From a virus: a stretch of DNA of 64,000 bases. Of the stretch, positions 1 through 64,000 are shown one piece after another. Location: IMG/VR virus record IMGVR_UViG_3300045988_130750, positions 64,001 to 128,000 of that record, one strand, 5' to 3'. How positions within the stretch are numbered: position 1 is the first letter of the stretch; each line of letters opens with the position of its first letter. The position numbers were made by a program, and so were the translations under genes. The notes beneath the pieces are model-generated. The model made no database searches. It worked only from the letters and a program-made list of their open reading frames with translations, and was not told the DNA's origin.

Positions 1-31
1 ATATGCATATTATGAAGGCAGAACAGAACAA

Positions 32-214
32 ATGGAGAATATCTTAAAAGAGAAATGCATTGGTACAGAGTTTTTTGTAGAAAATATTATGAACTTGGAA
101 CAGTGTGCAGTATTTGATTATCTGTCAGAAATTGTTCGCTATGAAATGGAAAGTCCATTTACAGAAAAGAAACGTAAAACAACAAAGAAAACAGCAAAGG
201 TAAATGTAATATAA
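32..214 (+). CDS. hypothetical protein with basic C-terminal tail
   Basis: 60-aa ORF from the track, same strand and packing as its neighbours. No family recognised. Confidence 0.45.
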   Translation: MENILKEKCIGTEFFVENIMNLEQCAVFDYLSEIVRYEMESPFTEKKRKTTKKTAKVNVI

Positions 215-252
215 AAAAGAATAACATTATAATAAGGAAAGGATTGAATCAT

Positions 253-453
253 ATGGCATATAGAAAAACGAAACAGTTAAGAGAATTTGAGCCTATTTTA
301 TATAAGAACGGTTACAGATTCGCACGGTGTAAGGGAAGTCATTTTATTTATATGAATCGGACAACTCATAAAACGATTGTAGTAAATAAGGATTTAAACA
401 AAATGGTAAAAGAACGATTAATAAAGGATAATAATTTAGTGGAGGCAAAGTAA
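253..453 (+). CDS. hicA: HicA-like mRNA interferase toxin
   Basis: ATG 253 follows AAGGAAAGGA. ...LYKNGYRFARCKGSHFIYMN...VVNKDLNKMVKERLIK fits the HicA/YcfA pattern (K-GSH core, basic C-terminus). Confidence 0.6.
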   Translation: MAYRKTKQLREFEPILYKNGYRFARCKGSHFIYMNRTTHKTIVVNKDLNKMVKERLIKDNNLVEAK

Positions 454-454
454 T

Positions 455-694
455 ATGACAAGAGAAGATTTTACAGAACGGAAAGTAGAAACATTGGAAA
501 GATTAAACAGTATATCAGAATCTTTGACCTCTGCAACCATGAATCATTATGATAAAAGTGAGGATGCAGATTTAGAAGAAATCGCAGACAGCGTAAGTGC
601 GGATGTGGAATCCATCAAAGGATATCTTGAACAGCTTGAAAGCATGATTGGAGATATTGAAGAATTACAGTGTTATGAAAGTAACATTGAATAA
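455..694 (+). CDS. small acidic helical protein, possible partner of HicA
   Basis: ATG lies 1 nt after the hicA stop (TAATATG). 79 aa, rich in D/E. Not HicB-like by eye. Confidence 0.5.
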   Translation: MTREDFTERKVETLERLNSISESLTSATMNHYDKSEDADLEEIADSVSADVESIKGYLEQLESMIGDIEELQCYESNIE

Positions 695-771
695 GACGAA
701 GATTGTTAAGTGAAATGAGAAGAGAAATTACAAAGGTGTAATTCATAAGATTGGAAAGGATGGATATAAAA

Positions 772-906
772 ATGAACAAATTTTTAATTGAAATTGAATG
801 TGACGGAGATATTAATGTCGAAGGAATGGAAAATCTATTAAAAAATATGATGGATAATCAAGTTAATTGTACAGAAACGACAATTGTTGTGAGAGAAGAT
901 GAGTAA
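772..906 (+). CDS. hypothetical small protein (44 aa)
   Basis: Below the track cutoff. ATG 772 is preceded by TTGGAAAGGATGG. The ORF fills an otherwise empty gap. Confidence 0.45.
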   Translation: MNKFLIEIECDGDINVEGMENLLKNMMDNQVNCTETTIVVREDE

Positions 907-938
907 ATGTGTATTTCATTAGAATTGGAGGAACAGAT

Positions 939-1118
939 ATGGAATTTTCAGAAATGGATGAAGTAAGAGTAAGAACTTATGGTGGTGCTATTGGCACTAT
1001 TGAAAGGGTTATATATGAAATGGTAGATAGTAAGGAAACAGATAATGTATATTGCTATGAAATGGAAATCAATGGTAAACATGGAGTCATAGTCTATCCA
1101 GACGAGATTGACGAATAA
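939..1118 (+). CDS. hypothetical protein
   Basis: Start refined to ATG 939, 8 nt after ATTGGAGGA. A junction TTTC box lies at 914-920. Confidence 0.6.
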   Translation: MEFSEMDEVRVRTYGGAIGTIERVIYEMVDSKETDNVYCYEMEINGKHGVIVYPDEIDE

Positions 1119-1170
1119 AGCTGATTGTAGAATAGTAAATGCGTGTTTCATTAGAAGGTAGGTGAAGGAT

Positions 1171-1383
1171 ATGAAAGTAACAAAGAAATTAGAAGAATTG
1201 TTAGAAAAAGCATCTAAAAAACTTGATGCTGCACAAGATGCTAGAAGCGAAGTTATGGACTATCTTGAGGAGCATTATGGGATAGATACAAGAGAGGAAT
1301 ATGAAGAAATAGAAGATCAATGTACATGGTGCTATGGAATTGATAAAGATAGTGTAAGAAAATTGATTGAAAAGGCAAAATAA
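1171..1383 (+). CDS. hypothetical acidic protein
   Basis: ATG 1171 follows GGTAGGTGAAGG. TTTC box at 1146-1152. Confidence 0.6.
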   Translation: MKVTKKLEELLEKASKKLDAAQDARSEVMDYLEEHYGIDTREEYEEIEDQCTWCYGIDKDSVRKLIEKAK

Positions 1384-1416
1384 ATTCGCATTTCTTTAGA
1401 AGATTGGAGAAATAAA

Positions 1417-1593
1417 ATGAAATTTAATAAAGACGACAGAGTATTTCATAGAGGATTAAAAAGATATGGAATATATGTAGATGATGATTGGGCTTCCGAT
1501 GATAGTTGTTATGTTAAGTTTGACAACGAGGATAATCCGGATGATGTATTGTGTGTATCGAAAAACTGGTTAGATAACGTAAAGGAGAAATAA
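1417..1593 (+). CDS. hypothetical small protein, paralog of 10295..10525
   Basis: 58-aa ORF not in the track. SD is ATTGGAGA. MKFNKDDRVFHRGLKRYGIYV..W resembles MKFKVGDRVFHKNLRLFGTFV..W at 10295. Confidence 0.6.
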   Translation: MKFNKDDRVFHRGLKRYGIYVDDDWASDDSCYVKFDNEDNPDDVLCVSKNWLDNVKEK

Positions 1594-1595
1594 AA

Positions 1596-1793
1596 ATGGG
1601 ATTAGAAGAGATTTTAAAAGAACTTGGAGCAGACATTCCCTTTGATGAGAAAGGAGATTTAACTTCAAATGGAGCTGACGCATATGAGAAGTTAATCAAT
1701 GTAGTAACAGGATTAAATAGTATTGGTGCTATTCAAGAGAAACCAGATGACATTGAAAGTTATTGTGATGAAATAGTGAGATTGGGATTCTAA
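1596..1793 (+). CDS. hypothetical protein
   Basis: ATG follows AAGGAGAAATAAAA and lies 2 nt after the upstream stop. Confidence 0.6.
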   Translation: MGLEEILKELGADIPFDEKGDLTSNGADAYEKLINVVTGLNSIGAIQEKPDDIESYCDEIVRLGF

Positions 1794-1834
1794 TGAAACT
1801 AAGATTTCTTGGTATGATTGGAGGCAAAAAATCA

Positions 1835-2047
1835 ATGGAAAATAAACCTTATGCAATAGCAGTACGAATTTATGAATTAAATGGAACAACGATGGCAGAT
1901 ATTAAAACTTCTCCCTGTGATGGTTTGAGAACAGAAACGATAACATGGACAAAACCAGACGAAAGAGAAAGATTTTATTATAATGGTTATACGTTGATTT
2001 ATGATGAACGAATCAAAAATATAAAACCTTTTGAAGAAATTAAATAA
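1835..2047 (+). CDS. hypothetical protein
   Basis: Start refined to ATG 1835 after ATTGGAGGC. The track start at 1793 would read through the TTTC box at 1805-1812. Confidence 0.55.
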   Translation: MENKPYAIAVRIYELNGTTMADIKTSPCDGLRTETITWTKPDERERFYYNGYTLIYDERIKNIKPFEEIK

Positions 2048-2060
2048 GGAGTGAAGCGAA

Positions 2061-2276
2061 ATGACAAACATTGAAAAGTCAAAAGAGGACGCACGGAACT
2101 TAAATGAACTCACGGATCATTTGATTAAATTACTTGAATCGGATGACAAGCGGTTCTCATTTGAATTTTGTGCAGGTGGCACAATGGAGATTTACGACAA
2201 AGAAAAAGAAATTGGGTATGCAGTTCATATTGTACCGATTGAATATGATGAGAACGGAAAAGCAATAAATTTATAA
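2061..2276 (+). CDS. hypothetical protein
   Basis: ATG follows AAGGAGTGAAGCGAA. Confidence 0.6.
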   Translation: MTNIEKSKEDARNLNELTDHLIKLLESDDKRFSFEFCAGGTMEIYDKEKEIGYAVHIVPIEYDENGKAINL

Positions 2277-2286
2277 AGGAGACGAA

Positions 2287-2460
2287 ATGAATTACTTAGA
2301 GTATATTATCTATCATAATTGTGATAAAGGCAGAATCGTAGTACGACACACACAAAGATTTTTCACGAGTTATGAAGAAGCGAAAGCAAATGCAGAACAT
2401 TGGATAAAACAGAATTATCCGAATGAAGATGCAAACAATTTTGAAATATATGTTAAATAA
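2287..2460 (+). CDS. hypothetical small protein (57 aa)
   Basis: Not in the track. ATG 2287 follows AAGGAGACGAA. Confidence 0.55.
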   Translation: MNYLEYIIYHNCDKGRIVVRHTQRFFTSYEEAKANAEHWIKQNYPNEDANNFEIYVK

Positions 2461-2466
2461 CGCAAA

Positions 2467-2505
2467 GGCAGTTAGGAGAATAAATACCTAGCTGCCTATT
2501 TTATT
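2467..2505 (+). terminator. intrinsic terminator
   Basis: GGCAGTTAGG-N10-CCTAGCTGCC stem with one mismatch, followed by TATTTTATT. Confidence 0.6.
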
Positions 2506-2526
2506 ACAAGAAAGTGAGGAATGAAC

Positions 2527-2784
2527 ATGAAACAATTTGATTTACCTGTAGTAAATAATATACGAAAATCATTTTACGGAAAAGCGAAAGTAACAGAGTT
2601 AGACAATGGAGACATTGAGCTGACAAGCTACAATACAGTCGTTTGCAGAATACATAATGGAGTTTTTCAGAGATTGTGGAATGGGTATTCAGCAACGACA
2701 ATGAGACATATCAATGCTTTTATTGGCTTCTATGGAATTGAAGGTGGAGGCAAAGCATGGTGGAACAGTTTAGAGATTGAATAA
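2527..2784 (+). CDS. hypothetical protein
   Basis: ATG 2527 lies 6 nt after GTGAGGA. ATG 2521 is also possible. Confidence 0.6.
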   Translation: MKQFDLPVVNNIRKSFYGKAKVTELDNGDIELTSYNTVVCRIHNGVFQRLWNGYSATTMRHINAFIGFYGIEGGGKAWWNSLEIE

Positions 2785-2803
2785 ATTAAGGAGGAAACGA
2801 ATT

Positions 2804-3070
2804 ATGAGCAAATGGTTATATGATCCTGAAAAGGATTTACGGAATGGAAAAGAGTTTACTTATAACTTACCTATACATGAGAATGACACATTATTCAATG
2901 GTTTTACATATAGAGAAATCATGGATGTAATAGTTGCAAATTGTGGTCACAATGTCACAGAAGCACAATTTGATAAAGAGTTAAAGGATTTTCTTGATAT
3001 GCGAATTGAAGAGATGAAAGAAAATCTGATGTTGTGCAAGGCAAATATGTTAAAAGAGATTAGAAAGTAA
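2804..3070 (+). CDS. hypothetical protein
   Basis: Start refined to ATG 2804 after AAGGAGGAAACGAATT. Confidence 0.6.
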   Translation: MSKWLYDPEKDLRNGKEFTYNLPIHENDTLFNGFTYREIMDVIVANCGHNVTEAQFDKELKDFLDMRIEEMKENLMLCKANMLKEIRK

Positions 3071-3083
3071 GGAGGAAATTATT

Positions 3084-3833
3084 ATGCGTAAGATTCTTAA
3101 CCCATGTAAATGTAAGGTATATACAAGATCGGGAAAAGAAGCAGATAAAAATGCATTTGTAAAAATTGAATACAATAATTCAAAGTTAAGTATTAGTGGT
3201 GTGGTTGCACCATTATCAAATGGAGATTGCCTTGGCTCTGCTGGTCAGTGCGTAGATGAAATCAGAAATGGAATTCCTACAGATGAATGGACAACAGAAA
3301 TGCTTAATAAATTATGTGATATTTGGGACAGATGGCACTTAAATGATATGCGTCCATATTGTCCACATATGGAGGAGCTTGGGTGGGTTAAACATACACA
3401 GGATAAAGTGAAAATTGAAAAATGGACACTTACAAGAGAAGCCTCTCAGAAAAAGAAAGAAGCTGAGAACAGAGCATTAGAGTGTCTGAGAAATGGAGAA
3501 CCATTTTATCTAACAAAAGATGAAATTGCATATGCAAATATGAAATATTCTATTGATATTTATAATGACGAAGACATAGAAAATAAATGTGGAAAGTTAT
3601 ATAAAGATGCGTATGAATTAAAAGAAAAAGATTGTTTAGGACACTCAAACACAGAATATAAAACAAGAGGTTGGATTTCATATAAAGATCATGAGTTAGG
3701 TTTTCTTAGTAGACCTTGCCCTGTATGTGGTTATAAATATGGAACTGCATGGAAAATGGAAGATGTACCTGATGAAATAATTAAATGGTTAGAAAGTTTA
3801 CCTGAAACAAAGGTAAAACCAGCTTGGGTATAA
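3084..3833 (+). CDS. hypothetical protein with C-terminal CPVCG zinc-ribbon motif
   Basis: 249-aa ORF. SD is AAGGAGGAAATTATT. Confidence 0.65.
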   Translation: MRKILNPCKCKVYTRSGKEADKNAFVKIEYNNSKLSISGVVAPLSNGDCLGSAGQCVDEIRNGIPTDEWTTEMLNKLCDIWDRWHLNDMRPYCPHMEELGWVKHTQDKVKIEKWTLTREASQKKKEAENRALECLRNGEPFYLTKDEIAYANMKYSIDIYNDEDIENKCGKLYKDAYELKEKDCLGHSNTEYKTRGWISYKDHELGFLSRPCPVCGYKYGTAWKMEDVPDEIIKWLESLPETKVKPAWV

Positions 3834-3847
3834 GGAGGTAAAACATT

Positions 3848-4033
3848 ATGTTGAAAATTGAAATTAAAACAGGTGGTGCAGCTTATAGTGATGATGATGT
3901 ACTTACATATGAAGGTAGATATGAGTTGAAGAGAAACTTAACAGATATTGCACAGTTAATTACAAATGGATGTGATAGTGGTTACATCATGGATATTAAC
4001 GGAAACAAAGTAGGTAACTGGTCGGTTGAATAA
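3848..4033 (+). CDS. hypothetical protein
   Basis: ATG follows AAGGAGGTAAAACATT. Confidence 0.6.
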   Translation: MLKIEIKTGGAAYSDDDVLTYEGRYELKRNLTDIAQLITNGCDSGYIMDINGNKVGNWSVE

Positions 4034-4077
4034 CCAAATGAAAGAGTACTTTCATAGAAAGGTAAAAGGTGATAATT

Positions 4078-4329
4078 ATGAAAAAATATGTAGTAATTTG
4101 TTATTCGGTTCACAATAAAGAAATTGCAAGCCATGATGCATTTGAAAATGAGGATGATGCATACGCATTTCTTGAAAAAGATGCACAGAATACTTACGAG
4201 GAAGAAATGAATAATTCTGACGAAGAAGGAAAAGAGCAGGTCGATTTTACAATAAGTGATGATGGTTCAGCATATCTTTCATCTCACGATGGAGAATATG
4301 AATGGACTTGGGAAGTTATAGAGGCATAA
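4078..4329 (+). CDS. hypothetical highly acidic protein
   Basis: ATG 4078 follows AAAAGGTGATAATT. Rich in D/E. Confidence 0.6.
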   Translation: MKKYVVICYSVHNKEIASHDAFENEDDAYAFLEKDAQNTYEEEMNNSDEEGKEQVDFTISDDGSAYLSSHDGEYEWTWEVIEA

Positions 4330-4367
4330 AGAATTAGCAATTTCATTTTAAGATTGGAGGAATGAGC

Positions 4368-4838
4368 ATGGAAAATATTACAGTAAGAGAATGGGTAAAT
4401 AAATTTAATAATAAAGAGTTTGAGTCTAAAAACAGAGCAGTTCAGTGTAATGCAGGTTGGTATGATTGGTTTTGTTCAGATGATGCGTTGGCTGGAAGAT
4501 TAAAGAAGATGGGAAACATTATAAAGGATATTAAGAGTGATTACATTCTTGATAATTTTAGAGTATGGTTTAAAAATAATTGTCCTTGCTCTTATCCATT
4601 GTATGATGATTTTAGATTTGAACCAATAATGGAAAACGGAGAAGATTCAGATGATTTAATTCGTGATCAATTATATTTTGGAGTACAGTGTGGGCATCCA
4701 TTTGGAAGTGAGCATATGTATAAAATATTTACAGCAAGGAATGGATACTCAGTTGAATTTAAATGTAAAAATAAAAAGGAAGTATTAAATGTAATTGAAC
4801 AACTTGCAGAAGATTTTCAGAAAGAAATGGAGGTGTAA
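4368..4838 (+). CDS. hypothetical protein
   Basis: ATG 4368 follows ATTGGAGGAATGAGC. TTTC box at 4341-4347. Confidence 0.65.
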   Translation: MENITVREWVNKFNNKEFESKNRAVQCNAGWYDWFCSDDALAGRLKKMGNIIKDIKSDYILDNFRVWFKNNCPCSYPLYDDFRFEPIMENGEDSDDLIRDQLYFGVQCGHPFGSEHMYKIFTARNGYSVEFKCKNKKEVLNVIEQLAEDFQKEMEV

Positions 4839-4840
4839 GT

Positions 4841-5206
4841 ATGGTAACAGAAAATGGAATGGTTATGATGACTCTTAGCGAATATCAAAGCTTAAATGCA
4901 ACAAAAAATAAAATAGAGGAACTTGAAAAGTCAAATGAAATGCTACGAAAAGCAATGTTACAGTTGACTGGTAAAGGCAATACAACGGATATTAAAGTTT
5001 CTCGTTCAGATTTTGTTAAAATGCACGATATGGCAGTGAACGAAATGTTTGAGACAAATAGTGAAGAGAACGATGTTTATGGACATAATATCACAGTACA
5101 TTGGCATGGAATGTATTGCAGTTGTTCAGATGGAGCAACACCAAGTAATTATATAATTCCTGCAATAGTGGATTGTGATAACGAATTAGATTGGAAGGAT
5201 GAATAG
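4841..5206 (+). CDS. hypothetical protein
   Basis: ATG follows GGAGGTGTAAGT. Confidence 0.65.
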   Translation: MVTENGMVMMTLSEYQSLNATKNKIEELEKSNEMLRKAMLQLTGKGNTTDIKVSRSDFVKMHDMAVNEMFETNSEENDVYGHNITVHWHGMYCSCSDGATPSNYIIPAIVDCDNELDWKDE

Positions 5207-5208
5207 AA

Positions 5209-5475
5209 ATGTTACAACTAACAGAGGATGGATACAAATTTATAAGCGAGAATGGAATTGAGTATGATATTCTCGAAGGTGTGACAATTGGTGTTTCGCC
5301 ACGAAAGACAAGTGATATGATATTTATTCTGCTAAACAATGCAGATTATAACGTAGAAAATCATTTTGTTGGATATTTATTTGGCGCATGTTTGTTTTCT
5401 GAAAGAGAAACTGAATATGAAGAAAGCATTGCAGAACTTGTAGATAAATATGAAAAAGAAAATGGATTGGAGTGA
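5209..5475 (+). CDS. hypothetical protein
   Basis: ATG lies 2 nt after the upstream stop; tightly packed. Confidence 0.6.
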   Translation: MLQLTEDGYKFISENGIEYDILEGVTIGVSPRKTSDMIFILLNNADYNVENHFVGYLFGACLFSERETEYEESIAELVDKYEKENGLE

Positions 5476-5481
5476 TTGTTT

Positions 5482-5679
5482 ATGAAGTATAAAATAGGCG
5501 ATAAATTTATGATAGAAATGAGAACTGGTTTTCTACTAAATAGTTTCGTTAGAAGAGAAATTGAAATTACAAAAATAATTGGTAATCTCCTATGGTTCAA
5601 ATATGAGTTACCTAATGGTGGTTACAGGGAAATGTTTGGTTATGAAAAAGATTTAGATGGAATGATCATAACTGAATAA
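5482..5679 (+). CDS. hypothetical protein
   Basis: ATG 5482 follows TGGAGTGATTGTTT. Confidence 0.55.
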   Translation: MKYKIGDKFMIEMRTGFLLNSFVRREIEITKIIGNLLWFKYELPNGGYREMFGYEKDLDGMIITE

Positions 5680-5715
5680 ACAAGAGTTTCAAGGCAAGAT
5701 TGGAGGAAAATAAAT

Positions 5716-6111
5716 ATGCTAAAAGAAAATTTAATAAAATGGTTTAATTATTGCAACGCAATAGCAGAAGATATTGTGGAAAATAATAAATCGAAAGAAA
5801 TACAAGAGTACGCACAAAAGTTTGCAGAAATTGAAAGTCCTTTGGTTGGTGGTACTGATGCAGATTGGATTCGCATTAACGCTGGGGATATTTATATATT
5901 CTTATGTGACGATGGGCAAATTGGTTATCAAGTTGACCCATTAGCTGAATACGGTGGAGAACTTATTGATATGTGGAATTGTTCAAAAGATGATTTTATA
6001 AAAGAAATCTTATCGTTAGAAAATGCACCAATTATTAGAGATGGAGTTACTTTCTTTGAATCAGAAAAATCTGTTGATGAGCCACCTATGTATATGCCAA
6101 TGAAACGATGA
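5716..6111 (+). CDS. hypothetical protein
   Basis: ATG follows ATTGGAGGAAAATAAAT. TTTC box at 5687-5694. Confidence 0.65.
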   Translation: MLKENLIKWFNYCNAIAEDIVENNKSKEIQEYAQKFAEIESPLVGGTDADWIRINAGDIYIFLCDDGQIGYQVDPLAEYGGELIDMWNCSKDDFIKEILSLENAPIIRDGVTFFESEKSVDEPPMYMPMKR

Positions 6112-6141
6112 TTTACTGAGTTTAGAGGAGAGTAGATAAAA

Positions 6142-6300
6142 ATGTTTAGAAGAAAAGCAAAATGGATTTATTGGAGAGAAAAAGGAATAAAGCAATGCAA
6201 ATGCTCGAAATGCAAAGTATCTTACGGTTGTATGGATACACCATACTGTCCTAATTGTGGTCGGAAAATGGTTGGAGCCATAAAAGGCAAAGAAGTTTGA
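6142..6300 (+). CDS. small zinc-ribbon protein (52 aa)
   Basis: Not in the track. SD is AGAGGAGAG. Contains CKCSKC...CPNCG, i.e. two CxxC pairs. Confidence 0.55.
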   Translation: MFRRKAKWIYWREKGIKQCKCSKCKVSYGCMDTPYCPNCGRKMVGAIKGKEV

Positions 6301-6333
6301 ATCGAAAATTTGAAGTGAAAGCGAGGTATAAAA

Positions 6334-6507
6334 ATGTTAAGTGAAGATTTTAAAGGAAAAAGATGTGCAGGGTGTAGACAATGTGTTCATGCAAATTATG
6401 ATAAAATGAAGTGCTATCCTAATTCGGGAGATTGCAAGAAAGAATACGATTTGACAGAAGAAGATTTTCACACAGAAACAAGATGTGATTTTTTCAAAAG
6501 TAAATAA
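6334..6507 (+). CDS. small Cys-rich protein (57 aa)
   Basis: Not in the track. SD is AAGCGAGGT. Contains CAGCRQC...C...C. Confidence 0.5.
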   Translation: MLSEDFKGKRCAGCRQCVHANYDKMKCYPNSGDCKKEYDLTEEDFHTETRCDFFKSK

Positions 6508-6590
6508 ATCTATTGAATCGGGAGCTACTGTATATTATTAAATAGAAATTTATGATATAATAAAAGAAAATGAAAACGGAGGTAGATAAT

Positions 6591-7343
6591 ATGTTAGGTT
6601 CATTATTATTTTTGGGAGCTTTGGGAATTAGTGGAATTCATTGTGGTGTAGAAAATTATCAGATAAAGAAAGAAAGTGCAAAATTTGACAAAAATGGAAA
6701 TATAACATATTTTGATCGAAAGGGTCAGGATTATATAAATCATGAAAAAGTTTATAGAAGTACACAATATGACAAAAATAACCAAGAGCATCATCAGACT
6801 ATTGGTGTTAATAGTGGAATAGTATATCATGACGATTATGATGATAGATCAAAATGGAAAAGAGATATGTCAAATGACAATAAAAGAAATGCAATTGAAT
6901 ATGGATACCCTGTTTACGAAAATTATGACCCTAGATTTAATAAATTTGTAACAACTGAAATTGCAACAGGGAAGGTTATTGCTTGTATATTCCGAGATCA
7001 GTATAGCAAAGAATGTAGAAAATTTTATGTACATGATGATATGATTAATAAATATGGACAGTGTGCATATAACATGTCATCACCTAATGATTTCGGTGTA
7101 ATTATTACAGAAGAAGAATATAATAAAATCAAGTCTGCTGGAGTATCACCAACTTTTAGTCTTGTTCCAAATATGGAAGTATATAACCAATTAACGAAGT
7201 TAACTGATAAATTAGCAGATGAGGCATATGAAGCAGATGTTAGAAAATATTGGGGAACGGTAGGTAATAAGGCAGATGAGATAATAGAAAACTATTATAA
7301 AACAAAATATGGTTCAGATTATCAAAATCATATGAAAAAATAA
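6591..7343 (+). CDS. membrane-anchored or secreted hypothetical protein
   Basis: ATG 6591 follows ACGGAGGTAGATAAT. N-terminal hydrophobic segment LGSLLFLGALGISGI. Confidence 0.6.
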   Translation: MLGSLLFLGALGISGIHCGVENYQIKKESAKFDKNGNITYFDRKGQDYINHEKVYRSTQYDKNNQEHHQTIGVNSGIVYHDDYDDRSKWKRDMSNDNKRNAIEYGYPVYENYDPRFNKFVTTEIATGKVIACIFRDQYSKECRKFYVHDDMINKYGQCAYNMSSPNDFGVIITEEEYNKIKSAGVSPTFSLVPNMEVYNQLTKLTDKLADEAYEADVRKYWGTVGNKADEIIENYYKTKYGSDYQNHMKK

Positions 7344-7546
7344 TTAAACTAAAAGGTTATTATAAACTGAATAAGCAGGGGGTGGAAATGTGCTCAAAAG
7401 ATATTATTGAGTTACTGAATGATGTTATGTAAAATGAAGGAATTGATGTATATATTAAAATATAGAATAAGTCAATTAAATGGAAACTGGTAAAATTGTA
7501 AAAGAATTACGGTATTAAATAATAGATTCATTGGAAAAAAGGGAAC

Positions 7547-7576
7547 GAGGACTGAAGATATATCAGTCCTCTTTTT
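7547..7576. terminator. bidirectional intrinsic terminator
   Basis: GAGGACTGA-N7-TCAGTCCTC, flanked by an A-run upstream and a T-run downstream. The 3' arm contains the stop codon of the minus-strand repressor gene. Confidence 0.65.
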
Positions 7577-7808
7577 GATGTAATTTTGGATCATCTGTGC
7601 GTCCAACAAGATAGTCAATAGAAACATCAAAGTAATCAGCGAGTTTAATCAGCATATCAAGACTTGGTTTTTTGTTTCCATTCTCAAAATTACCAATAGT
7701 TCCTCTTGTAGATTCAATTTCTTTACCAAGCTGCTCCATAGTAAGACCATTAGAAGTTCTCAATTCCTTTAGTCTTTCAGAAAAACTTGGAAAAAAGAAG
7801 AAAAACAT
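7563..7808 (-). CDS. XRE-family HTH repressor (CI-like)
   Basis: LKELRTSNGLTMEQLGKEIESTRGTIGNFENGNKKPSLDMLIKLADYF is a classic XRE HTH. Start set to ATG 7808, preceded on the minus strand by AGAGGTGA. Confidence 0.8.
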   Translation of the reverse strand: MFFFFFPSFSERLKELRTSNGLTMEQLGKEIESTRGTIGNFENGNKKPSLDMLIKLADYFDVSIDYLVGRTDDPKLHQKED

Positions 7809-7819
7809 AACATCACCTC

Positions 7820-7871
7820 TTGACATAAGTATTCAAATAGAATACAATAATGATGTATTCAAACGGAATAC
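7820..7871 (+). promoter_or_regulatory. sigma-A type promoter with two palindromic operators
   Basis: TTGACA (7820-7825), 17-nt spacer, TACAAT (7843-7848). Operators are GTATTCAAATAGAATAC (7829-7845) and GTATTCAAACGGAATAC (7855-7871). Confidence 0.7.
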
Positions 7872-7892
7872 ATAACTGGAAAGGAGATAATT

Positions 7893-8108
7893 ATGAACCA
7901 GCTAAAACAAATCCGTTTGGAAAATAAATGGACTCAACAATATGTGGCAGATAAAATTAGTATTACAAAATCTGCATATTCAAACATTGAGAATCAGAAT
8001 AGAAGTCCATCACTAAAAGTAGCCATTCAATTACAAAATTTGTTTGGTCTATCAATTGAAAAACTGTTGGAAAATAAGAATAGCAACCCTACACCGACAA
8101 AAGTTTAG
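7893..8108 (+). CDS. XRE-family HTH protein (Cro-like)
   Basis: IRLENKWTQQYVADKISITKSAYSNIENQNRSPSLKVAIQLQNLF is an XRE HTH. Divergent from 7563..7808. SD is AAAGGAGATAATT. Confidence 0.8.
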   Translation: MNQLKQIRLENKWTQQYVADKISITKSAYSNIENQNRSPSLKVAIQLQNLFGLSIEKLLENKNSNPTPTKV

Positions 8109-8346
8109 AAGTTGCCATTCCACCCAATTTGAACTTAGTTCAAAGTCAATTATATTCTATCGTACTTTCTGGACTATTTCAAGTCAATTTTCCAAAAGAA
8201 TTGCACCTTGAAAACTGAATAGCAGATCGGCTATCTGTAAAAGCTGTCGTGAGGGAGTTGAAATACTCTCGATAATGTGCGAGCAAAATGGAGAATAAAA
8301 CATTAGAACATTATCAACAAATTTATATAAGAAAGGAAGATACGAT

Positions 8347-9099
8347 ATGAAAGAAGTATTAGAAACAAGAAATGAAATTGAAATTTTTAACAATGAAAAT
8401 TTCGGACAGATTAGAACTATTGTGATTGATGGAGAACCTTGGTTTATTGGAAAAGATATTGCGATTGCACTTGGTTACTCCGATCCAAAAGATGCATTGA
8501 AAAAGCATGTTTATACTGAAGATAAAGAGGTATTTCAAAAGGGGCGTTTTGCCACCTTAGAAAATATTGATAAATTAAGCATCCCAAATAGAGGAATGAC
8601 ATTTGTTAATGAGTCTGGTTTATATTCGTTGATTTTTGGAAGCAAATTAGATTCAGCAAAGCAGTTTAAAAGATGGGTAACATCAGAGGTTCTTCCATCA
8701 ATCCGAAAGACAGGTGGTTATGTTGCAACTCAATCTAATAAGGTAGAAACAATGCTTGAAGATATGGGATGTAATATGAAAGTTGTGTATGCTCAGATTA
8801 ACAATATGGAAAATATGTTAGGTGAGCAGACAGAAAAGTTAAATCAGGTTGTAGATAATATGACATTAACTACAAGACAGCAGCAGAGAATTTATAAAGC
8901 TGCAAAGGACAGAATTAACAATTTACTCGGTGGAGCACATTCTAAAGAATATAAAGCAAATTCGAAAAGCTATTTTATTAATCTTTGGAATGGCTTGAAG
9001 AGTAAATTTGGATGTGGCAGTTCATACAAGGATCTGAATCCTATTTACTTTGATGATGCAATGAGATTTATTCAGAATTGGATTTACGAAGAGAACTAA
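8347..9099 (+). CDS. BRO-N domain antirepressor-like protein
   Basis: FGQIRTIVIDGEPWFIGKDIAIALGYSDPKDALKKHV matches the BRO-N / phage antirepressor N-terminal signature. Confidence 0.75.
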   Translation: MKEVLETRNEIEIFNNENFGQIRTIVIDGEPWFIGKDIAIALGYSDPKDALKKHVYTEDKEVFQKGRFATLENIDKLSIPNRGMTFVNESGLYSLIFGSKLDSAKQFKRWVTSEVLPSIRKTGGYVATQSNKVETMLEDMGCNMKVVYAQINNMENMLGEQTEKLNQVVDNMTLTTRQQQRIYKAAKDRINNLLGGAHSKEYKANSKSYFINLWNGLKSKFGCGSSYKDLNPIYFDDAMRFIQNWIYEEN

Positions 9100-9307
9100 G
9101 CAATACATATCATGAGTGCTGACAAGAAGCATTCAGCTTGTTCTATACTTCTCAAGTCAAAAGAAGTAGTGTATAATAATAAAGGTAGTCTAAAATCGAA
9201 AGAGATTAGATAGAGGTTGAGGTTTATAGCAAGTTACTTATGGTAACGAATGGAAAATAATTTCCAATGAATCCAAGTTTTCTTTTGAAACAGAAAGGAA
9301 TTATTTT

Positions 9308-9634
9308 ATGAAATATGCAAATAGATTAACTGATGAAGAATTAAGAGAAGTATATGGCTTATTTATTGATTCAGACGGAAAAATCAATGAACTAAATATT
9401 ACAAGAGATGAACGTTCTATTGGGCTTGAGGGATATGTAGAGATTCCTGAAATTGAAGAAGAGAGACTAAAAGAAGACCCGAATGCAACTATTATCATTG
9501 ATGATGATTATGAAATTACAGATTATGATGTCAAAGTATATCACCATTCAGGTAATTGTACGCCAGATTATAGAAAATGGATGTATAACAAATTTGGTGA
9601 TGAATATGCAAGAGATTACTTATTTAATGACTAA
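9308..9634 (+). CDS. hypothetical protein
   Basis: ATG follows AGAAAGGAATTATTTT. Confidence 0.6.
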   Translation: MKYANRLTDEELREVYGLFIDSDGKINELNITRDERSIGLEGYVEIPEIEEERLKEDPNATIIIDDDYEITDYDVKVYHHSGNCTPDYRKWMYNKFGDEYARDYLFND

Positions 9635-9668
9635 GAAATCTAAGTTTCATGCCAAGAAGGGAGTAATA

Positions 9669-9881
9669 ATGGGTAGAAGTATTTATTTTACAAATAGAGA
9701 ATTACAACAACTTAGAAATTATGTGTTTGAAGCAGTTGATATTTTAGGTGAAGCATCAGAAACATATGAACAGGTGGACAAAGATATGGAAAATGGACTA
9801 GGTTCTGCTTTGCGAAAATTGTACAAAGGATGCAATGGTGAGGTGAAATATGCTAAATATAAAACAAAACGAGATTCTTAA
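9669..9881 (+). CDS. hypothetical protein
   Basis: Start refined to ATG 9669 after AAGGGAGTAATA. The longer track ORF from 9483 overlaps the previous gene and runs through the TTTC box at 9645-9651. Confidence 0.6.
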   Translation: MGRSIYFTNRELQQLRNYVFEAVDILGEASETYEQVDKDMENGLGSALRKLYKGCNGEVKYAKYKTKRDS

Positions 9882-9945
9882 TAGTAGGTAGACAATATAA
9901 TAATTATGTTGGAAGTGAAATTTAACTTTCAAAGGTGATGATTTT

Positions 9946-10260
9946 ATAAAAAAGACCGAAAAATTTGAAATTATTAGATGGTATATAAAACACAATATCA
10001 ATATTACAAAAACAATAGATATAAATTCTATAGATAGACTAAGAGAACTTGAAGAAATCGTCAGAACAAATAAAAATGTTTTTGGCGAAGTATCAAGATG
10101 TTATCAATGTACATCTGATGGAAAGAGTTTTTGTAATAGATGTGCAAATTGTGTAGAATGGCATTGGAATTCTGACATTCCTGATGATGAATGTGTAGAT
10201 AATTATAGATTTAGATATCAATATTGGAAAACATTTTATGATATTGAGAATGAGAAATAA
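9946..10260 (+). CDS. Cys-rich hypothetical protein with no canonical start codon
   Basis: The frame is open 9919-10260 (114 codons, CxxC..CxxC motifs) and has no in-frame ATG, GTG or TTG. ATA 9946 lies 7 nt after AAAGGTGA. TTTC box at 9927-9935. Confidence 0.45.
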   Translation: MKKTEKFEIIRWYIKHNINITKTIDINSIDRLRELEEIVRTNKNVFGEVSRCYQCTSDGKSFCNRCANCVEWHWNSDIPDDECVDNYRFRYQYWKTFYDIENEK

Positions 10261-10294
10261 CTGGAAATTCGACTTTCAAAGGAAGGTGATATAA

Positions 10295-10525
10295 ATGAAA
10301 TTTAAAGTAGGAGATAGAGTATTTCACAAAAATTTAAGATTATTTGGTACATTTGTTGGATATGCTTGGGAATCGAATGAAGAAGCTGATGTAGATTTTG
10401 AAATGGAAGATGGATATGTAGAACAAAGACATGTTTCCATAAATCAATTAGATAAACAGCCGAGTGATGAAGAAATCGGGAAATTGATAGCAAGATATAA
10501 TAGTGGCATTAAAGAGAAGAAGTAA
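10295..10525 (+). CDS. hypothetical protein, paralog of 1417..1593
   Basis: ATG follows GGAAGGTGATATAA. TTTC box at 10274-10282. Confidence 0.65.
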   Translation: MKFKVGDRVFHKNLRLFGTFVGYAWESNEEADVDFEMEDGYVEQRHVSINQLDKQPSDEEIGKLIARYNSGIKEKK

Positions 10526-10543
10526 AAGATTGAGGTGATGTAG

Positions 10544-10741
10544 ATGGTAAATATGACACTTAAAGAACTGGTAGAATATGAAAGTACATTAAATAGTTTG
10601 CAGCAAGAATATGAAGGAAAATTGAGTAAATTATACGGAGAATCCGATACTTCAAGTGAAAAGAGGAGACTAACAATTGTTTTGAATCTTATTATTGAAG
10701 AAAGACAGAAAGTAAATCGTCAAAAATATAAACCAGTGTAG
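10544..10741 (+). CDS. hypothetical coiled-coil protein
   Basis: ATG follows TTGAGGTGATGTAG. Confidence 0.6.
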   Translation: MVNMTLKELVEYESTLNSLQQEYEGKLSKLYGESDTSSEKRRLTIVLNLIIEERQKVNRQKYKPV

Positions 10742-10822
10742 TAAATGACGATTTCAAATGGATTTTTTGGATTGATTAGTCATATAATATATTAGAAATT
10801 ATTGAAAAATGGAGGTAATTGT

Positions 10823-11152
10823 ATGTTTACACTTAATAAAGGAATTAATTATGTAACAATGAAATGGTATATGGAGAATTTAAAAGAGAAAATTGATATC
10901 CGTGATGTCAATATTGCAAACTATAATACAACTGAATTAGAAAATGTTATCAAAGATATTATATCTAATATTAGTATTGGTAATATTGCTGTCACAGAAA
11001 AATATGTGGTGGTAGAAGGAAGAAAACGTATTTATGCCATTAATGCTTTTATTGATGGTAAAATCAAATTCTCAAATAAATATTATACAGAGTTATCAAA
11101 AGAAGAATTTGATATTTTCAATAATTATGAATTAGGAATTTTTGTTGGATAA
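10823..11152 (+). CDS. small protein with a DUF262/ParB-like core motif
   Basis: ATG 10823 follows ATGGAGGTAATTGT. IGNIAVTEKYVVVEGRKRIYAINAF resembles the DUF262 ...y.iiDGqQRl... segment. Confidence 0.4.
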   Translation: MFTLNKGINYVTMKWYMENLKEKIDIRDVNIANYNTTELENVIKDIISNISIGNIAVTEKYVVVEGRKRIYAINAFIDGKIKFSNKYYTELSKEEFDIFNNYELGIFVG

Positions 11153-11208
11153 TTCAAAAGAAAAATTGCTTTCTTGCTGAAAGCAAATCAAATACAGAAA
11201 TAAGTATT

Positions 11209-11236
11209 AGAAGCGAAAATTAATCGCTTCTTTTTT
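11209..11236 (+). terminator. intrinsic terminator
   Basis: AGAAGCGA-N7-TCGCTTCT followed by TTTTT. A second hairpin, TTGCTTTC-N5-GAAAGCAA, lies just upstream at 11167-11187. Confidence 0.7.
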
Positions 11237-11262
11237 AATACAGAAAAATGAGGTGACGAAAA

Positions 11263-11550
11263 ATGAATATGGGAAATCCAAAAAGAGTGTCAAGATTTAT
11301 ATGTTGTAAACATTTAGGAGAGAATTATATAGGATCTGGCATACAGAGATATGGACATCAGAGAGAAAAATTTCATTGCAAGGATCTATTTTGTTTGCAA
11401 TGTAACGAAATTACAAAAAATTTAGAAATTCGATGGTGTGATGATTATTTGGAAGTATATGAAATGGCTCAACAAATTAGATCATGCTATTATACAGATA
11501 AAATGGAGAATAATAATGATAGAAAGGTGGTTGATGAACATGTGTTATAA
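11263..11550 (+). CDS. Cys/His-rich hypothetical protein
   Basis: ATG follows AATGAGGTGACGAAAA. Several C/H clusters (CCKH...HCKDLFCLQC). Confidence 0.55.
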   Translation: MNMGNPKRVSRFICCKHLGENYIGSGIQRYGHQREKFHCKDLFCLQCNEITKNLEIRWCDDYLEVYEMAQQIRSCYYTDKMENNNDRKVVDEHVL

Positions 11551-12553
11551 AGCAGAAGTTCAAAAGCGAAACGAAGAGAAGTTAAACAAAATGTTGAGAA
11601 ACGAGAATGTTCCTGATTTTATTCAAGATTATTTTTTATCTATTTCGAGCAGAGCAGCAAGAATAAATTATTGGACAACTATTCGTAACACATTGAATTG
11701 GTTAATTGAAAAGAAATATATTGAATGTAAATCAATATCTGATATTTCACCTGAAATATTAGATAAGGTAACGGATTCAAAAATTATTAGATATTTAGAT
11801 TATTTAAAGGAGACTGGAATTAAACTTAGTACATTAGTCACAAAGAAAAACCAGTTGAGTAGTTTCTGGCAGTGGATGAAAGATCGTCATTATTGCAAGG
11901 ACAATATAATACAGTTAATCAAATCAAATGAATATAAAGCAGTAAAGACAAATCGTATGAAAATGCAGAAAATGCCTTTGTATGAAGATATCCAGGAGAT
12001 GATTGAAAAAATAAACCATAAACCAGATGAGTTCATTAGAATTAGAAATATGTGTGTCCTTAGAGTTTTGCGTGGTACTGGTTTAAGAGAGTCAGAGTTA
12101 GCAAATCTTGATTTAGGGGATATATATTTAGATGAAAAATTTATAGATGCATATCATGTAAGACCGTATTCGCTTGTAACAAGTAAAGGAACTTATGATT
12201 ATTCAGATGAAGCTAAAGATATTGTTTATTTAACAAAAGATGCAATTTCAGCTTTAACCGAATGGATTGAATACAGAAATACACTTGATTTTATTATTGA
12301 CAAAGATGCATTATTTCTTAATAAAAATGGAAAGCGTATGAATGAAGATAACATCAAAGCAATGTTTAGAATCTACAGTGGTGGGAAATTAACACCGCAC
12401 ATGATGAGACACGAATATACAACAGTTCTTCAAAGAGAATCAAACGATCCTACATTTGTTAGAGAACAAGGCAGATGGAAGTCAAACGCAATGATGAATA
12501 ATGTGTATGATTCAGGAGCTAGTAGATCCGCAAGTGTTTTGGAGAATATGTAA
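11516..12553 (+). CDS. int: tyrosine recombinase / phage integrase
   Basis: Start refined to ATG 11516 after GGAGAATAATA. LRGTGLRESELANL (box I Arg), HMMRHEY (H-x-x-R) and GRWKS..MMNNVY (catalytic Tyr region). Confidence 0.85.
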   Translation: MIERWLMNMCYKAEVQKRNEEKLNKMLRNENVPDFIQDYFLSISSRAARINYWTTIRNTLNWLIEKKYIECKSISDISPEILDKVTDSKIIRYLDYLKETGIKLSTLVTKKNQLSSFWQWMKDRHYCKDNIIQLIKSNEYKAVKTNRMKMQKMPLYEDIQEMIEKINHKPDEFIRIRNMCVLRVLRGTGLRESELANLDLGDIYLDEKFIDAYHVRPYSLVTSKGTYDYSDEAKDIVYLTKDAISALTEWIEYRNTLDFIIDKDALFLNKNGKRMNEDNIKAMFRIYSGGKLTPHMMRHEYTTVLQRESNDPTFVREQGRWKSNAMMNNVYDSGASRSASVLENM

Positions 12554-12559
12554 ACGACA

Positions 12560-12733
12560 CTATTTATTGGTGTCGTTGTCAAACTTAGATACTTCATTTG
12601 TTACAAGATTACGAATCCAACCAGAAAGAGATCTACCATCTGCCGTTGCAATTTTTGCAGCTCTTTCTTTTACATCTTTAGAAAGAACTACCATAACCCT
12701 TGTGTTTTCATCTTTGATTTTTCCTTGTGGCAT
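12560..12733 (-). CDS. ribbon-helix-helix (CopG/Arc-type) DNA-binding protein
   Basis: 57-aa minus-strand ORF not in the track: MPQGKIKDENTRVMVVLSKDVKERAAKIATADGRSLSGWIRNLV... SD is AAAGGAGA, 8 nt upstream. It replaces the antisense track ORF 12501..12764. Confidence 0.7.
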   Translation of the reverse strand: MPQGKIKDENTRVMVVLSKDVKERAAKIATADGRSLSGWIRNLVTNEVSKFDNDTNK

Positions 12734-12763
12734 AGTAAGTATCTCCTTTATTAATATAAGTTG

Positions 12764-12792
12764 ATTATAAGTTGTTGCAAACTATATGTCAA
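12764..12792 (-). promoter_or_regulatory. consensus sigma-A promoter for the RHH gene
   Basis: Read on the minus strand: TTGACA (12792-12787), 17-nt spacer, TATAAT (12769-12764). Confidence 0.7.
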
Positions 12793-12819
12793 TTATTTTT
12801 AAAAAATGACATAAACCTA

Positions 12820-12848
12820 TTGACAAGTTGATGACAACTTGCTATAAT
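12820..12848 (+). promoter_or_regulatory. consensus sigma-A promoter for the MazF-like operon, with a palindrome in the spacer
   Basis: TTGACA (12820-12825), 17-nt spacer, TATAAT (12843-12848). The inverted repeat CAAGTTG-ATGA-CAACTTG overlaps the -35 hexamer and spacer. Confidence 0.75.
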
Positions 12849-12904
12849 GCAAACTATCAAAGGTAATCCAAAGTACATAAACACAAAAGAGAGGAGGAGT
12901 ACAT

Positions 12905-13285
12905 ATGGATTTACAGAGATACGACATAATAAAGGCAAAAATTAATTATGAAGGAAATTCAGTACAAACGAATGAAAGACCTTATGTAATAGTAAGTAAT
13001 CCATTGGGTACAAAATATGCTCCGATTATAACAGTGATGCCTTTGACAAGTAAGATTAAAAAGACAAACATGCCTTGTCATGGATGTATTCAAGCAAATG
13101 AAAATAATGGATTAACATTATATTCTATGGCATTAGGTGAGCAGATCACAACAATCTCAAAAGATGAAGTGATCTCAAAAATTGGAACTATTACTGATGA
13201 TAAAAATAAAAGAATGGTAGATAAAGTATGTTTTAATTCTTTATTTTTTGGAACAGACTACAAGCTTGAGGAGGTAATGGCATAA
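12905..13285 (+). CDS. PemK/MazF-family endoribonuclease toxin
   Basis: RYDIIKAKINYEG...ERPYVIVSNPLG...IITVMPLTSKIKK..MPCHGCI follows the PemK/MazF pattern (RP.v.vS ... P.TS). Strong SD, GAGAGGAGGAG. Confidence 0.75.
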   Translation: MDLQRYDIIKAKINYEGNSVQTNERPYVIVSNPLGTKYAPIITVMPLTSKIKKTNMPCHGCIQANENNGLTLYSMALGEQITTISKDEVISKIGTITDDKNKRMVDKVCFNSLFFGTDYKLEEVMA

Positions 13286-13551
13286 TGTATGTAGATAAGG
13301 AAGTAGCAAAAAGGATAATTGATGAGGCTCCTGGTAAAATATGGATAGATTCATTTAATGGTATTACCTTTATTCATACAAGACCAAGACAGATAACTGT
13401 TGACGAAGGAAAGAGAATAATAAATAAGGCAAACACAATTGATTATCAAGATAATGATTTCTTTGGATTGCTTTCGCTGGATGGAGTGCAGGAATTTATT
13501 GTGCATAATATTAAGTTTCCTCAACATTCCAATGATATTTGCAAGTCCTGA
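13285..13551 (+). CDS. hypothetical protein translationally coupled to the MazF-like gene
   Basis: The ATG overlaps the toxin stop (ATAATG). SD is GAGGAGGTAA. No family recognised. Confidence 0.6.
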   Translation: MYVDKEVAKRIIDEAPGKIWIDSFNGITFIHTRPRQITVDEGKRIINKANTIDYQDNDFFGLLSLDGVQEFIVHNIKFPQHSNDICKS

Positions 13552-13834
13552 AAATTGGACAGTCAATATAATATAATGCAAACAAAGAATGAAAAGAACG
13601 CTTTAATTGAAAAACTTAACGCAACAAAAAAGTTAGTAAACAGAAAAATTTGTTGCATTAACTTTTGCAGAAGAAAATGCGAGCCGCTATTTTGGCATGT
13701 AAACAATTAAGCATTTTTCAACAGTTTTAATCGAATTATATCACATAAAATACCAAAAAAACAGAAAATACAATGTTGAATGTATTAGAAAACCTTTTGA
13801 TTTTGCACTGAGTTTTTCATTTAAGGAATAAAAA

Positions 13835-13887
13835 GAACGTATGTACGAAAAAAAGTAATTGACAAATACGAACATATGTTCTATATT
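13835..13887 (+). promoter_or_regulatory. sigma-A promoter overlapped by two LexA (Cheo) boxes
   Basis: GAACGTATGTAC (13835-13846); TTGACA (13859-13864), 17-nt spacer, TATATT (13882-13887). The spacer contains CGAACATATGTTC (13869-13881), a perfect GAAC-N4-GTTC. Confidence 0.7.
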
Positions 13888-14095
13888 ATTCTTATAAAAA
13901 ATAAATATTGCAGTCTAACAAAATACAAACGGTATTGGCGTACCTCTTTTGATAGACTGCAAAGTAACACATATAGCAGAATTAAATTCCGCTTGATATT
14001 ATTGTACATAGATTTTATTAGAAAGTCAAGTTTTTAAACAATCAAGCATTTCTGCTAAATATTTCATATTTTACAATTTTAATTAAGAAAATTAT

Positions 14096-14167
14096 AGGAC
14101 TATCGCCAAGCGGTAAGGCACAGGACTTTGACTCCTGCATTCGCTGGTTCGAATCCAGCTAGTCCTG
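14096..14167 (+). tRNA. tRNA-Gln (anticodon TTG)
   Basis: Hand-folded cloverleaf: acceptor AGGACTA/TAGTCCT, D arm GCC..GGC, anticodon stem CAGGA/TCCTG with loop CTTTGAC, T arm GCTGG-TTCGAAT-CCAGC, discriminator G. Confidence 0.85.
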
Positions 14168-14213
14168 TTATATAATTTTACACTAAATCAAAAAAGAAAG
14201 AGGAGTGATAATA

Positions 14214-14822
14214 TTGGCACAATATGTTATTACAGATGGTTCTCGTTGGATTATGAAAGATAAAAATGGGAAATTTGTTCCCACATCTTGCGAACCGCTG
14301 GCTGATGTATTTGGTAATAAGGAAGTTAATTCGGTGTATCAAAACAATTTGCCGAAGGCATTGAAATCGGTCTTTCATATCGAGAAGATTGATAAGCCTC
14401 CAAAGTTGGTAAAGCAAATTACACATGCGGAAGTACAAGAGAATACAGAAACGGTGTCGGTTGCAGAAAATATCCAATATTGGGTAGATAAGGTATCTGG
14501 TTTGAATGGACTTGCTGCTGAAGCATTACATAGAAAAGAAGAATTGATTAATCAGTTAAGTGAAGTTGATAAGGAACTTTGCGATATTAATCATTACATA
14601 GAATTTTGCAACTTAAATGCAGCTCAGGGTTATAAAGCATACAAAATGATCAAGGATCGGAGAATAAAGAGACGAAGTATTAAAAATGAGTTGGATGTTC
14701 TTAGTATTATTCTTGGAAAGAAAATATCTGAATCTGTCAGTGATGAATTACAAAAGATGATTAACGGATTAGATGGAAGAAAATATGAGCCAAGAGTAAT
14801 GAATGAGTTATTCGATTTCTAA
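14214..14822 (+). CDS. hypothetical protein with C-terminal coiled coil
   Basis: TTG 14214 lies 8 nt after AGAGGAG; the track start GTG 14205 sits inside the SD. First CDS downstream of the LexA-box promoter. Confidence 0.6.
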   Translation: MAQYVITDGSRWIMKDKNGKFVPTSCEPLADVFGNKEVNSVYQNNLPKALKSVFHIEKIDKPPKLVKQITHAEVQENTETVSVAENIQYWVDKVSGLNGLAAEALHRKEELINQLSEVDKELCDINHYIEFCNLNAAQGYKAYKMIKDRRIKRRSIKNELDVLSIILGKKISESVSDELQKMINGLDGRKYEPRVMNELFDF

Positions 14823-14836
14823 ATGAGGTGATAAAA

Positions 14837-15010
14837 ATGATTTGTAGAGATTGTCGTATTCCAATGCAAAATATAATGTCATTTTCATCGGACAAGCATG
14901 AAAAGTTTTGCAGGTGTCCGAAGTGTTTTGGAGAAACCAAGCACACAAAAATCAAAGATGATGACTTAGATTTTGTAGAAGTATTACATAGGGAAATGAA
15001 CAGGAAATAA
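14837..15010 (+). CDS. small zinc-ribbon protein
   Basis: ATG 14837 follows ATGAGGTGATAAAA. Contains CRDC...CRCPKC. Confidence 0.6.
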   Translation: MICRDCRIPMQNIMSFSSDKHEKFCRCPKCFGETKHTKIKDDDLDFVEVLHREMNRK

Positions 15011-15028
15011 TGTAAGGTGGTGTATCAA

Positions 15029-17125
15029 GTGAACAAAATAGAACTTAACAAAGAACAACTCGCCATAATTGATGAGTATTGTTGCGATGGGATGAAGAAA
15101 CTAAAGAAGTTGTGCGATCCAATTATTATGAAAATTGGTGGGATTAGTGAAAAGGATCACGATGATATTTACAGTTTGGCGCAGTTTCTTCTATATAAAA
15201 GTGTGAAGAATTATGACAAGGATAATGCAAATGGAGCTTCATTTAAGACATTTCTTTACAATATTCTTAGTCGAAGAATTTATGCTACTTATATCAGAGA
15301 TAAGAACCGTCAGTGCCGAAGCAACACGAGAATCGGTAAGAATGGAGAAGTGATATTCATTCCAGATGTTTCGCTTGATGCAGCTACAGAAGAAACACAA
15401 GATATTAAAGAAAAAATTGCATCAGATTATAACGTAGAGGATGCGAGTGAATTTGATTTTACGGTTGATGAGAATGTTGAGAATTTTATGTCGTCATTAA
15501 GTAATATTCAAAGAAAAATACTTGAAATGAAAATGAAAGAAATCCCAACTGATAAGATTAGGTCAGAATTAGGGATTTCAGCAGCTAGGTATGCAAAAGA
15601 AATGGAATCTATCAAACTTAATGAAGGACTGTTAGTGTTTACGAAGAATAGAAAAGAATTTATCGAGGAGGATATGCATATGGAAGAAAGAGTAATGGGA
15701 ATTAGCGAGTCTGAAGGATATAGAATGGATAAGTATTCTATGTTTTCTTTACTTGATATGAAGAAAACAGGTGATATTAACTGTAAGTATATCTTACAGA
15801 GAAAGCCTTTTCAGTGGAGTAACGAGGAGAGAAACAGATATATTTGCAGAATTCTTTCTAATCTTCCAATTCCAGAGATTATTCTTTGTGAACAAAATGT
15901 AAAAGGCATGACGATTTCTCATTTGATTGATGGATTACAACGTTTGTCATATGCTGAAGCATTTAAAGAGAATCATTTCAAGGTTGGAGAGACAGGAGCT
16001 GAGAGGCATTTAATTCAGTATAGAGAGTACATTCATGATGAGAACGGAAATAGAGTTCTTGATGAAGATGGTATCCCAGAATTTGAATTAAAGGTGTGTG
16101 ATATTGTTGGAAAATCATATAAGGATTTGCCTGATGAATTGAAAAAGAGATTTAATAATTTCAATATCAATGTTACAAAATTTTTTAACTGTACAAATGA
16201 ACAGATTGCCGACCATATTCGAGATTACAACAATCACTCAGCTATGAATAATGAACAGTCTGGAATTGTATCAATCTCAACCGATACTGCAAGAAAGATC
16301 AAGACAATCACTGAGAAGTGTGGATTTTTAAAGAATTGTGGTAAATACACCACTACAAACAGGATCAAAGGTAAACTTGATAGAATGGTTGCAGAGATGA
16401 TTATGTTGCTTTTCCATCCGAATGATTGGAAATCTAATGTAAAAGCTACATATAAATATCTTGACGAAAATGCAAAGCAAGAAGAATTCGATACATTATC
16501 TTCTGAATTGGATATGCTTGAATCAGTGATTGAGAATGCTGGCGATGATATCAATGCAATGTTCACTACTACATATACTCCAATGTGGGTTGCAGTATTT
16601 CATAATTTCCTTACAAGCGGTAAAGATTTACATAATTTTGTTGATTTCTTAAATGCATATAATAGTGAACTTAAAGATACAGAAGTTAATGGTGTTTCAA
16701 TGGCAGATTTTAAGGATCAGCAGTCGAAGAAAAAGGCAACTATTACAGGTAAGGTTGATTTGCTTATTCAGCTTATGAATGACTATTTACATATTAATAC
16801 AACCGAAACAGAGAATGATAATACTGAACTTTCAGATGATACAATTCTTAATTTTGTGAAAGAAAATTATAAACCAGATGCAAATGAAGATGATATTAGT
16901 TTTTATTCTGATTTAGTTGATGATTGTGTAAAAATTGATGAACCTGTATATAAAGAATGCCATGCAGCATTAATTACTCTTATGGCATATGCTTGTTCAC
17001 AAGACAAAGATCAAGATTTTGAAAAATGGATTGATAATTACAAAACTAAGTCTGATTTTAGCCCATCGCAAAAGACCAATTTTACATATATGAAGAGAAG
17101 TTTTGATAATTATCTAAATGTATAA
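15029..17125 (+). CDS. sigma-70-family-like N-terminal region fused to a DUF262 (ParB/GmrSD-type) domain
   Basis: N-terminus: FKTFLYNILSRRIYATYIRDKNR (region 2-like) and LSNIQRKILEMKMKEIPTDKIRSELGISAARYAKEMESI (region 4 HTH-like). From about aa 250: LQRKPFQWSNEERNRYICRILSNLPIPEIIL...ISHLIDGLQRLS, the DUF262 signature. Start is GTG 15029 after AAGGTGG. Confidence 0.6.
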   Translation: MNKIELNKEQLAIIDEYCCDGMKKLKKLCDPIIMKIGGISEKDHDDIYSLAQFLLYKSVKNYDKDNANGASFKTFLYNILSRRIYATYIRDKNRQCRSNTRIGKNGEVIFIPDVSLDAATEETQDIKEKIASDYNVEDASEFDFTVDENVENFMSSLSNIQRKILEMKMKEIPTDKIRSELGISAARYAKEMESIKLNEGLLVFTKNRKEFIEEDMHMEERVMGISESEGYRMDKYSMFSLLDMKKTGDINCKYILQRKPFQWSNEERNRYICRILSNLPIPEIILCEQNVKGMTISHLIDGLQRLSYAEAFKENHFKVGETGAERHLIQYREYIHDENGNRVLDEDGIPEFELKVCDIVGKSYKDLPDELKKRFNNFNINVTKFFNCTNEQIADHIRDYNNHSAMNNEQSGIVSISTDTARKIKTITEKCGFLKNCGKYTTTNRIKGKLDRMVAEMIMLLFHPNDWKSNVKATYKYLDENAKQEEFDTLSSELDMLESVIENAGDDINAMFTTTYTPMWVAVFHNFLTSGKDLHNFVDFLNAYNSELKDTEVNGVSMADFKDQQSKKKATITGKVDLLIQLMNDYLHINTTETENDNTELSDDTILNFVKENYKPDANEDDISFYSDLVDDCVKIDEPVYKECHAALITLMAYACSQDKDQDFEKWIDNYKTKSDFSPSQKTNFTYMKRSFDNYLNV

Positions 17126-17249
17126 CAGAGAATAATTAAGTAAGAAACAGAAATTAGAAATCATCTTAGGACAATCCTCCGATTACATATGTCACTTCTG
17201 ACAATTCTTAAATGTTATTTTTGAAAGTATAATTTCTGTTTATATATAA

Positions 17250-17322
17250 AGCGGATTAGTGTAATGGTTTAGCAAGCAGAGCTTTGACCTCTGAGGTAAG
17301 AGTTCGATTCTCTTATCCGCTG
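17250..17322 (+). tRNA. tRNA-Gln (anticodon TTG), second and sequence-distinct copy
   Basis: Acceptor AGCGGAT/ATCCGCT, anticodon stem CAGAG/CTCTG with loop CTTTGAC, T arm AAGAG-TTCGATT-CTCTT, discriminator G. The D stem has only 3 bp. Confidence 0.7.
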
Positions 17323-17326
17323 TTAT

Positions 17327-17399
17327 GGATCATTAGCTCAGTGGTTAGAGCAGTCGGCTCATAACCGAAAGGTCATAGGTTCGAGTCCTATATGATCCA
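17327..17399 (+). tRNA. tRNA with CAT anticodon (Met or Ile2)
   Basis: Acceptor GGATCAT/ATGATCC, D arm GCTC-AGTGGTTA-GAGC, anticodon loop CTCATAA, T arm ATAGG-TTCGAGT-CCTAT. Lies 4 nt after the previous tRNA. Confidence 0.85.
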
Positions 17400-17558
17400 T
17401 TATAAATTAAAGAAAGGAGAAATAATATGTCATATTGGACTTATAACTTCTAAATTAAGAAAATTCATTATTGATGGAGATATTGGAAGTGAAGTAGATA
17501 AACTTGCCAAAATTTTTAGACCTGATTTAGAAGAAGATGAGATTATCACAAAAGAGCG

Positions 17559-17831
17559 TTGGATTTTACTGATGCTGTTGATAGTAGTTATTCAATTGAC
17601 AACGTAATTGAGTTAAAAGAATTATTTGACCTTATTTTGTATGATTCGCATAAATTAGGATATGAAGTATATATCGTGGTTTCTGCGAATGAGTATGAAC
17701 TAGCTGCTGATATGAATTGTTTAGATGTTGCCGAAGGTAAATATGTAACATTTGATGAATATGATAATTTTAAAAAGTTCATTATCAAGAGCAGAGAAAA
17801 GAAAAATAAGAGATATAAAGAAAAAGAATAG
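17559..17831 (+). CDS. hypothetical protein, 5' end unresolved
   Basis: 90-aa ORF with a TTG start and a weak SD. The upstream 130 nt is open in another frame; see the finding on 17400-17831. Confidence 0.45.
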   Translation: MDFTDAVDSSYSIDNVIELKELFDLILYDSHKLGYEVYIVVSANEYELAADMNCLDVAEGKYVTFDEYDNFKKFIIKSREKKNKRYKEKE

Positions 17832-17842
17832 GAGATGTAGAT

Positions 17843-18193
17843 ATGGCAAAATTAGAAGGATTTACAAAAGTAGCAGTCGTTAAATATGGAATGTGTCTAA
17901 CTCCGTATTATTTTGCAATTTATGATGATGGCAATGACTATCAGATTGGAGATATGGTTTTGTTTAGCGATTCATCTAACCCTAATAAAATTAATGAAAT
18001 TATTTCTGTAGAAGAATTTGCAAATAGAACAGGTAGAAATATTACAGCAGAGGTTATTGGAAAAGTAGACATTTCTGCTTATGAAAAGCGTGTTGAGCAG
18101 CGTAAGAAAAAAGAACAATTAAAGAAAGAGCTTCAGAAGGAACTCGATGAGAGTATTGCACAAGTAAGAATGAAACTTATGCGGAGATGTTGA
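17843..18193 (+). CDS. hypothetical protein
   Basis: ATG follows TAGGAGATGTAGAT. Confidence 0.65.
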   Translation: MAKLEGFTKVAVVKYGMCLTPYYFAIYDDGNDYQIGDMVLFSDSSNPNKINEIISVEEFANRTGRNITAEVIGKVDISAYEKRVEQRKKKEQLKKELQKELDESIAQVRMKLMRRC

Positions 18194-18224
18194 AACAGTA
18201 TAAAAGTTTGTAGGAGTTGAAATT

Positions 18225-18500
18225 ATGAATCTTGAAGAAGAAAATATAAAATTAAAAATGGCATTGTTAAATATGATTGAACAGTTTTATGAATGGAAAA
18301 TCACCATAGAAGAAGCAAGAAAATATAATATCAAATGCAATCCAGAAAACGATTATGTTAATTGTTATTTTCATTTATTTGAATCTGCTGGTGAAAAGGC
18401 ATGGCAATTACTTGGGTTAAAAAATCCAATTGTAACTGTAGAAGATTTGTGGAAATTAGAAAAAGAATTAAGAAATAAATATAAGAATTGTAAAGTATGA
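18225..18500 (+). CDS. hypothetical protein
   Basis: ATG follows TAGGAGTTGAAATT. Confidence 0.65.
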   Translation: MNLEEENIKLKMALLNMIEQFYEWKITIEEARKYNIKCNPENDYVNCYFHLFESAGEKAWQLLGLKNPIVTVEDLWKLEKELRNKYKNCKV

Positions 18501-18574
18501 AAACTAAAATAATAGTTAATCATATATAAAATGTAGCTAAAAAGATACAATCATACTAATTTTAAGGAGAAGAT

Positions 18575-18976
18575 ATGAAGTTTAAAGGAATTGAGTTGAA
18601 GAACAATACAGAGGCAGAATTATTTATAGCTATTGAAATTGTTAATATTAATAACGAAGAAGAATTAAAAAAATATGGCAAAAAATTAATGAAAAACATA
18701 TATGATATTCTGAATTATGATAATTGTTATCCTTATATAGAATTTTTAGATTATAATCTTCCGAATGTTCGCTGTGAGGAAATTACATTCGATAAAAAAG
18801 GTGTCGAACTTTTAACAACTATCTATAATGATATTATAGAAGCGAATTTGCAAAATATAAATGTTATGATTGGTGTTCATATTGATGATGGTGAATGGTT
18901 TAAAAGAGAAGATGGTTCTGAATATAATGAAGATGTTGTTACTTTGGAAGAGTTTTTAAATAATATTGAATATTAA
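18575..18976 (+). CDS. hypothetical protein
   Basis: ATG follows TAAGGAGAAGAT. Confidence 0.65.
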   Translation: MKFKGIELKNNTEAELFIAIEIVNINNEEELKKYGKKLMKNIYDILNYDNCYPYIEFLDYNLPNVRCEEITFDKKGVELLTTIYNDIIEANLQNINVMIGVHIDDGEWFKREDGSEYNEDVVTLEEFLNNIEY

Positions 18977-19029
18977 AAATAGCAATCTAATCTTTCTTTT
19001 GGTTATAGAAACAATAAGAAAGGATAAAA

Positions 19030-19182
19030 ATGATGAAAAGAGAATTAGAAGAACTGAATAATAAATATAAAGAAGCATGTATGGAAGATACTAGAAGAGA
19101 ACTGGTTTTAAAGCTAGAGCGATTTATTGACAACGATACCATTCCAGTAATTGGCGATGAGTATATTATGTACTGGAGATAA
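19030..19182 (+). CDS. hypothetical small protein (50 aa)
   Basis: Not in the track. ATG follows AGAAAGGATAAAA. Confidence 0.5.
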   Translation: MMKRELEELNNKYKEACMEDTRRELVLKLERFIDNDTIPVIGDEYIMYWR

Positions 19183-19229
19183 AACAAGAAATGTGGTTTT
19201 CAAGTGAAGTGAAGTTTGGAGGTGAAATC

Positions 19230-19418
19230 GTGAAGAAAGTGTCAGGATATATTAGTGTTAGAGCATTAGGAACTTATAATTATGAATTTTATGTTGATGA
19301 TGATGCAACGGATGAAGAAATCGAACAGAAAGTAGCAGAGTATGAACAGCTTAGTCATTGGCACGATGTAGAAGAAGGATATGAGACTTATACTGAAACG
19401 AGATATAGAAAAAGATGA
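19230..19418 (+). CDS. hypothetical acidic protein
   Basis: Start refined to GTG 19230 after TGGAGGTGAAATC. Confidence 0.55.
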   Translation: MKKVSGYISVRALGTYNYEFYVDDDATDEEIEQKVAEYEQLSHWHDVEEGYETYTETRYRKR

Positions 19419-19448
19419 ATGTTTTGCTTCAAGTGAAAGGAGATAACA

Positions 19449-19592
19449 ATGTATAGAGTCGAATGGTTAGATTTTGACGGAGAAACTAAGACAGCTAGAG
19501 GATTTAAAACAAGTGAAGAAGCACATGAATGGATTAGAACACATCATTTCGATGATTCTGAGTTTCCTATGGTGTTTTATGATGGAAAGTAA
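19449..19592 (+). CDS. hypothetical small protein (47 aa)
   Basis: Not in the track. ATG follows GAAAGGAGATAACA. Confidence 0.55.
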   Translation: MYRVEWLDFDGETKTARGFKTSEEAHEWIRTHHFDDSEFPMVFYDGK

Positions 19593-19635
19593 AAACGAGA
19601 AAAGAAATTTCTCTTTCAAATGGAGGTAAAATGTA

Positions 19636-19836
19636 ATGAAAACAGGAGATACTATAGAACTTATAGAAGATACAAGCTTTTATAAAAAAGGTAGAAAAGC
19701 TCATTTTATAAAAAAATCCGATAGAAACCATAATAATATAGAAATTGTATGGTTTGGAGAAGAACATGCATACAAGGAATTTGGAGATGTAGACGAGTAT
19801 CCAATTAAGTTGTTTAAAAAGGTTGATGCAGAGTAA
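19636..19836 (+). CDS. hypothetical protein
   Basis: ATG follows ATGGAGGTAAAATGTA. TTTC box at 19614-19623. Confidence 0.6.
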   Translation: MKTGDTIELIEDTSFYKKGRKAHFIKKSDRNHNNIEIVWFGEEHAYKEFGDVDEYPIKLFKKVDAE

Positions 19837-19877
19837 TTATTAATGTAGGAAGAAAATTCGGATTCAAATGGAGGTAA

Positions 19878-20162
19878 ATGGTGTATAAAGAATTAAAACA
19901 AAACGAAAACTTTAATGATACATATTCATCATGGATCATTGCTTATTGTTTAGATACTAATTCGTTTTTTATTACAAATCAGAGACATTTCTTTTGGGAA
20001 TATGACACAGAGTTTTTACGAGAAAGAGATGCTATTGATTATTTTAGAAACCATATAGACGAATTTGCACGAATTAGAAAAGATATTCTTGCGAATTCAG
20101 GAGGCTGGAAGTCAAATAGTGATATTTTTTTAGAAAATACACAAGAACGATTTCCAATATAA
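19878..20162 (+). CDS. hypothetical protein
   Basis: ATG follows ATGGAGGTAA. Confidence 0.6.
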   Translation: MVYKELKQNENFNDTYSSWIIAYCLDTNSFFITNQRHFFWEYDTEFLRERDAIDYFRNHIDEFARIRKDILANSGGWKSNSDIFLENTQERFPI

Positions 20163-20207
20163 CAGGAAGAAATTCACGTTTCATAGGAAATTTTGGAGGT
20201 TAAGACA

Positions 20208-21236
20208 ATGACAATTGAGCAAATTAAGGACAAATTAAAATCAAAAGAGTATGACTTCCTGAGAACAGATAAGAATTTGGGTGACAATATCATTATCTTA
20301 ACTCTTGGTGGAAGTCATGCATATGGAACTAATAATGAGGGTAGTGACTTAGATATTCGTGGTTGTGCTTTAAATAGCAAGATGCAAATTCTTACAAACG
20401 AGAATTTTGAGCAGTTTGTAAATAATGAAACAGACACGACTATTTATGCATTTAATAAGTTAGTTGCTTTATTAAGCAATACAAATCCTAACACAATTGA
20501 GATGCTTGGAAATAAGCCAGAACATTATTTCTATGTATCTCCTATTGGTCAGGAACTTATTGACAATGCACATTTATTCTTATCAAAAAGAGCTTGTCAT
20601 TCATTTGGTGGATATGCGAATCAGCAGCTCTATAGATTGAATCAGAAAGCAGCACATCAGATGTCTCAGTCAGAATTGGAGAAACACATTTTAAAGACGC
20701 TTGAATTTATGCAGACAGATTTTACAAAGAAATACACACCATATTCAGATGATTCAATGAAGTTATATATTGATAAGGCTGTACAGGAAGGATATGACAC
20801 AGAGATTTTTATGGATGTGAACCTTACTCATTATCCATTGAGAGATTATTGCTCTATGTGGAATGAACTTCAGAACACAGTTCGTCAGTATGGAAAGATT
20901 GGTAAAAGAAATGAGAAAGCTATTGAGCATGGTAAGATTGCAAAACATTCAATGCATCTCATTCGACTTTATATGATGTGCTTAGATATTCTTGAAAAAG
21001 AGAGAATAATCACATATAGAGAAGATGAACATGATTTGCTTATGGATATTCGTAATGGTAAATATCTCGACAGCAACGATCAGCCAATTCCTGAGTTCTT
21101 TGAAATGGTAAATGACTATGAGAAGAGATTGGATTATGCAAAGAAAAATACTAATCTTCCTGACAATCCAGACTACAAGAAAATCAATGAGTTTGTTGCA
21201 AGTGTAAACGAAAGGGTGGTTAAGGGTGAAATCTAA
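20208..21236 (+). CDS. Pol-beta-superfamily nucleotidyltransferase, RlaP-like (RNA-repair associated)
   Basis: ATG 20208 follows TTGGAGGTTAAGACA. LTLGGSHAYGTNNEGSDLDIRG is the GS...D.D nucleotidyltransferase motif in the context typical of the COG3541 / RlaP family. Confidence 0.6.
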   Translation: MTIEQIKDKLKSKEYDFLRTDKNLGDNIIILTLGGSHAYGTNNEGSDLDIRGCALNSKMQILTNENFEQFVNNETDTTIYAFNKLVALLSNTNPNTIEMLGNKPEHYFYVSPIGQELIDNAHLFLSKRACHSFGGYANQQLYRLNQKAAHQMSQSELEKHILKTLEFMQTDFTKKYTPYSDDSMKLYIDKAVQEGYDTEIFMDVNLTHYPLRDYCSMWNELQNTVRQYGKIGKRNEKAIEHGKIAKHSMHLIRLYMMCLDILEKERIITYREDEHDLLMDIRNGKYLDSNDQPIPEFFEMVNDYEKRLDYAKKNTNLPDNPDYKKINEFVASVNERVVKGEI

Positions 21237-22602
21237 ATTAAAAATTAAAATCCCATCTGGTGCAAATGAGATTATTCATACACTCCAAGATAAAGGATAT
21301 GAAGCATATTTAGTTGGTGGATGTGTTCGTGATAGCATTCTGAAAAGACCAATTCACGATTATGATATTACAACATCTGCTACACCTGATGAGATGATGG
21401 AAGTATTCAAAGGTAAAAGAATTATTGAAACTGGCTTACAGCATGGAACAATAACAATTGTCATTGATGGCGAACCATACGAGGTAACAACTTACAGAAT
21501 TGATGGTAATTATTCTGACAATCGCAGACCAGACAAAGTAACATTTACACGAAGCCTTGAAGAAGATTTAAAGCGTAGAGATTTTACAATCAATGCAATG
21601 GCATACAATGATGAAGTTGGTCTTGTAGATCCGTTTAATGGCATGGAAGATATTAAATACCACAAGATTAGATGTGTTGGCAGAGCAGAAGACAGATTTT
21701 CAGAAGATGCATTAAGAATTTTACGTGCTATTCGATTTGCCTCACAGTTGGGATTTGTCCTTGAACCTGATACAGATTGGAATATCTCTAAAATGTATAA
21801 GAATTTGGAGAATATATCTATTGAAAGGATCAATAGTGAGTTCTGTAAAATTGCTGCATCGAGTGATTTCTGTGTACAAATGGTCTTATATCACGAAGTA
21901 TTCTCATTGTTCATTCCTGAAATTAAAGATATGTTTGGCTTTCAACAGAATAATCCATATCACATGTATGATGTATGGAATCATACAGTACATGCAGTAC
22001 AAGCTTATGAATGTGATTGTGAACCCGACTTGAACCCAAGAGATTTGATTACATCATTGGCTGTATTTTTTCATGATATTGGAAAGCCACATTGTTATCA
22101 AGATGGCGAGGATGGTATTAGACATTTCAAAGGTCACGGAAGAGTAAGTGCTGATATGACTGATACAATTATGAAAAGACTTCGTTTTGATAATGATACA
22201 AGAGAAAAAGTAGTGCAGCTTGTTTATTATTATGATGCAACTTTTGAGGTAGGAAAGAAATATGTCAAGAGATGGCTTAGTAAAATTGGAGAAGAACAGT
22301 TCAGAAGGTTATTAGATGTTCGTAGAGCTGATATTAAAGCACAAGCAGACATTAATCAGGAAACAAGATTACAGAAGATTGATAATATCGAATACATTTT
22401 AGAAGAAGTCTTACAAGATGATGAATGTTTTTCTCTAAAGGATTTAGCAGTTAATGGTAAGGATTTAATTACTATTGGATATAAGCCAGGAAAAGAAATT
22501 GGTGAGGTATTAAATAATCTGTTGGATTCAATCATTAGTGGAGAATATATAAATGAGAAAGAAAAATTATTAGAAATAGCAAAGAGGAGATTATATGGTT
22601 AA
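21226..22602 (+). CDS. cca: CCA-adding tRNA nucleotidyltransferase with HD domain
   Basis: YLVGGCVRDSILKRPIHDYDITT (head motif), RDFTINAMAY, and FFHDIGKP (HD). Overlaps the upstream gene by 11 nt. Confidence 0.85.
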   Translation: MKSKLKIKIPSGANEIIHTLQDKGYEAYLVGGCVRDSILKRPIHDYDITTSATPDEMMEVFKGKRIIETGLQHGTITIVIDGEPYEVTTYRIDGNYSDNRRPDKVTFTRSLEEDLKRRDFTINAMAYNDEVGLVDPFNGMEDIKYHKIRCVGRAEDRFSEDALRILRAIRFASQLGFVLEPDTDWNISKMYKNLENISIERINSEFCKIAASSDFCVQMVLYHEVFSLFIPEIKDMFGFQQNNPYHMYDVWNHTVHAVQAYECDCEPDLNPRDLITSLAVFFHDIGKPHCYQDGEDGIRHFKGHGRVSADMTDTIMKRLRFDNDTREKVVQLVYYYDATFEVGKKYVKRWLSKIGEEQFRRLLDVRRADIKAQADINQETRLQKIDNIEYILEEVLQDDECFSLKDLAVNGKDLITIGYKPGKEIGEVLNNLLDSIISGEYINEKEKLLEIAKRRLYG

Positions 22603-23512
22603 ATTATTCACACACACAGATCTTGATGGTATAGGTTGTGCAGTTTTGGCAAAACTTGCATTTGGTAAAGATGTAGATATTTCATACTGTGATTATGATA
22701 ACATTGATTCAAATGTCAGGGACTTTATTGATAGTGAAACAGAATTTGATATGTGTATTATTACAGATATCAGAGTAAATGAAGATACAGCGAAAATTAT
22801 TGATGACAGATTTGATAATTTCTATTTATTAGATCACCGTCCAATAGCTCTAGGACTTGATAAGTATCTTTGGTGTTCTGTGACTATCGAGTATGAAGAT
22901 AAGGAGCTTGGAGTTATTAAAACCAGTGGAACAGAAATGTTTTATTATTGGTTAATCGAGAATGGTTATTTGAAAGATTCAGATATATTAAGAAGATTTG
23001 CTGAACTTGTGAGAGATTATGACACTTGGAGATGGTCAGAACTTGGTGAAGATGGTGTTATTTGTAAGCAGGTGAACGATTTACTATATCTGTATGGTCG
23101 AGACGATTTTATTCATTGGTGCGTTACCGAGATACGTGGTGAAATATTCCCATTATTATCTGCTAAAGATGAGGTTGTTCTAAAGATTAAGCAGGATGAA
23201 ATTGATAAATATATCGAAGAGAAGAACGAAACTATGTTTACCAGTCCTATGTGTGGTAAGGTTTGTGGTTTTGTATTTGCAGATAGGTTTGTTAGTGAAT
23301 TAGGTAATAGACTTTGTAAAATGCATCCTGAAATTGATTTTGTGGCAATGATTGATATTGATGGTTGTACGGTATCTTATAGAACAGTTAAAGAAGATAT
23401 TGATCTTGGTAAAGACGTAGCAAGTTTATTTGGTGGTGGTCATCCAAAAGCTGCTGGTTCAGAATTTAGTCAGAGTATTAAGTTGAAAGTTATTGAGGAA
23501 ATCTTTAAATAG
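22595..23512 (+). CDS. DHH/DHHA1-family phosphoesterase (NrnA-like)
   Basis: FTHTDLDGIGCAVL, LLDHRP (DHR in place of DHH), and GGGHPKAAG (DHHA1). Overlaps cca by 8 nt. Confidence 0.7.
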   Translation: MVKLFTHTDLDGIGCAVLAKLAFGKDVDISYCDYDNIDSNVRDFIDSETEFDMCIITDIRVNEDTAKIIDDRFDNFYLLDHRPIALGLDKYLWCSVTIEYEDKELGVIKTSGTEMFYYWLIENGYLKDSDILRRFAELVRDYDTWRWSELGEDGVICKQVNDLLYLYGRDDFIHWCVTEIRGEIFPLLSAKDEVVLKIKQDEIDKYIEEKNETMFTSPMCGKVCGFVFADRFVSELGNRLCKMHPEIDFVAMIDIDGCTVSYRTVKEDIDLGKDVASLFGGGHPKAAGSEFSQSIKLKVIEEIFK

Positions 23513-23525
23513 TGAGGTGAAATAA

Positions 23526-23999
23526 ATGTTTTTAAGTGACACAGATAAAACTGGATATCCAGTTGGTACATTTAAACTTGGTCAAAAAATATATCATATT
23601 AAGGACAAGGAACACAGATTTAAATTTCATAAAAAGTGTGAATATTGTGAAAGTACAGGACGTGTATTGATAAAAGGTAAAGAATTTATATGCCCTGCTT
23701 GTAAAGGCGAGTACATATATAAGGAGGTAGTTGAAAAGATTATTGACGATTATAATATAAGAATCGGCAGCATCATTAGTCTTCAAAATAAGAAAAACAC
23801 TTATGAATTTTATGCCACTAGTTCAGATAGTTGTGGTTTACAAATCCAGATATGTGATGATGGTAGTAATACATATTTTGGAACAAAAGAGGAAGCTAAA
23901 GAGGCTTGCGAAAAGTTCAATAAAGAACATAATGTTGATTTATATTTGGAGGAATATAATCGTGCAAGTGTTAGAGAAAACATAAGAGATGGATTCTAA
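23526..23999 (+). CDS. zinc-ribbon protein
   Basis: CEYCESTG...CPACKG. The C-terminal YFGTKEEAKEACEKFNKEHN resembles the C-terminus of 25946..26668. Confidence 0.6.
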   Translation: MFLSDTDKTGYPVGTFKLGQKIYHIKDKEHRFKFHKKCEYCESTGRVLIKGKEFICPACKGEYIYKEVVEKIIDDYNIRIGSIISLQNKKNTYEFYATSSDSCGLQIQICDDGSNTYFGTKEEAKEACEKFNKEHNVDLYLEEYNRASVRENIRDGF

Positions 24000-24015
24000 G
24001 TGAAGGTGAAAGAGT

Positions 24016-24471
24016 GTGAAATTAAAGGATAAAATACGAGATAAATTGAGACATTGGTTATTAGAGGATGACTTGTTTCAAGTGGAAGCAGCTAAAAAAT
24101 CATATAAAGATGCAATAGAAAAATGTAAAGACGCAGAGGGTAGATATAGATATGCTAATATTCAATTATCTGACGCAGCCGTTACATATAAAAATTCTTA
24201 TAAATTAGTTGATGATTGTCATAAAATGATGAATTCGATGATAAATGTTGGAACTGATGTCGGTTTTTATTCAGAAGACCATTCTTGGGCGGTTGTGTGT
24301 ATCAAAGGACATCCTGAATATGTGAAGTTTATTCCATTATCACATAGAGACGCACGTGATGTACTTGAATTTTTAAAGCATTTTAGATATTCAAACAGAG
24401 TAATTGATTCGCCTTTTGCATTTAGAGATATGGTTGACCGTTGTATTATGGAGAATCCGTTTGGAAAGTAA
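24016..24471 (+). CDS. hypothetical protein
   Basis: GTG 24016 lies 6 nt after GAAGGTGA. Confidence 0.6.
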   Translation: MKLKDKIRDKLRHWLLEDDLFQVEAAKKSYKDAIEKCKDAEGRYRYANIQLSDAAVTYKNSYKLVDDCHKMMNSMINVGTDVGFYSEDHSWAVVCIKGHPEYVKFIPLSHRDARDVLEFLKHFRYSNRVIDSPFAFRDMVDRCIMENPFGK

Positions 24472-24482
24472 AGTGAGGTGAA

Positions 24483-24779
24483 ATGGTGAAAATAACAATT
24501 GATATTCCAAGAGGATATGAAAGAGATTTTATCGCTGATCAGTTTAAGGATTTCTTTTCCAGAGTAATTGCAGATATTAACTGCGATGGAATGTGTGGTA
24601 ATTATGAAAAAGAAATCGCAGAAATGTTTTTAGAGGCATTTGATAAAGCTATTGTTGGTGATGTTAATCTAAATGCAAATGTTATTCCAGTTGCAAATAT
24701 ATCTTTTAACGAAGAAGATATACAGAAGATGATTCAAGATAAATTAAAGAAGTTTCAAATAGAGAATAATCTAATATAG
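24483..24779 (+). CDS. hypothetical protein
   Basis: ATG follows AGTGAGGTGAA. Confidence 0.6.
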   Translation: MVKITIDIPRGYERDFIADQFKDFFSRVIADINCDGMCGNYEKEIAEMFLEAFDKAIVGDVNLNANVIPVANISFNEEDIQKMIQDKLKKFQIENNLI

Positions 24780-25010
24780 AAGTAATTCTATTCACGGCTG
24801 ATCAGCCAAATTTTCCAAATAAAAGTAACAAGAAATATTTTTTTCATTATTCTCTGTCAAAATACACTATTTTGCAGAGGTTACGTAACCATAATTACCT
24901 AGGAGTTACTGCTTAATTCCTTTCTTCTTAATACTATTTTGTTGTAAAATCACTCGAAAATAGACACGTCTGCCTAATCGAATGAAAAAAATAATTCTCA
25001 AGGGCTACGA

Positions 25011-25892
25011 GTGTTAAGTTTATGTGGTGGCGTAGAAACAGGATTATATGCGTTACAACAACTTGGAATACCTATAAGAGAATATCATACATATGAAATT
25101 TTACCAGAAGCCATAGCAGTTTCTCAGTGCCATTTTCCGTTTGTGGTACATCATGGCGATTTATATGAAGCGGATTTTGAACAATTCAAAGGATTTGATC
25201 TTCTGTTGGCAGGAACTTGTTGCCAGTCACTTTCAAGAGTACGAATTGAAAGTAAAGAAGTCAATAATGGTCTTGATGGTAAGTCAGGAATTTTCTTTAA
25301 AGCGATTGAGTGTCTTAGGGTAATTCAACCCAAATATTTCATGTTTGAAAATGTAATACCAAGCAGTGATGAAGATTTGAAAACAATGACAGAATGTATT
25401 GGTGTTGAACCTATTTTGATTGATTCTGGAATTTTTTCAGCTCAGAATCGTGAGAGATATTATTGGACAAACATACCACTAGGCGAATTGCCTGAAGAAT
25501 CTTCATTAGTTTTGAAAGATATTATGGAGAATAATGTAGATGAGAAGTATTTCTACAAGAAGGACTTTGAGATTTTGGATATGAATAAGCGTGTATGTGC
25601 TGAATTAAAAGTTAATTCTATGGAAATGAATAGAAGAATTTATAATCCAGATTTTAAGTGCAGCACATTAACTTGTATCAATGGTGGATACCACGAAAAG
25701 AAAGTATTAGATAGTGGCAGACCAAGAAAACTTACAGAAATTGAATATGAGAGATTGCAGGGATTATCTGATAATTTCACAAAAGTTCAGCTCAAAAGTC
25801 GTTATTTATCATACTCAAAAAGGTGCAGTCTGATGGGTAATGGTTGGAATGAACCAACAGTTGAATGGATCTTGAGCGGATTAAGAGAATAA
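25011..25892 (+). CDS. dcm: DNA (cytosine-5) methyltransferase, 5' end ambiguous
   Basis: LSLCGGVETG (motif I-like), GTCCQSLS (PCQ-like motif IV), FMFENV (ENV), SAQNRERYYW (QxRxR), and a C-terminal GNGW. An upstream ATG at 24982 is out of frame across an A7 run. Confidence 0.75.
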   Translation: MLSLCGGVETGLYALQQLGIPIREYHTYEILPEAIAVSQCHFPFVVHHGDLYEADFEQFKGFDLLLAGTCCQSLSRVRIESKEVNNGLDGKSGIFFKAIECLRVIQPKYFMFENVIPSSDEDLKTMTECIGVEPILIDSGIFSAQNRERYYWTNIPLGELPEESSLVLKDIMENNVDEKYFYKKDFEILDMNKRVCAELKVNSMEMNRRIYNPDFKCSTLTCINGGYHEKKVLDSGRPRKLTEIEYERLQGLSDNFTKVQLKSRYLSYSKRCSLMGNGWNEPTVEWILSGLRE

Positions 25893-25945
25893 CATAATAT
25901 GAAGTTCCATTGAAAGTGGAATTTCTTGTGGAGAAAGGAGAGAAT

Positions 25946-26668
25946 ATGTATCCAGAATACGATGATTTTTATGAGCCAAGTGAAGGCGAAATGTTTTTTG
26001 ATGAAATGAAAGAAAAGTTCAGAGAGATTTTGCGTGAAGATGTAAACTCTGAAATCAGTAAATTAACAAAAGAAAATGCAGAATTAAGACAGAAAGTTAA
26101 AGAGTACAATGATAAAAATTGGGATCTGTCTCGTAGAGAAAATGATTTACAGTACAAAATGGACAATTACAAACGAGAGGTAGAAAACGATTTTTACAAT
26201 AAAACAATGGAAGAAGTTTTTGAGAAATTATTAGATGACTCAGAAGTGTGGTATGCAGAACATGTTCCTCATGAGAAACCAAAATGTAATTTATGTAACG
26301 AGGAAAGAAAACTCGTTGCAGTATATCCAAATGGTGAAACTGTGACCAAGGAGTGTGAATGTTCTCGACCAACATATATTTATGAGCCAATAATTTCATT
26401 GAATAAAGAGATTAAATTTCATAAAGCATATAAGCCAAGATACAGTGATAAAAAGAAAATCTATTTTACTAAAAATCACAGACCAAACAAGGATTATGCA
26501 GATGCGTATGATTATTATAGTGAATTCAGAATAGAAAATATTTTTGATGATTTTAATGATGATGTAATTGCATATCACAATGGTAAAAGATATGGAGAAA
26601 AAATTGCATTCAGGAGCAAAGAGGCTTGTCAGAAATATTGTGATTGGCTTAATAAGGAGAATAAGTAA
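25946..26668 (+). CDS. hypothetical coiled-coil / zinc-ribbon protein
   Basis: ATG 25946 follows GGAGAAAGGAGAGAAT. Contains CNLCN...CEC. Confidence 0.6.
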   Translation: MYPEYDDFYEPSEGEMFFDEMKEKFREILREDVNSEISKLTKENAELRQKVKEYNDKNWDLSRRENDLQYKMDNYKREVENDFYNKTMEEVFEKLLDDSEVWYAEHVPHEKPKCNLCNEERKLVAVYPNGETVTKECECSRPTYIYEPIISLNKEIKFHKAYKPRYSDKKKIYFTKNHRPNKDYADAYDYYSEFRIENIFDDFNDDVIAYHNGKRYGEKIAFRSKEACQKYCDWLNKENK

Positions 26669-27454
26669 ATGGCATATATAAAAGAATATTGGCAGAATAA
26701 AGAACAGAGAGCAGAAACTGCTCGCAAACATACAAAAGAGATGCAGAATAAATATGGTTGTTGCATTCAAACTTCAATTTTGGGTACAAAAATTTATGAC
26801 ACGGATTCATTTGATAGGGATTTTGAAGAGGATATCGAAGACAAAGATACCAAGATTATTGTAGAGAATATTGATAGTGTAAGTGCTGTAATGAAATACG
26901 GCAATCCAAGTACAGCAGTTCTTAATTTCTCATCATATAAAAATCCAGGTGGAATGTTTTTGAACGGTAGTAAAGCACAGGAAGAGTGTTTGTGTCATGA
27001 ATCATTCTTATACAATGTATTAAGTCAATTTGTATTAGAATTTTATGATTGGAATAATCGACACAAGAATAAGGCTTTATATTTGAACAGAGGATTATTT
27101 TCTCCTGGTGTTTGGTTCTTTAGAGAGAATGATCATGTAGAGTGTAATGTTATTACTTGTGCTGCTCCAAATAAGTCGGCAGCACAAAAATATCAGAATG
27201 TGTCAGACGAAGAGAATATTAAAGTATTAAGAAGTCGAATTAGGTTTGTTCTTGATATGGCGAAGGATAATAACGTAAATACTCTTATCTTAGGAGCATA
27301 CGGATGTGGAGTGTTTGGACAAGATGGGACAGAAGTAGCGAATATATTTAAGGAATATCTGACAACTACTTATAAGTGCTTTGACACTGTGATATTTGCA
27401 GTTCCAAGTGGTAGAGATGGCAACTATGAAAAGTTTGCAAAAGTTTTTGAGTAG
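26669..27454 (+). CDS. macrodomain protein of the bacterial PARG-like TIGR02452/DUF2263 type
   Basis: VLNFSSYKNPGGMFLNGSKAQEECLCHESFLY and LGAYGCGVFGQD match the family signatures as I recall them (LNFAS.KNPGGGFL.G..AQEE.LCR.S.LY; LGAWGCGVFGN). Confidence 0.75.
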   Translation: MAYIKEYWQNKEQRAETARKHTKEMQNKYGCCIQTSILGTKIYDTDSFDRDFEEDIEDKDTKIIVENIDSVSAVMKYGNPSTAVLNFSSYKNPGGMFLNGSKAQEECLCHESFLYNVLSQFVLEFYDWNNRHKNKALYLNRGLFSPGVWFFRENDHVECNVITCAAPNKSAAQKYQNVSDEENIKVLRSRIRFVLDMAKDNNVNTLILGAYGCGVFGQDGTEVANIFKEYLTTTYKCFDTVIFAVPSGRDGNYEKFAKVFE

Positions 27455-27487
27455 TATAAGAAACATAGATTTCTTTTGGAGGTTTAA

Positions 27488-27679
27488 ATGGGATTAATTG
27501 AAAAATATGAAAAAAGAAAACTAAGATATGAGAAGCAACTTTCTCAAATGTCAGATGATAGTGAACTATCAGAGTATGGATTTTGGGATAAAGGGTATCT
27601 GCGTGGGAAAATTGCAATATGTGATGACATTATAGACGATTTGAATAATATCTTAATTAAGTACAATAAAAAGCAATAG
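27488..27679 (+). CDS. hypothetical protein
   Basis: ATG follows TTGGAGGTTTAA. TTTC box at 27470-27479. Confidence 0.6.
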   Translation: MGLIEKYEKRKLRYEKQLSQMSDDSELSEYGFWDKGYLRGKIAICDDIIDDLNNILIKYNKKQ

Positions 27680-27702
27680 TGTCAAATTTAAAGGAGAATA
27701 AT

Positions 27703-27963
27703 ATGGCAGGATTTGTCTCAAAACAACCAAATGGATTATATTGTAGATTTTCGACCGTTACGGATTGCCCTACAGCATGGAATATGACACGAGAAGATTA
27801 TATCAATATGAAAATGCAGGAAGCAAAAGAAGACGCTGAGAATGTGTTGGATAATTATTTAAAGCCGTTTGATATGGTGCTAGATATGTATTATCCAAAC
27901 AATATGACAAAAGAGAAATTTAATGAGTTCCTTGAAGAAACTGGCTATAGTAAAGGAGAATAA
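27703..27963 (+). CDS. hypothetical protein
   Basis: ATG 27703 follows AAAGGAGAATAAT. Confidence 0.6.
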   Translation: MAGFVSKQPNGLYCRFSTVTDCPTAWNMTREDYINMKMQEAKEDAENVLDNYLKPFDMVLDMYYPNNMTKEKFNEFLEETGYSKGE

Positions 27964-27968
27964 ATCAT

Positions 27969-28238
27969 ATGAAGAAGAAGATTTTAGCAGTTGTATTAGG
28001 ATTAACACTGTGTTTTGGAATGACTGGATGTACTAAAGGTGATATCGAACCTGAAAATAGTGATATTGGAAATAAATATATAGACTTAGTAACAATCTAT
28101 AAAGGTGATGCATATACTGAAGTTCTCTATGATAAGAATACTAAAGTTATGTATTTTGTAAAAAGATCAGGTTATCAATTTGGAATCACACCTATCTATA
28201 ATTCAGATGGGACAGTTAAATTGTATGATGAAGAATAA
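27969..28238 (+). CDS. lipoprotein
   Basis: MKKKILAVVLGLTLCFGMTGC is a signal peptide plus lipobox. Confidence 0.7.
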   Translation: MKKKILAVVLGLTLCFGMTGCTKGDIEPENSDIGNKYIDLVTIYKGDAYTEVLYDKNTKVMYFVKRSGYQFGITPIYNSDGTVKLYDEE

Positions 28239-28382
28239 TATGATAGATAACAAATTACGTCAGCAATATAGACAGGCTGCTGTCATTTTAAGAATAGAAT
28301 TTAAGGAAACTTGTTTGTACAGATTGTGCGAAGAAGTTGTGAAGAAGTTGAGTGAGATTTTGAATTGATAAAGGAGAATAGT

Positions 28383-28709
28383 ATGGCAGATTATAAGATT
28401 GGTCAGATTTTGACATCAACAGAAGAAGTAGAAATTGAAAAAGCATTATCAGGAGAAAGGGTAAAAATTCCAAAGGGTAATAAAGTAATCATTGGTGCAG
28501 ATAAATTGGCACATCATATCAGAAATGGTTTTATTCAGCCATTGGCAGAAGGTTTAATAGTAGAAGGATATGATACTGCTGGCATTGCAGAATATCTTTA
28601 TATTGTACTTAGAAATCATTTACCTATTGATGAAATGATGGAAGGATATGAAATCACCAAGCAGGAAGTTATTGATGAAATTGAATGTGCTTTAGATGAA
28701 ATTTTCTAG
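28383..28709 (+). CDS. hypothetical protein
   Basis: ATG 28383 follows AAAGGAGAATAGT. Confidence 0.6.
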   Translation: MADYKIGQILTSTEEVEIEKALSGERVKIPKGNKVIIGADKLAHHIRNGFIQPLAEGLIVEGYDTAGIAEYLYIVLRNHLPIDEMMEGYEITKQEVIDEIECALDEIF

Positions 28710-28752
28710 TTAACAGCAAACCGAATTTTCTTGGTGATTTAGGAGGTGAAAG

Positions 28753-29061
28753 ATGAGTAAAAACTATGAATTAGAGTTATATAAATTACTAATCAATCCA
28801 GAAGAAGACGATATTGACATCTCATATGTAGATGAATTCGGATGGGTTAATGATACAGAATTTTGTGTTTGGATTAATCTTAGTTGGTTTAATGAATTTA
28901 TCAAACGATTGAATGATATTTTCGGTTATTCATTATTTGATGAAGGTGGAATTGAAGCAAGAATTGGTAGTGATTATGTCTGTATCGACTTAGAAGAAGT
29001 TATTTCTGGATACGGTATTGATCTTGAAGAGGTATTTCCAAGAAGTAAATACACACATTAA
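28753..29061 (+). CDS. hypothetical acidic protein
   Basis: ATG follows TAGGAGGTGAAAG. TTTC box at 28727-28734. Confidence 0.6.
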   Translation: MSKNYELELYKLLINPEEDDIDISYVDEFGWVNDTEFCVWINLSWFNEFIKRLNDIFGYSLFDEGGIEARIGSDYVCIDLEEVISGYGIDLEEVFPRSKYTH

Positions 29062-29112
29062 GAGAATAATACATTGAAAGAAATCTTTCATTTGATGGCA
29101 GGAGGTGAACGA

Positions 29113-29328
29113 ATGGGTAAAATTAGTAAACAGACATTTATTGTAGAAGTTGCAACTGATAAAGATTCTTTTGAAGATTGGTTAGCAGAGAAGTGTTCAG
29201 AAATATACAATATGGCAATTGATGATTTTGTAGAAGCTATTGATGAAGAAGATAGAGACGAATATTTGGTTGACGATATGAGAAGAATCGAAGAATTAGC
29301 AGAAAAAGTCAAAGGAAGTAGAGAATAA
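29113..29328 (+). CDS. hypothetical acidic protein
   Basis: ATG 29113 follows GCAGGAGGTGAACGA. TTTC box at 29086-29094. Confidence 0.6.
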   Translation: MGKISKQTFIVEVATDKDSFEDWLAEKCSEIYNMAIDDFVEAIDEEDRDEYLVDDMRRIEELAEKVKGSRE

Positions 29329-29389
29329 TTAACTGAATAATACGAAAGGAGTGAGTGGCAGCCTTAAAGAAATTTCGCTCTGAGTAGTA

Positions 29390-30004
29390 ATGAAAACAGA
29401 TGAATATTTAAGATCATATATCAGAAAATATTTTTATCAACATTTAGATATTTGCAAATGTGATATATGTGGAAGTACGCATGATTTACAAGTACATCAT
29501 TCTGATATTCAATTTTTTGAGATGGTTGATAAGACTATGCAAGATCTAAATTTGAAATACTATTCTGATATTGAATTCTATTCAGACAATGAAAAGGATT
29601 TAATTATTACATACATTTTAGGATTACATATGAGAAGTAGATATCAGATATTATGCAAATCATGTCATACTAAAATACATCAGCAGGATGTCAAACGAAG
29701 AAAACAAATACTATCTAATATGCCAGAAATTATCAATTTTATACTTTTGCATAAAGACACAAGGTTATTTCAGGATGGAAAAATCGAATTGTTTAAATTG
29801 ATTAAACATGATTATTCGTCAATAAGGTATGTAAGTACAAATGAAATCAATATGTTTTTTGAAAAATATGATATTCCATTTAGATTATATGATAGAGACG
29901 ATAATGGAAAGAGATATATTGATAAAAGAAGAAGGTTGCCAAACGGAGAAATTAATAATAACAGGGATAAAGCATATTGGATATTGAAAAATATTATCCA
30001 ATGA
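29390..30004 (+). CDS. HNH endonuclease (free-standing, homing-type)
   Basis: CDICGSTHDLQVHHSD ... CKSCHTKIH is an HNH motif. No SD, unlike its neighbours. Confidence 0.65.
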   Translation: MKTDEYLRSYIRKYFYQHLDICKCDICGSTHDLQVHHSDIQFFEMVDKTMQDLNLKYYSDIEFYSDNEKDLIITYILGLHMRSRYQILCKSCHTKIHQQDVKRRKQILSNMPEIINFILLHKDTRLFQDGKIELFKLIKHDYSSIRYVSTNEINMFFEKYDIPFRLYDRDDNGKRYIDKRRRLPNGEINNNRDKAYWILKNIIQ

Positions 30005-30041
30005 AACTCGCATTTCATCACTTGGAAAGGAGAATAATACT

Positions 30042-30770
30042 ATGAGTTTAACACATAGAGAAGAAGTAAATCTTTACGAAGCAATTCAGAAATCATTTCC
30101 TAAAATCCTCATTAAAGATTTAGCAGAACACGAAAGAATTTGCCCTGTCTGTAATGGTCTTGGAATGAGAATTGAAGACAATGTTTATGGTATTAAGGGT
30201 GATGATTCTGAAGCTGGCAGAAAATATCATTTCCCATATAAGCATCAAGCACTTTCATTCTGTCGGAGCTGTTTCAATGGTGTACAGAGATTATGTCCTT
30301 ATTGTGGACAACCATATAAGAATCAGTCATATATGCATTGCGACTGCGAAGGACAGAAGAAAGCTGATGAAGAAGAGAAAATAAAGAAATGGAACGAAAA
30401 GGTTTCTAAAGCAGTTCCAGTTGAAGAAAAAGATGTGGACACAATGCTTTACTGTGAGGAATTTGATGAGTATTACGATACTGTTGATGATTTCTTTGAC
30501 GATTACGCAGTGAATTATTTGGACGAAGAAGTATATACAAAACCTGAGAGATTATGGGTATGCAGTGTAGAAAATATTCATATTGATGCTGATAATGTAG
30601 TTGACAATGCTTGCGAAGAGTTACATGAAGACGCTTATGAACAGTGTGATATTGGTGGTCTGCAAAATTTGTTAGATATCTGGTGTAAAGATCAGACGGG
30701 AGCTACTACATATTATCCATGTTATAAGCAGTATGTTTTGATTGATTGGGATGAGTTTGAAGGAGAATAA
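30042..30770 (+). CDS. multi-zinc-ribbon protein with acidic C-terminal half
   Basis: CPVCNGLG, CRSCFNG, CPYCG. SD is GGAAAGGAGAATAATACT. Confidence 0.6.
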   Translation: MSLTHREEVNLYEAIQKSFPKILIKDLAEHERICPVCNGLGMRIEDNVYGIKGDDSEAGRKYHFPYKHQALSFCRSCFNGVQRLCPYCGQPYKNQSYMHCDCEGQKKADEEEKIKKWNEKVSKAVPVEEKDVDTMLYCEEFDEYYDTVDDFFDDYAVNYLDEEVYTKPERLWVCSVENIHIDADNVVDNACEELHEDAYEQCDIGGLQNLLDIWCKDQTGATTYYPCYKQYVLIDWDEFEGE

Positions 30771-30774
30771 TACC

Positions 30775-31098
30775 ATGAAGAAACAAAGAAAACCAAAATG
30801 TGGTTATCAAATTGATAAATGCCCTATCTGTAAAGCAAAAACATTTGAGTATTGTTCTTATTCTGAATTCGGATGGGGAACAGTAGAACAGCATGGAAGT
30901 TGCAGTAGGTGTGGTTTTATAGTTGAACAAGCATACTCATCAACATTTTGTTGTTTTTGGGATATTGAGAAAGGATTCAAACATCCAAACGGAACATATT
31001 ATGCTAAAAATGTTAAAAAGCATAAAAGAATAAGAAGAAAACTTGGTATCAAAAATACGGATTATGAGATTAACCCAGAGTGGCTTAACTACATTTAA
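30775..31098 (+). CDS. zinc-ribbon protein
   Basis: ATG 30775 follows AAGGAGAATAATACC. Contains CPICK...CSRCG. Confidence 0.6.
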   Translation: MKKQRKPKCGYQIDKCPICKAKTFEYCSYSEFGWGTVEQHGSCSRCGFIVEQAYSSTFCCFWDIEKGFKHPNGTYYAKNVKKHKRIRRKLGIKNTDYEINPEWLNYI

Positions 31099-31188
31099 AG
31101 GATAACAAGAAACCTGTCTTTCTTTGGTTCGTAACAGAGAATTAATAAATAATAAAGTGATTTCTTTGGTTTTGTAGGAGGTGATTTG

Positions 31189-31521
31189 ATGTCGAAGATA
31201 AATTATCGTGTATGTGATATTTGTGGAAATAGAATTCCTGGTTTTGAATTTGATATTACAGGGATTGCCAAAAGATATATTAATGGCTGTCGAATTTGGA
31301 ATAAACTATTTAACAGATTGGATATCTGTGATGATTGCATTGATAAAATCAAGCGATTGTCCATAGATAAGAAAGATGAAGAGAAATACATAAAAGAAAT
31401 TTTTGATAAAGCAAAAGATTATGATAATCCAAATTTAAAGTCTGCTTATTATCAAGGTATTGAAGATACACTAAATGTTTTGAGTCATAAGAGATTAAAG
31501 AATTTGCCAAAACTAAGATGA
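31189..31521 (+). CDS. zinc-ribbon protein
   Basis: ATG follows TAGGAGGTGATTTG. Contains CDICGN...CDDC. Confidence 0.6.
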   Translation: MSKINYRVCDICGNRIPGFEFDITGIAKRYINGCRIWNKLFNRLDICDDCIDKIKRLSIDKKDEEKYIKEIFDKAKDYDNPNLKSAYYQGIEDTLNVLSHKRLKNLPKLR

Positions 31522-31616
31522 AATTTTGGTTTCTTTGGTTGTCACGAAAACTATACAATATTCGGGACAAGCTAAGTAAAACCACGTTTCCTTTGGTTGT
31601 GAAAGTAGGTGAGAAT

Positions 31617-32063
31617 TTGAAAAATATATTTTTAGAAGCTGCTACGAATTACGACAAGATGAGTGATTCAGAAAAAGCAGAAGCAAATGATAATATCAGA
31701 AAACAATTTGACAATATCATTCATGGCAATCATCCGAAAACAGAACGAGAAAAAGAGATTGATAAACTTGCAAGAGAAGAATTAGAGGAGTACAGACGAA
31801 AGAAGAAAGCCTTTTATACCAACCCCATTCATTGGGATAATAATAAACGTAGAAGACATGGACTTCCTGTATTAAGAGGTAGAATCAATAAACACCGTTT
31901 AAAAGAATATCCAGGATTCCATCCATCTGTACGACTCTTTTGTATGATGGAAGACTTATTCGATGAGATACTGATTACAACTATGGAGGATGGTTTTAAT
32001 TCTTTTGTAGAGGTAAAAGATTTGGCAGTTGGTGATGCAAATGTATTTAGAGTAAGTGAATAG
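31617..32063 (+). CDS. hypothetical protein
   Basis: Start refined to TTG 31617 after AGTAGGTGAGAA. The track start at 31518 would read through two TTTC boxes (31530, 31587). Confidence 0.5.
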   Translation: MKNIFLEAATNYDKMSDSEKAEANDNIRKQFDNIIHGNHPKTEREKEIDKLAREELEEYRRKKKAFYTNPIHWDNNKRRRHGLPVLRGRINKHRLKEYPGFHPSVRLFCMMEDLFDEILITTMEDGFNSFVEVKDLAVGDANVFRVSE

Positions 32064-32075
32064 GAGAATAACAAT

Positions 32076-32339
32076 ATGAGAGCATATGAATTACGACAAC
32101 ATGACGTAATTTCCTATTATCCTCCACAACCACACAAACAGGAATATAAACTTGGAGAACACATTTCAATTAACGAATTAGCCGAAATAATGTTTGCTTC
32201 ACCTGCTTTAAGGTTAGATAGAGATAAAAATGAGGACAAGATATTTCGAGTTATAGAAATAGAATATGTGAAATTTCCGTGGTGGAAGTTTTGGAAGAGA
32301 AGAAAATATGTTGAAGAATATCATTTAGAAGTAATGTAA
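32076..32339 (+). CDS. hypothetical protein
   Basis: ATG follows TAGGAGAATAACAAT. Confidence 0.6.
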   Translation: MRAYELRQHDVISYYPPQPHKQEYKLGEHISINELAEIMFASPALRLDRDKNEDKIFRVIEIEYVKFPWWKFWKRRKYVEEYHLEVM

Positions 32340-32356
32340 GGGAGACAAATTAAATT

Positions 32357-32635
32357 ATGAACAAGCGACAGAAAAAGAAATTATTTAAGCAGACACTTAT
32401 TAAGGTTAGAAAACTGCATCCACAGAAAGGTGATGTGATTTGTTTACAGCCAGATTTTGATTGGATTGATGCTGAAACTATGTGTCAGTTTATGAAAGTT
32501 TATTCAAATAATGATGTTTTTAGTAAATCGAAATTAGCTTTTGTACCTGCTGATATTAAGCAGCTAAAGAACAAAGAAGAAACTCAGATGTATGTTGACA
32601 AGTTACAGATTATTGTAGATCAGATGGGAGAATAA
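32357..32635 (+). CDS. hypothetical protein
   Basis: ATG follows AAGGGAGACAAATTAAATT. Confidence 0.6.
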   Translation: MNKRQKKKLFKQTLIKVRKLHPQKGDVICLQPDFDWIDAETMCQFMKVYSNNDVFSKSKLAFVPADIKQLKNKEETQMYVDKLQIIVDQMGE

Positions 32636-33178
32636 ATGATTAAGAAATATTGTGATGTATGTAATAAAGAAGTTGATTCATTAACGGAATATACGCTTCC
32701 AAAGAGTGAAAATATATTTGCAGAAGATAAATTTGGAACAAAACTAGCAATTGCTGGACAGACTTGTAATCCAGTTAAGAAAGAATTATGTCCTAGATGT
32801 GCTTTGTATTTGGCAAAATTTATTGACCAATATTTATTGCCAATAAGTGATGAAAATAGTGAATATGCATTGGCTCTGTTTAAAAAGAGTGGACTTTTTG
32901 CTGATGATACAAAAGAAAGTTTTTCTATAAATATATTATTACCTTGCCCTGTAGGAAGTGTAATTCTTAATAAGAAAAACGAAAAGATGTATGTTATTAC
33001 ATCATATAGAATTGGTGGAATAGGTCACGCACTCGCTAATTGTGTTGAAAAAACACCAAATAAAACAAGAGACAGAGTATTTATCGGGATAAAGAATGGA
33101 AGTTTCTCAGAGGATATTAAAATTCTTGAAATACCAGATAGTTCATGTGATTTAGGAGAATATTTAAGAGAACAGTAA
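32636..33178 (+). CDS. zinc-ribbon protein
   Basis: The ATG abuts the upstream stop. Contains CDVCNK...CPRC. Confidence 0.6.
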   Translation: MIKKYCDVCNKEVDSLTEYTLPKSENIFAEDKFGTKLAIAGQTCNPVKKELCPRCALYLAKFIDQYLLPISDENSEYALALFKKSGLFADDTKESFSINILLPCPVGSVILNKKNEKMYVITSYRIGGIGHALANCVEKTPNKTRDRVFIGIKNGSFSEDIKILEIPDSSCDLGEYLREQ

Positions 33179-33256
33179 AAAAGAAGCATTTCCTTTGAGT
33201 TTTTTGAATGACAAAGAGAGAATATATACATAGAAAATAGAAAGAGAGGTACTGAA

Positions 33257-34342
33257 ATGGCAAGAGCATTAGCGCATATTGAAGAAATTAATTCTATTAT
33301 CCCAATTGAGGGCAAGGATAGAATTGTATTAGCAACAGTATTAGGTTGGACAGTAATTGTTCAAAAGGATTTTAAGGTAGGAGATAAGGTTGTATTTGCA
33401 GAGATTGATTCTGTATTTCCTGATAAGCCTGAGTTTGAATTTTTAAGAAATAAGAAATTCCGTATTAAGACAATGAAGATGGCAGGCGTAATTAGCCAGG
33501 GAATTGTATTCCCATTATCAATTCTTCCAGAAGGAGAATATAACATTGGTGATGATGTAACAGATATTCTTGGCATCACACAGTATGAACCAACAATGGA
33601 TAAAGAAGAGATGGATACAGAAAGTATAAAGACACCTGTGAAGAAATATCCTGAATTTTTAATGAGAATGAGTTGGTTTAGAAAGCTTGTATTACCAAAG
33701 AAACAGGCTAAAGGTTTCCCAAGTTTTATTAGTAAGACTGACGAAACAAGAATTCAGAATGCACCTTTCTATCTGAATATGGATTGTAATTGGATTGCAA
33801 CAGAAAAGGTAGATGGACAGAGTGGTTCATTTACATTGCAGCGAGTAAAGGGTAAGCATTTTTGGAATAAGGATACATATGATTTCGCAGTTTGTTCAAG
33901 AAATCTTAGAAAGTGGAAGAAAGATACATCTTCGTTTTGGAGCGTTGCTGAGAAATACAACATCGAAGAGGTTCTTCATAAGTTAATTGGAGACAACGAG
34001 TGGGTAGCAATTCAAGGAGAATGTGTTGCATCTAATGTTCAGGGCAATAAATATCATGTTACAGAACCAGATTTATATGTTTTCAATTTAATTTATCCAA
34101 GTGGAAGAGTCGGATCTGTAGAAGCAAAGAAGATTGTAAATAATTTAGGGTTAAAGTTTGTTCCTATTTTATCTGAAAATGCACAGATTAAAGGAATGAC
34201 TGTACCAGAAGTTCTTGAATATGCAACAGGCAAAAGTCAGTTATATGACACTCTAAGAGAGGGAATTGTATTCAGAAGCGAAGATGGAAAGCAGTCATTT
34301 AAGGCAGTTAGTCCTGAGTTTTTATTGAAGAATAACGAGTAG
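33257..34342 (+). CDS. ATP-dependent RNA ligase, Rnl5-like (DraRnl/NgrRnl type) with N-terminal OB-like domain
   Basis: N-terminal LAHIEEINSIIPIEGKDRIVLATVLGWTVIVQKDFKVGDKVVFAEIDSVFP; motif I EKVDGQS; then CSRN, IQGECV, LYVFNL, EGIVFR, FKAVSPEF. Confidence 0.7.
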   Translation: MARALAHIEEINSIIPIEGKDRIVLATVLGWTVIVQKDFKVGDKVVFAEIDSVFPDKPEFEFLRNKKFRIKTMKMAGVISQGIVFPLSILPEGEYNIGDDVTDILGITQYEPTMDKEEMDTESIKTPVKKYPEFLMRMSWFRKLVLPKKQAKGFPSFISKTDETRIQNAPFYLNMDCNWIATEKVDGQSGSFTLQRVKGKHFWNKDTYDFAVCSRNLRKWKKDTSSFWSVAEKYNIEEVLHKLIGDNEWVAIQGECVASNVQGNKYHVTEPDLYVFNLIYPSGRVGSVEAKKIVNNLGLKFVPILSENAQIKGMTVPEVLEYATGKSQLYDTLREGIVFRSEDGKQSFKAVSPEFLLKNNE

Positions 34343-34350
34343 GTAACGAT

Positions 34351-34536
34351 ATGAGTAGTATTTCAGTTGGTGAATTGAAATCTATTCTTGAAAATTATCC
34401 AGACGATTATGAAGTTGTTATGAACATTAAGCACAAATATCCAATCTCTAAGGAGGAATGTCTTAGAGGTTGGCGTGCTTATATCAATGGCGTAAAAGCT
34501 GATGATGATTTTCGAGAGATTAGATTAATGAATTAG
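34351..34536 (+). CDS. hypothetical protein
   Basis: ATG follows GAGTAGGTAACGAT. Confidence 0.55.
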   Translation: MSSISVGELKSILENYPDDYEVVMNIKHKYPISKEECLRGWRAYINGVKADDDFREIRLMN

Positions 34537-34562
34537 GAGAATAAAATACGAGAGGTAATTCG

Positions 34563-35072
34563 ATGAGATGTAGAGATTGTCCTTATGGAATTGAAGATTT
34601 TACATTAAGAACAGAAATGTATAAATCGGTATATGGTGAATATCCAGATGAAGATAGAACTAATGAATCAGAACAATTTGTTTGGTGCGATAAAGTTGGC
34701 GGTAAAGTATATTCTTTTGGTCATTGTAGTGATTGGTATGAACAAGACGAAGAAAATTATAAGAATCATTCTAAGAAAAAGAGAATAAATAAACGTGAGA
34801 GATATTTGAAACATCAGAATCATCTCAAATATTTATATGAAACTGTTGGTGGTTATTATCCAACGCCTGTTAGATATGTGGATGAAATATGGATTAAGGG
34901 TGTTGGTTATGTTAAAAATCAAAAACCATATTATCAGAGATTGTATCGTGGTAAGAAAAGTAAATATTTGCAACAGTTATCTAATAGGAAAATACGCAGA
35001 TATAAAGGTGAGTTGCATAATGGCTATCAGCATATCCATAAAATTTTTGATTGGTGGAATGAATTTTGTTAG
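34563..35072 (+). CDS. hypothetical Cys-containing basic protein
   Basis: ATG follows GAGAGGTAATTCG. Confidence 0.6.
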   Translation: MRCRDCPYGIEDFTLRTEMYKSVYGEYPDEDRTNESEQFVWCDKVGGKVYSFGHCSDWYEQDEENYKNHSKKKRINKRERYLKHQNHLKYLYETVGGYYPTPVRYVDEIWIKGVGYVKNQKPYYQRLYRGKKSKYLQQLSNRKIRRYKGELHNGYQHIHKIFDWWNEFC

Positions 35073-35084
35073 GAGAATAAAGAT

Positions 35085-35555
35085 ATGAAGATAGATTTAA
35101 TCAAATTAAAATTCAATGATACTTGTGCATATAAGCATAAACCATTTCAGTATTGCTGTGATGAAATTCAGAATGATAAAGCTATTGTATTTACAGGCGA
35201 AGATTTAGTTCATAGTGACGATTGTTGGGATGACGAAAGATACATTCCTCAATTTTGTACTTCATATACTGAAACATTTAACTCTTGGGGTGACGAATGG
35301 GAACAGACAGACAATTTCCCAATTAAATTCTGTCCTCATTGCGGCAAAAAGATTGAGATTTCAGTTGTAGATGAGATTGATGTATCTGATAAGTACAATG
35401 AGTTATCTAAGCATCGTGAGGAATTGTGGAGGAAGTGTCAGAAAACAGATAGCAAGAAGAAAGAATCTGAACTAAGAGAACAGGTTGGAAAGCTTGATAA
35501 ACAGATTGATAGTTTCTATTGGTTAGATGAGTGGAAAGGAGAAACTTATGAATAG
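35085..35555 (+). CDS. zinc-ribbon protein
   Basis: ATG follows TAGGAGAATAAAGAT. Contains CPHCG. Confidence 0.6.
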   Translation: MKIDLIKLKFNDTCAYKHKPFQYCCDEIQNDKAIVFTGEDLVHSDDCWDDERYIPQFCTSYTETFNSWGDEWEQTDNFPIKFCPHCGKKIEISVVDEIDVSDKYNELSKHREELWRKCQKTDSKKKESELREQVGKLDKQIDSFYWLDEWKGETYE

Positions 35556-35748
35556 AAATTTGGATGGATATTATTTTAGAGTTAAAAGAGATGAAAAATG
35601 GGACAATGTTTGTTGGTCTGATATGACAGATGAAGAAAGAGACGAGCAAATGACTAATCGTAGTGAAGAATGGTTAAAGTCGCTGTGTAAGGGACTTGGT
35701 AATGTTATTCATAAGATTGGTGAAGATTTGGATATTGCGTGTGAATAA
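35548..35748 (+). CDS. hypothetical protein
   Basis: ATG 35548 follows GGAAAGGAGAAACTT. Overlaps the upstream gene by 8 nt. Confidence 0.6.
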   Translation: MNRNLDGYYFRVKRDEKWDNVCWSDMTDEERDEQMTNRSEEWLKSLCKGLGNVIHKIGEDLDIACE

Positions 35749-35790
35749 CAGTAAATTCAGGTTTCTTGGTTATAATATGGAGGTGAAAAT

Positions 35791-36426
35791 TTGAAAGACA
35801 TTTTAGGTAGAGAGATTAAAGATGGTGATATGTGTATTGGAATGGCAATAGGTAGAAATTCACCAGGAATGCATATTGGAGTTTTTCAAGGTAGCTCAGT
35901 TGTTTATTTAGGATATAGCGAAGAATATATTAATAAAAGTTGTACAAGCAATACATATCTGATCGAAAATCCAACGAAAAAGGAGTTGGAAATTAGAGAT
36001 AAAATAAATATACTCCTTCAGAAAGAAGCAGAAGAGCGAGAGCGAAAAGCAAATTTAAAAACAATTCCGTTAAGTAAATTAGAAGTGGGTGGAATTTACA
36101 AATCAACTCAAGGGGAAATGTATTTATATCTTGGTAAGAAAAAAGTAATTTTCGAAGATTTTGATTGTAGTAATACTGATATAAAAGAAGGGTACTGTTT
36201 TGCTTATGTATATAATAGTGATTATGAATCAGATGAAAAAATTTTAGAAAGAGCTTTGGAAATTAATACATATCGAAGAAGTCATTCTATTTCAGTTTTA
36301 AAAGGCAATAAAAAGTTGACAGATATTGTTAGAAAGGTTGATTTGAAGTTTCCACTAATCAAAGAGGAAAAGCAAGAAGGTAGTTGGAGAAATCATGGAA
36401 ACAACATGAAATTGACCATCGAGTAG
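35791..36426 (+). CDS. hypothetical protein
   Basis: TTG 35791 follows ATGGAGGTGAAAAT. TTTC box at 35762-35769. Confidence 0.6.
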   Translation: MKDILGREIKDGDMCIGMAIGRNSPGMHIGVFQGSSVVYLGYSEEYINKSCTSNTYLIENPTKKELEIRDKINILLQKEAEERERKANLKTIPLSKLEVGGIYKSTQGEMYLYLGKKKVIFEDFDCSNTDIKEGYCFAYVYNSDYESDEKILERALEINTYRRSHSISVLKGNKKLTDIVRKVDLKFPLIKEEKQEGSWRNHGNNMKLTIE

Positions 36427-36494
36427 AGAATATTAAAGCAAGAATAAAATCAATGATTTTTATAATTAGGAAAGATAAAAGAGGTGAACGATTA

Positions 36495-37121
36495 ATGTCT
36501 TTGGCATATAAAAATGACACATACAACTATAATGGCGAATATGAAATGGGTTCATTAAATAAATTTGCACGAGCAGAAAGAAGATTGTCTGCAAAGAAGC
36601 AGGCATTGGATGATATGAAGAATGAATATGATCTTATTGAACAACAGGCATTTCGCACTTATAAAGAAAATATTCAGTATATGTTACTTGATCAGACATC
36701 TACAATTAAAACGTGTAGAGAATGGTTAAATATGTTATCAAAGAATCAGGATGCTGATGGGAATAAACTTGATAAAAGAAAGAAGTATAAGGAAAAGGAA
36801 ACATATGATTGGTATATTGACTATATTAAAAAGCTTCTTGACATTGAATATATGAATGATGTTAAATTCATTGACTTCAATTTTGGTCAAGCTACTAATA
36901 TTCAGTTTGAATACAAAGAGCATAACTGGTATTTAGAAATTCCTCATATTAAAGCTATCAGCTTAGATGCATATAAGAATTATGGTGGCAGTGTATTTAA
37001 ACTTGCGTTAGTACACAATGATACAGAATATAGTTGTAGTTGGTCGCAGTTTGGTTCTACATATGAGGAAGATGATTTAAAAGATATTATGGTACAAGGT
37101 GTTGAGAAATATTGTAATTAG
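36495..37121 (+). CDS. hypothetical protein
   Basis: Start refined to ATG 36495 after AAGAGGTGAACGATTA. Confidence 0.6.
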   Translation: MSLAYKNDTYNYNGEYEMGSLNKFARAERRLSAKKQALDDMKNEYDLIEQQAFRTYKENIQYMLLDQTSTIKTCREWLNMLSKNQDADGNKLDKRKKYKEKETYDWYIDYIKKLLDIEYMNDVKFIDFNFGQATNIQFEYKEHNWYLEIPHIKAISLDAYKNYGGSVFKLALVHNDTEYSCSWSQFGSTYEEDDLKDIMVQGVEKYCN

Positions 37122-37236
37122 TTGAGGCGGCTTCGTAAGAAACCAATCTTTCTTTTGGAAATTAAATAATATAGTTGTCTATAGGAGGGAATGAGGTTGA
37201 AGCTTCGATAAATGTACATTTACTCTTATATATAAA

Positions 37237-37902
37237 ATGAATTTTTTGTTTTTGAGCAATTTAGGACTAGAATATTTAAATAATGGATTTACAACAATAG
37301 AGTTAGTTTCAAAATTTTACGATGTCAGTATTGATACCATTAAGACAATAATAAAGAGAAATCGTGATATATTTGGGGATATTGGATACAAGACTATAGA
37401 GAAAGATGAATTACAAAGGGTTATATCAGAGAACCCTGATAAAAGAATAAGCAGACGTTGCCGTTGCTTAGCAGTATTAAATAACAAATGTGTTATATAT
37501 CTTGCATATTTACAATCGTCAACAAAATTAACATGTGAAATTATTGATATTAATATGAAATTGAATTATAAACTTCACAATGCAATATTAAACAGATATT
37601 CAAGTACAAGTTTTGAAAAGAAATATGAAAAAGAATTAAGCTTTTTAGTACATAGCATTTTTGATGAATTTCATAAAATTGACGAACAAGTGTGCTGTGA
37701 AAAATATAAAATTGATTTTGTTATAGATGACTATTTAGCTATTGAATGTGATGAAGATGGACATTCTAACTACAATCAACAAGAAGAAATAAAAAGAGAA
37801 AAATGTATTATTTCTAATGGATATAAAATATTAAGGTATGACACAAGAGAAAATAATATGTTGAAATTTATAGGTCAAATTAGTAATTGCTTATGTAAAT
37901 AA
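37237..37902 (+). CDS. PD-(D/E)xK endonuclease of DUF559/Vsr-like type with N-terminal HTH-like region
   Basis: KIDFVIDDYLAIECDEDGHSNY...REKCIISNGYKILRY fits the DUF559 pattern (iDf...laiE.DG..H...R...L...Gy.vlRf). No SD. Confidence 0.55.
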   Translation: MNFLFLSNLGLEYLNNGFTTIELVSKFYDVSIDTIKTIIKRNRDIFGDIGYKTIEKDELQRVISENPDKRISRRCRCLAVLNNKCVIYLAYLQSSTKLTCEIIDINMKLNYKLHNAILNRYSSTSFEKKYEKELSFLVHSIFDEFHKIDEQVCCEKYKIDFVIDDYLAIECDEDGHSNYNQQEEIKREKCIISNGYKILRYDTRENNMLKFIGQISNCLCK

Positions 37903-37941
37903 ATATCGGTTTCATGTGATGTAAGAAAGGAGAATTATATT

Positions 37942-38508
37942 ATGAAGAAATTATTTATTAGTCAACCAATGAGAGGTAAAACAGATGAGGAAATTTTGTT
38001 AGAAAGAAAAAGAGCAATAGAAGCAGCAAAAACAAAAATTGGAGAAGATGTAGAGGTTATTGAGAGCTTTTTCAAAGACGCACCAGTTGATGCAAAACCG
38101 CTTTGGTATCTTGCAAAGTCTATTGAGTTATTAGCAACGGCAGATATCGCATACTTTGTTGATGGATGGGATAAAATGCGTGGTTGTAAAATCGAATATG
38201 AGTGTGCAACAGAATATGATATTGAAACGATTGCTGAAGGTGAAATGGAATGTCTATGGCGTTTTTATTGGGATTGTGGTAGACAGGGCGAAGTCGAAGG
38301 TGTGTTCAAGGCGACAAAAGAAGAAGTAGATAATGTGATTGGTAAGGATGTATATTTCGGAGAAATTCTTGGAAAACACAGTGAAGTATATGGAACGATT
38401 GAAGAGGGAGAAATCACATTAGAATCTGATGATCCATTAGTTGTAAAAAATGCTGTAGAAAGTGGCTATAATCCACTTGATTATTTAGAAGAAGATGGAG
38501 ATGATTAA
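37942..38508 (+). CDS. DUF4406 / nucleoside 2-deoxyribosyltransferase-like protein with C-terminal extension
   Basis: KKLFISQPMRGKTDEEI ... ADIAYFVDGWDKMRGCKIEYECA resembles the DUF4406 pattern (ISGPM ... GWe.S.Ga..E...A). Confidence 0.5.
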   Translation: MKKLFISQPMRGKTDEEILLERKRAIEAAKTKIGEDVEVIESFFKDAPVDAKPLWYLAKSIELLATADIAYFVDGWDKMRGCKIEYECATEYDIETIAEGEMECLWRFYWDCGRQGEVEGVFKATKEEVDNVIGKDVYFGEILGKHSEVYGTIEEGEITLESDDPLVVKNAVESGYNPLDYLEEDGDD

Positions 38509-38630
38509 TCAATAAAAGTCGCAGTAAATTTCGATTTCATGTTAACAGAAAGAGAGAATACATAAGTGTAACAAGGCGATAAGCCTAAAATATAAAGTTT
38601 AAAAATCAAAGTTAAAAAGGAGAGAACATT

Positions 38631-39272
38631 ATGACAACAGAAAAGATGACAATTCATAAGGCACTTGCAGAGTTAAAAATCGTAGATGATAGAATTATTT
38701 CTGCAATCAATGGTGGTACTTATTGTGTAGCAAATAAGCATTCCAACGAAAAGATCAAGGGTGTACCAGTTAAGGAATACGAAGGCGTTATGCAAGGTTA
38801 TTACGATAAGGCAACAGACCTTATTAAAAGAAGAAATGCAATCAAGAGAGCGGTTGTTTTATCAAATGCTACAACAAAAGTTTCTATTAATGGCATTGAA
38901 TACACAGTGGCAGAAGCTATTGAGATGAAGAATCATGGGGTAGAGTTTGATGAGAAGATGTTAACTGCATTAAAGAAGCAATATGACAAGGCACAGGCTG
39001 AAATCCTCAAACAGAACGGTGATGACCTTGAAAAGAGAGCAGAACAATATGTAATTGGCATTTACGGTTCTAAGGAAGGTAAAACTAATACAGATGATTT
39101 CGAGAAGACAAAGAAAGATTTCATCAATGCAAATTCATATGAGTTGATTGATCCTATTAAGATTTTGGACAAAATTAACACATTAGAAGAGAATATTGCA
39201 TCTTTCAAAGCAGAAGTAGATGCTGCACTTAGCACATCAAATGCTGTAACAGAGATTGAAATTAACTATTAA
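38631..39272 (+). CDS. hypothetical helical protein, probably highly expressed
   Basis: Strong SD AAAAAGGAGAGAACATT. Flanked on both sides by AAAGTT repeats. Faint resemblance to the DIP1984/septicolysin-type helical family (low certainty). Confidence 0.6.
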   Translation: MTTEKMTIHKALAELKIVDDRIISAINGGTYCVANKHSNEKIKGVPVKEYEGVMQGYYDKATDLIKRRNAIKRAVVLSNATTKVSINGIEYTVAEAIEMKNHGVEFDEKMLTALKKQYDKAQAEILKQNGDDLEKRAEQYVIGIYGSKEGKTNTDDFEKTKKDFINANSYELIDPIKILDKINTLEENIASFKAEVDAALSTSNAVTEIEINY

Positions 39273-39574
39273 AGAGAGAATAGTTAATTAGAAGTTATTC
39301 ACTGTTTACCGAAAACTTTAAACTACAACTCATCAGTCTTTTGCAGAGATAGACTTATGTAAAGCTGAAAAAGAAATCTGCAAAATAATAAAAAATATTA
39401 CAAATTATTGAATTAATAAAAGATGATTAATTTATATGATTTGTATAATTTCAACTTACTACAGTACATAATTCGGCAAGATAATGGTGAAACCATTGGC
39501 TGATATGTATAACATTAAATATGAAATTATACTATAATTATCAGATTGCCTACGATAATGATAGGTGTGTGCTG

Positions 39575-39670
39575 TAAAGTTTAAAGTTATAAGGCTCAAA
39601 TAACAACGCTCAGAAGTTCAAAGTTTAAATTATGAGTCAAAGTTAAAAGAGTAAATAGTAAAGTTGTAAA
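39575..39670. repeat. cluster of AAGTT-core direct repeats (iteron-like)
   Basis: GTAAAGTTTAAAGTTAT, GAAGTTCAAAGTTTAAAT, TCAAAGTTAAAAG and GTAAAGTTGTAAAG lie within 96 bp. Extra copies occur at 38593-38618, plus an inverted copy at 39314-39323. Confidence 0.6.
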
Positions 39671-40219
39671 GATTTATCAAATCCTTGATACACAGTTTAG
39701 CATAGTTGTATTTGGCTATAAGCATCTGCAAGGCTGGTAAATGGTGAATAATTTTATATAAAACCTTGGGTGTTTTATGGAGTGTTTAAGCACTCTATTT
39801 TTCCAAGAGTGAAATTAATGAGTTGCAGGAATATTCGAGAGTAATTAACTTGAATATTCCATTAAACATCCAAGTGAAAGGTAATCCCAAATATTCACAA
39901 AACAATGGGATAGAGGCTATGGTTCTTAGCCGTTTATCAAATATTTTGATAATAAATGGTATTTTTAAAAGCCAATGAATCTGACATTTCTTTGGCTTTA
40001 CAAACCTAGTGTTTACAAGGGTTTCAGAGGTCAAAAATTTCAAAAATGCTCAAATCGAGCAAAAATCCATAATTTTCAATGATTTTTAGAGAATAACAAA
40101 AATGAAGTGCTGAAAACCCCTTATAAATCAATGGTTTTACAGTATCAATATCAAGAAACAGAGAATATAAGAATAACAAGAAATCACTGTTTCATTGGGA
40201 AATTTGAGGAGGTGAGAAT

Positions 40220-40723
40220 ATGGAAGTAAGAGTTAGATTATCGGATGCACATAATACAATTAAAGAATATGAAAACTTAGGATACAGATTTATCGGATCA
40301 AGACAAGATATTAAATATGTAAACCTTTTCTTTGAAGAAGTCCATATACCAAAAGAGAATAATGTAACAGATATAAAATTTAACATCGGAGATTTCGTAG
40401 AAAATAGAGATGGAAGAATTGGTTACATTTCAGATATATGTCATTGTGATGAATGTAAAAAGCGTGGGTTCTTTGAGCCAACAATTCAGTATTCAGATGG
40501 TACAAACGATTACATATCAAATTATTCTGTAAAATACGTTTCTAAAGACTATAAACAGATTGGTACTCAGAAGTTCGATAATGACTATTATGAGAAAGAA
40601 ATTGAAAGCTTGAAACATCAATTAAAGATGGAGAAAAGTAAAAGTGCTTATTGGAAGATGAAATCCAATGGAGAAGAACCTGTTTTAATGGGTACAAGAG
40701 AAGGAATGGTTCACATTCTTTGA
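40220..40723 (+). CDS. hypothetical protein
   Basis: ATG follows TTGAGGAGGTGAGAAT. TTTC box at 40190-40198. Confidence 0.65.
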   Translation: MEVRVRLSDAHNTIKEYENLGYRFIGSRQDIKYVNLFFEEVHIPKENNVTDIKFNIGDFVENRDGRIGYISDICHCDECKKRGFFEPTIQYSDGTNDYISNYSVKYVSKDYKQIGTQKFDNDYYEKEIESLKHQLKMEKSKSAYWKMKSNGEEPVLMGTREGMVHIL

Positions 40724-40757
40724 TAGTAACAGAGGATATATGGCTAAGAGGTGAGAA

Positions 40758-41156
40758 ATGAATACACAGCTATGCAAAGCAAAAAGCATTCGTAATGGTT
40801 AATGGGTTTATGGATATTATGTAAAGGGTTTAGATATGTATGATAAAGAAATTCATCTGATATTTGAACCTACGACAGTATTTTATTCTCATGGTGAAAC
40901 CGATGGTTTTGAAGAAATAGATCCAAAGACATTATGTAGATGCACTGGCAGTCATGATAAGAATGGTAATTTAATCTTTGAAAACGATATTCTAAACGGA
41001 GAATTATATAATGTAGTCTCTTATGGGAATGGTGAGAATGAATTTCTTGGAATGAATGTTGGTTGGTACGTTCAGAGAGATAATTTTGAATCATGGTGTG
41101 AATTAAACGATTTAGAAATGTATGAAGTAACAGGAAATATCTTAGATAATATCTAA
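40758..41156 (+). pseudogene. YopX-family gene interrupted by one in-frame TAA (40800-40802)
   Basis: Strong SD AAGAGGTGAGAA before ATG 40758. MNTQLCKAKSIRNG*WVYGYYVKG... continues in frame into track ORF 40836..41156 (CTGSHDKNGNLIFENDIL, YEVTGNILDN), all typical of YopX. Confidence 0.65.
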
Positions 41157-41260
41157 TTAGTCTTGAACGATTCAGTTCAAAAATTCCAAAATAAAATGTC
41201 ACGAATAATATATAAAAATCGAGACAAAAAAGAGAATAAATAAGTGAGGTGAGAAATATT

Positions 41261-41443
41261 ATGAAAAGTTATAATTTTGAAGTTGCACATGGTTACGATG
41301 TATTAAAAGGTTTTGTTGAAGCAGAATCAAAAGAAGAGGCAATTAAAAAGATTGAAAATGAAGAATGGAACGATGTTTATGATGAGTGCGATGGCGGTTG
41401 GGATGAACCTGTAAAAGGATATGAGATTATTGATATTTGGTAA
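41261..41443 (+). CDS. hypothetical acidic protein
   Basis: ATG 41261 follows AGTGAGGTGAGAAATATT. Confidence 0.6.
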   Translation: MKSYNFEVAHGYDVLKGFVEAESKEEAIKKIENEEWNDVYDECDGGWDEPVKGYEIIDIW

Positions 41444-41675
41444 AATTCTTAATAAATCTAATCCGACTTAATCAAGTCAAAAATTCCAAAAACAAATAAC
41501 TGAACAGAGAATATATGAATGGGTGGTTAGCAGCATACCCTTGAGTTTTTGCACTCAAAAATCACTGTTTATGGATAAATTTTCATATAGATTTACTTCC
41601 ATGTTCCGTCCTGATAAGGGCGTTTATATATAAGTTATTTATTAAATTTTATTACATATAAGGAGGATTCATTTA

Positions 41676-42887
41676 ATGAATTTTGAAATGACAGGAAAGT
41701 TAAGTATCGGTAAGGAGAGTGAAAAGTTCCATCCTTATCAGGAAAAACAGTTTGATTCTGGTTGGGTACGCAAGCAGTTAATGTTTAATGTAGCTTGCGG
41801 AGACAACAGACACATGATGACTGTTACATCAGGTGCTTTTGCGGATGGTCACGGTGATGTGTACACATTTTCTAAGAGTGGTGTAGATGAAAATGGTAAT
41901 AAGGTTAAGGGTGAATCATTAAAGATTCCATTTAAGGAGAGACTTACATCATCAAAGTTAGCAGAAGTTGCAGAGTTTAAGAAGTTCATCTTCGATCTTG
42001 AAAAGCCAGGTCGTAGATATAAGCTTGAAAAAGCTGCTGAAAAGGTTAAGGAAGGAACAAGTCTTACTGATAAAGAGTTAAAAGAGATTGGTCTTGAGAA
42101 TGAAGCAGATGTAAATGCGGAGCTTGAAAAGAGTAACAAAAGAAGACATGAATTTATTTCAGAATGGGATTTCATCGACTTTATCAAGAAAGTTATTGAT
42201 AGTGGAAAGTATTCTGATAAGAAGTTCTTCATTCGTGGAAATGGTGAGTATCAGTATTCAGACAAGAATCAGAGAGTTTATGAATCATATGTTCCTAATC
42301 GTATTTATCTCGCAGCAGACGATGCAGAAGAGAGTTCAACAGCTACAATTAATATCTTATTTAACTCAGAGAGTTTAGATGATATGAGTGTAGAAGAGAA
42401 GGGTAAGTATTATGTGAATGGATACATGATGGAATATGACAATAATCGTAAGGGTAATATTGCTGTGCCAGTTACAATTACAATTCCAGTTCCTTCAGAT
42501 GATGCTGATGAAAAGGCTAAGAAGAGAGCAGAGTCAATTAAGCATAAATTTATTGTTGATGATGATACGTTCAAGGAATATGGTGCAGTCGTTAATATGC
42601 TTAATGGTGCTCAGAAAACAGAAATTACAGAGGACATGCTTACTGATGAACAGAAGGATGACTTAGAGTGTGGTCTTATTACTATGGATGACATTCGTGC
42701 AGAACTTGGTGGAAGTGTATATGGTGAAAGGATTAGAGAGTATCAGTTCTTAAAGCCAGCAAAGGGATTCACTAAGGGCAGACAAGATACGGTATATACA
42801 GAAGATGATATGGTAATTAAGCCACTTGAAGAGGAGCTTCCAGAAGGAACAGAAGACCTTTTTGAAGATGACGATGATGAACTTTAA
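41676..42887 (+). CDS. putative ssDNA-binding protein with acidic C-terminal tail
   Basis: Strong SD TAAGGAGGATTCATTTA. C-terminal EDLFEDDDDEL resembles SSB tails. First gene of the replication module. Function is inferred. Confidence 0.45.
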   Translation: MNFEMTGKLSIGKESEKFHPYQEKQFDSGWVRKQLMFNVACGDNRHMMTVTSGAFADGHGDVYTFSKSGVDENGNKVKGESLKIPFKERLTSSKLAEVAEFKKFIFDLEKPGRRYKLEKAAEKVKEGTSLTDKELKEIGLENEADVNAELEKSNKRRHEFISEWDFIDFIKKVIDSGKYSDKKFFIRGNGEYQYSDKNQRVYESYVPNRIYLAADDAEESSTATINILFNSESLDDMSVEEKGKYYVNGYMMEYDNNRKGNIAVPVTITIPVPSDDADEKAKKRAESIKHKFIVDDDTFKEYGAVVNMLNGAQKTEITEDMLTDEQKDDLECGLITMDDIRAELGGSVYGERIREYQFLKPAKGFTKGRQDTVYTEDDMVIKPLEEELPEGTEDLFEDDDDEL

Positions 42888-42951
42888 AAGAGATGAGGGC
42901 ATTTTGCCCTCTCTCGATAATAACAAATAGAAATATGGAGGAATTATATTA

Positions 42952-44091
42952 ATGAACAAACCAACATTACAGAGATCGGCAACAGAGATTAATAAGATTA
43001 CAGGATTTATTATGGGAGTTCGTAAGTTTGGTAAGACAAGTTTATGGGCAGATATGATTAATGCCAAATTTGGAAATCCAGAAAAAGGATTGTTAGTATC
43101 TTGTGGTATGGAGCACGGTACTAATATGATTGATAATATTTTTACAACACATGCAAATACATGGAAAGATTTAGTTGAAGTAAAGGATTGGCTTATCAAA
43201 GAAAAGGGTAAAGAGCATGATGTTGAAATGGTATGTTTCGATAGTGCAGAAGAGTTTTTTGGTATTGCAGAATCAGAGGTAATTAGATTATCTATTCTTG
43301 AGAATGGAAAGAAGATTAAATCAATCAAGGCTGCTTATGGTGGATATACAAATGGCGAAAAAGAGTGTGCAAAGTTAGTTAAAAAGTTTCTTAATGACTT
43401 ATATAATGCAGGAATTATGCCTTGGATGATTGGTCACACAAAATTAAAGACAGTAAAAGATAAAGCATCTCTTGACGAAGAGGGATTTCAGAGATTGGGT
43501 TCATCTCTTATTGCGGATTATGAGAGTGCAGTTGCTGATTGTTTTGATATTATTGCAACTGGATTAATTGATAGAGAGATCGAGGAAAAAGGCGAAGGGG
43601 ATAGCACAAAACGTTATGTAAAAGAAACAGAGCGTAGATTATATTTCCGTGGCAATGAAATTGTTGAAGCTGGTGGTAGATTAAAGGATTTATCAATCCC
43701 TGAATATATCCCATTTGACCAGTTAAATATGGGACAGACATTTATTGATACAATTGAGACTGCATTAAAGAATGGTCGTGTCGATTCTGTTTCCACCAAG
43801 AAGCCTGCACCTAAGAAGGTAACACCAGTTAAGGAAGAAAAGGTTGCTAAACCTGACCCTATTGAGGAAGACGATATTGATGATATCGACACACCCGTAG
43901 AGGATACAATTGAAGAGACAACAGAAACTTCTGCATATCCAGATGATTTAGATGCTGTTATTCGTAAGATGTACAAGGAGTGCAAAGATGCAGAACTAAA
44001 GGCATCTGTTAAGAATGTAATTGCTGAGTATGGCAAGCTTAATGATGTCGATGAGGACGGATTAAAGAGAATCTACGACATGATGAACTAA
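42952..44091 (+). CDS. P-loop ATPase (AAA_24 / Sak4-like) with acidic C-terminal region
   Basis: Walker A-like GVRKFGKTS near the N-terminus. Located in the replication module. Confidence 0.5.
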   Translation: MNKPTLQRSATEINKITGFIMGVRKFGKTSLWADMINAKFGNPEKGLLVSCGMEHGTNMIDNIFTTHANTWKDLVEVKDWLIKEKGKEHDVEMVCFDSAEEFFGIAESEVIRLSILENGKKIKSIKAAYGGYTNGEKECAKLVKKFLNDLYNAGIMPWMIGHTKLKTVKDKASLDEEGFQRLGSSLIADYESAVADCFDIIATGLIDREIEEKGEGDSTKRYVKETERRLYFRGNEIVEAGGRLKDLSIPEYIPFDQLNMGQTFIDTIETALKNGRVDSVSTKKPAPKKVTPVKEEKVAKPDPIEEDDIDDIDTPVEDTIEETTETSAYPDDLDAVIRKMYKECKDAELKASVKNVIAEYGKLNDVDEDGLKRIYDMMN

Positions 44092-44103
44092 AAGGAGTAA
44101 CAC

Positions 44104-44583
44104 ATGCTGGTTAAATGTAGACTGTGTGGTACTAAAGTAGATAGAAATGAAGCATTCAAAGTGGTAGTAGGTGGCAAAAACACCTACTATTGCAATGAAG
44201 CTGAATATCAGAAAGTATTGCACGAAAAGGAAGTAAAAGATAATACATACGAATGTATTAATCAGATATTTGGATATAAAGTTTTAAATTCCGCTTTGTT
44301 CAAAGAGATAAATCTTTTATTAGATGTGTATTCTTATGAACATATTTTGGCATATCTAACAGAGAATAAAGAGTATATAACAAGGGTTCTTGAAAAGGAT
44401 TTTGTAAGTGAATATGCAAAAATTCGGTATTTCGCTGCAATACTTAAAAATAATTTGACTGACTTTAAAATGAAAGAGTCTGAAAAACCGAGAGAAGTTG
44501 AGGTTGATATGCCAATTATGAATTATAAGAGAAGAAATAAACGTAGAAGTTTATCTGAAATTGAAGAAAGCGTAGGTGATTAA
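44104..44583 (+). CDS. zinc-ribbon protein, possible helicase accessory factor
   Basis: CRLCGTKV...YYCNEAEY. Overlaps the DnaB start by 8 nt. Confidence 0.5.
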   Translation: MLVKCRLCGTKVDRNEAFKVVVGGKNTYYCNEAEYQKVLHEKEVKDNTYECINQIFGYKVLNSALFKEINLLLDVYSYEHILAYLTENKEYITRVLEKDFVSEYAKIRYFAAILKNNLTDFKMKESEKPREVEVDMPIMNYKRRNKRRSLSEIEESVGD

Positions 44584-46135
44584 CATAAGTGAATTTATTA
44601 CAGGTGTAAAAGAAAAATATCCTGCTCAATTATTAAAAGGTAGAATTGAGTATGAAGGTAATGTTATCAGTTGTTTTTTCAAGGATATGCTTCTGCTTGA
44701 TGATACAACATTTGAACAAAAAGATTTTATTACAGCAGATGGTCTTTTTTATTTTTCATTGTTAAAAAATCTGAGAAAAAAAGGGTTTTATTCCTTAGAT
44801 GAGATAACCATCTTATCAAATATGAATGAAGAAGTTATTGAGAAATTTGAGGATAGAGGTGGTTGGGATACAATTCAACACCAAATTGACATTATCAATA
44901 CTCAGAATTTTGATACATATATAGATATTCTTTATAGAGAGAATATTATGTTGAATATGTATAAGGATGGTTTCAATCTTTTGCAGGAAATAACTGTGGG
45001 AGATAAAAAGGTAATACCTCTGAAATTGTTCAGAAAAATGACGGCTGAAGAAGTAACAGATTGGTATGAAGCTCGTATATCTAGTTATGGAACTGGTTAT
45101 AACAGTAAAATACTTGAAGAGGAAGAGATTGATTTTGACGATGAATTCATAGAGTCCTGTAAAGATGGCGAAGAAAATGGTGTACCATTTGATATTGCTG
45201 GTTATGATAAAAATGGTGAAGAAATGAATTGCTTCCCGTTTTTATCACGACAGATTATGGGATTGCTTGAAGGGACACTTACAATGATGGGTGGGTTCTC
45301 AAGTGCAGGTAAATCTACTTGGTGGATTACAATTCTTATGGCACTTCTGCATTATGATCGAAAAATTCTTATTATCTCCAATGAGGAGAATATCAAAAAA
45401 TTCAAGATTAAATTCATGGTTTGGTTGCTTGGAAAACGTAATAGATATTTTAAACTCACAAAGAAGAAAATGGCATCTGGTGATATTAATGCCGAAAGTA
45501 GAGAGCAATTGACAGATGTACAGAAATTTTGGAGAGAGAATTATAAGGGTAGAGTTAAATTTATTTCTATCAATGATGCTGATATGCGAGTTGTAAAGAA
45601 AAAAATTCGTGAAAATGTATTGAGATATGGATATGACACTGTATTATATGACACATTTAAGATACAAGAAGGAGATTTTTCATCTGCAAGGCAAGACTTA
45701 TCTCTCGTAAGAGACAGTCGTGAATTAGATAAATTAGCAAAGAAATACAATCTGATTATGCTTGCTTCTGTGCAGTTAGCAGAGTATATGAAAGGAAAGC
45801 TATTCTTGGATGCAAGCTGTTTGAGTAATGCTAAACAGATTAAGGAAATATTGGAAAATCTATTCCTCATGAGAACTGTATACGCAGAGGAATTGGATGA
45901 AAAGAGTAAATTCTATTGTCGTCCATTTCGACTAAAAAAGGTCAATGATAAATGGATAGAAGAAGAGTATAAACCTGATCCTAATGCCGTATGGCGTATG
46001 GTTTTTGTTGAGAAAACAAGAAATGGCAACAATTCCAGTGATACAGGTGTTGCTTATCTTTTGAAGTTTTCAGGCGACCATTGCATTTTCAGAGAGACTT
46101 GCCAGTGTAGACCCCGACATGGAGAAATAAAATAA
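44576..46135 (+). CDS. dnaB: DnaB-family replicative DNA helicase
   Basis: Walker A GGFSSAGKSTWW followed by a RecA-like core (ILIISNEE, MLASVQL). Size and context fit DnaB. Confidence 0.75.
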   Translation: MINISEFITGVKEKYPAQLLKGRIEYEGNVISCFFKDMLLLDDTTFEQKDFITADGLFYFSLLKNLRKKGFYSLDEITILSNMNEEVIEKFEDRGGWDTIQHQIDIINTQNFDTYIDILYRENIMLNMYKDGFNLLQEITVGDKKVIPLKLFRKMTAEEVTDWYEARISSYGTGYNSKILEEEEIDFDDEFIESCKDGEENGVPFDIAGYDKNGEEMNCFPFLSRQIMGLLEGTLTMMGGFSSAGKSTWWITILMALLHYDRKILIISNEENIKKFKIKFMVWLLGKRNRYFKLTKKKMASGDINAESREQLTDVQKFWRENYKGRVKFISINDADMRVVKKKIRENVLRYGYDTVLYDTFKIQEGDFSSARQDLSLVRDSRELDKLAKKYNLIMLASVQLAEYMKGKLFLDASCLSNAKQIKEILENLFLMRTVYAEELDEKSKFYCRPFRLKKVNDKWIEEEYKPDPNAVWRMVFVEKTRNGNNSSDTGVAYLLKFSGDHCIFRETCQCRPRHGEIK

Positions 46136-46153
46136 TAACTTTTGGAGTGATAT

Positions 46154-47182
46154 ATGTTAGCAGATATTAAGAAAGAACTGATAAATCACCCAGATAAGCT
46201 TAAAGATGTATTAGAACATTTTGGCTATTGTAACATAGTAATTCGTCCTAAATATATATCTCTTGGACGAGATGAGAAGTCATCAAAGAAAAGTATAGTA
46301 ATCAATCTCGAAAACAACGAGTATTTGTATACCATTGATTATGCGAGAAATATAAGAAAAGATATTTTTTCGTATATTATTGAGCAAAGAAAAGTTGAAT
46401 TTATAGATGTACTTAATGAAGTAAGACATGCATTAGGGATTACAGATTATTATGATTTCTTTGATAACAAAGGAATTTTTGGAGGATTTTATGAAAAGAT
46501 TAGAAAGCGAAGAACTAATAAAGTCAATACATATGATGATTCCATCTTAGATTGCTATGTTAATTGTGGGAATATAAGGTTTCTTGCTGATAATATATCG
46601 CTTCTTTCACAAAAATTTTTTAAAATAAAGTATGATGTAGAATCACAAGGAATTGTTATTCCCATAAGAAATCAATTTGGACAGTTAATGGGTGTTAAGG
46701 AACGATTCAATTATGATGTTCCTGATGGTGAAATGAAATATTTTTATGCTGTTCCTTGCAGCATGAGCCAAACATTATTTGGATATTCTCAGAATTATGA
46801 ATTTTTAGTAGATAATACTATCTATATCTTTGAGGCTGAGAAGAGTTGTATGCAGTGCTATTCATACGGAATAAGAAATTGCGTATCTCTTGGAAGCGGA
46901 TCTATTTCTATTCAACAAGTCAAAATGCTTCTCGAATTAAATCCCAAACGAATAATCTTCCTACATGATGTAGGATATGGACTTGAAAATATTATGAGAA
47001 ATATTGATATGGTCAAAAATTATTCCAGGTTTACAGAAGTTGAACTTGGATATTGGAGTTACTTCGGTCGAGGATATGAGAATAAAGTTTCGCCATCTGA
47101 TTTAGGAAAAGAATGTTTAGAAAATATTTTACAAAATGAGATAACAATGATTGGAGATGAGGATGACGAAGACGAATTATAA
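46154..47182 (+). CDS. Toprim-domain DNA primase
   Basis: IYIFEAEKSCMQ (Toprim Glu) and IIFLHDVGYG (acidic cluster). Sits between the helicase and the RecJ-like gene. Confidence 0.55.
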   Translation: MLADIKKELINHPDKLKDVLEHFGYCNIVIRPKYISLGRDEKSSKKSIVINLENNEYLYTIDYARNIRKDIFSYIIEQRKVEFIDVLNEVRHALGITDYYDFFDNKGIFGGFYEKIRKRRTNKVNTYDDSILDCYVNCGNIRFLADNISLLSQKFFKIKYDVESQGIVIPIRNQFGQLMGVKERFNYDVPDGEMKYFYAVPCSMSQTLFGYSQNYEFLVDNTIYIFEAEKSCMQCYSYGIRNCVSLGSGSISIQQVKMLLELNPKRIIFLHDVGYGLENIMRNIDMVKNYSRFTEVELGYWSYFGRGYENKVSPSDLGKECLENILQNEITMIGDEDDEDEL

Positions 47183-48767
47183 AATATTAAACGATTGTCG
47201 TGGGATGTATGAAGATGAAGTATTTGATACGATTCTTAATCAAAGAGGGATCGAAAATGTTGAACATTTTTTAAATCCAACAGAAGAAGATTTATTACCA
47301 TTAGATTCATTATATCGTATAGATGAAGCATATCAAAGAGTAGACTTTGCAATTACAAACAATGAATGTATAGGAATTTTGTTTGATACCGATTTAGACG
47401 GTATTACTTCTGGAACAGAAATGACAAGATATCTAAGGCATTTTACTACAAACATTAAGACTTATATAGATGAAGGTAAAATGCATGGTTTGATAGGACA
47501 AGATTTAGATCAGTTCAATGGAATTGATTTATTGATTATTGTAGATAGCTTGGATAAAGATGTCTCTCAATATAGAAAACTTAAAGAAATGGGAATAGAC
47601 ACAATTATCCTTGATCATCATGCAATTAAAGAGAATGAATCATATGATGAAGTTTCAATTTTAGTATCTTCACAAAGGAATTATGAGAATCCACAATTAT
47701 CAGGAGCAGGTGTTGTATGGAAGTTTTGCAAATATCTTGATGAACAATATATTACAGATTATGCAGATGAACTTATTGATTTAGCAGCTTGTGGAATCGT
47801 TGGAGATATGATGGATATGACTGTTATGGAGAATAGATATATTGTCTCTAAGGGATTGGAGAAAATATATAATCCAGCAGTTAAAAAGATAGTTGGGGGA
47901 TTTGAATTTAATAGTACAGCTATTGCTTTTAGTATTGCTCCGATTGTAAATGCCAGCAACCGTATGGGTAAGAATGATGTGGCAATGAAAGCTTTTTTGG
48001 AAGATGAAAATAAGAAAGTATTGGCTTATGTAAAGGAATTAAAAAAATGTAAGGAAGATCAGAATATTGAAGTTAATAGATTGTTACCAGATGTATTGGA
48101 ACAATGCAACTCACAGTCAGATAAAAAAATAATTATTACATATATAGATACTCCATATGGTATCAGTGGTTTATTGGGTAACAAATTACTAGAAAAGTAT
48201 CAAAAACCAATCCTTGTATTGAAAGATACAGGAGAAAATTACTCTGGTTCTATGAGGGCTGTAGGAGTGGATGACTTTAGAAAAATATGTAATGAGAGTG
48301 GTTTAGCAAAATGTGATGGTCATGAACTTGCGGCAGGAATCACAATTGAAAAATCTGATATAGATAGATTTGCATTATATATAGAAGAAACTCTTCCAGA
48401 ATTAAATACTGATGTTTCAGTGGATGTTGATATTCGATTAGATGTTTCTGATATTACTCGTAAGCTTGTGGAGAATATAAAGAAGATAGATAGAATATCT
48501 GGAACAAATTTCAAACCAGTAAAGGTGTTTATCAATGGAATAAATGAATATGAAATTGGACAAATGAGTGATTATAAACACTTGGTTGTAAAACCAAATG
48601 ATTATTTACAGATTATTAAGTGGAATTTTGATGGTTTATTTGATGAAATGGAAGATCATAGCATGATGAACGATGAATTAGAGGTTGTATGTACTCTTGA
48701 TAGTGGCTTTCTGGGTAGAAAATTTGTTCTAAAAGCAGTGTGTGATGAGATTAAGGAGGTGGCTTGA
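47163..48767 (+). CDS. recJ: RecJ-like DHH-family ssDNA exonuclease
   Basis: FDTDLDGITSG, IILDHHA and DGHELAAG (DHHA1). ATG 47163 follows TTGGAGATGAGG. Confidence 0.75.
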   Translation: MTKTNYKILNDCRGMYEDEVFDTILNQRGIENVEHFLNPTEEDLLPLDSLYRIDEAYQRVDFAITNNECIGILFDTDLDGITSGTEMTRYLRHFTTNIKTYIDEGKMHGLIGQDLDQFNGIDLLIIVDSLDKDVSQYRKLKEMGIDTIILDHHAIKENESYDEVSILVSSQRNYENPQLSGAGVVWKFCKYLDEQYITDYADELIDLAACGIVGDMMDMTVMENRYIVSKGLEKIYNPAVKKIVGGFEFNSTAIAFSIAPIVNASNRMGKNDVAMKAFLEDENKKVLAYVKELKKCKEDQNIEVNRLLPDVLEQCNSQSDKKIIITYIDTPYGISGLLGNKLLEKYQKPILVLKDTGENYSGSMRAVGVDDFRKICNESGLAKCDGHELAAGITIEKSDIDRFALYIEETLPELNTDVSVDVDIRLDVSDITRKLVENIKKIDRISGTNFKPVKVFINGINEYEIGQMSDYKHLVVKPNDYLQIIKWNFDGLFDEMEDHSMMNDELEVVCTLDSGFLGRKFVLKAVCDEIKEVA

Positions 48768-51700
48768 TATTTCGGACATTGAATTAATAAAAAAAATAAT
48801 TCCTACTCTTACATTTAAATTTCCATATTCACCAGAAGAATATGAAAAGAATCTATATCTTGAAAACTATCATTGTCATAAAGATTTTAGTAATACATCT
48901 ACACCAGATTGTGCTGAATCTATTAATGCATATGCAGAAAGAATTCATGAATTTGGTGCAAAATGTTTATATTCTGGTGAACATGGTTCGCAAGGCAATC
49001 AGTTTCAAGTATATAAGGTCGCAGAGAGTGAACATCTGAAATATATTCATTCTTCTGAAGTTTATTGGGTAAAAGATAGGAAAGAGAAAGATAGAGCAAA
49101 TTGCCATATGATTATTGCAGCTAAAAATGCTGAAGGTCGTGGAGATATTAATTTTGCTTTATCAATGGCTAATATAGACGGATATTATTATAAGCCACGT
49201 ATTGATTTGGAGTTACTATTTAATATTCCTAAAGATAACGTGATTGTAACATCTGCTTGTGTTGCTGGATGGAATTATGAGAATGCAGAAGATATATGGT
49301 TAAAAGTACATAAATATTTTGGTGACAATTTCTTTTTAGAAGTGCAGTATCATAATACAGACAAACAAAAGGAATTGAATAAAAAGATATTAAGAATTGC
49401 AAAAGAGCATAATATCCAGATTATTTGTGGTCTTGATAGTCATTATGTAAAAGATGAGAATTCAATCAAGCGTGATCAGATTCTTAAATATAAGAATATT
49501 AATTATCCTGACGAGGAAGGATGGTATCTTGATTATCCAGATACTAAGACTGTTATAAAAAGATTTGAAGAACAAGGAATCTTGAATAGGGAAGAAATAT
49601 ATAAGGCAATTATGAATACGAATGTTTTTGTATCTGAGTGTGAAGAAATTGTTCTTGATAGAAAATTTAAGATTCCTAGTGTTTATAAGGATAAAACATA
49701 TAAAGAAAAATGTAAAATCTATAAAGATACTTTGAATAAAGCATATGCCAAAGAAAAGGAAAAGTCTAAAGAAAAAGCAGATGGAATCAGATATGAAGCA
49801 AAACAAGTTATGGAAGCTGGGGTTGTTGATTATTTCTTGACAAGTAAGGCTATTATAGATGATGCAGTTCAAAATGAAGGTGGTATTTTAACAACTACAT
49901 CAAGAGGTAGTGCAGCTTCATTCATTACAAATAAACTTTTAGGATTAACAACCGTTGATAGATTCAATGCTGATATTCCAATTTATCCTGAAAGATTCTT
50001 AACTAAAGAACGTGTATTGGCAGGTCAGATGCCAGATATAGACTTGAATGTTGCCACACAAGAACCATTTGTTAAAGCAGCAAGAAAATTACTTGGTGAA
50101 CATGGTTGTTATCCTTTGATGGCAATAGAAAAATTGAAAGAAAAAGCAGCATGGCAGTTATACGCAGGTGCAAATGATGTTAAACCTGAAGATGCCAATC
50201 AGATTTCAAAATATCTTGATGAATATAACAAAGCTTTGAAATATGCCGATGATGATGAAAAAGAGGATATTCATGTTGAAGATTACATACCAGAAGAATA
50301 TATCTCTTTATTCAAACAAAGTAATGAATATCAAGGTATTACTATTAACTTAAAAGTACATGCTTGTGGACATTTTATTTTTGATGGTGATATACGAAGA
50401 GAAGTAGGGCTGATAAGTGCCGTGTCTGAATCAACTGGTAAAAGAACAGTATGTGCAGCTATTGAGGGTGGTTATCTTGATGAATTTGGATATGTCAAAG
50501 AGGATTTTCTTATTGTAGATAGTGTTTATCTCACATATAAATTCTTCCATAGTATCGGTATGGAAGTTCCTACCTTTGATGAACTAAGACATATGATAGA
50601 CAATGATAAAAAGACATGGGATATTTATGCGAATGGTATAACTTGTTGTGTCAATCAATGTGAAAAAGAAGCCACGACTAATCGTGTAAAAAAATATAAG
50701 CCACAGAATTTGGCTGAATTAAGTAGTTTTATTGCAGCGATTAGACCTGGTTTTGCATCATTACTTAGCACATTCTTAAATCGTGAACCTTATACAACAG
50801 GTGAAAAAAAGATTGATGACCTATTATCTGACACTGCCCACTTTATGATTTATCAGGAATCTATTATGAAAGTTCTTTCATTCCTGCAATTACAAATGGG
50901 TGAAACATATGGAGTCATTAAATCTATTTCTAAAAAGAAATTAAAGGGCGAAAAGAAAGAACATTTACTTTCTGAGTTAAATCACTCATGGAATGATGAA
51001 TTTGGCAATACAGATAATTTCAAGAATGTATGGAATGTAATTGAGGATTCTGCTAGATACGCCTTCAATTCTCCACATGCTTATTCAATGGGAGGGGACT
51101 CTGCCTATCAAGCTTGGTTCAAAGCACATCACACAAAAACATTTTATGAAGTGGCTATTAACCATTACCAAGAGAAAAATAAAAAGGATAAAATTGATGC
51201 TCTTGTAAAAGAAGCTATTAAATTTTGGGGATATAAATTAGGTGATTATGAATTTGGTGCAGATAATCGAAAGGTTACAATCAACGAAGAGAATAAACTA
51301 ATATATCCTAATCTATCCAGTGTCAAAGGTTTTGGTGAAGGTGTAGTTGATACTTTATATGAATTAGGACAAAAGGAATATGAAACTTTTACAGATGTTT
51401 TGACTGCATTGTTTTCTAATTCAATCAATAAAACCATTGTTAATAAACTTATTAGGATTAATTATTTTAAGAAATATGGGGATGTAAACACTCTACTTGA
51501 AATTACACGATATTATGATCTGCTCAATGGAGCAAAGCAAATTGCAAAAGATAAAGCTGAAAAGAATAATCTACCATTTGATGTTCTTGCAAAGTATGGG
51601 AATGAGACTGCAAAGCAGTTTAATAAACTTGATTCTGGCAAAATTATTAATGAGCTAATTTCAAAAATTCCATATAGAGAATTGACATTAAAAGAAAGAT

Positions 51701-52065
51701 TAGATAACCAACGAGAAGTTCTTGGAATTGTAAGTGATTCAGATCCAAAAGTAAGCAAGCGTTTGTATTATGTATCTGAATTGGATATTAAAAAATCCAT
51801 AGTAAATGTTCACTTGTTTGAAATTTATAGTGGGAAAACAAGAGATGTAAAAATGTGGACAAGTCAGTATAATCGCAACCCATTTGATTTGGGTTCTATT
51901 CTTTACATAATTTCCCTTGAAAAGAAAAATAAAAAAGAGCCAACAGGTGAAATAAATCCACAGACAGGAAAGAAGATTTATAAGGAAGTTCCTGATAAAT
52001 TCGAGTTTTGGTTGAGTAAATTTGCAATTAAGAATGATATTGAGGAGGACGAAGACGATATTTAG
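48742..52065 (+). CDS. dnaE: DNA polymerase III alpha subunit (DnaE-like, PHP domain)
   Basis: 1107-aa ORF. N-terminal PHP histidines (LENYHCHKDFS), a conserved core (MPDIDLN, IRPG, QESIM). The start is uncertain: GTG 48742 and ATG 48745 lack an SD, and ATT 48769 follows AAGGAGG. Confidence 0.8.
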   Translation: MMRLRRWLDISDIELIKKIIPTLTFKFPYSPEEYEKNLYLENYHCHKDFSNTSTPDCAESINAYAERIHEFGAKCLYSGEHGSQGNQFQVYKVAESEHLKYIHSSEVYWVKDRKEKDRANCHMIIAAKNAEGRGDINFALSMANIDGYYYKPRIDLELLFNIPKDNVIVTSACVAGWNYENAEDIWLKVHKYFGDNFFLEVQYHNTDKQKELNKKILRIAKEHNIQIICGLDSHYVKDENSIKRDQILKYKNINYPDEEGWYLDYPDTKTVIKRFEEQGILNREEIYKAIMNTNVFVSECEEIVLDRKFKIPSVYKDKTYKEKCKIYKDTLNKAYAKEKEKSKEKADGIRYEAKQVMEAGVVDYFLTSKAIIDDAVQNEGGILTTTSRGSAASFITNKLLGLTTVDRFNADIPIYPERFLTKERVLAGQMPDIDLNVATQEPFVKAARKLLGEHGCYPLMAIEKLKEKAAWQLYAGANDVKPEDANQISKYLDEYNKALKYADDDEKEDIHVEDYIPEEYISLFKQSNEYQGITINLKVHACGHFIFDGDIRREVGLISAVSESTGKRTVCAAIEGGYLDEFGYVKEDFLIVDSVYLTYKFFHSIGMEVPTFDELRHMIDNDKKTWDIYANGITCCVNQCEKEATTNRVKKYKPQNLAELSSFIAAIRPGFASLLSTFLNREPYTTGEKKIDDLLSDTAHFMIYQESIMKVLSFLQLQMGETYGVIKSISKKKLKGEKKEHLLSELNHSWNDEFGNTDNFKNVWNVIEDSARYAFNSPHAYSMGGDSAYQAWFKAHHTKTFYEVAINHYQEKNKKDKIDALVKEAIKFWGYKLGDYEFGADNRKVTINEENKLIYPNLSSVKGFGEGVVDTLYELGQKEYETFTDVLTALFSNSINKTIVNKLIRINYFKKYGDVNTLLEITRYYDLLNGAKQIAKDKAEKNNLPFDVLAKYGNETAKQFNKLDSGKIINELISKIPYRELTLKERLDNQREVLGIVSDSDPKVSKRLYYVSELDIKKSIVNVHLFEIYSGKTRDVKMWTSQYNRNPFDLGSILYIISLEKKNKKEPTGEINPQTGKKIYKEVPDKFEFWLSKFAIKNDIEEDEDDI

Positions 52066-52090
52066 CAAGTACAAATATACAGATAAGGAG

Positions 52091-52588
52091 ATGGAAGAGT
52101 TAATATCTTCCATCATAATCCTTATAGATACTCGTGAGAAAGTAAACTCTCACATTACAGATTATTTTGATAGAAAAGAAATTTCTTATAAGAAGAAAGC
52201 TCTTGACTATGGTGATTATAGTTTCATGATTCCTGCTAACGAGAAGTTATCAATACCTCGTGATTTGTATTTTAATACCACTTGCGTAATTGAACGAAAA
52301 GCAAGTCTCGAAGAAATTAGCAATAATTTAACAAAAGAGCGTGATAGATTTGAAAAAGAATTATGCCTTGCACCAAAGACTAAAGTGTTACTAATTGAAA
52401 ATGCTTCTTATGAGGATATTGCCACAGGTAATTATGATACAAAGTATAATCGGAAATCTTTTATAGCATCTATTCATAGTTTTTGGTTCAAGTATAATAT
52501 TCCAGTTATGTTTATGCCAAACAATCAATATTCTGGCTTATTCATTCGTGAATACTTTGAATATTTCTTAAAGAATTACCTTCGATAG
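52091..52588 (+). CDS. ERCC4-type (XPF/Mus81-like) nuclease
   Basis: LIDTREK ... DYGDYSF ... VIERKASLEEISNNL are the ERCC4 motifs (D.RE, GDY, ERK). The start is ambiguous between 52022 and 52091. Confidence 0.65.
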   Translation: MEELISSIIILIDTREKVNSHITDYFDRKEISYKKKALDYGDYSFMIPANEKLSIPRDLYFNTTCVIERKASLEEISNNLTKERDRFEKELCLAPKTKVLLIENASYEDIATGNYDTKYNRKSFIASIHSFWFKYNIPVMFMPNNQYSGLFIREYFEYFLKNYLR

Positions 52589-52618
52589 AGAGAATAATAC
52601 AGTAGGAGGTAACAATCT

Positions 52619-52834
52619 ATGAAAATTCTAACACGATTATTTACGAAAAATCTCACAAGAATTCCTCTAATATGGATTACGTTCAATTGGAAACTTTTCA
52701 AAGAACATGGTGCAAAAGGTTCTTGTACGTGCAACATTCATCCTTGCTTAAAGGATGATGAGCATATCATTTCTACTATGAATGAACTGTGTGATTATAT
52801 CAGAGAGAATTATGATATGGAGGATATTATATGA
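52619..52834 (+). CDS. hypothetical protein
   Basis: ATG follows TAGGAGGTAACAATCT. Confidence 0.6.
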   Translation: MKILTRLFTKNLTRIPLIWITFNWKLFKEHGAKGSCTCNIHPCLKDDEHIISTMNELCDYIRENYDMEDII

Positions 52835-53205
52835 GTGATTACAGATATATGAGAGTTATTCGATGCAAAGTCGATTTGGATAAAATATCAGCATCTTCAT
52901 TATGGGACTTAGAAGATAAATTCACGGATTTATTTGATATGAATCTACCAAGATATTTTGAAAAAGCTGTTGTAGAGGACGATGAGTATTTAGATTATGT
53001 TCTTGAATCCAAAATTGACGACAATGGTGGCGACTGGGGAAAATCACGATACCTTACTGAGAATGAAGCAAATAAATTTTTGCCACTATTCAAGCAAATA
53101 CTCCCTGATATAAAGAAAGATAATCTAAGAGCAGTAGAATTTTGTTGGTATGATTGTAGTGAAGCTCCATTATATTATGATGTAGACGAAGAGGAGTGGT
53201 TATAA
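52831..53205 (+). CDS. hypothetical acidic protein
   Basis: 4-nt ATGA overlap with the upstream gene. Confidence 0.6.
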   Translation: MSDYRYMRVIRCKVDLDKISASSLWDLEDKFTDLFDMNLPRYFEKAVVEDDEYLDYVLESKIDDNGGDWGKSRYLTENEANKFLPLFKQILPDIKKDNLRAVEFCWYDCSEAPLYYDVDEEEWL

Positions 53206-53266
53206 AAGCCAATGAAAGACGGATTTCATGTCCGTCATTTATATGAAATGAAAGAGAGGTATAAAT

Positions 53267-53824
53267 ATGGTTTATGGAGTATTTGGTGGTTGTTATAGTG
53301 ACTGGTATATAGTCGGATATTTCACCAATCGTCAAGATGCGGATAAGTATTGCTGTTTATGTGGGGATGGTGACTATTATGTAAAACCATTAAAAGATTT
53401 AACTGATGAAAAAGATTTATCAAAAGTATCTTTAAAATATTGTCATGAAGTTTTATTTGATTGTAAAGATGATGAAAACAGATGGGTTATGAGAGAAGAA
53501 CCTGAAAGGTACAATTGCTATATTGATAAGGATTTAAGATGTAATAGCGTAAGGCAAGGAACACTATGTAGAAATAATTGGGTGTGCTTTAGTATAAATA
53601 TTGATCACGATGACAGAAAATTGGCAGAAAAAATTGCTCAAGACTATTTAGCTGAACTTCGTTCTTATGGAGATGGGAAAATTTATGAAAAGAATATTAA
53701 ATTGATGAATGATAAATTCGCAGCACCATTCAAGGAAAAAGAGAGAATAAGAAAAGAAGAAGAAATTAGACAAAAAGAACTTGCAGAATTAGAAAGATTA
53801 AAGGCTAAATACGAAACAAAATAA
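53267..53824 (+). CDS. hypothetical protein
   Basis: ATG follows AAGAGAGGTATAAAT. Preceded by the hairpin GACGGA-N7-TCCGTC (53218-53236). Confidence 0.6.
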   Translation: MVYGVFGGCYSDWYIVGYFTNRQDADKYCCLCGDGDYYVKPLKDLTDEKDLSKVSLKYCHEVLFDCKDDENRWVMREEPERYNCYIDKDLRCNSVRQGTLCRNNWVCFSINIDHDDRKLAEKIAQDYLAELRSYGDGKIYEKNIKLMNDKFAAPFKEKERIRKEEEIRQKELAELERLKAKYETK

Positions 53825-53859
53825 ACGACAGTTTCTTGTGAAAAGAAAGGAGATAAAAA

Positions 53860-54087
53860 ATGAGTTCAAACAGAAATAGTAGTAGTTCAGGTATTGGAAT
53901 TTGCGGAGTATTAACAATTGTATTTGTTGTGCTCAAATTAGTAGGCGTTATTAATTGGTCATGGTTATGGGTATTGTGTCCGTTATGGATTGATATTTTG
54001 CTTACAATTATTGTATTGGTGATTATCGCCATTATTGACAACAAGACAAGAAAGAAAACATGGAAGAGTGGGAGAATAAAATGGTAG
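53860..54087 (+). CDS. small membrane protein (2 predicted TM segments)
   Basis: GIGICGVLTIVFVVLKLVGVI and LWIDILLTIIVLVIIAII. SD is AAAGGAGATAAAAA. Confidence 0.6.
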   Translation: MSSNRNSSSSGIGICGVLTIVFVVLKLVGVINWSWLWVLCPLWIDILLTIIVLVIIAIIDNKTRKKTWKSGRIKW

Positions 54088-54260
54088 TAGATTTAAAAGA
54101 TTATCAGAAGGATTTTGTAGACGCTTTTAGAATGGAATTTTCTAAAGAAGATATTAAATGTAATCCAGAAGTAAAGAAACTCGCTAAATTTATTAATCGT
54201 CAAGGAAGGAAAATTGATAGAATTGATAAAATGCGAAGAAGCGTTTTAGGATATAAATAA
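54081..54260 (+). CDS. hypothetical basic protein
   Basis: ATG 54081 follows GGGAGAATAAA. Confidence 0.55.
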   Translation: MVVDLKDYQKDFVDAFRMEFSKEDIKCNPEVKKLAKFINRQGRKIDRIDKMRRSVLGYK

Positions 54261-54275
54261 GGAGAATAATATAAT

Positions 54276-54365
54276 ATGAAAATTTTAGTTTTAACAATTT
54301 TATTTATTTTGATGTTTTTCAGGATTAAAGGTACGCCAAGTTCATTAAGTAAAACGTTGTGGTGA
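54276..54365 (+). CDS. 29-aa hydrophobic peptide
   Basis: Not in the track. MKILVLTILFILMFFRIKGTPSSLSKTLW follows AAGGAGAATAATATAAT. Confidence 0.5.
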   Translation: MKILVLTILFILMFFRIKGTPSSLSKTLW

Positions 54366-54371
54366 AAGAGA

Positions 54372-54710
54372 ATGATTGAGCAGCTTGCAAAAAATAGAGA
54401 GAATAATAATGGAAAGCCATTGAGCGATGCAATGCAAGGAGCTTCAATATTGATTGCATTCTTTACGGGACTACTCTTAATCATCTTTTACATAATGTTA
54501 GGAAGCAAAATTGGAACAACTGAATTTATTGTAATGTCTGCTCTACAGGTATTTACTTGTTTATGGTCATTGGGTGTAAGCTTGTCAGAAGTAAAAACAG
54601 CCTTTAGTTACAATATTGAGGATTTTAAGTTCCACAGATTCCAATTGCTTTTTAATGTGGTGTTAGATTATATTTATTATCCGTGGGCGATTTACATGTT
54701 GTTGAAGTAA
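54372..54710 (+). CDS. membrane protein (about 3 TM segments)
   Basis: Hydrophobic stretches ASILIAFFTGLLLIIFYIML and FIVMSALQVFTCLWSLGV. Confidence 0.6.
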   Translation: MIEQLAKNRENNNGKPLSDAMQGASILIAFFTGLLLIIFYIMLGSKIGTTEFIVMSALQVFTCLWSLGVSLSEVKTAFSYNIEDFKFHRFQLLFNVVLDYIYYPWAIYMLLK

Positions 54711-54730
54711 CAAAAAAGGAGAAGAAAAAA

Positions 54731-55267
54731 ATGGACACAATTGTTGTAAATTTATTTGGCGAACCATCAGCAGGCAAGAGTACCTGTGCAATGGATATTA
54801 CAGCACAATTAAAAAGACACGGTATCAATGCTGAATATGTTTCAGAGTTTGCCAAGGATAAGGTATATGAAAATAATGGTGAAGTATTTAAACACCAGGA
54901 ATATTTATTTGGCAAACAATCATTCAAGATGGGACGTGTGAAAGATAAGGTACAAGTTATGATTGTTGACTCTCCTTTAATATTAAGTGCCGTATATAAC
55001 ACTGACGAAGTGTTGGGAGAAGACTTTAATAAGACTGTACTGAATGTATTTAATTCATATAATAATAGGAATTATCTACTCACAAGACACCATTCTTATG
55101 AGAACGAAGGAAGATTCCAGAATGAAGACGAAGCAAAAGAAGTGAGAAAAGAAATTATTGATAAGTTAAATCAATACAATATTAAATATGAAGAGATTGC
55201 TTCTACAGAATCAAATTGTGAATACATAGTAGAAGAAGTTATGGAGGAAATTAGAAATGAACAGTAA
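54731..55267 (+). CDS. P-loop kinase-like protein (AAA_28 / NadR-kinase-like)
   Basis: ATG 54731 follows AAAGGAGAAGAAAAAA. NLFGEPSAGKSTCA (Walker A), EYVSEFAKD and IVDSPL. Confidence 0.45.
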   Translation: MDTIVVNLFGEPSAGKSTCAMDITAQLKRHGINAEYVSEFAKDKVYENNGEVFKHQEYLFGKQSFKMGRVKDKVQVMIVDSPLILSAVYNTDEVLGEDFNKTVLNVFNSYNNRNYLLTRHHSYENEGRFQNEDEAKEVRKEIIDKLNQYNIKYEEIASTESNCEYIVEEVMEEIRNEQ

Positions 55268-55418
55268 AGGACATTTATTTATTAGTTTAGGGAAATCAGC
55301 AATCAGAGTAATTGGTGGAATTGTAACATTAGTGAATGGATCGATTATTCCACTAGCAGTAGGAATTATTGTTGCTGAAGTTGGTGGTGTGTTAGAAGAA
55401 TTGGTTGATGAGAGATAG
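55257..55418 (+). CDS. 53-aa membrane protein
   Basis: Not in the track. Overlaps the upstream stop. Contains IRVIGGIVTLVNGSIIPLAVGIIVAEVGGV. Confidence 0.5.
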   Translation: MNSKGHLFISLGKSAIRVIGGIVTLVNGSIIPLAVGIIVAEVGGVLEELVDER

Positions 55419-55460
55419 GTTAAGAAGAAACAGTTTCTTGCGAAGATTAGAGGTGATTAA

Positions 55461-55736
55461 GTGGTATTAATAAATGACAACTGGGAAGAAGTTAGAGATT
55501 TGGAAGATGTTTCTAAAATAATCAGAGAATATTTTAATGAAGATTTGGCTTATGAAATGGATAAGATGATTCCTGAACATACAGACGAAGAATATCGGGA
55601 TTTAGAATGGCAATTAGAGGAAAAAGATGGTGATATTACTTCATTAGAAGATGAAAATGATACTCTTAAAAATCGAATTGAGATTTTAGAAGATAAAATA
55701 GAAGAGTTGGAAGAAAAATTAGATAAATGTAAATAA
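55461..55736 (+). CDS. acidic coiled-coil protein
   Basis: GTG follows TAGAGGTGATTAA. TTTC box at 55435-55443. Confidence 0.6.
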   Translation: MVLINDNWEEVRDLEDVSKIIREYFNEDLAYEMDKMIPEHTDEEYRDLEWQLEEKDGDITSLEDENDTLKNRIEILEDKIEELEEKLDKCK

Positions 55737-55786
55737 CAAGAATCCATTATTTCTTATGAATAGATTAAAAAAATAGGAGAATTAAA

Positions 55787-56398
55787 ATGAAAACAGTTTT
55801 TAACTGGTTCGGTGATGATTGGAAGAGAGTAAAAAATCATTGTAGAACCACGGATAATAAAGATTTTACAGAGAATGAAGCAACAGACACTTTTAAAAAG
55901 AAGTTGCTTATATCTGAACATTCGCCAATTAGATTACTTGAATTTGATTGGTCGTGGAAAAGTATTTATTACTGGTTGAGTACGGAGTGGTCGAGACATA
56001 AATTTGAAAAATTTATTAGCTCACAAAGAGATGATAGATTGGTTGATGATACTCCACGAGGTAAGAAACCACAAGATGCATTGGTTAATTTTGATGGCTA
56101 TGCTAATATGCAAAACCTTATTGATAGTTGGAGAAAAAGATTGTGTGGCAATGCTACACCAGAAGTAGTTGAATTGGCAGAAGACTTCAAAATTGAATTA
56201 CATAAGACACATCCTTATGAATCAGATGTGTTAGTTCCTCATTGTATTTATCGTGCAGGTTGCCCTGAGTTTGGTTGTTGTGGAAAGATTACTGATTTTA
56301 TTAAATGGGCAAAGGATAATAATAAGGAAATTAATTGGCTTAATATTCAAAATAGATATGATTTATACAATGAATGGTTTTATGAAGTACACAAGTAA
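55787..56398 (+). CDS. divergent ThyX-like protein (tentative)
   Basis: SEHSPIRLLEFDWSW...WSRHKFEKFISSQRDD loosely parallels the ThyX pattern H.S.lEh..f.f...RHR..S....S.R. The Arg and Ser of the RHR..S motif are not conserved. Confidence 0.35.
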   Translation: MKTVFNWFGDDWKRVKNHCRTTDNKDFTENEATDTFKKKLLISEHSPIRLLEFDWSWKSIYYWLSTEWSRHKFEKFISSQRDDRLVDDTPRGKKPQDALVNFDGYANMQNLIDSWRKRLCGNATPEVVELAEDFKIELHKTHPYESDVLVPHCIYRAGCPEFGCCGKITDFIKWAKDNNKEINWLNIQNRYDLYNEWFYEVHK

Positions 56399-56416
56399 AT
56401 GTTCATTTCATAGGGG

Positions 56417-56638
56417 GTGATTAATATTAGAAATCCAAATAGATTATATGATTTTTACAACGAAGTAACCCGATTACACATGACATATATGCCTGATTGG
56501 AGAGCAGGTCAGTTTTGGATGAACTTTTTAGGTTGGGTACAGAATGAAAAGAAACGTGATCCGTTCTTCCCAGAAGAAAAAGAAATGCTTACATATTTAA
56601 AAGAATATTGTGGAGAAAAGGAGGATGTAGATGAATAA
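56417..56638 (+). CDS. hypothetical protein
   Basis: GTG abuts TAGGGGG, so the start is uncertain. Overlaps ligA by 8 nt. Confidence 0.55.
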   Translation: MINIRNPNRLYDFYNEVTRLHMTYMPDWRAGQFWMNFLGWVQNEKKRDPFFPEEKEMLTYLKEYCGEKEDVDE

Positions 56639-58592
56639 GTTAGAAAGAATGAAAGAGCTTATTAATATACTTAATAACGCCTCTAATGCATACTATAATC
56701 AAACTCCGATTATGTCAGATTACGAATGGGATAAGTTATACGATGAATTAGATTTACTTGAATATGTTACAGAAATAGTATTAGCAAATAGTCCAACACA
56801 TAATGTTGGTTATTCGGTTTCAGATGAATTAAAAGAAGTAGAGCACAATCATCCAATGCTTTCACTTGATAAAACAAAATCAATAGATGAGTTGATTGAA
56901 TTTATTGGGAATAAGGATTGTTTCTTATCTGTAAAAGCAGACGGTCTTACAACATCTCTTCATTATATTAATGGTAAGTTAATCGGTGCAGAAACTAGAG
57001 GCAATGGAGTGAGAGGTATTGAATGCCTTCAGAATGTATTAGTAATGAAGAACGTACCAAAGGAAATTCCATATAAGGATGAACTTATTATTGATGGCGA
57101 AACAATTATCGGATGGGACACTTTTAGAGAGATCAATGATAAATTACCAAAAGATAAGAAGTATAAACATCCGAGAAATCTTGTATCTGGTTCATTGCAG
57201 TTACTGGATAGCAAAGAAGCTGCAAGCAGAAATATGAGATTTGTTGCTTGGAGAGTTATTAAAGGTTTTGAACATAAAACTCCTAGTGAAGATTTATTCA
57301 AGGCTAAAGATATTGGATTTGAGATTATACCGATACTGAAATCACCTAGAATTAATCAAAAAGAAGAGTTAGCAATCTTATTAAATCAAATAAGAGAATC
57401 AGCAAACTCACATAATATTCCTTATGACGGAGCTGTTATGGCGATTGATGATTATAAAATTGCAGAGTCTATGGGAAGAACGGATAAATTCTTCCGACAT
57501 TCGATGGCATATAAATATGAAGATGAATTATTTGAAACAGTGCTTACAGATATTGAATGGAATACCTCTAAGACAGGCTTAATTAATCCTGTGGCAATCT
57601 TCAAGCCAGTTGACTTAAATGGAGCAATTACCACAAGAGCAACGCTTCACAACATTACATATATTAAAGATATGATGCTTGGTATTGGAGATAGAATTAG
57701 AGTTTATCGTTCAAATATGGTTATTCCTAAAGTACATGATAGCATTGATAAGAGTGGCAATTTTAATATTCCAGATAAATGTCTTATATGCGGTCAACCT
57801 ACAAGAATTATTAAAGAAAATGATTCAGAAGTTCTTATGTGCGAAAATCCAAATTGTAAAGGTAAACTTTTAGGTAGACTTGTTCATGCAGCAAGTCGAA
57901 ATGCATTGGACATAGAAAATCTTTCAGAATCTACAATAGAGAAATTCATCAATCTTGGTTGGTTAAATTCAATTCAGGATATTTATCATTTATCAGACCA
58001 CGAAAATGAGATGAAAACCTTGGATGGGTTTGGCAAAAGATCTATTGAAAAACTTCTTGGTTATATTGAAAAGTCTCGTAATACAAGTCTTGAACGTTTC
58101 CTTTATAGTTTATCAATTCCATTGCTCGGTAGGTCAACAAGTAAAATGATTTCTGAAGCAGTAGATCATGATTTCGATACATTTATTGATAAAATGACGA
58201 TTAAAGGCGCAGAATATTTTAGATATTTACCTGGCATTGGAGATACATTAATAGGCTCACTCAATGCTTATTGGAAAAATCACTATTCAGATATACTTCA
58301 GTTATCAGAAGAGTTTACATTTAAAAAATCCAATTTGATCTTAGATGAAACTCCAAAAACATTACAGAATAAAATATTTGTTGTAACTGGCTCAGTTAAC
58401 CATTATCCTAATCGGGATGCGTTGAAAGCTGATATTGAAGCCCATGGTGGCAAGGTTGTTGGAAGCATTTCTTCAAAGACTAATTATCTTATTAACAATG
58501 ATATTAATTCGACTTCATCTAAAAACACAAAAGCAAAATCTTTAAATATTCCTATCATTTCAGAAGAAGATTTCTTAGCAATGATTCACTAA
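56631..58592 (+). CDS. ligA: NAD-dependent DNA ligase
   Basis: SVKADGLT (KxDG), a Cys4 zinc finger CLICGQP...CENPNC, HhH repeats, and a C-terminal BRCT (FVVTGS...). Confidence 0.9.
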   Translation: MNKLERMKELINILNNASNAYYNQTPIMSDYEWDKLYDELDLLEYVTEIVLANSPTHNVGYSVSDELKEVEHNHPMLSLDKTKSIDELIEFIGNKDCFLSVKADGLTTSLHYINGKLIGAETRGNGVRGIECLQNVLVMKNVPKEIPYKDELIIDGETIIGWDTFREINDKLPKDKKYKHPRNLVSGSLQLLDSKEAASRNMRFVAWRVIKGFEHKTPSEDLFKAKDIGFEIIPILKSPRINQKEELAILLNQIRESANSHNIPYDGAVMAIDDYKIAESMGRTDKFFRHSMAYKYEDELFETVLTDIEWNTSKTGLINPVAIFKPVDLNGAITTRATLHNITYIKDMMLGIGDRIRVYRSNMVIPKVHDSIDKSGNFNIPDKCLICGQPTRIIKENDSEVLMCENPNCKGKLLGRLVHAASRNALDIENLSESTIEKFINLGWLNSIQDIYHLSDHENEMKTLDGFGKRSIEKLLGYIEKSRNTSLERFLYSLSIPLLGRSTSKMISEAVDHDFDTFIDKMTIKGAEYFRYLPGIGDTLIGSLNAYWKNHYSDILQLSEEFTFKKSNLILDETPKTLQNKIFVVTGSVNHYPNRDALKADIEAHGGKVVGSISSKTNYLINNDINSTSSKNTKAKSLNIPIISEEDFLAMIH

Positions 58593-58654
58593 ATAATCCC
58601 AATAAAAAAGAGAATATAAGTATGTAACATATTCATTAACTATAGGAGAAAATT

Positions 58655-59470
58655 ATGAAGAGAAAACAAATTCTAGCATTATTATTAATGCTTTCATTAA
58701 CTCAAGTCGCCCCTATTATGGGGCATGAAGTATTAGCAAAAGAAACCAATGAATCAGCAAGTGGTGTAAGTAGTACATTCGCACATAGCATAAAGAAACA
58801 TATGCAGGATGTAAAGCAAAATGAAAAAGATATTGTCACTGGATATACGACATGCAGTGTAAACATCAGAAGTGAGCCTGATATTAAAAGCGAAGTGGTG
58901 ATGATATTAAAATATGGTGACGAGATTAAATATATTAAAGATGATTATGTAACTGATGAATGCAATTACACATGGAATAAAATCATCTTTCAAGATAAAG
59001 AATTTTACATTTGTTCTGAATTCATTTCCCAAACACCTCCAAATTTTGTTTATTATGATGTTCCTTTAAATGGGATAAAGAGTTTTATGAGTTATAAAGC
59101 TATTACATCAAAATCCAGTCCACAATATAAACTACAAAATATTGCATATACAGGGAATTATGGTATTCGTCAAGTAAATGGGAGATATTGTATTGCCATT
59201 GGATCTTATTTTACAACAGATATTGGTCTATACATAGATTTGATTTTAGAAAATGGAGAAATTATCCCTTGTATTTTAGGAGATTGTAAGGACGATAAAC
59301 ATACTGACTCACAACACATTTTAACATATGATGGTTCATTAGCTGAATTTATTGTAGATACTGCATTTTTAAATAGAGATGCTAAATTACATGGCGATAT
59401 ATCAAAATGTGATGAATGGGATAGCACGATTATTGGTGTAAAAATATATGATGAAAAGGTGGAATTATGA
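58655..59470 (+). CDS. secreted SH3b-domain protein, possible cell-wall-binding or hydrolase protein
   Basis: Signal peptide MKRKQILALLLMLSLTQVAPI. SH3b-like GYTTCSVNIRSEPDIKSEVVMILKYGDEIKY. The C-terminal domain is unassigned. Confidence 0.5.
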   Translation: MKRKQILALLLMLSLTQVAPIMGHEVLAKETNESASGVSSTFAHSIKKHMQDVKQNEKDIVTGYTTCSVNIRSEPDIKSEVVMILKYGDEIKYIKDDYVTDECNYTWNKIIFQDKEFYICSEFISQTPPNFVYYDVPLNGIKSFMSYKAITSKSSPQYKLQNIAYTGNYGIRQVNGRYCIAIGSYFTTDIGLYIDLILENGEIIPCILGDCKDDKHTDSQHILTYDGSLAEFIVDTAFLNRDAKLHGDISKCDEWDSTIIGVKIYDEKVEL

Positions 59471-59724
59471 TTAAAGTAAAAGTCAAAATGAGAAATATAG
59501 AAGATGTTATGGATTTTACAAAGGATATGTCAAAAATGGCATCTGATGTTGATATTGTAAAAGATAAATATTGTTGTGATGCCAAGTCACTATTAAGTTT
59601 GTATTCAGTAAATCTTCGTGAACCATTTCAAATTGTTTTGAATAGTGATGATTTATCTGAAATAGCATTTTTCAAATCTATTTGTGAAAGATATGAGGTA
59701 AAAGATGATGAAAACTTTTCGTAA
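59467..59724 (+). CDS. small HPr-fold-like protein (tentative)
   Basis: DAKSLLSLYSVNL...IVLNSDD resembles the HPr motif aKSim.lmsL...i...G.De. No obvious His15 equivalent. Confidence 0.3.
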   Translation: MIKVKVKMRNIEDVMDFTKDMSKMASDVDIVKDKYCCDAKSLLSLYSVNLREPFQIVLNSDDLSEIAFFKSICERYEVKDDENFS

Positions 59725-60172
59725 TGTTAGTGTTTGGGGGTTCGACCATGCTTTAAGAATGGTTAAGAACAATAACCATACATATAAAAATGATAGCGGT
59801 ATTTGTAAAGGTGGAGCAGATGGGATTGGATGCAATAATTGTTTCTATAAAGGAGCATGTAATCACACATATGACAGTAGTTTTCAATTAGGAACATTGG
59901 ATATGTCATATATAAAAAATGATATTAAACATAGTGTTGAGTTTGGAACAAAGAAAAGTATTTTAAACTATGTATATATTTCTTTTGATGAAAGCATCAA
60001 GGATAAAGTATCTACTAAGGTTTATACATACAATCAAGTATTGCAATATATAGAATGTAATCCAAAGTCAGAAAGAACTATATTTTTTAAGACATTACCA
60101 TATGTAGAAGTATTATATGATTTTTATATTGGATATAAGTCATATTATAAAAATTGTCCAAAAAATTATTAG
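59705..60172 (+). CDS. hypothetical Cys-rich protein
   Basis: ORF overlapping the upstream gene by 20 nt. N-terminal MKTFRNVSVWG resembles MKTVFNWFG of 55787. Confidence 0.5.
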   Translation: MMKTFRNVSVWGFDHALRMVKNNNHTYKNDSGICKGGADGIGCNNCFYKGACNHTYDSSFQLGTLDMSYIKNDIKHSVEFGTKKSILNYVYISFDESIKDKVSTKVYTYNQVLQYIECNPKSERTIFFKTLPYVEVLYDFYIGYKSYYKNCPKNY

Positions 60173-60207
60173 TGACACAAAATAACCATTGAAAGGAGAA
60201 AACAGAA

Positions 60208-60756
60208 ATGTTAGCAATAATGGGAAAAGCTGCGTCAGGTAAAGATACAGTAAAAAATATTTTAGTAAAAGAACATGGGTTCAGTTCTATTATTACATAT
60301 ACAAATAGACCAATCAGACCTGGTGAAATACAAGATATTACATACCATTATATCACAGAAGATGAATTTTTAAAAAAAATAAAGGAAGGATTCTTCGCAG
60401 AATGGAAAAAATATAATGTTAATGGTGAGACATGGTACTATGGTTCAGCCAAGGAAGATTTTAAAAATGCAGATAAAAATACCGTAATTATACTTACGCC
60501 AGAAGGAATACGAGATATTAGAGAGAATGATATTGATATAACTGTATACTATTTGTATTCGGACTTAAAAACAATACAAAAACGTTTATCTGAACGCAAT
60601 GATATACATGATAAAGCAGAAAACAGAATTAAAAGAGACACAAAAGATTTTGAATTTGCTGAAATATTGGCAGATAAAATCATATCTAATAATTTAAATG
60701 ATAATCTTGATGATGTGATAAACACTATAATTTATATGTACGACAAGGAGGAATAG
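60208..60756 (+). CDS. guanylate-kinase-like nucleotide kinase
   Basis: MGKAASGKDT (P-loop) and TYTNRPIRPGEIQDITYHYITEDEF match the Gmk pattern TTR..R.gE..G.dY.F. Confidence 0.7.
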   Translation: MLAIMGKAASGKDTVKNILVKEHGFSSIITYTNRPIRPGEIQDITYHYITEDEFLKKIKEGFFAEWKKYNVNGETWYYGSAKEDFKNADKNTVIILTPEGIRDIRENDIDITVYYLYSDLKTIQKRLSERNDIHDKAENRIKRDTKDFEFAEILADKIISNNLNDNLDDVINTIIYMYDKEE

Positions 60757-60757
60757 A

Positions 60758-61177
60758 ATGGAAAGATTTCAAATTTATACTGCTGGTGCAACAAAAAATG
60801 TATCAAAAGATGAATCGCATAATTGGAGAAAAGCTACAAGAGATTGTTTGGAAAAGGTAGACGAAAAATATAATGTTAATGTATTTATTCCAGATGAATC
60901 TTTTAATTATGACACTTTATTACCAAAAACAGAAAGACAATGTATGAATTACTTTTTATATAAAGTAAGTGAAAGTAATTTATTACTCGTAAACTTAAAT
61001 AATTCAAGTTTATCAGTTGGAACAGGCATGGAAGTGCAAAAAGCGATTGATACCGGAATACCAATTATCGGATTTGGTACAGAAAATGTCTATCCATGGA
61101 TAAATGAACATTGTGATATTGTCTTTGAAGATAAATATGATGCCCTGTTATATATTAAAGAATATTATTTATTGTAG
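60758..61177 (+). CDS. nucleoside 2-deoxyribosyltransferase-family protein
   Basis: FQIYTAGA near the N-terminus. LLLVNLNNSSLSVGTGMEVQKAIDTGIPIIGF matches the GT..E.G.A...g.P family core. Confidence 0.6.
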   Translation: MERFQIYTAGATKNVSKDESHNWRKATRDCLEKVDEKYNVNVFIPDESFNYDTLLPKTERQCMNYFLYKVSESNLLLVNLNNSSLSVGTGMEVQKAIDTGIPIIGFGTENVYPWINEHCDIVFEDKYDALLYIKEYYLL

Positions 61178-61196
61178 TGAGAGGTGATTTGATTCA

Positions 61197-61397
61197 GTGA
61201 TTTATAGAACATTAACATGCCATGGACTTGCTAAGGAATTACTATCAAAACAAGATAGTTTTCTCACAGTAACAATAAATGATAGAGAATATAGTATTAG
61301 AAACACTAAAAAAGTAAAAACACATGCTAATTTAGATGATAGTGTTACACATACAACATTAGTATGTGATGAATTAAATGGAAATATCGTGAGGTAA
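61197..61397 (+). CDS. hypothetical protein
   Basis: GTG lies 9 nt after GAGAGGTGA. Confidence 0.5.
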   Translation: MIYRTLTCHGLAKELLSKQDSFLTVTINDREYSIRNTKKVKTHANLDDSVTHTTLVCDELNGNIVR

Positions 61398-61405
61398 TAT
61401 AAGAG

Positions 61406-61549
61406 ATGCTAAGTAAAGAAGAAAGAAAAATGATTATTGAACTAATATGCAACGAACAAACACACATGATTATCAAAGATCATACCAAATACGACTCTGA
61501 TAAATATAAGAAACTAGAGGTATTGAAAATAAAAATTAAGGATATGTAG
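61406..61549 (+). CDS. hypothetical small protein (47 aa)
   Basis: Not in the track. ATG follows GTGAGGTAATATAAGAG. Confidence 0.45.
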   Translation: MLSKEERKMIIELICNEQTHMIIKDHTKYDSDKYKKLEVLKIKIKDM

Positions 61550-61557
61550 GTGAATAT

Positions 61558-61719
61558 ATGTCAGATATCACAATGTGTAGTAGTGAACATTGTCCTATGA
61601 AAGATAAGTGTTATAGAGCATCAGCAAAGCCAAACAAGTTTGCACAAAGTTGGTCAAATTTTGAGTATACTTGTAACGATAATGGCGGATTTAATAAATA
61701 TATTTCACAAAAACATTAA
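61558..61719 (+). CDS. small Cys-rich protein (53 aa)
   Basis: Not in the track. ATG follows GTAGGTGAATAT. Contains MCSSEHCPMKDKCYR. Confidence 0.5.
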   Translation: MSDITMCSSEHCPMKDKCYRASAKPNKFAQSWSNFEYTCNDNGGFNKYISQKH

Positions 61720-61811
61720 AATAAGTCAAGAAATACATCATAAATTGATTTATTTTATTTTGAAGGGACAATAAAAGGGTTGATTTCTTGTGGAATCGAG
61801 AAAGGAGATAA

Positions 61812-62129
61812 ATGGGAACGTATAATAAAGAAGATATCTATATGATAACTTTAGAAGGCATAGAACAGGGTTTATTTATAGGGGTAAGTAATAAACACTA
61901 TGATGAATTATATAAGTATTATGGCTATTTAAAAGTGTTAGATAATACTGATAATGTACAGAAATCAAATGAAGATAATGGAAAAATAAATAGATTACAA
62001 AAAGAGCTAGAACAAGAAAAAGCTTATTGTAAATTCTGGAAAGAACTAACTTTAAATCTTAAATCGTCATTTGAGGGACTTATAAACAAAATTGAGGAAG
62101 GAGATATAAATATTGACAAAAATAATTAA
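61812..62129 (+). CDS. hypothetical coiled-coil protein
   Basis: ATG follows GAAAGGAGATAA. TTTC box at 61784-61793. Confidence 0.6.
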   Translation: MGTYNKEDIYMITLEGIEQGLFIGVSNKHYDELYKYYGYLKVLDNTDNVQKSNEDNGKINRLQKELEQEKAYCKFWKELTLNLKSSFEGLINKIEEGDINIDKNN

Positions 62130-63282
62130 GAGAGATTGTACAGAAGTAGATTTTGATAAGTCTAAGATTTTCAATGCAATTCTCAAAGCAATGAAAAATG
62201 GTTCGGGAATTGTCAAACCTAAGATTGCTGAAGACATTGCAAATGAGATCGAGGAAGAGTGTAAAAATAAAGACGAAGTAAGTATCTCTAATATTGAGTC
62301 AATGGTATATGATAAATTGATTACGAAGAAACAGAGACTTACCGCAAAAGCATATGAGGGTTACAGGAGCATTCGTGAGTTTCAGAGAGAGAATAATAAC
62401 ACTACTGACGAGCAGATATCAGAATTATTAGAAGGAACAAGTGATTATTGGAATAATGAAAATTCCAACAAAAATGCTCGCCTGCTAACTACCCAACGTG
62501 ATTATATGGCAGGTATCGTTAGTACAGATATTACGAGAAGATTTCTTTTGCCACCAGAAGTAGTTCAAGCACATGATGAAGGATTAATTCATTTCCACGA
62601 TGCTGATTACTTCGGACAGAATGCCATCACAAACTGCTGCTTAATTAATCTGGAAGACATGCTTCAAAATGGTACATGTATCAACAAGGTCAAAATTGAT
62701 AAACCACATAGATTTATTACAGCAATGACCATTGCAACTCAGATCATTACTGCTGTTACGAGTTCCCAATATGGAGGGGCGAGTATTAGTTTGACTCACT
62801 TAGCTCCATTTGTAAGAGATAGTTACAACTTATATTTTAAGAAGTATAAAGCATGGGGATTTGATGATGAAAAATCTAAAGAATATGCAAAAGCTGATAC
62901 CAAAAAAGAAGTTGTTGACGGAGTTCAGACGTTTAATTATCAGTGTAATTCTATGACTACAACAAATGGACAGTCTCCTTTTTTGAGTGTATTTATGTAT
63001 CTTGGAGAAACAGAAGAATATAAAGACGAACTTGCAATGATTATTGAAGAATTTCTTAATCAGAGAATTTTAGGAATGAAGAATGAAGTTGGAGTATATG
63101 TTACTCAAGCATTTCCTAAGTTGTTATATGTACTTGAAGAAGATAATATTCATGAGAATAGCGAGTATTGGTATTTAACAGAACTCGCAGCTAAATGTAC
63201 TGCAAAAAGATTAGTTCCTGATTATATTTCCGAAAAGAAAATGAAGGAATATAAGGAAGGAAACTGTTTCCCGTGTATGGGT
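62113..63282 (+). CDS. nrdD: anaerobic ribonucleoside-triphosphate reductase NrdD, exon 1
   Basis: TTG start. ATP-cone IIKRDCTEVDFDKSKI, then a class III RNR core. The conserved sequence stops at ...GNCFPCMG (63282); the track ORF then runs into non-homologous residues and a stop. Confidence 0.85.
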
Positions 63283-63567
63283 GAGCGTAAACTACAGCCC
63301 AGGATAAACCGATTGAACCTCGTTGCTTAGAGGGTGTGACTTTTAAAGTTGCTAACGGATAGGTCTTAGCGAGAAGAGATTCAATGACCTAAGATGAGTA
63401 CCGTGCCAAGCCTATAATGTAGGAAGTGTGTATCGACTAAGGTGGGATGAGTGTACCACAAGAGGATTGGAGATAAGCACCAATTCAGAGCAGTCGGCTC
63501 GTTGATGAGAGTAACGGACTCGGAGAGAATATATAGTCAGTGTACATAGTGATATGTAATAAAAATG
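63283..63567 (+). ncRNA. ORF-less group I intron in nrdD
   Basis: 285 nt between ...PCMG and CRSFLSPW... Exon TGGGT (63278-63282) can pair with GCCCA (63297-63301), giving the U.G pair at the 5' splice site. The last intron nucleotide is G (63567). P7-like CGACTA (about 63444) pairs with TATAGTC (about 63533). Visibly higher GC than the flanks. Confidence 0.75.
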
Positions 63568-64000
63568 TGTAGAAGCTTTTTATCTCCTTGGAACGATGAA
63601 AATGATAATTATAAATTCTATGGACGTTTTAATCAGGGAGTTGTAACAATTAATCTTGTAGATGTAGCATTATCATCTGAAGGCGATTTTAATAAATTCT
63701 GGGAGTTAATGAATCAAAGAACAGAATTATGTCATAAGGCATTAAAATGTAGACATGAAAGATTAGAAGGAACTTTATCAGATGTTGCGCCTATTTTATG
63801 GCAGGACGGAGCATTTGCAAGACTTGAAAAAGGTGAAAAGATTGATAAATTACTTCATGGTGGATATTCAAGTATCTCTCTTGGATATGCAGGATTATAT
63901 GAATGCGTTAAATATATGACTGGTAATTCCCATACAGATCATTCAACAGGTCATGATTTTGGAATTAAGGTGATGGAATTTCTTAATGATAAATGCGAAC
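63568..64000 (+). CDS. nrdD: NrdD, exon 2 (runs off the window)
   Basis: CRSFLSPWNDEN..YGRFNQGVVTINLVDVAL...SPILWQDGAF..SISLGYAGLYE is colinear with NrdD after the MGCRSFL motif. In frame from 63568. Confidence 0.85.

Follow-up and report, generated by a model that had tools for sequence, protein, structure and literature searches.

A predicted ~455-nt structured RNA with RAGATH-27 as its 5′ domain, downstream of a conserved phage gene

What does a virus keep in 947 bp of DNA that carry no plus-strand open reading frame? The window analyzed here is a 64,000-nucleotide stretch of one virus record (IMG/VR IMGVR_UViG_3300045988_130750, positions 64,001 to 128,000), and 39273-40219 is its longest interval without a plus-strand ORF of at least 60 amino acids; the runner-up measures 670 bp, so that the ORF list bears out a preliminary description in which this gap was called the largest. 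The minus strand of the gap contains a single 82-aa TTG ORF (39795..40043), apart from which no minus-strand gene is evident in it. The preliminary description read the gap as a replication origin and/or a large structured RNA of the GOLLD/ROOL class. Its observations on the sequence hold: all of the inverted repeats that it named are present, the AAACTTTAAAC element of the AAGTT-type repeat lying at 39313-39323, where the RAGATH-27 match described below is conserved and single-stranded, and its AT-rich tract has a GC content of 16% at 39350-39449 against a background of ~31%. The large structured RNA survives as a covarying RNA at 39296-39750 and falls away in its GOLLD/ROOL-class form: GOLLD, ROOL, HEARO, OLE and raiA yield no Rfam match at the gathering score in the window, or even at E ≤ 10 in 38300-40500. 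RAGATH-27 and tRNAs are the only Rfam families found in the window; for the heptad/hairpin part of the RNA there is none, either here or in the T5-like and LIBA6276 loci. The stacked hairpins at 39765-39999, on which that reading had leaned, lie outside the conserved RNA and are confined to relatives with 93% identity or more.

Comparison with more than 200 related loci places the conserved RNA at 39296-39750 on the plus strand, a length of ~455 nt. Judged by the sequences compared, this segment is very probably one structured RNA, the ends of which we infer. Its parts follow one another in the order P0 5′ strand, RAGATH-27 pseudoknot, AU-rich spacer, heptad array, three-tier hairpin, P0 3′ strand:

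38590-38620, plus strand: 5′ UTR heptad-like units (2-4 units, TATAAAG TTTAAAA ATCAAAG TTAAAAAGGAG), abutting the Shine-Dalgarno sequence of the 213-aa gene
38631-39272, plus strand: 213-aa gene, PHROG 1491 (E 7e-54), homologue of T5.085, immediately 5′ of the RNA
39275-39282, plus strand: AGAGAATA box, candidate phage promoter element, 13 nt 5′ of the first strand of P0
39296-39310, plus strand: P0 5′ strand, UAUUCACUGUUUACC, partner of 39736-39750
39298-39382, plus strand: RAGATH-27 (RF03100), Rfam match, the 5′ domain of the RNA
39311-39330, plus strand: conserved single-stranded junction, GAAAACUUUAAACUACAACU
39331-39339 (CAUCAGUCU) with 39351-39359 (AGACUUAUG), plus strand: pseudoknot helix S1, its second strand in the RAGATH-27 hairpin loop
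39342-39347 with 39377-39382, plus strand: hairpin helix S2, the stem of the Rfam model
39383-39571, plus strand: variable AU-rich spacer, the AT-rich tract of the preliminary description
39572-39671, plus strand: heptad array of ~14 tandem units AAAGNUY, opening with CUGUAAAG; previously described as an iteron-like cluster
39683-39733, plus strand: three-tier hairpin, with P1 (39683-39687/39729-39733), P1b (39693-39695/39726-39728) and P2 (39698-39701/39715-39718)
39736-39750, plus strand: P0 3′ strand, GGUAAAUGGUGAAUA, two nucleotides 3′ of P1

Helices of the conserved RNA

The check that had been proposed, covariation in related phages, shows that all helices of the 39296-39750 RNA covary. 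The closing helix P0 comprises 15 bp; in alignment A4, 94.3% of its cells are paired, with changes on both sides in 13 of the 15 pairs, and pairing falls to 30-58% in slid controls, although covariation by itself does not distinguish pairing in cis from pairing in trans. Its inner 12 pairs, one of them a conserved G-U, account for 346 Watson-Crick cells, 73 G-U cells, one other and no A-C. The asymmetry between G-U and A-C establishes the level at which pairing is selected as RNA, and the strand as plus. Across 37 distinct sequence pairs, the span of P0 varies between 289 and 462 nt, and 12-14 of the 14 anchored positions pair. The helix is also found in phages beyond the close relatives, and was seen as a 19-nt inverted repeat (I6) flanking the region. 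It forms in both the MFE and the centroid fold; a fold of 39290-39756 (z = -4.26) arrives at P0, S2 and P1 without aid. A local helix joining AUUUAUCA (39672-39679) to UGGUGAAU (39742-39749), only 72% paired and with little covariation, was rejected; the true partner of the tail is the RAGATH-27 leader.

RAGATH-27 has been an Rfam motif since 2017, 86 nt in length and without known function. The match in the window covers the full model (positions 1-86 of 86) and, with 93.4 bits, exceeds the gathering score of 76.1 (E 8e-12 for a search of the whole window); relatives are matched as well, and an nhmmer profile finds 183 loci. The window shares with the Rfam entry both its hairpin and its conserved 5′ sequence, a hairpin with a conserved large loop following ~46 conserved nucleotides, and the stem covaries among 41 distinct relatives: the sequence of S2 is free to differ while complementarity is kept. 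As printed, the Rfam consensus leaves its first 46 positions unpaired, along with the hairpin loop. Here, in contrast, the start of this leader pairs over 15 bp with sequence ~430 nt downstream, and the loop pairs with the stretch directly 5′ of the stem to make a pseudoknot. These two interactions make RAGATH-27 a domain of the ~455-nt RNA, and the comparison adds this membership and the pseudoknot to the printed motif; the puzzling conserved "unpaired" leader of 46 nt is explained as one strand of the closing helix. The Rfam model leaves the T5-like and LIBA6276 versions undetected. A literature search found no published function for RAGATH-27 and no paper naming either RAGATH-27 or T5.085. 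The name RAGATH is absent from the main text of Weinberg 2017, and in a catalogue of viral candidate RNAs motif lengths run only from 29 to 151 nt.

Pseudoknot helix S1 is 88.3% paired in alignment A3, with both sides changed in eight of its nine pairs; slid controls give 28-45%, and none of 500 shuffles reaches the observed level. The A-rich loop segment 39360-39376 crosses S1, and S1 and S2 together constitute an H-type pseudoknot. The single-stranded junction that precedes them is conserved in the same alignment. The fold predicts that junction segment AAACUUUAAAC pairs with the first heptads; in the alignment this helix is 70.8% paired as compared with 69.0% with shuffled partners, a level so close to the shuffled one that it does not qualify as covariation. 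A UUUAC/GUAAA pairing inside RAGATH-27, also considered, is lost (by eye) in three relatives (L058, L069 and L073).

At the other end of the RNA, P1 of the three-tier hairpin is 100% paired in alignment A1 (36 sequences) and three of its five pairs covary. P1b (85.6% paired) and P2 (90.2%) covary as well, and the search pattern imposed none of their pairing. None of 500 shuffles matches the observed score of the hairpin, slid controls are 33-45% paired, and RNAalifold recovers P1 and P2. A covariance model of the hairpin, R1, scores 92.9 bits in the window. Lying two nucleotides from P0, the hairpin is probably stacked on it. A σ70 promoter within the hairpin (CCTTGATA-N16-TGTATT) was rejected, since its putative -35 element (CTTCG, CCATG, CCCTG or CCACG) changes together with its pairing partner.

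Between the two structured ends lie the spacer and the single-stranded heptads. The spacer is alignable only among close relatives and varies in length; it holds a tRNA in one clade (L108) and tRNA sequence in Erwinia phage Special G. The heptad array is another matter: a strict 7-nt period is found in 75 distinct relatives, with autocorrelation peaks at 7, 14, 21 and 28, and the array is also present in phiLLS/T5 (where the heptads are of mixed type), LIBA6276, M5.1 and Special G. The AAGTT-core cluster of the preliminary description is thus genuine and far above chance, and YAAAG is denser here than anywhere else in the window (6 per 110 nt, compared with a mean of 0.58, sd 0.77). GTCAAAG is the second most frequent unit. 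All units point one way, along the transcribed strand, and recur every 7 bp, out of helical phase. The extra AAGTT copies described at 38593-38618 are real as well and are kept in relatives: the 5′ UTR units occur in nearly all of 40 distinct relatives and also in phiLLS/T5, and they are retained even where a textbook σ70 promoter sits further upstream. So strict a heptad array is an unusual feature for an RNA.

Distribution of the RNA and its linked gene

The RNA keeps constant company. Among 105 copies located by DNA pattern alone, a homologue of the 213-aa gene lies directly upstream on the same strand in 91, at a distance of 265-429 nt, and for most of the remaining 14 the upstream sequence is missing. 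The RNA lies 1-25 nt past the stop codon of the gene, and its halves are never found apart where the sequence extends far enough. A non-coding gap of 370-830 nt follows the gene in T5, phiLLS, LIBA6276, BCP78, pVp-1, BIS47, M5.1 and Special G, and in six of these eight phages model R1 finds the hairpin at the site and on the strand expected. The E-values in Gram-negative phages (0.03-0.5) are weak when taken alone; the claim of a hairpin there draws on position, strand and the accompanying P0. The full succession of closing helix, RAGATH-27 pseudoknot, heptads and 3′ hairpin after a PHROG-1491 gene is found in the window, its relatives, T5/phiLLS, LIBA6276, BCP78, pVp-1, BIS47, M5.1 and Special G. 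Carriers of the RNA include T5-like phages and phages of Bacillus, Vibrio, Klebsiella, Pseudomonas, Erwinia and Clostridioides; the lineages with gene and RNA are Demerecviridae (T5 among them), Herelleviridae, Vequintavirinae, Otagovirus, jumbo Erwinia phages, Clostridioides phages and phages of gut Clostridia. The pattern is phage-specific, with more than 118 loci in viral contigs as against seven copies that the model confirmed across 596 Gb of bacterial genome sequence.

The wider neighborhood is variable. The locus lies between lysis and nucleotide-metabolism genes in T5 (from T5.085 to T5.084, around 43140-43505 of NC_005859), beside the portal gene in BCP78, and just 5′ of replication genes in the window and in Pseudomonas phage M5.1; in most lineages the RNA adjoins tRNA clusters, and in many relatives tRNA genes directly follow the hairpin. 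Retention of the gene-RNA pair across distant phages and hosts points to an as yet unrecognized step in lytic infection, and probably a central one. Because T5 carries the RNA, the question is open to direct genetics and biochemistry in E. coli.

Homologues of the 213-aa protein fall into 4012 clusters and occur in 720 phage records. The protein has no sequence match in Pfam, NCBIfam or the PDB. Its AlphaFold2 model (pLDDT 87) is helical with a small sheet, and a fold search with it returned nothing informative: no OB-fold or other nucleic-acid-binding fold was recognized, and the best PDB match, 3kdq (E 0.02), is itself without known function. It is mildly acidic to neutral (pI 5.5-7.8). The PHROG label "tail fiber protein" finds no support in Pfam, NCBIfam, PDB or fold searches.

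A proposed scaffold or titration RNA and its competitors

For the large RNA, our best guess is a role coupled to the upstream gene, either as a scaffold for protein binding or as a titration RNA. It would be made as a 3′ extension of the mRNA of the 213-aa gene, or be initiated at the AGAGAATA box at 39275. The heptad array would be a row of cooperative sites for a heptad-specific RNA-binding factor, which the RNA would titrate or assemble; that the heptads are protein-binding sites at all we put just short of an even chance. By economy, the likeliest factor would be the product of the always-adjacent upstream gene: with 2-4 heptads against its Shine-Dalgarno sequence, surplus factor would stop translation of the gene. 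Such a partnership, with autoregulation, is nevertheless doubtful, linkage being what suggests the role of partner. P0 may serve as a processing stalk at which the RNA is cut free of the mRNA and of the tRNAs that follow. Taken as a whole, one large plus-strand RNA at 39296-39750 working by a scaffold or titration mechanism is the best explanation, and the case for it is about evenly balanced. More tentatively, the RNA could represent an unrecognized, widespread class of phage RNA, T5 included, of which RAGATH-27 is only the 5′ domain: a ribonucleoprotein in which the co-encoded protein would be loaded as a ring or filament onto ~12-14 tandem heptads, looped by the end-to-end helix. The heptads might instead capture some other multimeric factor, or the anticodon loops of tRNAs; either way the RNA would act early in infection, beside tRNA and DNA-metabolism genes.

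The competitor that fares best, itself improbable, dispenses with a dedicated partner: the element would act in cis as a 3′ UTR or processing element, its pseudoknot and closing helix shielding the upstream mRNA from exonucleases or serving as an RNase III-type stalk at which mRNA, RNA and tRNAs are parted, and the heptads would be, for example, an unstructured A-rich spacer or a ribosome/S1 landing sequence. A position that stays within 1-25 nt of the stop codon suits this proposal, as does the acidity of the upstream protein, which speaks against an RNA-binding role. Long-range processing stalks are features of rRNA operons, and a long-range helix around tRNA-bearing spacers recalls them. 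A spacer role, however, leaves unexplained why AAAG-N-U-Y is conserved with a strict 7-nt period from Clostridia phages to T5, and why the same units stand against the Shine-Dalgarno sequence of the gene.

Still less probable is a division into two RNAs that pair in trans, with RAGATH-27 as the mRNA 3′ UTR, the array and hairpin as a separate sRNA or the leader of a tRNA operon, and P0 as an intermolecular duplex that controls stability or processing of one of the two. The promoter-like hexamers in the spacers of several relatives are what suggests that the halves could be separate transcripts; the window has σ70-like hexamers of its own at 39509-39538 (10/12). The spacer is variable in length, processing of a spacer tRNA would split the RNA, and many relatives have tRNA genes directly after the hairpin. 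Against these considerations, σ70-like sites number 7 where 11.2 are expected, and so are not above chance in such AT-rich DNA; the halves are never apart where the sequence extends far enough, and P0 forms in the fold of a single molecule.

Two further readings of the repeats are improbable to the same, marked degree. The first is the replication origin of the preliminary description, in which the heptads are DNA iterons for an initiator (possibly the upstream protein, regulating itself) and the AT-rich tract is the unwinding element. It takes its plausibility from ~14 direct repeats beside a tract of 16% GC, from the replication genes just downstream in the window and in M5.1, and from the resemblance between repeats at the 5′ end of the gene and Rep/iteron autoregulation. 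Yet the conserved flanks are fully accounted for by RNA helices with compensatory changes (the 73 G-U and 0 A-C of inner P0), the repeats have a single orientation on the transcribed strand and a period out of helical phase, and the tract, which can hold a tRNA, is not conserved as an unwinding element should be. Synteny is with the 213-aa gene rather than with replication genes, and cumulative GC skew rises monotonically across the window without an inflection; on these grounds the origin proposal is left unsupported. The second makes the RNA a decoy for a host factor: its AAAG units would absorb an A-rich-specific endoribonuclease (an abortive-infection toxin) or pair with the anticodon loops of U34-U35 tRNAs. 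The nUYAAAG heptad is the complement of C-U-U-U-R-A loops, the loop of both tRNA-Gln(UUG) genes in the window, CUUUGAC, complements the common unit GUCAAAG exactly, and the RNA lies beside tRNA clusters in most lineages. That match is numerology only, T5 heptads are of mixed type, and conservation in a core module across phages of E. coli, Vibrio, Bacillus and Clostridia would be unusual for an anti-defense accessory. Finally, that the I6 repeats flanking the region are DNA-level terminal inverted repeats of a 450-bp mobile cassette, or chance palindromes, can be virtually dismissed: the inner 12 pairs of P0, with 73 G-U cells and no A-C, contradict it, the internal helices covary, position and orientation beside one gene are fixed in all lineages, and there is no transposase.

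Likeness to known systems and sequence beyond the RNA

The scaffold or titration reading has a counterpart in the T4 gene 32 operator, where gp32 binds unstructured A/U-rich repeats cooperatively. The site size of gp32 is roughly 7 nt. The two systems share a pseudoknot and short A-rich single-stranded repeats, some of which abut the ribosome-binding site of the linked gene; gp32 is described as autoregulating through a 5′ pseudoknot (PMC10690425). Here, in contrast, the pseudoknot and the main array are downstream of the gene rather than 5′ of its ribosome-binding site, a long-range helix closes the RNA, there is no sequence relationship, and the linked protein is helical, not basic and without an OB-fold match. 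The logic of a sponge or of ring loading may also be shared, by analogy, with CsrB/RsmZ, which titrate CsrA, and with the targets of the TRAP ring, which binds 11 triplet repeats: these too present tandem short single-stranded motifs on structured RNA. They differ in that the motif here is AAAGNUY with a 7-nt period, lacks GGA or (G/U)AG units, and is phage-encoded.

GOLLD and ROOL resemble the RNA in being large (>400 nt), phage-borne, adjacent to tRNAs and without known function; it is smaller than they are, and has long unstructured repeats and a variable spacer instead of a dense, ornate multi-helix fold. Protein-bound heptad arrays on DNA are known for the omega repressor of pSM19035, a fact that counts against the scaffold or titration reading. 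Such operators and iteron origins likewise consist of contiguous short direct repeats with extra copies near the start of an adjacent gene, whereas the repeats described here are in a single orientation inside an RNA that covaries on one strand with tolerance of G-U, and lack a conserved unwinding element. In ToxI-like type III toxin-antitoxin systems the repeats are ~34-40 nt long, each a pseudoknot, and sit by the gene of an endoribonuclease toxin; here the unit is 7 nt and the neighboring protein matches nothing in Pfam, NCBIfam or the PDB.

Three features lie between the RNA and the next gene:

39762-39992, plus strand: clade-specific hairpin-rich segment, outside the conserved RNA, present only in loci at least 93% identical
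39780-39805, plus strand: terminator-like hairpin, GGAGUG-UUUAAG-CACUCU followed by AUUUUU, 30 nt past P0
39993-40178, plus strand: window-unique segment with a TCAAAAATTTCAAAA box and two AGAGAATA boxes, the promoter-like region of the next gene

Relative to shuffles, 39762-40005 folds with z = -5.75 on the plus and -4.40 on the minus strand. The 39762-39992 segment is not repeated elsewhere in the window, and its relatives are confined to the close clade; other relatives have tRNA genes where the window has these hairpins, and neither ARAGORN nor Rfam detects tRNA remnants in 39762-40005. The terminator-like hairpin is formed in the fold and is restricted to close relatives; a simple terminator scan does not list it. 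The 39993-40178 segment is without a match among all related loci compared, and the near-identical locus L001 has three small ORFs in its place. The AGAGAATA box at 39275 is present in the clade of the window and in further loci (L026 and L033-38), and absent from the L039 clade. Both of the box types pointed out in the preliminary description are overrepresented in the window: TCAAAAATTYCAAAA occurs in three copies against 0.23 expected, and AGAGAATA in 35 against 8.4, 34 of them on the plus strand.

The gap and the parts of the RNA

The window is a segment of an AT-rich phage genome (~31% GC) with its genes on one strand and three tRNA genes. Its largest stretch lacking a plus-strand ORF of at least 60 aa is the 947 bp at 39273-40219 (the runner-up is 670 bp), and this region, singled out in the preliminary description, is real and unusual. 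The repeats, AT-rich tract, hairpins and boxes described there are all in place: GC content is 16% at 39350-39449, the AAGTT-core cluster has the highest YAAAG density anywhere in the window, the hairpin series at 39762-40005 folds far better than shuffles (z = -5.75), and the AGAGAATA and TCAAAAATTYCAAAA boxes are enriched (35 copies against 8.4 expected, and 3 against 0.23). An 82-aa minus-strand ORF with a TTG start (39795-40043), within the hairpin-rich segment, is probably spurious, because no other minus-strand gene is evident in the window.

The suggestion that the gap encodes a large structured RNA holds in substance, although not for the sequence parts and family proposed. Rfam, including a permissive scan of 38300-40500, matched none of GOLLD, ROOL, HEARO, OLE and raiA and gave nothing credible beyond RAGATH-27 (RF03100), the sole non-tRNA match at curated threshold (93.4 bits, gathering score 76.1, full model covered). 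Comparison of gaps shows only RAGATH-27 and a second block, ~39569-39761, to be conserved even among distant relatives; 39273-39992 is kept only in relatives ~96% identical. The parts are:

38631-39272, plus strand, gene of 213 aa
39296-39750, plus strand, predicted RNA
39298-39382, plus strand, RAGATH-27
39331-39339 with 39351-39359, pseudoknot helix
39342-39347 with 39377-39382, Rfam stem of RAGATH-27
39383-39571, variable AU-rich spacer
39572-39671, heptad array
39762-39992, segment specific to the clade, strongly self-complementary; tRNA genes take its place in other clades
39780-39805, terminator-like hairpin at the start of that segment
39993-40178, 186 bp unique to the window

Pairing within the RNA

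The Rfam model of RAGATH-27 as printed has one hairpin after 46 conserved "unpaired" positions; a literature search on the motif found no paper. Across 35 diverse sequences, the 9 nt just 5' of the Rfam stem pair with the first 9 nt of its loop (88.3% paired, with changes on both sides in 8 of 9 pairs; slid controls, 28-45%). Helix and stem together are predicted to form an H-type pseudoknot with an A-rich third loop of 17 nt. A profile search places RAGATH-27 in 183 loci.

The second block starts with CUGUAAAG and continues as tandem units of consensus AAAGNUY, whose spacing peaks at 7, 14, 21 and 28 nt in 75 distinct relatives. The hairpin that ends the array covaries, CCUUG/CAAGG giving way to CUUCG/CGAAG, CCAUG/CAUGG, CCCUG/CAGGG or CCACG/CGUGG. 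Among 36 diverse hairpin sequences its tiers P1, P1b and P2 are paired in 100%, 85.6% and 90.2% of cells, P1 with three covarying pairs and P2 with up to five pair types; none of 500 shuffles reaches the score, slid controls give 33-45%, and RNAalifold independently recovers P1 and P2. A promoter at CCTTGATA...TGTATT is ruled out by this covariation. One heptad, GUCAAAG (39636-39642), exactly complements the CUUUGAC anticodon loop of both phage tRNA-Gln(UUG) genes (14095-14168 and 17250-17322), and the general unit nUYAAAG is complementary to C-U-U-U-R-A loops, which may be coincidence.

The "unpaired" leader of RAGATH-27 is complementary to a conserved tail 3' of the hairpin, a match already in the repeat-finder list as I6. 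For each locus, the 18 nt preceding the invariant G-AAAA were set, with no fitting, against the 18 nt that follow the invariant GGCU; in 37 distinct pairs, 12-14 of the 14 positions are complementary, across spans of 289-462 nt. The aligned closing helix is 94.3% paired, with changes on both sides in 13 of 15 pairs (slid controls, 30-58%). Hairpin, pseudoknot and closing helix all covary in relatives. Given the closing-helix pairing, RAGATH-27, spacer, heptads and hairpin constitute one fold of ~455 nt (39296-39750); unaided folding of 39290-39756 forms the closing helix, the Rfam stem and P1 (z = -4.26). The inner 12 pairs comprise 346 Watson-Crick, 73 G-U, 1 other and 0 A-C cells, with one G-U conserved. 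This asymmetry excludes inverted repeats at the DNA level, and the functional strand is therefore the plus-strand RNA. Formally, the fold could be one molecule or two RNAs pairing in trans.

The upstream gene and the spread of the RNA

The 213-aa gene matches PHROG 1491, whose label "tail fiber protein" is without support here, and Pfam finds no domain in its product. Relatives collected through this protein comprise 80 viral contigs (~100-200 kb, 51-100% protein identity), and a degenerate DNA pattern for the hairpin adds >118 viral loci. The DNA pattern by itself yields 105 hairpins; in 91 cases a homologue of the gene directly precedes the hairpin on that strand, at a distance of 265-429 nt, and the other 14 mostly lack upstream sequence. 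These comparisons establish the fold, which strand it is on, its component parts and its obligatory linkage to the upstream gene. The same pattern has 23 matches in 596 Gb of bacterial genomes, only 7 of them confirmed by covariance model (L234, L220, L227, L230, L236, L240 and L241); one, L234 5698-5793, lies in a 656-kb contig of the cultured isolate Flavonifractor sp. An82. Copies filed as bacterial could reflect prophage, a carrier state or a hint of the host (Clostridia).

The protein family (4012 clusters, 720 phage records) has members in T5-like phages, Bacillus BCP78, Vibrio pVp-1, Klebsiella BIS47, Pseudomonas M5.1, Erwinia Special G and Clostridioides LIBA6276, in all of which a non-coding gap of 370-830 nt lies 3' of the gene. 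For a hairpin covariance model built from gut-phage sequences only, the top match in six named phages has the predicted location and strand (E-values: LIBA6276, 4e-6; BCP78, 2e-4; pVp-1, 0.03; BIS47, 0.2; phiLLS, 0.4; T5, 0.5). All six have the closing helix, its 5' strand always ending at GA(A/C)A and its 3' strand beginning after GGCU; in phiLLS, GCUAGUAAAUCGGUAGAC pairs with GUUUAUCGGUUUACUAGU. M5.1 has pseudoknot, heptads, hairpin and closing helix; Special G has pseudoknot and heptads and, read by eye, a tentative hairpin and closing helix (~8 bp). The T5 homologue is T5.085, and the RNA occupies the gap up to the annotated T5.084 promoter. Conservation of this gap extends to 440 T5-like records, none of which annotates an RNA there, and Rfam does not detect the T5-like versions. 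We found no existing description of the RNA: a known but unexplained Rfam motif is extended to a far larger RNA, linked to a gene, widely conserved and present in T5.

Two genes upstream, a 221-aa ORF (37237-37902) has a DUF559/MTES_1575 endonuclease-like C-terminus, possibly that of a homing or very-short-patch-repair-type enzyme.

Possible roles and variable surroundings

Kept single-stranded and strictly phased, the heptads suggest consecutive sites for binding a repeating partner. The Shine-Dalgarno of the upstream gene is also abutted by 2-4 such units in nearly every lineage, including T5, and for this reason we favor a titration or assembly RNA that would feed back on the gene's translation, with the gene product as the simplest candidate partner. 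The logic would resemble that of the T4 gene 32 operator (PMC10690425 cites autoregulation of gp32 by way of a pseudoknot). Counting against this proposal, the protein is acidic to neutral and has no recognizable nucleic-acid-binding fold. Alternatively, the RNA might be a purely cis-acting 3' UTR element, or a decoy that captures either an A-rich-specific nuclease or the anticodon loops of U34-U35 tRNAs. The replication origin proposed in the preliminary description, transcribed or DNA-level, is unsupported.

The closing helix could, in addition, be a processing stalk, because it can enclose a tRNA: in one gut-phage clade, that of the related locus L108, a tRNA (4972-5042) lies inside the spacer, enclosed with 13 of 14 anchored pairs. 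Special G also has a tRNA sequence in the spacer (L215 ~2255-2330), the enclosing helix there being tentative. Other clades have tRNA genes directly 3' of the second block; relatives with the segment at 39762-39992 are all near-identical. The related locus L027 encodes a tRNA (3838-3909) whose anticodon, UUA, is predicted to read UAA stops.

At 39993-40178, the 99.9% identical relative L001 (5363-6341) has three small ORFs instead (86, 131 and 65 aa) and other close relatives have 1-1.7 kb; this stretch, which separates the RNA from a 167-aa gene, is hypervariable. In the window it holds TCAAAAATTYCAAAA and then AGAGAATA, a box pair also found before two nearby genes, and is most simply read as the putative promoter region of the 167-aa gene. 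Copies of AGAGAATA, 34 of 35 on the plus strand (for example at 17127, 29061, 33217, 38553, 39275, 40088, 40160, 41231, 41506, 52589 and 58609), often lie 20-80 nt 5' of start codons or right after stop codons. Some clades retain the box ahead of the 213-aa gene and others have a textbook TTGACA-17-TATAAT there; AGAGAATA is a candidate phage-specific promoter element. Every TCAAAAATTYCAAAA copy (40031-40045, 41177-41191 and 41477-41491, all intergenic) lies 29-57 nt 5' of a AGAGAATA box and may be a regulator site paired with it.

Close to the gene homologue, relatives carry three further Rfam motifs whose function is unknown: RAGATH-36 (L073 2940-3067, L080 2437-2565), FuFi-1, just upstream of that gene on the minus strand (L033 3664-3836, L034 3657-3829), and RAGATH-18 (L058 5344-5417).
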